Assembly: GCF_003704095.1 (NCBI RefSeq)
Contig: NW_020843367.1
Coordinates: 1 to 64,000 of the forward strand
DNA: 64,000 nucleotides
Source: Pocillopora damicornis
Taxonomy: Eukaryota
Direction: 5' to 3'
Made by a program: the position numbers and the translations under genes. The notes beneath the pieces are model-generated. The model worked only from the letters and a program-made list of their open reading frames with translations, was not told the DNA's origin and did not search any database. Below are positions 1 to 64,000 of this stretch, one piece after another (the stretch's first letter is position 1; every line of letters begins with the position of its first letter).

Positions 1-130
1 CCAACACTTTTAGAGCACAAAAGAAGTAAGTGACACATTGTAGAGTTGAGCTTCTCCAAAAAATCCTTTACACCCTATTTTACACACAACACCAAAACTA
101 CATTAAATCAACTACACCTGTAGCTCTTAC

Positions 131-3100
131 CCTGTAAGTACTCTTTAATCTCTCTGTCTACATTTTCTCTTTGTTTGTCAGCACTAAATTCTTGATACCC
201 TAGGACCCACTTTAAAAGCCATGGACAATCACATCTGCTGTATGGCTGGAAAATATCACAAGGTCTTTGCTGAATACAACATTTCACTGCAGATATCAAT
301 TAACTTGTAGGTGATAGTTTGTCTAATGATATAGAGTCATTATCAGTAGTAGTAATAGTAGTATATGGCTTCATTTATTTTAACTACTTCTGCCAGGCAA
401 TGGGGTCGAGTCACCACAGTAACAAAGGTTTAAAATTTCAGTCAGCTCTGTAACCACTTGCAGTATAAGCTTTAAACAGCACTTATCACAGACCGAAAAA
501 GTCCACAAACAAATTGTCAAGCTAGTTTGTGAATCAGATTCAAATGTGGCATGTTCCAGCCACCAGTCCAGATACTGGTCAGCAAAATCACTTGAAAGTT
601 TATAGAAACAGTGAAACTTTATCTTTTTAATCAGAAATTAATAATAAAGATATTTCTCAATTTTGTTTACTTTTGATTTTTTGTCTTAAAGTAACAAGCC
701 CCCTCCCAATTGTCTGAGCTGAATTTTAAGACTGAAACTCAGTCATTAAGACAACTTATAGGTCAGACTAACCATAACACTAGGAAGTATTGTTTCAACG
801 GCAACATTATCCAGGCATGTAACATGATTGGTGACAACAAGCTGTAAAGAATAAATGAAAAACATGTACACCACAGTTAATTGTCCTTTTGTTCAAGAAC
901 TTTTAAGTTTTGCAGTTTTTGAGATGATGACATTCTGTTCTCATTCTCAGAGTAATTTAGCTTTCTAGAAGTTATTAAATAAAACACAGTGATAAGTTAT
1001 CGACAGGGCACTCATAATTATCTATATGACCCTGTAAACTATGGTGGGGAGCAAGTTTTGTAGACTAATCACAGCATGAACACAAGCAAAACCAATGAAA
1101 TACTGGATTTCTTTTGATGCCAAAACACAAACAGTTCTTAGCAAATAAGCAATGTTGAAGAATCTTTATTAGTACCTTATGCTGATCTTTATCAAAGTTT
1201 TCAAATCCCTCATGGGTTACAGCAATCCCTAATATCTTACTAGATACTCTGAGAAGAATCCTACAAAATCAAAAGGAACACAATTTTAGCTTCTCATGTT
1301 AAGGCCTTTAAGCACATCTAGTTTATTAAAATAATTTTGTAATACTAGTGATCATTAAATACTAGTATTTTAATACTAGTGATCATTAAAATAACTCATC
1401 TAATTAATTTCACATTGAGCTGGAACATATAATATTTTGGTAATGGTAATGCTTGTAAACATATTTAAAAAGTATTGGATCATTTCAAACATGTCAAAAG
1501 ACAATCATTTCTATTCGATTGGTAGTCTTTCAAGACACATCTTAGTTCTTTGGCACCAGCATTTTTTTTTTCTGAATAAAGACTCTGTCTTTACTTCACA
1601 CTATATATGCATACCTGCATATGTTTACTCACTCATTTGTGACAGTCAAGTTTAGACACCACCTCAATACCATTCCTCACTTTAATTTTCCAGATATGTA
1701 AATTTCATAGGTATGTAAAAACAATGCGCAAAGCATTTGAAAAGCAGGTCCAATTTATACACCTGTACTGACTTCATTGTATTTAAAGCTTGAAGAGTGA
1801 TAAACAAAGTGGTAATAGAAACAGATATTTCTTGCATCCCTACTATTCAAGGAAATGAGAGAGGAGGGGTGCACTTACCCTTGAGGGGTGCTTGTTTGAC
1901 ATTGTGGTACAGGGGGGTGACACTTATTGAGTGGACGACATTTATTAGAGCATTGGCATATATTCAAGGAGATACAGCATATGTGAAAGCTTGCACTCAT
2001 GCATGCAGTTTTCAAGCTATAATTGGAATTTGTGGTTAAACCTGACCACACATGAATTTTAATCTCAGGCCTTCTTAGGAGCAGCTGTACAGTGACATAG
2101 TTTCTCACCTCCTTATTATTGATCCTTTGGGTAACACTGTCAACATAAGAAGGAGCTGAAGTCCAAAGAAGATTCTGAATATCACAAGCAGGAGGCCACA
2201 TGGAATATATAACAATAGTGGTAATGGTCCTCCACCACCTGGCAGCCTAGAATCAAACAAACAAAACAATAACTTCATGTAATAATTATTTAGCAAGTGA
2301 AATTGCCCCCTTTGCACAGTCTCCCTAAGGTCCATAGCCCTACATGAAGCTCCATTGCTGCAAAGTATGGTTGAGTTGCCCCAATCATGAGGTCAAGTCA
2401 CTCTCAATCAGTTTTTGCTTCCTTCTCAGGGTAGACTCTTGTGAAGGCACTCATCGTTTGAAGGTTTTGATACTCAGGCTGTTGACCTTCCAAGCTTTGA
2501 AACTGAAACTATGTCAAAATATGTTTAAAAACTTATACTTAGGTCATAAGTTGGGAGGGATATAACAATGATATGGAGTAATAGAACGTGGGGAAACTTT
2601 GCTAGGGGGTGATGTCACATACAAATAATAATCGTAATAGTCTAATTTTTGGCTCAATTGACTCAAAATTGATAAGGTCATACATTTACATATTAGAGGA
2701 CAGACTATTGAAAAATATTGTCACCAGATAACAAGTGCTTCTAGCTGTGAGTTAACATAACAAACATATATTAGTAGGCTCCATGTATTTGTTTATTGTA
2801 AGGAAATATGATCGCAAAGGAAATTTACAAAGTAAATGATACTTTGAAGTGACAACTTGATTTTCAAAAGTTAGCGCTTTTACTCACTCTCACTTTTAGT
2901 CACTCTCCTTTCTGTTAGCCAGTCTTCTAAAAGTGTTATTTACAGGAATTTGGTTCTGAGCTCGAGATCTACTATTGTGTTCTTTAGGTTGATGCTTTCA
3001 TCTTTTTATATATCTTTTATCACAGTGTTGTCCTAAAAATAATAGCTGTAGTAAATGCCTGTCTAATTTAGTGTCCATAAATGTGAATCTATATCAAAGT

Positions 3101-3240
3101 CTCGTTCTTTATATACGAGGAATTGCCCTTGTATTATTCTAAACTTCGTACAGGTTTAACTTGAAATAATATGATCAATACTTGATGCCATTTTACCTGT
3201 CACGATCCAGTAAGTCCGTAAGTCTCAAATCTAAGGCCAT
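131..3240 (-). CDS. AUP1: AUP1 (ancient ubiquitous protein 1, lipid droplet/ERAD factor), 5' part: exons 3240-3197, 2246-2109, 1260-1176, 841-773, 245-131
   Basis: Spliced translation with GT-AG sites and consistent phases: MALDLRLTDLLDRDRLPGGGGPLPLLLYIPCGLLLVIFRIFFGLQ...LVVTNHVTCLD (HxxxxD acyltransferase-like motif)...PWLLKWVLGYQEF...EYLQ-G. Resembles the AUP1 N-terminus (RLPGD..LLLYAPVG..LRLFLG; ISNHVTPFD). Ends in phase 1. Confidence 0.88.
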
Positions 3241-3674
3241 CTTCTCTTATAAAACACCAGAAAGCAGTCTTAGCCCATAAAAGAACAAAATGAAAATAAT
3301 TTAACNNNNNNNNNNNNNNNNNNNNNNNNNNNNNNNNNNNNNNNNNNNNNNNNNNNNNNNNNNNNNNNNNNNNNNNNNNNNNNNNNNNNNNNNNNNNNNN
3401 NNNNNTGAATAACCACAACCTTTTCTACGAAATTAAAAGAGGAATAGTTCCCACTCAGGTGATGGTATTGATGCATTTGCCTTCAAATTATCTTTTTTCC
3501 CTGTAATCAAACACTTAGATCTAGAATATTTTTTTCTAACTAACAGCATCTGTAGCAATCAAAATGTTATTTGAAGTTAAAGAAATGTTTCTAACTTATA
3601 GTGGCAATAGTTTGATCCTTATTTCATTGTATATCTATTGTTGTTGCAATTATAGTTTTTTTTCTTTTGTTCAG

Positions 3675-6600
3675 GGTCTGACTTTCCTCTTCTGGCATTT
3701 CCAGAGGAGAAAATAACCAATGGAAAGAGAGGCCTTTTAAAATTCAAGTATGTATCATACAGTTTTTCTTAATCTTAATCTAAATCTAAATCTATTGAGT
3801 CAGTAAAATCACACAACATCACACAAACTCTAAAAATAATAATAACAATAATAATGTTAAAAATCTAAGAGCTTAACATAATACAATAATATAAATTCTG
3901 AATAAAAACTAGTACAGTAGAATATTAAAAACAACTGAGTACCTTAGATCTAAAACTGTTAACAGACAATGTATTTTCTGCCATTAACAATGATTAAGTA
4001 CTTTTAAAGAAATTTTACACTTTTTAGATGAGCAGTTTTATTTTCGTTCAGTTCCTTGTTGACCAAAAGTGAAGTTCACAAAGTAACTCAGCTGCCATCA
4101 TAGTGTGTAAAGTAATAACACCCAACATTTTACTGCATATTTAGTACCTTTCTAAGGCTTGAAACTTAATGTAGTTAAGTTTCAACCAAATTATATATTT
4201 TAGTAGTGTTTATTTATGTTTTGTGTTTATTTACTATGTAAAAGCTTATCGCAATTTAAGCTTAGTTCTTCATGAATTATTGGCTATTGGGGCCAGGATC
4301 GTGGCATTGGCATTTGGTCGTGATAATTACCAATATTGACTGTCAACTTGATAAGTTCAAAATGTGACTGATGAATAATTTGATGCATTTCTGACAAAGT
4401 TTTTTTGGTTTTCCTTACTGTTACAGCTCATGGTGTTTCCAGTTTAGCAGCACTGTATTACCTGTAAGTGGTATTACTGGCAATATCTTCTCTGTCTTTG
4501 AATAAATTTTACCTCAATAACTAAGATTAACACAATTCTAGTCACTGATGGGTAAGGGAGTTGTAAAGATTAATATCATGGAAATGGTTTGGAATTCATG
4601 CAAAAGTAATGTACAGTTAAAAATTTATTTTCCAAGGTCTTGGAAGATTAGGGAGAAGTGTGTTTTTCTTTTAGTTCCAGTATTCCAGTATTTGTGTTTA
4701 TCTTCAAATACCTTTCTAATGATATAATTTTTTGATTTTTGCAGGCAGTAATCACAGTGAGACGCCCTCTTTTTGTCCCAATACCCCCTGTGAGTTTGTA
4801 TTCTCATTCAGTAAAATAGTTTTGAAATTGTAACTTACAGAGGGTGGTTCTGGAAGTAAACTTCTAAGGATTTTCCGTTACTTTCTATAATCTTAGATAT
4901 GTGGGCATTCTGAAAATTTTGCACTAAAGAGAGTTTTGGTAGCTTTTAGAAAGTAGAAGGATTTGCATTAGAGGATTATGCTTTCCTATCAATATTTTGC
5001 CTCAAATACATTCTTTACCCATGGATAGGCCGCAGGTTTTTATTTGAAAAAAAGGGATGAAACTTGGGGGTACAGCTTAATATACACTATTGAAGCATTT
5101 TGACACCAGCATCAGTAAAGTGTTTTTCAAATTGTTGTACTTCTCTATTATTTCAAAATGAACATCACTTTAAAATTACTTTAATTGGTAATTGGTTTCA
5201 TTACAACAGCTACGTGATCTCTGATTGCAATTCACTAATTATTTTTTTTCCACAAACATTAATCAAAAATTTGTGGAGCAGCCCATGCATGGGTGCAACA
5301 TATGTGCTGGTAAATACAGAAAATATTTGCATTCTGACTGTTTTCTAAGTAGAATATGATATTTTCATTTCTTGAGTTAACACAACCCCAGCTTACCATT
5401 TGTAGGTCACTTGACCAACTGTTACAAAAGGCCTTTTCTGATAAATTGTTTCCTTTGGTTTGTTATTTATAAGTTAAGAAAAGAAAAACTCAGCACATCG
5501 ACAATTAAGTTTTTGGCTGTCAGTTTGAGATAAACAATCAACTAATATTATAAATGTATAGTTTCCAGCTTCAGATAAGTAATGAAACAAACATTAAGTT
5601 TAGACTGAAAGCCAAAAGCTTCAGATTTTAAGATTGACTTTTGCTCAAAGAATGGCCTTTTATGGAAAGATGAATTTCAAGTCCTAGTTGCTCTTCTATT
5701 TTAAATCCACCAAAACTTGTTTATCATAAAGGAATGCTATTATAATAATAAGACAATGATATAAAGAAAAGTTTTTAAAACTGTTTCTCTTTTCGATAGC
5801 ATGTTTTAGGAAGTGGTTGGTGGCAGGACTTTTCTTGGTCTTTGTTTGTACCATATACACTTTACAATATAAGGTGAGTTCCTTCAGGGGCCAGTGTCCC
5901 ACAATGAGGGTATATTTTTAAAGAAACAGTGGTGCTGCATCAGTAAGGGGGAGTAACAAAGATAATTTGGGTTAACTCCCTCTGATTCTCTTTGCTTTAA
6001 AAAAGGGCTTACTCCTAAGGGATCGATCCTTATGAGCTCCCAGTGAAATGAAGCCTTTTTGTTATAACTTTAATTAATTATTCTGGTTGAGTTTTCTGCT
6101 CATATAGCAGATGCCTATTTTAGCATACAAGAGAAATATTAGCTCAGCTCTTGATTGCTAATCAAAAATATTCATATCTTTAAAATCTTTTTGTTGTTTT
6201 ATGCCATAGATATTTTCATTCATGACAATCAATATCAGTACCTTCTAATTTATCTTTTTTCCCCAAAATCCTGTGGATGATCAGAAACCTTTTTTAATAC
6301 TTTTTTGCAGATTTCTTCCTCCAGTAGAATCCAAAGTAGAATCCAAAGCAGAAGACATTTCCAGTGATATACAGAAGGTGTGACACTCCTCCACCCTGGT
6401 CTTATATTTATTTTTTATTCCTAAATTACTACTAAAATACAGCAAAAGAAATTTGTCAAAAGAGTTGGACTCAGTTGTTTGAAATTCTCAAAGCATAGTT
6501 TCCTACATTGCATGTAAGTTATATATACCCTAACCCATTTTTAACATGATGCAATTCATGGATAAATTTCTCCGATGAGAGCCGATCAGATTGCAAGGAT

Positions 6601-9006
6601 CACCAGCGATTTCAAAATGCATGTAATAATGGCTAAAATGCACCAAGGAGGTTATTCCAGAATGCATCAATTTCAACTAATCACCTGTAGGTAGATGTGA
6701 GTGACAGTGACAGAGAAAATCATTAATTTCGACCTCAATACTTGACAATGACCAGAAGTTGAATGGCAACACAGAAAGTACCATTTTGTGACATTTATAC
6801 AAATTGTGACTAGATTTTCAGCGCCAATAGTTGTATAGATTGTCTACAAGTTTTTTTCAGTGACAAGAGTACACAATTTGGCATTCATTGCATGATAATG
6901 TTTGTTCTTGATATTGCAGCACATGGCTAGTTCCTCTGGGCTGACACCCACAAGCTTCACTGCTCAGGATGTAAAAGACCTGGAAGCAGGTATACCTTTT
7001 CTTTTAAAAGAGCATCAGTGAAGTCAAGTCTCAGAGGCCTAAAGTGACCCATAATTTTTGCTGCTTGTCTTCAGTTGCTATATCATAGAAGGATTACTAG
7101 GAATAATGCCTCCAGGATGGAGTGCTAGTTCATAGCAAGTTAACCCCCTGCCACCCCTCTCTCCAACAATTCGTCTGATTTTCACAGACAGTCTTATAGA
7201 ACCAATTTTATTCATCTGGATGGAGATCAGAGGAGCATTGTGAAGGCAATTCAAAGTATCTTGTGCAAGAAACTTAACACAATGATGCAACCAATGTGTC
7301 TTGCTCCAGGCAGGCCACTGTGCCTGGTTACCAGTTTGTCACAGCATTTTCTATAGTTTGACTGCAAGAACTTTGGATGCTCAAACAATTAAAAAAAATT
7401 CTTTGCACAAAACTCATCTTTTAAATATAATTTATTTGTGTGTTGTGTTGTAGTTCATAAAAATCCCCAATCTCAGGAACCTAAGTCAGCCCCAAATGGA
7501 AGCACCCCTCCCAGTCAGCCCCTGAACAGTACAAGTCGAAACACAAGGCTGGCAAGAATGGTACAGCAGGTTAGAGAAGTACTTCCTCAGGTTCCCTCAT
7601 CAGCTATATCAAGAGATTTGAGTAAGTTGGTTTTAATTACAAAATTTGAGTAACTATTTCTGTCATGAAACCAATTTGTAATATATTAGACAAATGGAAC
7701 TTGATTCCAGTTTTATCTTTTCAAGAGATTTTGATTAGCTAGATATTTAACAAACTGTTCTGAATGTTTTGTCTGTGCTGTAAATCATAAATGAATGATT
7801 TATTAAAAGCTATAATTTCTGTTTATTATGTTCGTTGGAGGGTTGTCGATCACCTTGTAAAGCGAGGTGTGCCAACTACTTTTTCCACTCATTAGTTATA
7901 TTATTGTGAAGTAATATGTTGCATGTTTAATCAGTGCTGTAAATTGTTTAATATTAACAGCTAGATATAGTTTGTTACTCATGTCAATTGTGCATCATTT
8001 GAAGTTAATCACTACATCTTGCCCAGTTAGAAGGAGTATTTTTAGTACAGAGTAGAACAATGTAATGATTTAAACCTTACATCTACATTGTAGCTTTTCA
8101 GTCATTGCTCATTGCTACAAAGTAAGCTGAAGAACTGAAGTGCACACAACCAACCATAGTCTGACATCTCCTTACCTTTTTAGCCCACCCCTCCTAAATG
8201 CATGGCATGTTCTCTTTATTCAAGGTCAGACACACTGTGTTGATACAACTATCACCAATATTTTGGAAGGAAGAGTCAGCTACACACCAGAGAAAGAGGA
8301 CAGGGAAGCTAAGTCAGATAGTGATGGGAAGACTGCCTCTTCAGGGAATGCTAATGAAGTGAGTGTTTTTGTCATGACAGTGAGTCAGGGCAATCCAGTG
8401 TGTTTGTTTGTTCTTTTTTAATCAAGACTATTTCTTTCAGAAAACTTCAACTACACCTCAAATAAAATTTTCACGAAATTCAGAGGAAAGGCAAAGACTT
8501 CTTAATCAAAGGAAAGCACAAATGCTTGAGAATGCAAGAAGGTAAAAAAGAAAAACATTGCAAATTTCATGCTATATATAACACTGTTATCACAAATGTA
8601 ATGAATGTACAGTCTATTCCTATTTACTGAAATTGCATGATTACTGGAATAATACAATAAGGATCAAGCAACATGTATTGAGTGACAGGAGTGATAGAAG
8701 TAACCCAGAATCAAATTGGTTTTGTTGTTACATTGATGTAGGACTGGTCCAGAAAACTAGTGCCACCCTCTTAGTCAGTCAGATGCAAAATTAAAGCCAA
8801 TCACATCCTGGTTGTATTTTCTTGTGCTTCAGACAGTTTGCTTGTTTTTACTTTTAGTTCTCAATTGCCCCTTCCTTTGCTGTGATTGGCTTTTGTGATT
8901 ACTTTCAATGGGTTTTAGTTTCAGAACACTCCATCCAAAGGGGTTTTAAAATAACTTACCTTTCTTTTGTTTTTATTTCAGGCGCTTTAGAGATAATCAG
9001 CTTTAA
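3675..9006 (+). CDS. AUP1: AUP1, 3' part: exons 3675-3747, 4427-4463, 4745-4789, 5800-5873, 6311-6377, 6920-6989, 7454-7621, 8225-8358, 8441-8541, 8982-9006
   Basis: Starts in phase 1. PLLAFPEEKITNGKRGLLKFNSWCF...WSLFVPYTLYNIRFL; CUE domain MVQQVREVLPQVPSSAISRDLSQTHCVDTTITNILEG; G2BR-like tail SEERQRLLNQRKAQMLENARRRF; TAA at 9004-9006. Confidence 0.9.
7105..7290. mobile_element. Degenerate SINE body (ACC.ATTT.....CTGG.TGGAG...AAAGT.TCTTG..CAAGAA..AACACAATG motif); related copy at ~18070-18200
   Basis: Recognisable conserved SINE core motif; heavily decayed. Confidence 0.45.
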
Positions 9007-10314
9007 GACTAGGAACACTGATGATCATAATTATTTTGTGTTTCTTGGAAGTCACCTGTTCCATACTTCACTTTAAAGTTTGTTTTCCCTGAAATACATG
9101 TTAGTTTGATAGGGTATCCTAGTCCCCATCTTTGTCTAGCATCTTTTGCTTCAAATTTGTAGTTTATATATATTTATCATCCATAATTATTATTTTTATC
9201 TTCCTGATAATTCATACTTAGTCTGGCAGATCTATGAGTTTACATTGTCTTTTCTCCATATCTGACTTTTTACTTGTGGCTTGGGGTTTTGTGTGCTTCA
9301 AGTATGTTGTGTAATGCCAGTTGATATTTAATAGAAGATGACTTAATTTTTAGAACAAGTAGTTTATGAATTGCTCCCTATTAATAATTTTTCACACAAA
9401 ATCCAGAGGGATGCACTAAGTGAATTGATTTTAGGATAAAGTTTGTCATGTACCTAAAGTATGTGTACTTGACATTCTAGCTGGGTGATAGACTTGGAGA
9501 TAAATATTGGAATGCATACTGAGTCAAGAAAAAATAGTAACCTACTGGGTAAGCAACATGTTGGGTATTGTTAAGAATATTTTTTCAGATTTCAATGTAA
9601 TGTTGTCGGAATGCATTGACCAACACCAACATTTAGTATTATAGAATATTCACTTTTTTAAAATTTCAAAAGATATCAGGCACATACAGTGTAAATCTTC
9701 AATAGGACCTCAATAGAAGTGTCATTCTGTTGGGAACCAATAAGAGCTAGAAAGCCAACTGGCCTTCAAAACTCCTTACAAATGAGAGGGTGAATAGGGT
9801 TGTCTATCATTAATAATTATTCCTATAATAATTGATTTTCCTAAGAGTAACTAGAGTATAAATGTTAGTAGTAACAGGTTATATTATTAATAGCTGCATA
9901 TTAACATATTTATGAAAAGTGAATCCTACTTGAGCAGAAAGCAGGCCTAAAAGTATAGTTGGGTTTGTGAGATGAATAAATGCATAACCTAACCCTTTCA
10001 AGTTATTGTTGGATGTTGTAGTGTTTGCATAATGCAAACATTTTTTTTCAACAATCAGGGCTGGGTCTCCTTCCAGTAGTGTTTTTGAATTGCTCCCAGT
10101 TTGACTCCTCAAAACATCGTGATCAAGTATTTACAGTAGAACCCAACCAACTAACTAAAACCAATTAACTATAACCAACTAAAAATTGCTCCCAGTTTGA
10201 CTCCTCAAAACATCGTGATCAAGTTTTACAGTAGAACCCAACCAACTAACTGGGTTTATTTTAATCAATAAATAGTTTAATCCGGTGTAAAAGGAGTCCA
10301 TGCTATAGGTAAAT

Positions 10315-10614
10315 GAATAAAGGAGTAAGTTCTAAAGAAACTGTGGTGCTGTATTGGTGGGAGAGTATAGCAGGTAATTTAGTGTTAACAACTGAGTTGA
10401 AAACGTAAATTAGCCACCATAAAGGGTAAAAAAGCTGATGTTTCAAGCGTTAGCCCTTCATCAGAGCGATTTGTTGACGATTCGTCAGAGCCCTCCTTCG
10501 TCGATTCGTCAGAGCCTATCACTCTGACAAAGGACTAACGCTTGAAACATCAGCTTTTTTACCCCTTACGGTGGCTAATTTACATTTTCAACTCAGTTGT
10601 TAACACTAAATTAC
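10315..10614. mobile_element. Palindromic hammerhead-bearing dispersed element (other copies at ~14433-14629, 25791-25966, 35388-35634, 39683-39908, 44693-44906)
   Basis: About 95-bp inverted arms (GTAATTTAGTGTTAACAACTGAGTTGA...GCCACC...AAAGCTGATGTTTCAAGCGTTAGCCCTT) plus a unique tail (AAGAAACTGTGGTGCTG..GGGAGAGTAT), recurring six times. Confidence 0.75.
10434..10467 (-). ncRNA. Minimal type-I hammerhead ribozyme motif in palindromic repeat
   Basis: Minus strand: GCT-CTGATGA-A-GGGC-TAAC-GCTT-GAAAC-ATC-AGC; helix I GCT/AGC, core intact, AUC site. Confidence 0.6.
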
Positions 10615-11644
10615 ATCCTATAGGTAGATGCAAATGATAAATTAGTTTAGGTAATAACATGATTAGGAATTTGGCTTTAATAAGCCAATACCCCAAGTCA
10701 TCCTTTTACACTTAACTAGCAAATCATGTGAAGCTATGCAGAGCAAGGTTTGCATACTAAGTAGGTACCTTCGAGATATTTACACTTTACAAAATCATTT
10801 TCTACCTTAAATTTCGTAGTCTTCCAACTTGTGTTGATGAAATATGCACTGATTTTCAGCCAATCAGAAGCACTCAGTTTTTTATGTACATTATTAAAAG
10901 TATTTATTAATCTTTTCATCCCCAAGACTTCATTAGTAATTCTCCTTACTGTCTACCATACAATTCTTGTGATGTGAGTTTGGAGAATTTGGTATTGTAT
11001 CAACTAACAATCCCCTAATTAATATTTTTCATTTTCTCATCACTTGTCTGCTTGATGTTGGATTGACATTGTAAGGGAGAAATTCTGTCTTGTCACTTAT
11101 GGGAGTTGAGGGGTTTTGACTTTCACATTTACATAACTCCAGATGATAGACAGCCAGTGAAGTGTATGGTCCTATGTGTTAGTTGCTTATAATCATCTCA
11201 TATTCAACAAGCATGTGTTTATGCTCATAGTAACTATTACCAATTTTTAAGAAAATTAAATTGAAATAAAAAGAAAACAAAAGAACCTCTTTGGGGGAAA
11301 CCAGCAGTGATATGACAATTTAAAAATTAAAGTAATTTTTTCCTAAGAATCAAAGTTGTATCATTTGTTAACTTTTTAGTTTTCTCTTTCCTGATCTATG
11401 CCACAACTTTTCATAATAACAAGGGTTGGATAAATTTGGCAACATTGTAAATCCATCATTTTCTGGGAGACTTATAATTACTAAAAGTTAATTAACACTG
11501 GACAAAACTCAGAAGAAACTTGAAATATAATTAAAATTTGGCAAGCATTAAAAATTTAAACTTCATGTATTGAGTTCTTGCTTAAAACTGTTGGCCTATT
11601 TAATGTTGGAATTCTATAATTTGTCTGATTTTAAAAGCACTGTC

Positions 11645-14600
11645 CTATGATTGAATAATTTCATTAAATAATTCTTCCACATATGACTTAAATTCTTCTT
11701 TATCTTCAACATCTGGAAAGCAGCAGAGACAAAAGTGTGATCTAGAATCACCAATTCTTGACTGTCCAGCCACAATGTTTTTAAAATGTGGGGTACTTCC
11801 TTGAACACGAGCAATTTGCTTTTCATCAGATGTGTCTGATTGCTTGCAAACTGTGTTAAGTGTTCTTTCACAAGAGTTGTCCCTTGTGATCTCTGTTTTA
11901 TCACCAGGTAAGTGTTGTTTAGAAGCTAGACTCCTCTTCTCTTTGCCACTGCATTCAGAATAGCTCTTGATGCTGTGTAGATTGTCCAGAAATGCCTTCT
12001 TCTGCTTGTTTAACTGGGCTGCCAAGAACTGAAGCTCTTTTTTCCCCTTTCCACTGCCTGCATTGGTAATATTTTAGGAAAATAGAGCAATTTTACCAGT
12101 CATAGAGTGGATAAAAATTTTAACAATAATACCAATAAATATTTTTATTGCAATTATTATTATTATTTGCAAGGTATTGGAATACTTGCATATGGCTGCC
12201 ACTGTTCAAATATGATTATTTCTGATCTAACAGATAATTTTTCCTTCTTAAAATATAGAAAAATAATAATAAAATAATAGAATAACCTCCCTCTCAGACA
12301 GTATTAAGAAATTAAACATTTCCCCCCTTCTATCTGCACATCATTGTGAGGTTAATCGAGCAGAAACCATTTGGTTTACTGAGAAAGTTTTTTTTTTTTA
12401 GCTTGACATGAAGTAAACATAGTGCAATAAAACATGAATGAACCACTGTAATTTATTTGGGAATTGGAAGGAGAATCCTCTAAGTGAAACCTGTCCCACA
12501 TTAATTACGGTTTAACACACTTTCATGACTAAAAGCATCAATTATTCAAATTATATCATAACTTACTGGTACTTGTTCATTAATATTACAATTTTTTTGA
12601 AATTATTTCTATGCGATGGAGTCAAAACAATATGCAATGCATGTTTGCACATGTTTGTGATGTACAAAAACACAAAATAACCCATAAATACCTTTATTGG
12701 GATTATGCAAATGAATTTGAATAGGAGAACAGAATAATTTGAAGTAACTGCAATTTTTATATCACAGAAGGAAGACAACTATCCTCTGCCCTCCAGTTTG
12801 GATCCAGTTTTATTTTAAACCTGACATGACAAGTGGCATGTAATTCTTAATTTCTTATTGTTAAAACCTACCTTTTGCCTCAGAGATAACCTTACTGACA
12901 TATTTTCTAAGAACCTGGTCAGTCTGATGGACAATGCTTGTTATGCATGCCATTCTTGACTTTTCCTATAAAAGCATAAAAAGAGAGCCTCTACTACTTA
13001 GATAGCTTCCTTAGGTTTTTAATTGACTAAATTTGCACTTGTTTATTGATTTCTTAATTTGAGATAATACTTCTTAAAGCAGTAGACTGCATTTTTTATT
13101 GGTCTATCGGTATAATAACCCACTTGAGATGTAAATCACAAGCTGGAGTGATGTACAAACTTCTTTTGTGTTCTCCCAACATCTCAATTGGGTTATTATG
13201 CTGGTAAACTGATAAAAATGTGAGGCCTATTGCTTTCATAAAATGTATTTCAATTGTTGTAATCTTCTATGGATTTACCAGTGCAATAAACAAAAGCTTT
13301 TTTGTTTTTTTACCAATCTAGTATATCAGTTATTTATGAAGGCTTATAGTATCTATGGATGAGCAAAACAATGATTATGGCTCTGGCTTTACTATTAATC
13401 ATGATCATGTTGTCAGCAAGGGGTATTGTAATTTTCTCATTGATTGATTAAATCTCCATAAACAAAGAAACATTATTTTGTGAGCAGTACAGGTAGTCCA
13501 GAGTTCAAAATCCATCAGTCACAGTTATAAATATTCCCACCTTTTCCTCAAAGTCCTCCACACATTGTACTGCTGGGTGCTTCAAAGCCTCTCTAATAAG
13601 TAGAGTCACACTCTCCCTTACGAAAAAAATTTTAAATAACATACATCACATCACATAAGAATTTTCAGGCATCATTTATTATTAAACTGTTATCATGAGA
13701 TGTATCTTAAATAAACCTGATCCCACTCTGAAGAAAGTCCAGTCTATAAATAATTTTTTCTAAGTATTCGGAGAAATCAGTTGTAAACCAGTCTTAAAGA
13801 CTATTTAAAGGTGTCGCCTCCTGTAATTCCTTTCAAAGCAATTATAAAAATGAATTTAAAAATGAATAAATGAATTTAAGTCATTTTTAGTGCATGGCCC
13901 CTTTTTCATATAAACAAAAATGTCAATCATTGATATAGAGAAAAGCAATGAATTCAGAGAGGAGCTAAACCTTCTATATGATGCATTCACATTATGAATG
14001 GACTCTTGTGAGAATTTGGATGTTGTGGAATAAATGCAATATTCAAATCTTCTCAGCGGATCAACCTACATTATTTCAATATCCCATTGTACTTCAGATT
14101 TAAATGTGACACTGAACTGCTCCCAAGGAAACTTATCAGGCTCAGGAGGTTCCATTTTACTAAACATATTCTTCATAGTGTCTGATGACACTGGGTGGCT
14201 CCTTAAGTTGTTTCTCTCCTCTGCAATTTCAAGTGGACACTTCAAGAACACTTCTGCAAACCCAGCTCTGTCTTCCTTGAAACAAAACAGTGACAGCTGA
14301 AACACTCTTTTTCAGTATCATAGTAGTAACCAGAATTTTATTGGGTGTGGTTGAAGTAGTTCTGGACAATTTCTTTGGATGAGCCAAGTATTACATAAAA
14401 CAATGGATAGACTCGGAACTTACCTAATAACTTGGTAATTTAGTATTATCAGTGAATGGATATTATGTAAATTGTCCACCACGAAGAGTTTCAAAGCTGA
14501 TTTTTAGCTTTAAAACTCTTCAAGGTGGCCAATTTACATAATACCAACTTCTTTATAATACTAAATTACCCTGTTATACTCTCCCACAACGCAGCACCAC

Positions 14601-15942
14601 ATTTCCTTTAGAAAGAAACCCCCTTTATTAATTTATCTAATGACTGGATGGAGTATGGGCAGCTCCCCAGAGAGAAGGGGTGTCATCCCAAAGAGTAATG
14701 TACAGGATAGAGTAGGGTTGCTGCTACACAAGTCATTTAGAATTTATATATCAAATTCTAACAGTCTTTGCAGGAGTTGATCATACAGAACATATCTCGT
14801 AGTCCCCTTCACCAAGTACAATAAAAAATCTTAGATACAAGTTTAAAAAGGTAAAATTCCTTCTTCCTTGAAAATTATCAAGTTTCCCTATCAAGTATGG
14901 TTGAACTTTTTTAAAATTTTGTAATTTTTAATTGATTTGTATTAAGTATGTCCATTCCAGCAACTACTGTACCAATGTGTGGGGTGAGACTGGGACAAAC
15001 TGATCAATTCTTGAAGTGGAGGAGGATGTGATCCTAAATCAAATATCTCTACCTTTAAGATTTTGAGAAGTTGGCCTCTCTGTGTAACTGCATTGTCTAT
15101 CATTTAATTCCATGCATACCAGTACCTTTGGTGTAGGCTTAAAAGACCCCCCTATGTGTACAGTTTACTTACATTTTCTTGCTAGCTGGACGTATTCATA
15201 CCGCATACTGTGGTAAAACATATTGTCATCCACTAAAATGACATGAGCACTACCATTCCACCTGTAACAATGAGAGTGATATGCATGAGGGTTAAATCTT
15301 TAGCCTTGAAAAATCATTGATCTATAAATGATGGGATTCTGGGCAATTTCAGGTGGCAACCCCAAGCAAATCCGCTGGCGTAAGTCCGTGGTCTTAAAGC
15401 AATCATGGCATGGGATGAAATACGTACGTATTTTACCTCCAGCTACTTGAACCACTCTCAATGCAGGAACACTTTCTGTCTTTCTTAGATATGCTTCTTA
15501 GGAAAATGCCCCAAAACTCTTGAAAACCAGACAATCCTTCCATCTTCAATTCAACTGCCTCAAGATTTGATCCGCTTCCTTCATCTCCATTTCCACATGG
15601 ACTATTTTGTAACAAATTCATAATTTTTTCGACTGCTTCGAGTATGTATTTTCTGTGCTGTTTCCATAATGAGTAGTTCTCAAAATTCTCTAGAGTCTCG
15701 CTATTACCAACCCTGTTTTCGGTTTCCATTTCCAAACCGTTTTGAGCTGGGTTTTCCGTACTGCTACCATACAAGTCTAAATCAAAAGGAATTAAGTCAT
15801 CGTAACACACATATATTGTGTGAAAAGAGCCGTCCGTTATTTCATGCACGTATTTATGCAATATTTTTGCAAATGTAGACTTTCCAGCAGCAGGAATGCC
15901 ACAAATTAACATTACGCCAATTTGGCCACTTTCGTCCGCCAT
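11645..15942 (-). CDS. PSTK: L-seryl-tRNA(Sec) kinase; exons 15942-15437, 15261-15173, 14271-14070, 13616-13541, 12965-12872, 12057-11645
   Basis: P-loop ICGIPAAGKST, YVCYDDL, VILVDDNMFYHSMRYEYVQLARKY, FLKCPLEIAEERN, MEPPEPDKFPWE, IVHQTDQVLRKYVS are typical of PSTK; splice phases are consistent. Confidence 0.9.
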
Positions 15943-16043
15943 GTTGACATGACAAACACGAGAGAAACTGGATCGACTCCCGCCATCCTCTACAGGTGCA
16001 ATGTTAAATCTTCACGTGACTTTACATGTCCGAATAATTCAAG
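15943..16043. promoter_or_regulatory. Bidirectional promoter for PSTK/ATP6V0E with E-box/CLEAR-like TCACGTGAC (16012-16020) and YY1-like CCGCCAT
   Basis: Divergent start codons only 101 nt apart; motifs read directly from the sequence. Confidence 0.7.
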
Positions 16044-17011
16044 ATGGAGAACAAGGGTAATGCAGTAGGTTTGGCAGTTGTTCCAGTTATTGTTGTAACG
16101 GCCATATGGGTAATTGTAGGTGCAATTGTTCCTCTTTTTATCAAAGGACCGAATAAGAGGTAAATGATATTTGATACTTCTCAAATTTTAATGCCACTGA
16201 ACTCTCAGAAAAGACCCTTTAAGTCTGGCGAAATCCAATGTGAATGTAATGTTTCCGATATCCTTTACCTGGTTTAAATCTCTGTGAACCCTTTTCAACT
16301 CCTAAGATCTGATGATTTATTTTTACTACTAGTTGCCACGCATTTTCTTGTTCCGTAGTTAAAAGAATTAGGTGTTACGCGATATCAAGTTTGATTCTTT
16401 CTCATGGCTATTTTTAACCGGATAATGTTTTGAGATTACGAAGAGAAGTTCAGTACAATTAAATCATTTCTGGGGTTAGACGGTTAACTCCTCTCGGGAA
16501 AACATCATCATAAGCGTATTAAAGAAACTGAGCAGTTTCGGAGGGGTATAGCCAATCTTCTCCAAAAATTTAGCCTTCGACTTAAACTTAATTCAAGGGA
16601 AGAAAAGTAAGCTTATAAGGATGTTGAAGTGCAGTTCTTCAAGCTAAAATATTTGAAAACATGGTTTTAGGTTATGACAAAGTTAACTTTCCAACATTTG
16701 TGATTTCAGATTGATACAGACAATGCTTGTTATGACTGCTGTCTGCTGTTGGTTATTGTATCCTTTTAGAGTTTTGAGCTTCATAGCTATTTGCTTATTG
16801 AAATTTGTTTTTGATCTAATATTGGTACATTTGCATTTTAACTGTTTAAGGAAACAAGGAAAGTCACATTATTCAAGGTTCCTATTTCCTTAACTCATGA
16901 TTTAGCTGGATTTGTGCTTATTTCTGTCAACTTAATCCTCTTATTGGACCAGAAATAGAAGCAGGGGCATTAAGGGCAGCTGTCAAGGAATGGGGAGGCA
17001 AAGATGTTTAG
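16044..17011 (+). CDS. ATP6V0E: V-type proton ATPase subunit e; exons 16044-16159, 16710-16757, 16906-17011
   Basis: About 89 aa: ...[52 protein letters not shown]...; the KGPN, CCWLFW and QLNPLIGP motifs are characteristic. Confidence 0.93.
16758..16905 (+). other. U12-type (minor spliceosome) GT-AG intron in ATP6V0E
   Basis: 5' splice site GTATCCTTT; branch site TTCCTTAAC at 16886-16894, 11 nt before the intron end; no polypyrimidine tract; splicing restores CCWLF|WIC. Confidence 0.88.
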
Positions 17012-20000
17012 CCTCATGAATAACATTAAAGGTAAATACTAAAGGCTGGTTACAAGGTACTGACAAAAAAAGATGAAAATATAATGAAACTGATGAAGGC
17101 AGTAGAGCCCCCAAAATTGTAAGAAACAAACTTGGTGTGGTGTTCTTATGGTTTTCAATTGAGTGGCATCTTTTCAAAAACCTTTTTCTTTTACTGTATT
17201 GGCCCAATCAAACAGAAAAGGCATGTTACACAGGACACATTTATAAAGAAAAACAAAAGCTCTGACTTTGTTTAGACTTTGGCAGACAACAAAATGCTGA
17301 GATTTGCAGTGTTCCATTTTTAAGTAATCCATCAAACCCTTCCTCTTGTTTGTCAGGTACAAAATATTTTTAGCATCTTAATAAATAGGATTTTGTGGAA
17401 CAACAATTCTTATATGTTTTCTCTTGACTCTTAAAGTGTACTCTACTATCTGCTACATTCAAATTGTTTTCAATACAGCATCCTTTGCATATTCCTTTGC
17501 AGTTATTAAAGACTGCTGACAAATANNNNNNNNNNNNNNNNNNNNNNNNNNNNNNNNNNNNNNNNNNNNNNNNNNNNNNNNNNNNNNNNNNNNNNNNNNN
17601 NNNNNNNNNNNNNNNNNNNNNNNNNNNNNNNNNNNNNNNNNNNNNNNNNNNNNNNNNNNNNNNNNNNNNNNNNNNNNNNNNNNNNNNNNNNNNNNNNNNN
17701 NNNNNNNNNNNNNNNNNNNNNNNNNNNNNNNNNNNNNNNNNNNNNNNNNNNNNNNNNNNNNNNNNNNNNNNNNNNNNNNNNNNNNNNNNNNNNNNNNNNN
17801 NNNNNNNNNNNNNNNNNNNNNNNNNNNNNNNNNNNNNNNNNNNNNNNNNNNNNNNNNNNNNNNNNNNNNNNNNNNNNNNNNNNNNNNNNNNNNNNNNNNN
17901 NNNNNAATTTCACGCCCTGAATTGTCACATCAAGCTTATTTTAATTGACAAACTGTCTGTTATCGAATGAAAAACTAGGAGCTTTTATTATGTTAGCTAT
18001 ACATGGCTCTCTATTCTGTACCTTTCACCACTGGAGCTTATCAAGTTTCTTTAGCATTCAGTTGTCAGCAGTCTACACCCTAGCATCTTGTTACAATTCA
18101 GTTCACTTTTAATGCTAGTTGGAGATAGACTCTGTCAGAGTTAAGAGTTTTACAACACTAAACAATGACCTGTTCAGGGCACAGACCCAAATCTTTTGAC
18201 AAGGCCATTAACAATACATTGTCCGCTAGTTATTTGTATTGTGGTCATGAAGAGAGTTCTTAACATGTTCAACTGTGAATATTAAAGCAAATTATGTTAC
18301 ACATTATTCTGGTTTCTCTTGCAGACCCAATGATTTGTAATTGTATATAGTCTGTTCTGGTGATATGATGTAACAGGATACAGATTGAATTATCCAAGAG
18401 GATTTTTATTAACTTAATGATTACTATTAGGTTACTGGGGATCAGTGCAGGAAGGAGACAGTATTTTGGATGTTGTAAATTTTAACAGTTTACATGCTAA
18501 CCATTTGATCCAATCCATAAATTGTAACCTAATCTTTTCTTATGTTTGCTGTTTCAAAAGTGTAAATTGATTCCTTTAAGAACTTTTTTCATAAAAATTA
18601 CAATTTGGCATTGGTGGTGTATGAGGTAGAGCAAGAATTTATTTGTTATTTGTTATAATGGCACTTTAAAGTGTATAATGATCTTCTGGTTATATCTACA
18701 AACAATCTGAAGGAGAGTGTTGAATAAAGTTTATTTTAATGAATTGTGTTACTTTCATTATCACTCTTACGATAATTGCAATGAAGAGATTACTTTTTTT
18801 TATTTCAGTAACACCTCTGTTAATACTTATAGTACTTTATGGAGTCTTAGGAATTTTATTTGTTCTCTTCAACCTTTTACACCTAGTGCTAGTAGGTGCA
18901 TATCATCCATACTGTTCTTTGTATATTTCCTGTGGTACTGATGAGGAGATTGTAGCAATAGTGAGCTTCTTCAGTTTGGTTTCATTTCCTTTTACCTCAT
19001 GACTTTAATGTTTGATTCAGTGGTGATACTGTATGGAGAAATTATATGCCAGTCTCTTTTAGGGGTGAAAGGGTCATTAACTGCCCTGTGAGCTGAAATT
19101 GCATGATAATTTGCAGGCTCTGTTAACCAATACTATGAATGTTAAAAAAAATTGATGAAGTTTATTATTATCATTACAATTATAATTATTTTAAAGCTAA
19201 CAATTTTGGGATTTCTCCTGGATCACTTCAGTGTCCATATAATTAAGGAGAATAATGATACTGTTAGTAATAACAGTAATGAAATTGTTAATGTTGACTA
19301 TAGATAAGGACTGTGGCACTGATAATGCTACTATTGATAATTAGTTATTCTTTGAAATGGAGTTGATTTGGGGAAAAAATATTTCCTAAGCCTTGAAGTG
19401 ACAAGGTGAATACTTGAAAGGAAAGCACTTACAATGAAATTTGTGCAGTAACTCAATTCATTAATGAAAAGGCCATGGGTACATGAAACAGTTAACAATA
19501 AGAAGCAATAGTTCATAGGTGACATTTACAGAACTTTGAAATTTAGCAAATTGACGTTAAGGTTGGGTGTCAATGGTAGTTGTACAGTCATTTAAAACAG
19601 ATTTGTCAAAAGCCTGCTTAAACAACAAATGAAAGTGGTAGAGACAGGAAACATGTTTTCATGTTTGCACTGTATTTGTGGCCCACAAGGGTTGAAGTGT
19701 GGGGATTTTCATAAATTTTACAACAAAGTATTGCAATATCATGATGTGCTTTCTGTTGGGCTTGTAAGAGTTTTTGAAAACTACTTTAATTTTTCTCCAG
19801 TTCCAATGGAAATTTCTGTAGGTTATTTGCCTTGAAAGACAAACCAGGCCTTAAAATGAATTACATCCATTAAGAAAACTTAATAATAATAATTATTATT
19901 ATAATAATAATGGGATTTTGCAGTGGACAGTCCATGAGGTGGCTCTTCTTGTCCACTGTTTTCAGGTTGAATTAGAATTTAGAATGTTTGTTTTTGAAAA

Positions 20001-21615
20001 ATTTTCAAGCACTTATTTTTTACAAATTACGTGAGAAATAGTGTCATTACTTGGTAATAATTTACATGAAGAAAGCATCACAGAAAATAAAGTCATTCAG
20101 AATTTTAACAGTGTGCACATTACTTTGATTTGCACTTATGTTACAATGTTGCACCTGTGTTACATAGAAAATGCACTCATTTTTAGCCTATAATTTGTGC
20201 TTGAATGTTATTAGTATAAGTAACAACATGATTTTAATTGCACTTTGGTATTAATAGGCCGTAGGGTGAGTGCAAGTTGAAGTATGAAAATTTTCCAAAT
20301 GCTTATTTACACCAAATTACATAACAAATGTTATTGCTTCTTAATTTCTGATTTACACGAAAAAAAATCACAAAGTCGGGGAAGACTATATTTTAACAGC
20401 ATACTCATGCCATTTGTAATTTGCACTCGTAGTATAACTTTGCACTCATGTTACATGAAAAAAGCACTAATTTTCAGCCTAATAGAAGCACATAATTTTT
20501 TTCATGTATATTAATACCCAAGTAACTGCACTACAGTACTAAATTGCTTGAAACTATGGAATTGTTTTTTGGGTTTCTAATTGTGGTCTGATGCAGATGT
20601 CCATTTAGTTTAAGGCCACTTTAACTTTTGGGAGCCTGCTAGGATGAAACTCGATTACCAGCCCCTGTTTGGGAACATGAGCCTGTGCTCCTCCTCTTGG
20701 GTAGGAACAAAGACTGAACATGAGAGAGTGGTGGAAAGCAAGCTTGTCTTAGTGAAAATGCAAACCAATATATACTACCAAATAAAACTGTAAAATAAGA
20801 GTTTTTTCATTTTTCTGTCTCACTGTAAAATTAACACTTTTATTAATTAAAATACTGTTACTAATTTTTTTAAGAATTACTAAATAAATACCAAGTGAAT
20901 GCGTCCCTCATATAAGCACAGCATCAATGTTGCCAAAAGTTCAGTTGATGGCACAGCTCGATCACTGTCTGGTGATTGTGAGCTGGTAACATTTTTTCAC
21001 AGCTGAATGACAAAAACTTCAGTCTGTTTCTTAAAGTAATTTTTTGTTTGATGCACACCATTCAATACCTTTGCTATGATTTTGATAAACATTATTTATG
21101 GTCTATCAAAGGTAATGGGACATAGCTTTTACAGTCTACCAAGGCCTGGTTGTGCAAAATGTATCTGGTATGATCTTTAGTAAGTGAAATATAAGACAGA
21201 ATATAATAAAATGTTAACAGGAAAGCTCTTTGAGAAGCTATGAAAGAAAAAAAAACAACAAAAACAAAAAAAATAAATTAACTATAATCCTGGGTAAGCT
21301 CAATAGGGTTTTGAACAATCCTGAGAGACTAAATTTAAGGACGATCACTTACATGTGGCGTAAGAAAAAGACCTTCTTTACTTACAAGGGACTTCTTTCT
21401 CCAGAAGGAGTGTCTGTTAAAAGGAAGCATGTGTGACCAATATTACAGAAAATATTTGACGTAACAAAGTTTAAACTTTTGGCATGGTTCTAATATTTAT
21501 GTCCTAAAAATACCAGTTTGTACATTTTGATGGAGTAAGAATTTACTGGCCATTAAAACATTTTGGTCTGGTAAATCTCTGTAACTTCCCACTCCATAAT
21601 TGAGCTTTATTGTGA

Positions 21616-24600
21616 TCATCTATTATTACCCGGTGTTCTGTTGCCAGATAATGCAATCAAATAATATAGAACACCAAATATGAAACCCCCCATATGTGCT
21701 GCATGACCAATGCCATCTGCAGAGTATGCCACAAATGTGCTAATGATTCCTTTACCAGGAGTTGTACTGTCTAATAGAGGCACCAAGTCACTCAGAAGAA
21801 CTGTGATTACAAGCCCCAAATGGCACACTTCATACATCATTTCTTGCGTCATCTGATTGTCCCATTCTCGATCTGCTATTCCTAACCTTCGCCGCCTTCT
21901 TAGTTCAATGTATTTGTCATATAAGGAAACAATATTTGCACATGTCTCAATGGCAACAATAGAACAAATTGCTGCACTGGCACCTTTGCACGATGTTGTT
22001 CCATGAATTGAAGTAAAGGCTTTATCAAGAGCAAACTTTTGCAAGATGTCTGCTTTGTTGCCCAAGAAATCCCCAAGAAGACCCCAAGAATTTGGTGATG
22101 GTAGAACAGTCTCCCAGCGGATTTTTTGAAACATGTAGAAACAAAACTGGGTGAGATTTCCAGCAACTCCACCCCCAAAGAATGCTGCCAATAAATGCTT
22201 TCGACCAAAGCGTCTATGAACATGGTAACCATTTGGTATGAGAGTAGCAAAGTTATTGAATAGGTGCTGTTCATCTATGAAATAAAGTCAGAAAAAGAGA
22301 AATTAACAAACATTGCAAAGATTGAAGGGTTAAGCCCCCTGTGGTACTTCTAGAGCTGTTGTCCGGTTGCAAGCCTATACACAAAGCTCTAAACAAGTGT
22401 TGAGCATGAGTTACGCAAGCAGTAGGTAGGCAGAGAAGTAATGCCCATGGCATACTAATGATTGTGCTCTTCTGCTCACAAAAGTTGACTAAACACAATT
22501 TCTCTAAACCCAGTTGTAAGCAATCCAAGTCAAACATTCCCTCTGAACAATGAATCTGTTAAATATCTTCAGTCTTTCCTGAATGTCTGTCTCATTTGAA
22601 AATGAATAAAGGGCTTCCAAAGAATGTTATTGTACCTTTAAGAAAGTATTGGTTCTTGTTGGTGAGAATAGTGATGTCAAGTATATTGGATAGCTATGTC
22701 TAAAAACACAACAGGGTGAACAGGTATTCTCTGCTCGCACTTGCCAGCTGCTTGCATGACTAATACTCACACTCCATGCAGACTTCAACATGTTCTCAGA
22801 TAAAAAGCAGAAAAATAACCTTTGGGCATAAGACCATATATCGAAATAAATTGAATATTACAAGTAAAAAGTAAACAACAAAACAAAACATGCTAACAAA
22901 TACCAGAACACCTAAAACTATTTTTGGATAAATCTTCTTTTCACGTGTCACCAAAGGAGAGTAGAGATACAGTGACAGACCAGCAGAGATGCAGCAGCCT
23001 TTAAACCTGGGGATGAAAAGCTTTATTTCCACCCATCAAACAAAGGTGAAGGTTGGACAGACTTTACATTCACAGAGATCTTACATGGCTGCGGCATAAT
23101 AATGTCTGTGCTCATAAGCAACCATGAAACATCACACAATCCACACAGAAAGGATGTACAAACTTCCAATTTTGAGAATTGTAACTGATAGCTGTTCATA
23201 ATTTTTCTCACACTTGAAGCACTCTACTCATTTATAATTATGTTGAAATATTTATCTCACAGTGGAGGTTTGTGGGTTTGTGTTTGAGTAATGAACACTC
23301 TTTAAATCATAGGAAGCCCAAGCTCCAGCTGTAAGATCATCATCTTATGAAATAAGAGTCATGGCAAAAATATAAGAATTTGTATAGGAGTATTTACAAC
23401 CACTCTTAGGAATAAAAAATACAGTCAAATTCTCAATGAAAATACCTCACCTTACTTCCACAGCAAATCGCTTGCTATCTGACTGCTTACTATGTTGAAA
23501 AGAAGCCATTTTGGCAAGTCATCCATTTCTAGGTTTGCTAAGGTGAATGTGTACACAGGCTGTTAGACACGTCTAAACTGGAAATTTTTCAAGCAAACTG
23601 CATTGTAGCATCAATTTCATGGGGAAGATTGAGTTTGTAGTGAATTGAAATTAAACTAGAGTATATGCACTTGGATTATGCATTGGATTTGTGGCCACCT
23701 GGTCATTTTGAGCTTGGGTTTTTCACTTCTTGGATCAGGTGTTTGGAAATGGAGTGTGCAGCCTTGGGCTTTTCTTATGTACGTAGTAAACCTAGAAATG
23801 GATAATTTGCCAAAATGGCTTTCTTTCAACATGCTAAGCTGTCAGACAGCAAATGATGCACTGTGGAAGTAAGGTGAGGTATTTTCATTGAGAATTTGAC
23901 TGTATTTTTTATCCCTAAGAGCAGTCGCAAATATTCCTATACAAACTCTTATAATTTTACCATGACTCTTATTATGCAAGGTAATCATCTCACAGCTGGA
24001 GCTTGGGCCACCTGTGGTTAAATCAAGCTAAACACAAATCACAGCATGCAGTTGTGTTTGATGAAGCCAATATTTAGATCAAAAGAAGGCCAAAAGGGTA
24101 CATGAGTTAAGAATTCTGACTTTCTGTCCGGTGTGTCTCTGAGTTATGTCAAGGTTTCCACGAAATAAATAAATTATTTATAGCAGTAGAGCAGTTAATG
24201 AATATTTATACTTTGGCCATGAACTTCAAAAATTGCATGCCATCACATGCCAATCAAAACAACATACATTGAAACCACAACATGGTATATGTTGGTAGCA
24301 TTTGCTACACGTTTGTAGCTCATTGTCAGACTGAAAAGTTGAAAAACAACAGTGATCATTTGCGCTACTAATACAATTTTCACAACGATCGATTTATGGT
24401 TGTTGCATCACCACATTTGGTTTTAAAACCCACTTCACTGTAAAGTTGAAGACGAAGGCACAAAGTTCATGAGGTGAATACCATAGCTTACCTTGGTGAT
24501 TGAAAAGGTTCGTGACAAGAGTGTGATATCGTCCTTGAGCGAGATTTTCGGGGGAGAAAGAGAAGTGATCTTTCAGAGTTGCACTCGACATGTTGAATAG

Positions 24601-24738
24601 GAGACCATAAGACTGGAATTGAGCCAGTGGCGAGGAAGGTTGTGCTGCAGAAACCAGGCATGGTAGCTGTAACCCTACCAAGCCTGTAAGAGTTAATGAA
24701 TACTCTCTCAGATCTTTAGCAATATTTCTTCTATCCAT
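21616..24738 (-). CDS. Rhomboid-family intramembrane serine protease; exons 24738-24492, 22274-21616 (further 5' exons possible)
   Basis: GRYHTLVTNLFNHQDEQHLFNN (loop HxxxxHxxxN), FFGGGVAGNL, catalytic GASAA and GHAAHMGGFIFG; the phase-1 splice joins cleanly. Confidence 0.8.
23302..24021. mobile_element. Non-autonomous foldback DNA transposon with ~230-bp imperfect terminal inverted repeats and TTAA at both ends (piggyBac-like)
   Basis: 23313-23540 is the diverged reverse complement of ~23785-24010; TTAA at 23302-23305 and 24018-24021; lies in the rhomboid intron. Confidence 0.7.
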
Positions 24739-36965: not shown

Positions 36966-39900
36966 ATGGCGGCAACAACGAATTGTGTTGAACATTGGGG
37001 AGAACTCGATCCTCCTTTGCCAAAAACAGCCGGCCTACACGTTGAAATGACGGAGCCTAAAGCTGCAGATTACGAAATACCAAGACTGCATCAGCCATCT
37101 TCGGAACACTTCCCACCAAAAGACGAGTAAGTGAGAGAAGGTGGACTTGGTTAACAGACTTCAGTTGCTAAGCTCGGTCGATAGTTTATCGTCAATTTAA
37201 ATCAGACGATTTTAACAATGAGATAGAATTTAAAGAAAAGTGTATATCTATTTGCTTTTATGACTGATCTGTTTTATTTTATTATAGATTGCCAATGAAG
37301 TTTATGGCGTCTGTCAAACCGCCACTTGATAAACACTCACAGAACCTAACACTACACTGTATTGAACTACAGCATCACAAACGACGTATGCGCCTGATGT
37401 TAATGGCAGCCCAACATCAACATGGAGAGGGAACGGTACAATGATAGACTTATTATTATTGTGNNNNNNNNNNNNNNNNNNNNNNNNNNNNNNNNNNNNN
37501 NNNNNNNNNNNNNNNNNNNNNNNNNNNNNNNNNNNNNNNNNNNNNNNNNNNNNNNNNNNNNNNGCTGAAGCTATAGAAAACAACTCAGAAATCGCTCATG
37601 GGAAGCAAAGAATCTGATTGCTGGTCTGGAATATATTGTTGACAATTTTAAAACATGTCATGTAAAGAGTACTGCGGTCACAGAATTTACGGTCAATTGG
37701 CATTAACATTAAGTTTGCAATTGTACTTGTTTTTGAATCCCAAACCCTCAGCTATAAGCCGAACCCCATTTCTTATGAAAAATCTCCCAAACTTTTGTGT
37801 CTAATACTGAAAAAATTGCTTGGCTTATAGCTGAAGAAATATAGTAAGTCTGAGAGGTTTTCTGTCAATTCATCCAATGATAAGCAGGAAAAAAAAGCAG
37901 CTGTTTGAATTTGTTATAAGTGTCACAGTTTTTGTTAGGTAGAATGATTCACTGACAATACCCGTATGCATCATTTCTGTTGCAGCCCTCATGAACCTCA
38001 TTCTGCCCTTACATGTGCAGAGCTAGACAGTGCTTCCAACAGACATTTGTTGATGAAGTCAGTAGCTACCTTATGTGCTCTTGCAGGATTTGATAGTGAG
38101 TTTTTTATATTTGTTATCATAAATAAATATCATCATCCAATTATCTGCTTTTTCCTTTCCTTCCTGTCTTGTGCCATGTTTTGTATACCTTCCAGTCCTC
38201 ATGGGTGTTCATCACTGATCATGGCAACATACTTATAAAACATTAGTAGTGGCATTTGCCAATCACCAAGTGTGAATATTAAACATTCTTTTTAAGCCTT
38301 TTGAAGCCCTAGTTGATATCAGTTTGTTTCTTTGCCATTCCAAGATCTGATTTGGTTTTTTAATGTTGAGACCCCTCTAAATGACTCATGTGAACAGCTC
38401 ATCACCACTGCCACAATCACTACTTTAGTAATATTGTGTCAAAAAACTAACAGTGCAAATGACATGGTATCACTTCATTTAAGATACAAATTTGTTGGTT
38501 TTTCAGTGGCCAGTGAATCTTCTCTGGAAATACTAACAGACATCCTAGATGACTTTAACACCAAGCTCTGTCGTCTTTTGAGAATGAGTGTTGATAATAA
38601 TGCATTAGGTGGAAGAACAGGTTTTCCAGTAAGTCAAACGTTAGCCAGTAAGAGCAAGCTCTTATTCATGTTTGCCACAGTCTTATTTGTTTTCAAAAAA
38701 ATCAGGTTTAAAACTCAGAGGTCATTTTAGAATTTTGAGGCTAACCATCACTGTAGGCTTAATGTAAGTTATTAACCTAGAAGAATATATACATTATTTT
38801 ATTGATTATGTGTGATAAGATTATTTAAAAGTTAGCATCATCATTAACCAATGAGAATTCAAAGTAAAAAGGAATACTGCATGAAGTAGGAGAAAATGCA
38901 AGTAACAAAGTTGCATTTGGGTCTAGTTTTACGTCTGATTGGGTGAGAGGTTAGTGCAAGTCTTCTGGATCAGTCTCAGTTTGAGTAAAGTGAACAAAAC
39001 CACAGCAGTCCTTGATTACTTGCAACACCCAATTGAAAATTGATTTTTTTCACAGCAATGAAAATGCAAGGCTTCTACTATGTTAACAGAATTTCTTTTC
39101 ATAGAATTATTCGATCTGTGTATTCCACACAGGTTAACCCTTTCACTCAGACACAAGAACTGATTTTTCATTCTCTTGCTATATATACATTTTCTTGTTA
39201 AGTAGTGGGTAAAATTTGGTGTTATATCAAGAAAACATGCTCTTGCTAATATTTTTTTATTCTTGTCACCTAGTTGCCAAATCATGTACCAAAATAGTTA
39301 GGAGAAGTCACAAATCAATCACTTCTGGGAGTAAAGAGATTAAAATGTCTGGGAAAAGGAATTGAATTGGAAAAAAAATGAAAGATGGTTAAAATTACAA
39401 GTTTGAATGATCAGGGCTTTAATCATTAGAAGTTAGATTGTGGATTTCACATGGAAGTTGTCCTGATAAAATTAGGTCTGAGTTTTTCATGCCATGCTAT
39501 GTAGGATGCCATGGAGTATGCTCTGCATGAGATTGGGTTAGGTGGATGTGCTGCTATCCATAAGTACTGGGTGCAAGGAATACAGGATTATGCTGTAAAA
39601 CTAGATCAAGAGGATATGGAGATGATACAGGAATACAAGGCTTTGATTGTAAGCATCCACTGAATTTGGTACATGTTGTTAAGTATTTATCAACTAAGTT
39701 GATAATGTGAATTGGCCACTGCAAATAGTTTCAAAGCTGACATTTGGAGGGTTAGCCCTTCATCATTCACTGCTCTTACAAAGGGCTAATGCTGATACAT
39801 GAGCTTTAAATCTCTTTCTGGTGGCCAATTTATGTTATCAACTCAGTTGATAATTCTTAATTACCCTGTTTAATACTCTCCCACTTATGCAGTACCACCA

Positions 39901-41912
39901 TTTCTTTCATTCAAATGAGGTAAATTATTCATTATTCATTCAAATGAGGTAAAGGTACTTGTAGCTTATGTTCAGTATGATGGATGTATGCGCCAATATC
40001 TTTGTTGTCTTTAATTTTTCTAATTAAAGGGAGTTTATTAGCAATCCTTGACATCATTTTATCTCTCAAGTTTTCTTATCTTGCATCACTCTTAATCAAA
40101 TGTTTGATCTTAAAATTACATCTCTTGATTGTTATTCCGATTGGATGAATGATCAATTTTCCCGTAGATTATCATTTGTTTATTCAAATTTATTCTGCTA
40201 TCCCCTTTAATGGAAAAATTGCTAACCAACAGCTGAGAAAGTACAATGTTTAAAGAACCATCATACTTCTCTCTGATGGATAGTATTTTTCAGGCTCTGA
40301 ACAACCAGGGAAGAGGTTGTAATGACTACCCTTGTAAAAGCAGCATGTGCTTATCTTTTAAATGGCACATCCAACAATCATGGCTAAAAGTAAATGGAGT
40401 GTGTCGGTGAAACAGATGAAAGAAACTATTTATGTTTATCAGTCAACAATCCTTCTTTCATCTGGTTTCTCTTGCAATTTGTTGAGGTCATCTAAAGATT
40501 CAGAATGATTCAGAGTAGACATGAAGCAATTATTTAAATGTTGTTTTCCCTCTCTGAAATTATAATTGAAATAGCTACAAATTGGTTGTTCTTCAAGATA
40601 AAAATTTGATCATGATTTTTATACTGAAAAATATGAAATGAGGGTCTCAATCTTGAAGACTGGATAGTCATTTTTGCCTCATGTACACTATTAATATGAA
40701 GAATTTATAGAACTACAGTAAGCCAGGATAAAAACTCTAAGAGAACTTTGTACTTTTTCACAGGATCCATCAGCTAGGAAATCTGCAACGGTTTCTAGTG
40801 GAGGAAACTCTCAAGGATACATGTGAGTTTATTTATCATTACAGCATGTGATAGCATTGACTAGTGCTTTGGCTTCTTCACAGTTTTCCAAAAAGAGCTG
40901 GATGTCTTGTTTGGTTTAATTTTATAAAGATAACTCAAAGGAAACTAAGTCATTTTAACTTGGGGAAGAAAGCCAACTGAGTTGGCACATGCTTGTTTAA
41001 ACTGAATAAAGAAATTACAAAATAAAGTGATTTGATTGGTTTTCCTAATAGTCACATTCATGACATCTCTCTTCACCCTCAAACATTAATGGGTACCAGG
41101 AAACTTTAAGGAAAAATTGAAGACAAGGATAGCATCAAGGCATCCCATCCAGGAGAAGTGGAAACCATTTTAAATTAGTGACTTCATAGTGCAGAAACCA
41201 GGTTAAATGCTAGCAATCATGGTTCACAAGCTCTGTAAGATTTTAGCTTCTTACCCTTAAGAGAGGCTAGCATCTAATTTTTCTTTGTAGTGTCACATGC
41301 ACCCCTGAGTTAAACATTAAGGCTGAGAGAATAAAGGAAAATTTTTGAAAAATTCTCAGTGTTAGCACAATAAGAAATGTGTATAGAATGGTATAGAGAA
41401 CAGGTATACTCATGTTAGGTTGTAAAGGGTTAAACTAATTCTGACTTTTTCATTTTTCCTTTCCCTCAGAGTCAAAGATGAAGTGGAACTGAAAGGAAGT
41501 GGATTATCATGTAAAACATCTGTTGGGGTGAGTGTGCTTCAGGGCCTAAGGAGTACTGTTTCAACCCTTTAACTTCTAAGAGTGACTAGCATCTAATTTC
41601 TCCTTACAATATCGCTCCAAATTACACAATAAGGTCATGAGAATTAATGAAATGATCACCAACTAAAGAAGGTCTTGATTGTTAAACAAATTATCCTAGT
41701 CAACACCTCAGGAAATGTACAGAGAACAGTATGGACACTATACATACTGGTGCTAGGATGTAAAGGGTTAAATGACTCCCTACTTCATCAGGCTTCAAAC
41801 CTTTTATTAAAAGTTACTGTTTGTTTCCCTTTTTGATTGCTGTGTGATGTCTATTAAGAAGTCAAACACAGAACAGAAGCAAACAAGATGGTTTACAGAG
41901 AAAGAAATTTAG
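36966..41912 (+). CDS. SUPT7L: SAGA/STAGA subunit SUPT7L (STAF65-gamma); exons 36966-37126, 37288-37435, [gap], 37986-38095, 38507-38628, 39505-39648, 40764-40822, 41470-41527, 41859-41912 (last exons tentative)
   Basis: HWGELDP, RLHQPS, LTLHCIELQHHKRRMR, histone-fold LLMKSVATLCALAGFD/ASESSLEILTDILDDFNTKLCRLLR, GRTGFPDAMEYALHEIGLG match the recalled SUPT7L layout. Confidence 0.82.
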
Positions 41913-43220
41913 TTAGCCAATGAACATTTCACACAACTTGAGAAATGTTCCAGATTATGAAGCGATCCTTCCTGGCTCCTCATACCTGTACATGATCTGA
42001 GCTGTTTTGTGTCAAACGAAAAATAAATAGAATACATATAAGAAAATTGTTTGTGGAAGTCTAATCTGCTCAATACTATAAAACCAAGTCCAGTCACATC
42101 TTTTCTTTGCAAAATCTGATCATACTTAAACAGACTGTTTTCTAAACGAGATGTTGCTCTCCTATTGCAGACAGACACATCAGACCAGGGCCCAGAGTTA
42201 TCACTTTTAAGGTACTGTAGTGAAAATTTTTCCACGTCACTGCGTTAATGGAAAACAGTGTAGAAAAAGTGAGCTTTTGCTATATACCTATACTTTCACT
42301 CAACAGAACGAGCACTGTGATTGGTTGTTTCTTGGTCACGTGCAGCTGATCAAATTCAAATGTATTTCAACCGGGATACAATTGCGCAGTTGTTGCCTGC
42401 GCGCCGAATACAACAGCATGTTTTTGCCATATGATTGTTTAAGGGAAAGTCTAAATATACAACAAAGCACTTAATGTATGGTCCCACGGGAAACTAGTTA
42501 GTTTTTTTTACCACTAAGTGGACCACACATTAAGTGTATATTGTTGTATAGTGATGTTAACTCTTTAAATACTCTGGCAAAGTCAGAAAACATGTATTTA
42601 CTTTCTTAGTCCTCCCCAATCAACTCTTTAAGAATTAGAAAGCGTAGTCTTGATGAACATTTACAATATGTTATTTTTGTATTGGCCAATATTGGCCCAT
42701 ATTGGCAATGCAGACAGTTTCCATTTAACAAACCCTATTTAATGCTGATCTAGTTCCTAGCTCTGTGTTGCATGTGTCACGGGGTCTGTCTTGTGAAAAA
42801 AAGAAACATTTTTTTACATTTTTGGCACGCAATGATATCGATTTCATGTTAAGAACCATTCTTTGCTACTGAGCTGGCAGTGTAATGAATTCCTCTTATT
42901 GTTATATTGATATTACCATGAGTTGATTTATGATGTTGCGACTATAATTATAATCAGGCTATTTTAGTGTCGTTTGACTTATTTTCTTCTGTGTTTTATG
43001 TTTCAGTCCATATGGGATGGTTTCCAGTGGAACCAATACTGGTAAGAGTGACCCGCAATTTTTGTTTTTATTAGAACTGTGGAATTTTGGAACTCGAAAC
43101 ACGACTGATTCTCTTTTCAATGACCTCCTTGGGGAAACAAGGCCAAAATATTTCGAAAACAGGTAAAGGAAAGCTGTCAAACCGAGGGTGGTAATACGCA
43201 ACAAATTGGCCTTCAGAAGA

Positions 43221-43988
43221 ATGAGTTTTATTTACAATTCCTTGATAACTGCTATTGCTTTCGTTGGAGTCTTGTCTAACTTACAAATGCTCTCCAACTG
43301 CTATAAAAACAAAGCAAGTAACACATTTTTGGAGGAAAGGTGGACTGTCGTGTTCTGTCAAGCTGTTTATCAAGTCTTCGTTCTTGTCACGAACACAGTA
43401 AGCTCGTGGACACGCTTTAACGCACTTTGTGGGGAACATGATTGCGATCACTGCAATGGAATGTATACGTCAGTGGCAACCTTTATGGTGTTTTTTGTTA
43501 GTGGAAGTTTGGCTTTCTTTGCCAATGAACCTCGATCTGTACCATGTCGAAAACGAGAATTAATTCCTTCATATGCAACTAATACAACAGCAGTTTTAGC
43601 GCTGGTTTTGGCCGCTTTTGTAACGATCCGATGCCGGCTCAATCGTTTTTGCGAAGATACACTGTTTTATCTGATGGCAATCAATTTGATAACGACAGTA
43701 ACAATCGTGCTTCTATTGCATGTGGCTTTTGGGTCGTGTAAACCGCAACTTGATGCGGCTGCTCCGAAAGTGTCTTGGATAAAGTTTTGTGTGAAGAATA
43801 AGGGAACCGCATTGTTTGTAGCTTTGTTTATTGCGTGTTTCGGAGTAATGCTTTCTTTTCAAAAGGTGCTCAATCTCCTCCTTTTGAATGCTGCCGTTGG
43901 GATTGCTTTGCCTATGGCATTCAACGATTTGAACGGTTCAGGCTGTGAAACGGAAAAAGAGATCGGAGGTCTAGTAATTTCCAAGTGA
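43221..43988 (+). CDS. Intronless multi-pass membrane protein (about 6-7 TM), possibly a divergent rhodopsin-class GPCR
   Basis: 255 aa from ATG 43221 in AT-rich DNA; several hydrophobic segments; Cys before a TM3-like helix ending SGSLAFFANE; no canonical DRY or NPxxY. Confidence 0.5.
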   Translation: MSFIYNSLITAIAFVGVLSNLQMLSNCYKNKASNTFLEERWTVVFCQAVYQVFVLVTNTVSSWTRFNALCGEHDCDHCNGMYTSVATFMVFFVSGSLAFFANEPRSVPCRKRELIPSYATNTTAVLALVLAAFVTIRCRLNRFCEDTLFYLMAINLITTVTIVLLLHVAFGSCKPQLDAAAPKVSWIKFCVKNKGTALFVALFIACFGVMLSFQKVLNLLLLNAAVGIALPMAFNDLNGSGCETEKEIGGLVISK

Positions 43989-44692
43989 CGATTCTTATGT
44001 TGAAGGCATTTTATGTCGAGCAGATATTGCAAGCTACTAACTGAATTGATTTTTTTTATGAAGTTCTTCGTTGAAGTTTCCGTATTTCTGTGGTAGAATT
44101 GTATCGTTGTAAATTACTTTTCCGAAAGGAGCCCACTGAAAAAAAAACAATTATGAGGCAGGTGCCTGGATGAACTGCATGATTAATACAAAAATGTCGT
44201 GACAAGACCTGCATTTTAAATAGTTGTAATTGTTAGGGTAGCATTCTTTAATTCAAGTTAATATTTCACTTAAAAACCACGAGAGAAAACAAGGCTTCAC
44301 ATTTTGGGTTTATTTTAGTCAGCCTTACCTTTTACCTCTTCATTGTTAACTATTTCTGGCGCAGTCGGCATCAAGACAAAATTAGTATCTTGCAAAAACT
44401 TTCTGGTATTCACCTGGTAACAATAATGTTTTCGTGGACAAAACAAAAAAGCCAAAGTGGAACTTGCTAGCAATTAAAACAACCCTCTGGCTATATACCC
44501 CGTCAACCGAATAATTTCAAAGAATTTCCATCGAAAAATTCGTTCATATTTAGGAGTATCAATTGTTGTTTAGGAATATCAAGCGATTCCAAAAAATGCC
44601 TATGTCGTGTTCGTATGCTATATGCCTGTGAATTCTGATTTTGGGCTTTTTCCTTATTGCTTTTTTCTCTTTTTTATCACAGCAAAGTAGAC

Positions 44693-44906
44693 TTAAATTG
44701 GCCACCGTGAAGAGTTTCGACGCTGAAGTTTCGAGCGTTAGTCCTTCGTCAGCGAATGGCTAAGGGCTAACGCTCGAAACGTCAGCTTTGAAAATCTTTA
44801 CGGTGGCCAAGTTATGGTACCAACTCAGTTGATAATACCAAATTACCCTGTTACACTTTCCCATCGAAGTAGCACCACAGTTACTTTAGAGAATTACCCC
44901 CTTTAT
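44693..44906. mobile_element. Least CpG-decayed copy of the hammerhead palindromic element
   Basis: Minus 44722-44755: CTGACGAAGGACTAACGCTCGAAACTTCAGC; plus arm AGGGCTAACGCTCGAAACGTCAGC; same tail as the other copies. Confidence 0.7.
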
Positions 44907-45929
44907 TTGCGCGTCATTCTAGCCTATTTAGTTTTGGGAATTTAAAGGAAAATATCGGGGCTGTCCTGGTGTACCGGTACACGGGGGAATTCCTATTGTT
45001 TTCATATCCATACATGGAGTTGTGACGCAGTTCGTTAATGTTTCGTTCCTTTGTGTACCGGTACACGAGGACACAACCAAAATATCCATCGATCGTAAGT
45101 TTACCTTACTCTTTTAACATATGAAGACTGTGCACTGATCATACTGCTACGAGAAAATAGTTCTCTGAAATTATGAAGCACTTATTGTTGGCTGTTATAA
45201 GTTTTGATCAAAGCACTCCTTCTCTTATCGCGAATTCGGAGTAAAAAGGTGTTCAGATTCCGTGGAAACTGGTTCTTTTGGTAAGCTATGCTCCACCTGC
45301 TCTTGGAAACAATGTTAATCGGTTTAGTAGAAGAAAAGGTAATTGCTTTTGTTAAAAACTGATATCTGTTTATAAACTCCGTGGTAGTTATACCCTTCTT
45401 TTTCCAATCCTTTTTAGTTTTCGCTTGGGGTTGATCCCATGCATAATTCAGCATCAAGGAAGAATTCCTTTATTTTTAAGTTTAGCGCGGTTAACACCTT
45501 TTTCTTCCAAGGTGGTTTTATTGTAAACAATTTCTTCTATTTATCTTCCGCACTGAATTTACAGCCACGAGGTTTTTTCGAAGTGCACGTAGCTCGTTGG
45601 ACAGTCTCTTCCTACTCCAACTTCTGTTTTTCTTAATGTTACATGAAAGCTTTTAAACGCTGTTTTTTCCTTTAAATCGCCTATATTGTCTAATTCTAAT
45701 TTCCTCAGTAGATATATCTCGTTTCTGTTTTGCCGGATCTTAACTGAGACTGTATGAAAATTCAGATGAAAAGTCACCTTGTGAAGAGTCAACATTTTGA
45801 ACAAAAATGTTTCAAAAGCAAGATCGACTTCTCGTGATTCAACGCGATTCGTTAACTAAGTGGAGTGATGGATAAACATTGACAGCTTAGTTACTATCAC
45901 CTTTATAAACAGATGAACAGCATATTCTT

Positions 45930-46500
45930 ATCGAATTGACTCCCCCATCGTCCGAACAAATTCTTGCGATCGGGCTCTCTTATTAGAGGTCGTTACCTCC
46001 CCGATCGACAAACAAAATTGTTGCGATAGGGAGCTCTTGGCGGAGCTCGTTGCCTCCCCAATCATCCAACACTGAAACTTGTTGCAATTAGGTGCTCTTA
46101 ACAGAGTTCATTGACTCCCTGATCGACCAACAAAAATCTTGCTATCGGGAGCTCTTATCAGAGCTCGTTGACATCCGGATCGATAGACAAAGTTCTTGTG
46201 ATTGGGAGCTCTCATCAGAGCTCATTGACCCCCCGATCGACAGACAAACTTCTTGCGATCGGGAGCTCCTATCAGAGCTCATTGACTCCTAAGTTGACTG
46301 ATAAACTTCTTGTAATCGGAAGCCCTCATCAGAGCTTATTGACTCCCCCATCGTCTAAATAAATTCTTGCGATCGGGCTCTCTTATTAGAGGTCGTTACC
46401 TCCCCGATCGACACACAAAATTGTTGGTATTGAGAGCATTTGTCAAAGCTCATTGACTCCTTGATCGACCAACAAACTTTTTGCGATCGAGCTCTCTTAT
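45930..46500. repeat. ~57-60-bp degenerate tandem repeat with GAGCTC-TTATCA-GAGCTC core
   Basis: Recurrent GATCGGGAGCTC..ATCAGAGCTCATTGACTCCC; ~45936-46020 is duplicated at ~46339-46425. Confidence 0.8.
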
Positions 46501-48018
46501 CAAGTGGGTTCATGTCTTTGACGTAGACTGGAAGCCAATGGGAAAATATTTTTTGTATCCATTGAGCACAAATGAGGGTTCTTCTCAGCTGTTGCCTCGA
46601 GATGTATCTTCTAGTATCCTTTGCGCTCTGCTTTGATGAAATTTAAAAGGAGTGCCATGTTTGTGTAGCTGTCCCCAAAACTTGAACTGTGGTCACGAAC
46701 TCTGTTTCTTAGATCTGCTGAACAGGAGACAAAGATCCTTCGATGTATCGTATATAGCAGAGGGTATTTATCTTTCCTCTGTTAAGTTGTAGATACTGCC
46801 TTGTATGTGCAGAGATTTTTTTGATTATATCAGAACTTGCTTTACCTCTGAGATCCAGGCACAGAATGCTTTCTACTGCATCCCAAAAAAGCTCCCATCA
46901 AAAGCTTATGTGCTCTAACTCTGCAGATGAAAGACTTAATTTCGAGGAGCGTGATTGTGGAATAAAAGAAATAAGACTGGGTTCTGTAGAAATATCTTCT
47001 ATACCACGTTCTTGAAATTTCATGACTATTGCAACTAGAAAATTAAACGCGAAATGAAATTCTCCAAACAATTCATAACCTTTTTAAGACTCCTCAGGGT
47101 GTTTCTACTGAATTTCTTTTGCCTTTGTATATAGAGCAAGATCGACGGTAAGGTATTTTTCGAGTTAACAACGTCTGCCATTTATTCTTTTCCTTTTTTT
47201 TAATCATATTTCACAAAATCACGTTTCTTCTTAATTTCCTTAGCAACTGTTGCTGTGGTATCGGTTCACCAACCAGCCAAAATTTTCCTGGACTTAAGTT
47301 TTATCTCCCCTCGTTTTGGAACACATAATTATTGGTACTTCCAAAGCACTTCAAACCCCTTCCCCCCCCCCCCCCCCCCCCCCCCATAGCAAGTCACTGA
47401 CCCCACAACTTGTGACTACGACTGACGTAGCGATAATCTGTGGGTATCAGCCTATCAGCCTATCAGTCTATCAAACCTCTTTTGTAGGGGGTGCTACGAG
47501 GTCGACTGTTTTTGGCTTCGCATCGAATTAACATGCTAAATTGAAAATTAAAGCAGTTTTCTTCTTGATCGTGAATTTTTTTTTTGATCAAATTAATAGC
47601 AACTTGTCCAAAGTAGTTTGCAAAGTTCAATAGTAAATTTTCACGACGAGAAAAGTTCTCATTATAAAATAAGGTCGCCATGAGGAAAAGAGATGATCAA
47701 CTAACCGTTATATTTTTGGTGAATCGCTTGCAATGTGTATCATTTCCATACATATTCCCAACATATATGGAAATTTATTGCTGGATACTTATTTTTTTGT
47801 TTTAACATTATGAGACAGTACACCATGTTCTACAAATATGTTCAGAGTGCGCGTCAGGGTGCAGGCGAAAGTTGAGGGAGAGCTTTGGTACTTTTTCGTA
47901 GTAACTGAACTTCAAAACTTCCCAGTGAAAATCGATGCTCGAAAAGCTCTTGGAGAACACGAAGGCGTTGCAAAATTTATTGTCAACTATGCTATCCGCT
48001 TTCATTTATCCCACTGTA

Positions 48019-49018
48019 ATGTACCCGAAAATTTGTACTGTTTTTGTTGTTCTTTTGTTGTTATCAATAGGAGAAGGAAATAGTGATCCCACCTCACCCC
48101 AGTGGGGAATGTCATACATTAAGGTAAGAGATTAAAGTATTAAATAAATGTATCGTATTAGGAGTTTTGGTGTGTGGTATCGCTGAGTATTTTTACGAGT
48201 TGTAGGTGAAGCGTCCACGTTATGTCCATAACATGTTCCATACATAATACATCCCATAATGATACTAGGTATAACACTATTCATGTGTGGTTTACAATGT
48301 GTCCCATTGACGTTGTTCTATCATGTTAACCCCCATCTAACCTTAGAATTAACCATGTTATACCACATTAACCTTCAACTACCATAAGTTAATCATGTTA
48401 TACCACATTAACCCCCAACTACCATCAGTTAATCATGTTATACCACATTAACCCCCAGCTACCCTAAGTTAATCATGTTATACCACATTAACTCCTAACT
48501 ACCATAAGTTAATCATGTTATACCACATTAACCCCCAGCTACCCTAAGTTAATCATGTTATACCACATTAACTCCCAACTACCATAAGTCAATCATGTTA
48601 TACCACATTAATCCCCCAACTACCCTTAGTTAACCATGTTATACCACATTAACCCCCAACTACCCTAAGATAACCATGCTATACCTCATTAACCCCCCAC
48701 TACCCTTAGTTAGCCATGTTCTACCAGGTTAACCCCCATCTACCCTTAGTTAACCATTTTCTACCACATTAACCCACACGACGCCGAACTAAACAGGGTC
48801 TTGATTGTTGAGCAAATTCTCCTTTTCACTACCTTACAAAATGGATAGAAAACAGTATGGAGAATACACATACTGATCTTAGGGTGTAAAGGGTTAAAAG
48901 GAAGACTCTTGCTAGTTACATTAATACATATTGTTTTGTTTTCTTACAGACTGAAGGTGAAGAAGATGAGTCATACGAGGACCCAATGAATGTTGTTCCG
49001 AAAACGCCACAGTCATAG
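48019..49018 (+). CDS. Putative 57-aa secreted acidic peptide (exons 48019-48123, 48950-49018), possibly frameshifted
   Basis: Signal-peptide-like MYPKICTVFVVLLLLSIGEG, strong AAG|GTAAG donor and TTTTCTTACAG acceptor, acidic TEGEEDESYEDP. Confidence 0.4.
48325..48775. repeat. 39-bp minisatellite, about 11 copies (TTAACCCCCAACTACCATAAGTTAATCATGTTATACCACA-like)
   Basis: Directly visible tandem periodicity. Confidence 0.9.
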
Positions 49019-60800: not shown

Positions 60801-62711
60801 TCATTCTTGTTTGTTCTTCATGTTTGATCCAGGGGTGTTTTGTGAGAAGAAATTAGATGCTAGTCACTTAAGGGTTACGGGTAATTTTTCTGAGGAAGGA
60901 AAGAAAGAAGAAGGAAAGAATTAAAAGGAGGAAAAATTCAAAGTCATCACAAGCAGCAGTGATTAGTGAAGGCTAATGACTAGAAGCCATCAGTAAACAG
61001 TAATTTGGGGAGTTTCATCTTCTGAGGTTTCACTTGATTATAAATCCAACCTGTCTCAATATTTTTGACTCATTGTGTGTGGCTTTTTCTCTAGATCCCC
61101 ACAAGCTGGGAATCCGTTGTCGTGTTAATGGTAACGTCATGCAAGACTCAAACACTGAAAATTTGGTGTTTAAGACAGAAGCACTGGTTTCTTTCATATC
61201 TAGGTAAGGAGTGCTAAATTAAAGAATACTGTGAGTTCTTTGGTATATCACATTCCTGCATCCATGCAATGTCCTGGTAAGAGCTTGGTGTTCTTGTTAC
61301 ACAAGCTATGGACAACTCAATTTGTCTCCACGAAGAATTGTTAAGCACAACTAAATTAAATGTCTATTAAGTATATAAAACTCTTTCAAGTTACCTAAAG
61401 GAAGCTACAGTGTGTTACTAACAACAAATTCTATAAGATGTGGTTATTAAAAAAATGCATCATTTCCATGTTCAGAGGAAAGGTAACTTTTTACTACAGT
61501 TGCTAGATACATGTGGATTAAAAGGTAATTCTCTCACAAGGATTGGACAAAGAGAAAGTCTAAGTCTACAGTGAAAATTCAAATCCTAGCCTTGCACTAG
61601 CTAGTTGCAAGCTCCACCATTGAGCATGTGTAAGCCATGTTCTTTGTCGACCTACAATTCTCAAAGGGCACTTTTAACATTGGTGATCTTAGCAATATGC
61701 AAAATGCTCTTGTGATGTGTTTTAGCCTGTTATATGATTTTCTTACTGATGAGCTTGACATGGCTAAGTGTTGTGGCATTAGCAATCACAAACTTGGGTC
61801 TAAAATCCTCAGAGGTCTCTTCATGCAGGCCTCACATAATATTTATTTATTCATTCTTCCCTCTTCACAAATGGACTTTGCATGATTTTCAGTTATTGTG
61901 AGAGGAAAAAAAGTTTTAATGTGAGTCACTGGGGAATGTATGGTTTAAACTAAAAATAGTTTGTAGAACTATAGATTTAATTTAATAAGCTTATATATAG
62001 GCATGAGTTTATTGACAATTTGTTATATGACTTGAATTTTAGATTTATTACCCTATCTCCTGGTGATGTAGTTATAACAGGTACTCCACCAGGTGTTGGC
62101 TGTTTCAGAAAACCTCCAGTATACCTCAAGGTTAGTAAAATAATGTTAATTGCTAAGTTAACAAGAAACACCCCAACACAACCCATGCTAGGCATTAAGC
62201 AGTCATTTGAAGGAAAAAGATGTACCAAGAACTATGCTACCTCAAGGGTTTGCAAGCAGAAGTGGAAAAGGTTCAGTCTTTCACCCTTCCTCAAAGTAAT
62301 CCTGGATTACTTTTGACACTTGATTGAATTTGCTTTAAGCCAAAACGGATGTAATCACAAAGCCAAACAGAAGTAAGGAAAGTATTGCTAGTAGCTGATA
62401 AGAACTCAGAGTACAAACAAATAAACTACTTTAAGTACAGAAAACACAAGTGGCAGAGGCACAACTAGTCTTAGCTATGAAGCTGATTGGTTGAGAGAGA
62501 TATGCGATTGTTGTGGGCCAATCAGAGAGCATTGTGAAGGAAAATCAATGCAGTCCATGATTACTTTTGATACTCAATTGAAAATTGCTCTAACAAGCAG
62601 TCATGTTAAGGTACCAGGCAACAAACTTTAATTTCACTTTCTTTACAGAGAGGTGATGTGGTGGAATGTGAAATTGATGAAATCGGATGTATCTCAAACA
62701 GAATTCAGTGA
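57880..62711 (+). CDS. FAHD2: Fumarylacetoacetate hydrolase domain-containing protein 2; exons 57880-58112, 59300-59516, 59973-60032, 60448-60610, 61095-61203, 62043-62130, 62649-62711
   Basis: [96 protein letters not shown]. Confidence 0.93.
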
Positions 62712-64000
62712 AGTGGCCTTGGCTAAAGAGTCTACACTAAACAGCTAGTCACATCTAGAAACCTTCAGTCATTATCAAGTCATTTCAAGCCATTCTGATC
62801 CAGGGAATATGCAAAAAAATACAGCAAATCGATATAACTTCTAAAGACTTTACTTACTTTTTCAAAATAAAAAAAAAACATGTAATCACAATCTAGGAGG
62901 AATTATAGTTTATATATTAATAAATACAAGGAGTATCTAATACACTGACGTGATTAACAATAGTTTAAATTAATTCTATTTTATCAATTGGAACACACTT
63001 GAGTATGTTAAGTTTTCACCAGACATGCTTTGCCTTTGTTTCAAAATGGTCTGTATACTTTAAGCTGAAAGTTTTACATGCATTCATGAAACTGGAAAAA
63101 ACATGAAATTAAGTGAGTGTTCACTAAAGTGGAAGTTTTAAAAACTATTTTGATAAATGCATTTGTGGTATTTTTCGCTTTGGTAAACGCTGAGAGGATA
63201 TCTCGTTTCCCTTAACAGCTCAGTTTCTTTCTCCTTCTGTCTATACTTTACCCTTTTACACCCCAAGATCAGTATCCATATTCTCCGTACCGTTCTCAAT
63301 ACATTCACTAAGGTGCCGACAAGGAGAGTTTTGTTTAACAATCAAGAGCTTTTCAGTTAGTGAGATTTTCTTTACTCTAACCAATAGCAGGACCAATGCG
63401 GCCAAGGCGTTGGCTGGGAAAAACCTGACGAAAAAAGAGGACACCATGTTGAAAAATGACGATCGAGGTAGAAACTAGACCCATGTCCCCACCCCCAGGA
63501 CGAGGCTGTATACATTTGAAAGACTCAAAAGTGACACGATACAAAGTGATTTGAATTTGAATTCGATGTATTTGATATCCCAAATACATTCAGTGTTACC
63601 GACGTAACGCCCTGAAGATGTCTCACTTCTGTATTGATTCCTGAGAAGTTAAATATGTTTGTGACATCAGTAAAGCGTCTTTTCCTAGTTTGACCGAGAG
63701 AAGGCAAATCACGACCCGCTCATCCCCACCCCTCATCCTCGGGTGGGGCTCTACTCCAGTCCGCAGGTATTTGGCCACACGTCGCTAAGAACTTTGTTTT
63801 CTTTTCCTTCCTGGTTACACTTCGTTTTGGAATCGTTGAGACCAAATGCCGCTAAAACACTTCGTTGCTAAGCGTCGACTCTCAGTTCGACCGGAGTGAT
63901 GTGCCCATCTCTTATTAATAAGAAAGGATTCAAACAGAGTATGATACTATGAACACTATGGGGAACTGGTAAATGTACTGTGCAGAATGTAATTAAAATA

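Follow-up and report, generated by a model that had tools for sequence, protein, structure and literature searches.

The stretch of DNA analysed here (the window) comprises the first 64,000 nucleotides (64 kb) of Pocillopora damicornis contig NW_020843367.1. Within it, an AUP1-like gene, whose CUE and G2BR matches both lie just under the Pfam curated cut-offs, and a PSTK-like gene, which is KTI12-like, converge on each other, and between them sits an asymmetric insertion of the 3′ end of a Penelope-like element (PLE), with two arms arranged head to head between target site duplications (TSDs). Its parts are given below, where positions within an arm are counted from C3 of the hammerhead core (position 0) and L096 is an ORF-bearing copy.

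10299 to 10311, no strand: left TSD copy, 13 bp, read from the sequence, one mismatch to the right copy
10312 to 10613: the head-to-head, asymmetric PLE 3′-end insertion, flanked by the 13-bp TSD
10312 to 10471, minus strand: long arm, the PLE 3′ end from −7 to about +152, 93.6% identical to L096
10312 to 10372, minus strand: one-sided tail, about +92 to +152, missing in the other arm (the 3′ ends of the family are two-peaked)
10316 to 10321, plus strand: AATAAA, antisense of the tail end, candidate poly(A) signal; a host AATAAA lies 49 nt upstream
10434 to 10467, minus strand: minimal type-I hammerhead, core letters kept, with C11.1 to T and G16.2 to A
10472 to 10517, no strand: junction filler, 46 nt, with two re-copied pieces of the core start
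10481 to 10491 and 10505 to 10515, minus strand: the re-copied core-start pieces within the filler
10518 to 10613, plus strand: short arm, the PLE 3′ end from −6 to about +89, 90.5% identical to L096
10521 to 10554, plus strand: decayed hammerhead, G8 to A, with breaks in helices I, II and III
10614 to 10626, no strand: right TSD copy, 13 bp, read from the sequence

An earlier, sequence-only reading of the locus had described inverted arms bearing back-to-back hammerhead-like motifs, a mutated G8 in the plus arm, and two partial cores on the minus strand of the spacer, and all three descriptions held. An inverted-repeat search of the window returned arms of 105 nt (10366–10470 and 10518–10622) that are 91% complementary and enclose both motifs, G8 of the plus arm is A, and the partial cores start at 10481 and 10505. 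The asymmetry, the exact span of 10312–10613, and the 13-bp TSD did not figure in that reading. The same reading took the minus-arm core to be intact and its helix III to be palindromic; the CUGANGA, GAAA, and UH letters are indeed present, but G16.2 is A and C11.1 is T, two changes common to both window arms relative to young family members. In both arms the helix III stretch has gone from ACGT to ACAT and is no longer self-complementary, such that the change at G16.2, which is of the CpG type, removes the palindrome required for a dimeric helix III; the plus arm carries, in addition to the change at G8, breaks in helices I and II. Over positions −7 to +90, CpG-type substitutions account for 4 of 5 changes in one arm and 5 of 9 in the other. 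Judged by these letters, both ribozymes of the window copy look dead and likely are. The long hairpin that had been proposed was recovered when the whole insertion was folded, on either strand, with predicted energies of −168 and −182 kcal/mol, as against −9 kcal/mol for the isolated hammerhead motif, and a hairpin of this kind would sequester either ribozyme. Given the head-to-head layout, the antisense arm would always be transcribed first and would capture the ribozyme arm, which makes the suggested cleavage of host pre-mRNAs unlikely.

Contigs that start from the last exon of the AUP1-like gene reach positions 10359–10371 in three of three runs that were of RNA or guessed to be so, thus entering the first 45–57 nt of the window copy, and other contigs cover 10641–12056 on the PSTK side. 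Together with the AATAAA that the tail supplies on the AUP1 strand and the hairpin predicted on both strands, this could be taken to mean that the window copy has been co-opted to cleave or regulate the 3′ UTR of AUP1 or PSTK, whether by ribozyme activity, through a dsRNA hairpin, or with its AATAAA. We regard co-option as very improbable: neither arm retains an unbroken helix III, the arm on the AUP1 strand has also lost G8, the substitutions resemble CpG decay, the contigs carry no strand, end, or level, and the host has its own AATAAA 49 nt upstream of the one in the tail. A contig joint from 10453 to 11511, seen in two runs (X13 and X17), one of RNA and the other of unspecified type, skips 1,057 bases that include the spacer and the short arm; it is likely a deletion allele, and the skipping of 10454–11510 hints at alleles that lack half of the window copy. 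Just to the left of the window copy lies a 96-nt direct duplication (10088–10183); contigs from three runs of RNA or presumed RNA lack it.

Seven copies of the family, five of them palindromic, were found in the window, where at least six had been claimed. Apart from the copy described above, they are as follows.

5908 to 5976, minus strand: tail fragment of the same PLE family
14427 to 14630, no strand: older palindromic copy without a core, between PSTK-like exons
25791 to 25950, plus strand: solo copy, older, core letters complete, tail region interrupted by a short insert
35389 to 35636, no strand: older palindromic copy, short arm on the minus strand and long arm on the plus strand
39687 to 39907, no strand: older palindromic copy, strongly decayed
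44691 to 44907, no strand: older palindromic copy with a shortened minus arm

The gene context given for these copies stood in part: the placement of one copy between the AUP1-like and PSTK-like genes and of the 14.4-kb copy between PSTK-like exons was reproduced, and the placement of others within SLC49A3 and SUPT7L comes down to exon-like frames beside the 35.4-kb and 39.7-kb copies, which we take to belong to those two genes. Unselected stretches totalling about 391 kb held 25 insertions of the PLE family, including the seven in the window, from which the family can be extrapolated, very roughly, to 10^4 copies. First-look candidates numbered 3,169 for the window element and about 100 for the RT part of its parent.

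Several other repeats were observed in the window. A larger inverted repeat at 23302–24022 has 239-nt arms that are 85% complementary and that do not match the PLE family of the window copy. Another dispersed family, present in both orientations with ends near AACCCTTT, occurs at 30826–30956, 41246–41772, 48787–48898, 55135–55479, and 60143–60789 and is, we presume, possibly a piggyBac-type MITE. Tandem arrays lie at 45900–46530, 48292–48818, and 26563–27293; their periods are 57 nt and 40 nt, besides an irregular ~42-nt repeat. The sole Rfam match in the window is an isolated tRNA-like sequence at 29495–29566 (minus strand, 30.9 bits) between transporter-like exons, which is suggested to be a tRNA pseudogene or the head of a SINE.

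The hammerhead motif itself is much more frequent than chance would provide. Its core pattern matches eight times in the window against 1.19 expected; genome-wide, the exact 31-nt intact core occurs 571 times and its reversed control 0 times, and looser cores occur 1,566 times against 1 in the control. Five motif families share an invariant core while their helix sequences differ, and helix II forms 4–7 bp in 26 of 28 motifs and helix I 3–5 bp in 20 of 28, these motifs having been picked on the core pattern. By this pattern of conservation, the motif at the family level is a real hammerhead. The Rfam hammerhead scan that had also been proposed was of little use, as its models do not score the window motifs (no match at E up to 1) and are uninformative for minimal motifs. 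Among 16 unselected arms that cover the core, a complete motif was kept in only two.

The earlier assignment to an abundant, Penelope-associated class of minimal type-I hammerheads held. Some family copies run on upstream into a reading frame, and the unit found in the window also ends ORF-bearing PLE copies. At locus L042, an RT (PF00078), a CX2-5CxxC linker, a GIY-YIG domain (PF01541), a 3′ UTR of ~100 nt, the hammerhead, and the tail follow one another in line with one frameshift, and the hammerhead begins about 100 nt past the ORF stop; the window copy itself has no ORF. The RT match in the parent reached an E value of 3e−7 (L042/L141), and the GIY-YIG match reached 5e−5 in L027 and 3e−4 in L042, of which the former passes the Pfam cut-off of 22.6 with a score of 23.9 and the latter, at 21.4, falls below it. 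The linker preceding the GIY-YIG domain and two cysteines inside the domain are visible in the frames of L042 and L055, and the corresponding Neptune/Nematis linker and cysteine motifs are defined in PMC8557442. From its translated frames, the parent is an endonuclease-bearing PLE with a Neptune/Nematis-type linker.

No intact full-length parent was found, and the copies that reach furthest 5′ in the ORF have no upstream tail in direct orientation; in a search for a tandem pLTR-ORF-pLTR junction, 0 of 71 long ends continued into shared sequence, many of the long copies breaking at assembly gaps. The longest 5′ parent copies (L171, L174, L175, and L176, ~1501), of which L174 and L176 are one duplicated locus, share a start just before a splice-donor-like GTAAGT, and L172 and L173 (~1500) begin close by, at an AG preceded by a stretch of pyrimidines. 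These positions may mark a transcript start or an intron.

The first 100 of the 571 exact cores fall in 88 loci, and the architecture of the insertions was surveyed in 80 of these, which yielded 81 insertions; as the sample was chosen on an intact core, the 5′ ends of the main arms are forced upstream of the core. Arms were classed as long when they end at +138 or beyond and as short when they end at +82 to +105. An inverted partner was present in 49 of the 81 insertions, and 43 of these pairs combine a long with a short arm, none combines two long or two short arms, and six could not be classified. Both types also occur singly (18 long, 10 short, and 4 other among 32 solos). Among the 30 ORF-bearing loci, 17 have the long and 13 the short of these two 3′ ends; six also show an inverted 3′ end, in every case of the opposite type. 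One long (~+150) and one short (~+93) arm were thus found in 49 of 49 classifiable pairs, ORF-bearing copies included. In four of these six (L034, L036, L052, and L054), the inverted part is short, beginning at +11 to +70, and lies opposite a main arm whose start is at −186 to −1003.

The two arms of a pair tend to carry the same variants, and these haplotypes vary among palindromes. At eight polymorphic sites the arms mismatched in 21 of 323 comparisons against about 40% when permuted, and among 24 young pairs they mismatched in 0 of 192 against 20.4 ± 2.8 expected. Such concordance fits equally a single RNA, two transcripts of one source locus, and later gene conversion, among which it cannot tell. 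A second PLE family in the genome likewise has two 3′ ends, at about +104–113 and +136–149, and includes two inverted pairs of the long-plus-short type (L182 and L191); the short arm of L191 is interrupted by an insertion of the first family, that of the window copy. The window also has, at 30101–30445, a remnant of a second PLE family, in which a frame that presumably resembles a GIY-YIG C-terminus is followed by a minimal hammerhead, now decayed, whose helix II is longer.

The 5′ ends fall within −11 to 0 in 68 of the 81 main arms. In the second PLE family they are scattered without a tight cluster, and four copies of a third hammerhead family (L192–L195) start, by eye, about 12 nt before the core. 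Templates cleaved by the ribozyme would place 5′ ends at +28, and we rejected them as the source, as a start was found there in 0 of 18 unselected segments outside the window and in 1 of 15 window segments. A lariat branch point behind the 5′ cluster was also dropped, both because a branch-like motif is present in one variant only and because priming from a downstream exon could presumably not cross a finished splice. A cap-type extra G was not apparent at −8 (2 of 38 junctions), and G occurs at −9 or −10 in too small a number of cases for a judgement.

TSDs were found in most palindromes: 39 of 49 reached a TSD score of at least 10 (38 without L127, whose TSD is an internal repeat), compared with 0 of 300 random pairings; the TSD of the solo L079 is a run of N. 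TSD length and microhomology were taken from 21 insertions with exact anchors, a set from which the window copy was excluded by its one mismatch. TSDs measured 10–16 bp with a median of 14 (17 of the 21 strictly anchored insertions). Microhomology to the target averaged 2.35 nt at the short end against 0.55 ± 0.26 when permuted (17 insertions), and at the long end it was barely above chance (1.71 against 1.12 ± 0.18, maximum 1.82).

Where the arms meet, the junctions are variable. Genome-wide, 134 tight back-to-back pairs were found, and by our own count about 31 of the 50 listed among these 134 have an 8–10-nt loop on a perfect stem, a configuration that leaves one arm without the start of the core. 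This recurrent loop type is found in either polarity and is not confined to one subfamily. In L002/L106, L012, L078, and L100, as in the window copy (10472–10517), the filler consists of the first 10–30 nt around the core copied repeatedly, which could be due to RT slippage at the template end or to repair of the polymerase-theta type. Of the 43 long-plus-short pairs, 14 have a short arm that extends further 5′ than its partner, 17 have a long arm that does so, and 12 have level arms; in L065 (−71/−81) and L092 (−36/−35) both arms are level far upstream.

The sequence-only reading had interpreted these copies as a mobile, non-autonomous family whose transcripts carry a ribozyme whichever strand is read, which amounts to a palindromic element moving as one piece, in the manner of a MITE or a retrozyme. 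A self-contained element of this kind would fit the preponderance of short, ORF-less copies (in 68 of 81 the start lies no more than 11 nt from the core), the recurrence of the commonest junction, and the existence of non-autonomous PLE derivatives (PMC8557442; 10.64898/2026.07.22.740005), and a short non-coding source RNA for the monomer remains conceivable. We nevertheless consider it improbable. The ORF-bearing PLEs end in the same unit and obey the same ends and the same long-plus-short rule, the junctions differ among copies with the recurrent type present in both polarities and in different subfamilies, the TSDs vary from 10 to 16 bp, unlike those of a DNA transposon, the arms are unequal, and no tandem arrays occur in the 80 loci. 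A ribozyme on either strand likewise finds little support in the arms themselves, in that most palindromes keep a single full core start (one arm only in about 31 of the 50 listed tight palindromes) and that a complete motif persists in 2 of the 16 unselected core-covering arms. Two specific candidates were rejected: a MITE, which needs equal terminal inverted repeats, a fixed TSD, and a uniform size, where this family has unequal arms and TSDs of 10–16 bp, and the coral CMITE, whose internal consensus in the available text of PMC2872659 is unlike the window copy when compared by eye.

We propose instead that the palindromes arise by twin priming from two fixed sites. The endonuclease of the element would nick both target strands about 14 bp apart, and one nick would prime reverse transcription at an outer start site (~+150) and the other at an inner site (~+93), on an uncleaved RNA. 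Both cDNAs would usually run to 5–10 nt before the core, which is probably the 5′ end of the RNA, and their free ends would then be joined through 1–2-nt microhomology or re-copied filler, after which the inserted copy would decay neutrally, mostly at CpG. To a stricter reading, in which such priming is obligatory and involves a dimeric enzyme, one uncleaved RNA, an outer or an inner site for each nick, run-off before the hammerhead, and joined ends, we give an even chance of being correct. The twin priming of L1 offers a partial parallel, in which the second nick primes internally and yields an inverted 5′ part within the TSD; in L1, that inner site can lie anywhere and there is no overlap between the parts, whereas the Pocillopora family uses a fixed inner site and its two parts have about 100 nt in common.

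Several properties of the proposed mechanism have been described for a PLE protein from Anolis (PMC11167929), which in vitro nicks and extends both target strands, uses two internal RNA start sites that bound the tail on an RNA that is uncleaved and for which ribozyme cleavage is not needed, and is predicted to be a dimer. Its start sites are alike on the top and bottom strands, and the available text of PMC11167929 thus does not itself yield the long-plus-short rule.

The main alternative to two-site priming is snap-back self-priming, in which one cDNA or an antisense template bends back near the core and acts as its own primer, the resulting hairpin then being cut by the endonuclease at both tail boundaries. 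Published proposals of this kind are self-priming on an antisense template (PMC3846280) and endonuclease-mediated resolution as the origin of the tail (PMC8557442). Recurrent short-loop junctions and full concordance between arms are expected under snap-back, which could cover the 17 pairs that have their loop on the long arm, and the arms of L065 and L092, level far upstream, are in its favour. In 14 of the 43 pairs, however, it is the tail-less arm that carries the junction, and since a copy of a tail-less arm cannot contain the tail, plain snap-back fails for these pairs unless a long hairpin is trimmed later. It is also at odds with L034, L036, L052, and L054, in which the arms start hundreds of bases apart and no symmetric junction is present, and with the coincidence of the tail boundaries with RT start sites in vitro (PMC11167929). 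Snap-back followed by endonuclease trimming is a possible fit to the recurrent junction; as an account of the family, we think it rather unlikely. As for the window copy, it probably arose when the hammerhead-plus-tail end of an endonuclease-bearing PLE was inserted head to head by priming at two nicks; it has since decayed, and both of its ribozymes are likely inactive.

The layout of this copy is already published: PLEs typically have inverted pLTRs placed head to head, a tail on one side only, and a TSD (PMC3846280, PMC8557442). With the endonuclease-bearing (EN+) PLEs in the available text of these two papers, the Pocillopora family shares an RT with a C-terminal GIY-YIG, heavy 5′ truncation, an inverted partial copy at the 5′ end, a tail on one side only, a variable TSD, and palindromic junctions. 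It differs in its longer tail (about 55–60 nt versus 30–40 nt), in its longer TSD (about 14 bp versus 8–10 bp in A. vaga PLEs), and in that most of its copies stop 5–10 nt before the hammerhead core, unlike the EN+ PLEs as far as described there. Dual minimal hammerheads 100–700 bp apart on opposite strands, along with thousands of solo motifs, have been reported from metazoan PLEs (PMC4209133); relative to these, the Pocillopora helices are short (helix I 3 bp, helix II 4 bp), the cores are 0–60 nt apart, and the window copy has lost the palindrome. With the Anolis Poseidon PAc (PMC11167929), the family has in common two internal start sites roughly 100–150 nt past the core that bound the tail, and copies that include the uncleaved hammerhead; the Pocillopora parent differs in its Neptune/Nematis-type linker, and the available text on PAc reports neither one start site per strand nor palindromic products. 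Coral and vertebrate non-LTR retrozymes (PMC7229834; 10.64898/2026.07.22.740005) are likewise short, non-coding, and PLE-related with a type-I hammerhead, and thousands of minimal hammerhead motifs have been noted in a coral genome (PMC7229834). Those retrozymes form head-to-tail arrays, which in corals have canonical ribozymes and circular RNA, whereas the Pocillopora copies are dispersed, solo or head to head, and bear the minimal motif; no unit-length head-to-tail tandem arrays of the retrozyme type were present in the 80 loci.

Searches of a literature that lay mostly outside subscription turned up no published version of the two-site twin-priming model, although Penelope papers of 2004–2008 may hold similar counts or models; the origin of the inverted repeats and one-sided tails of PLEs is described as unresolved in the available text of PMC8557442. 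As a ribozyme finding the window copy is worth little, being decayed and of a published layout, and its value lies in the data set. From the long-plus-short rule (49 of 49), the variants shared between arms, and the 14-bp TSDs follow precise predictions that the in vitro assay already in use for PLEs could address. With many palindromic copies near genes, the family could also be a putative supply of dsRNA hairpins and antisense poly(A) signals in the host. If two-site twin priming is correct, the inverted pLTR, the one-sided tail, and the TSD would all arise in a single step, and the model would replace the self-priming and endonuclease-resolution proposals for the structure of PLEs.
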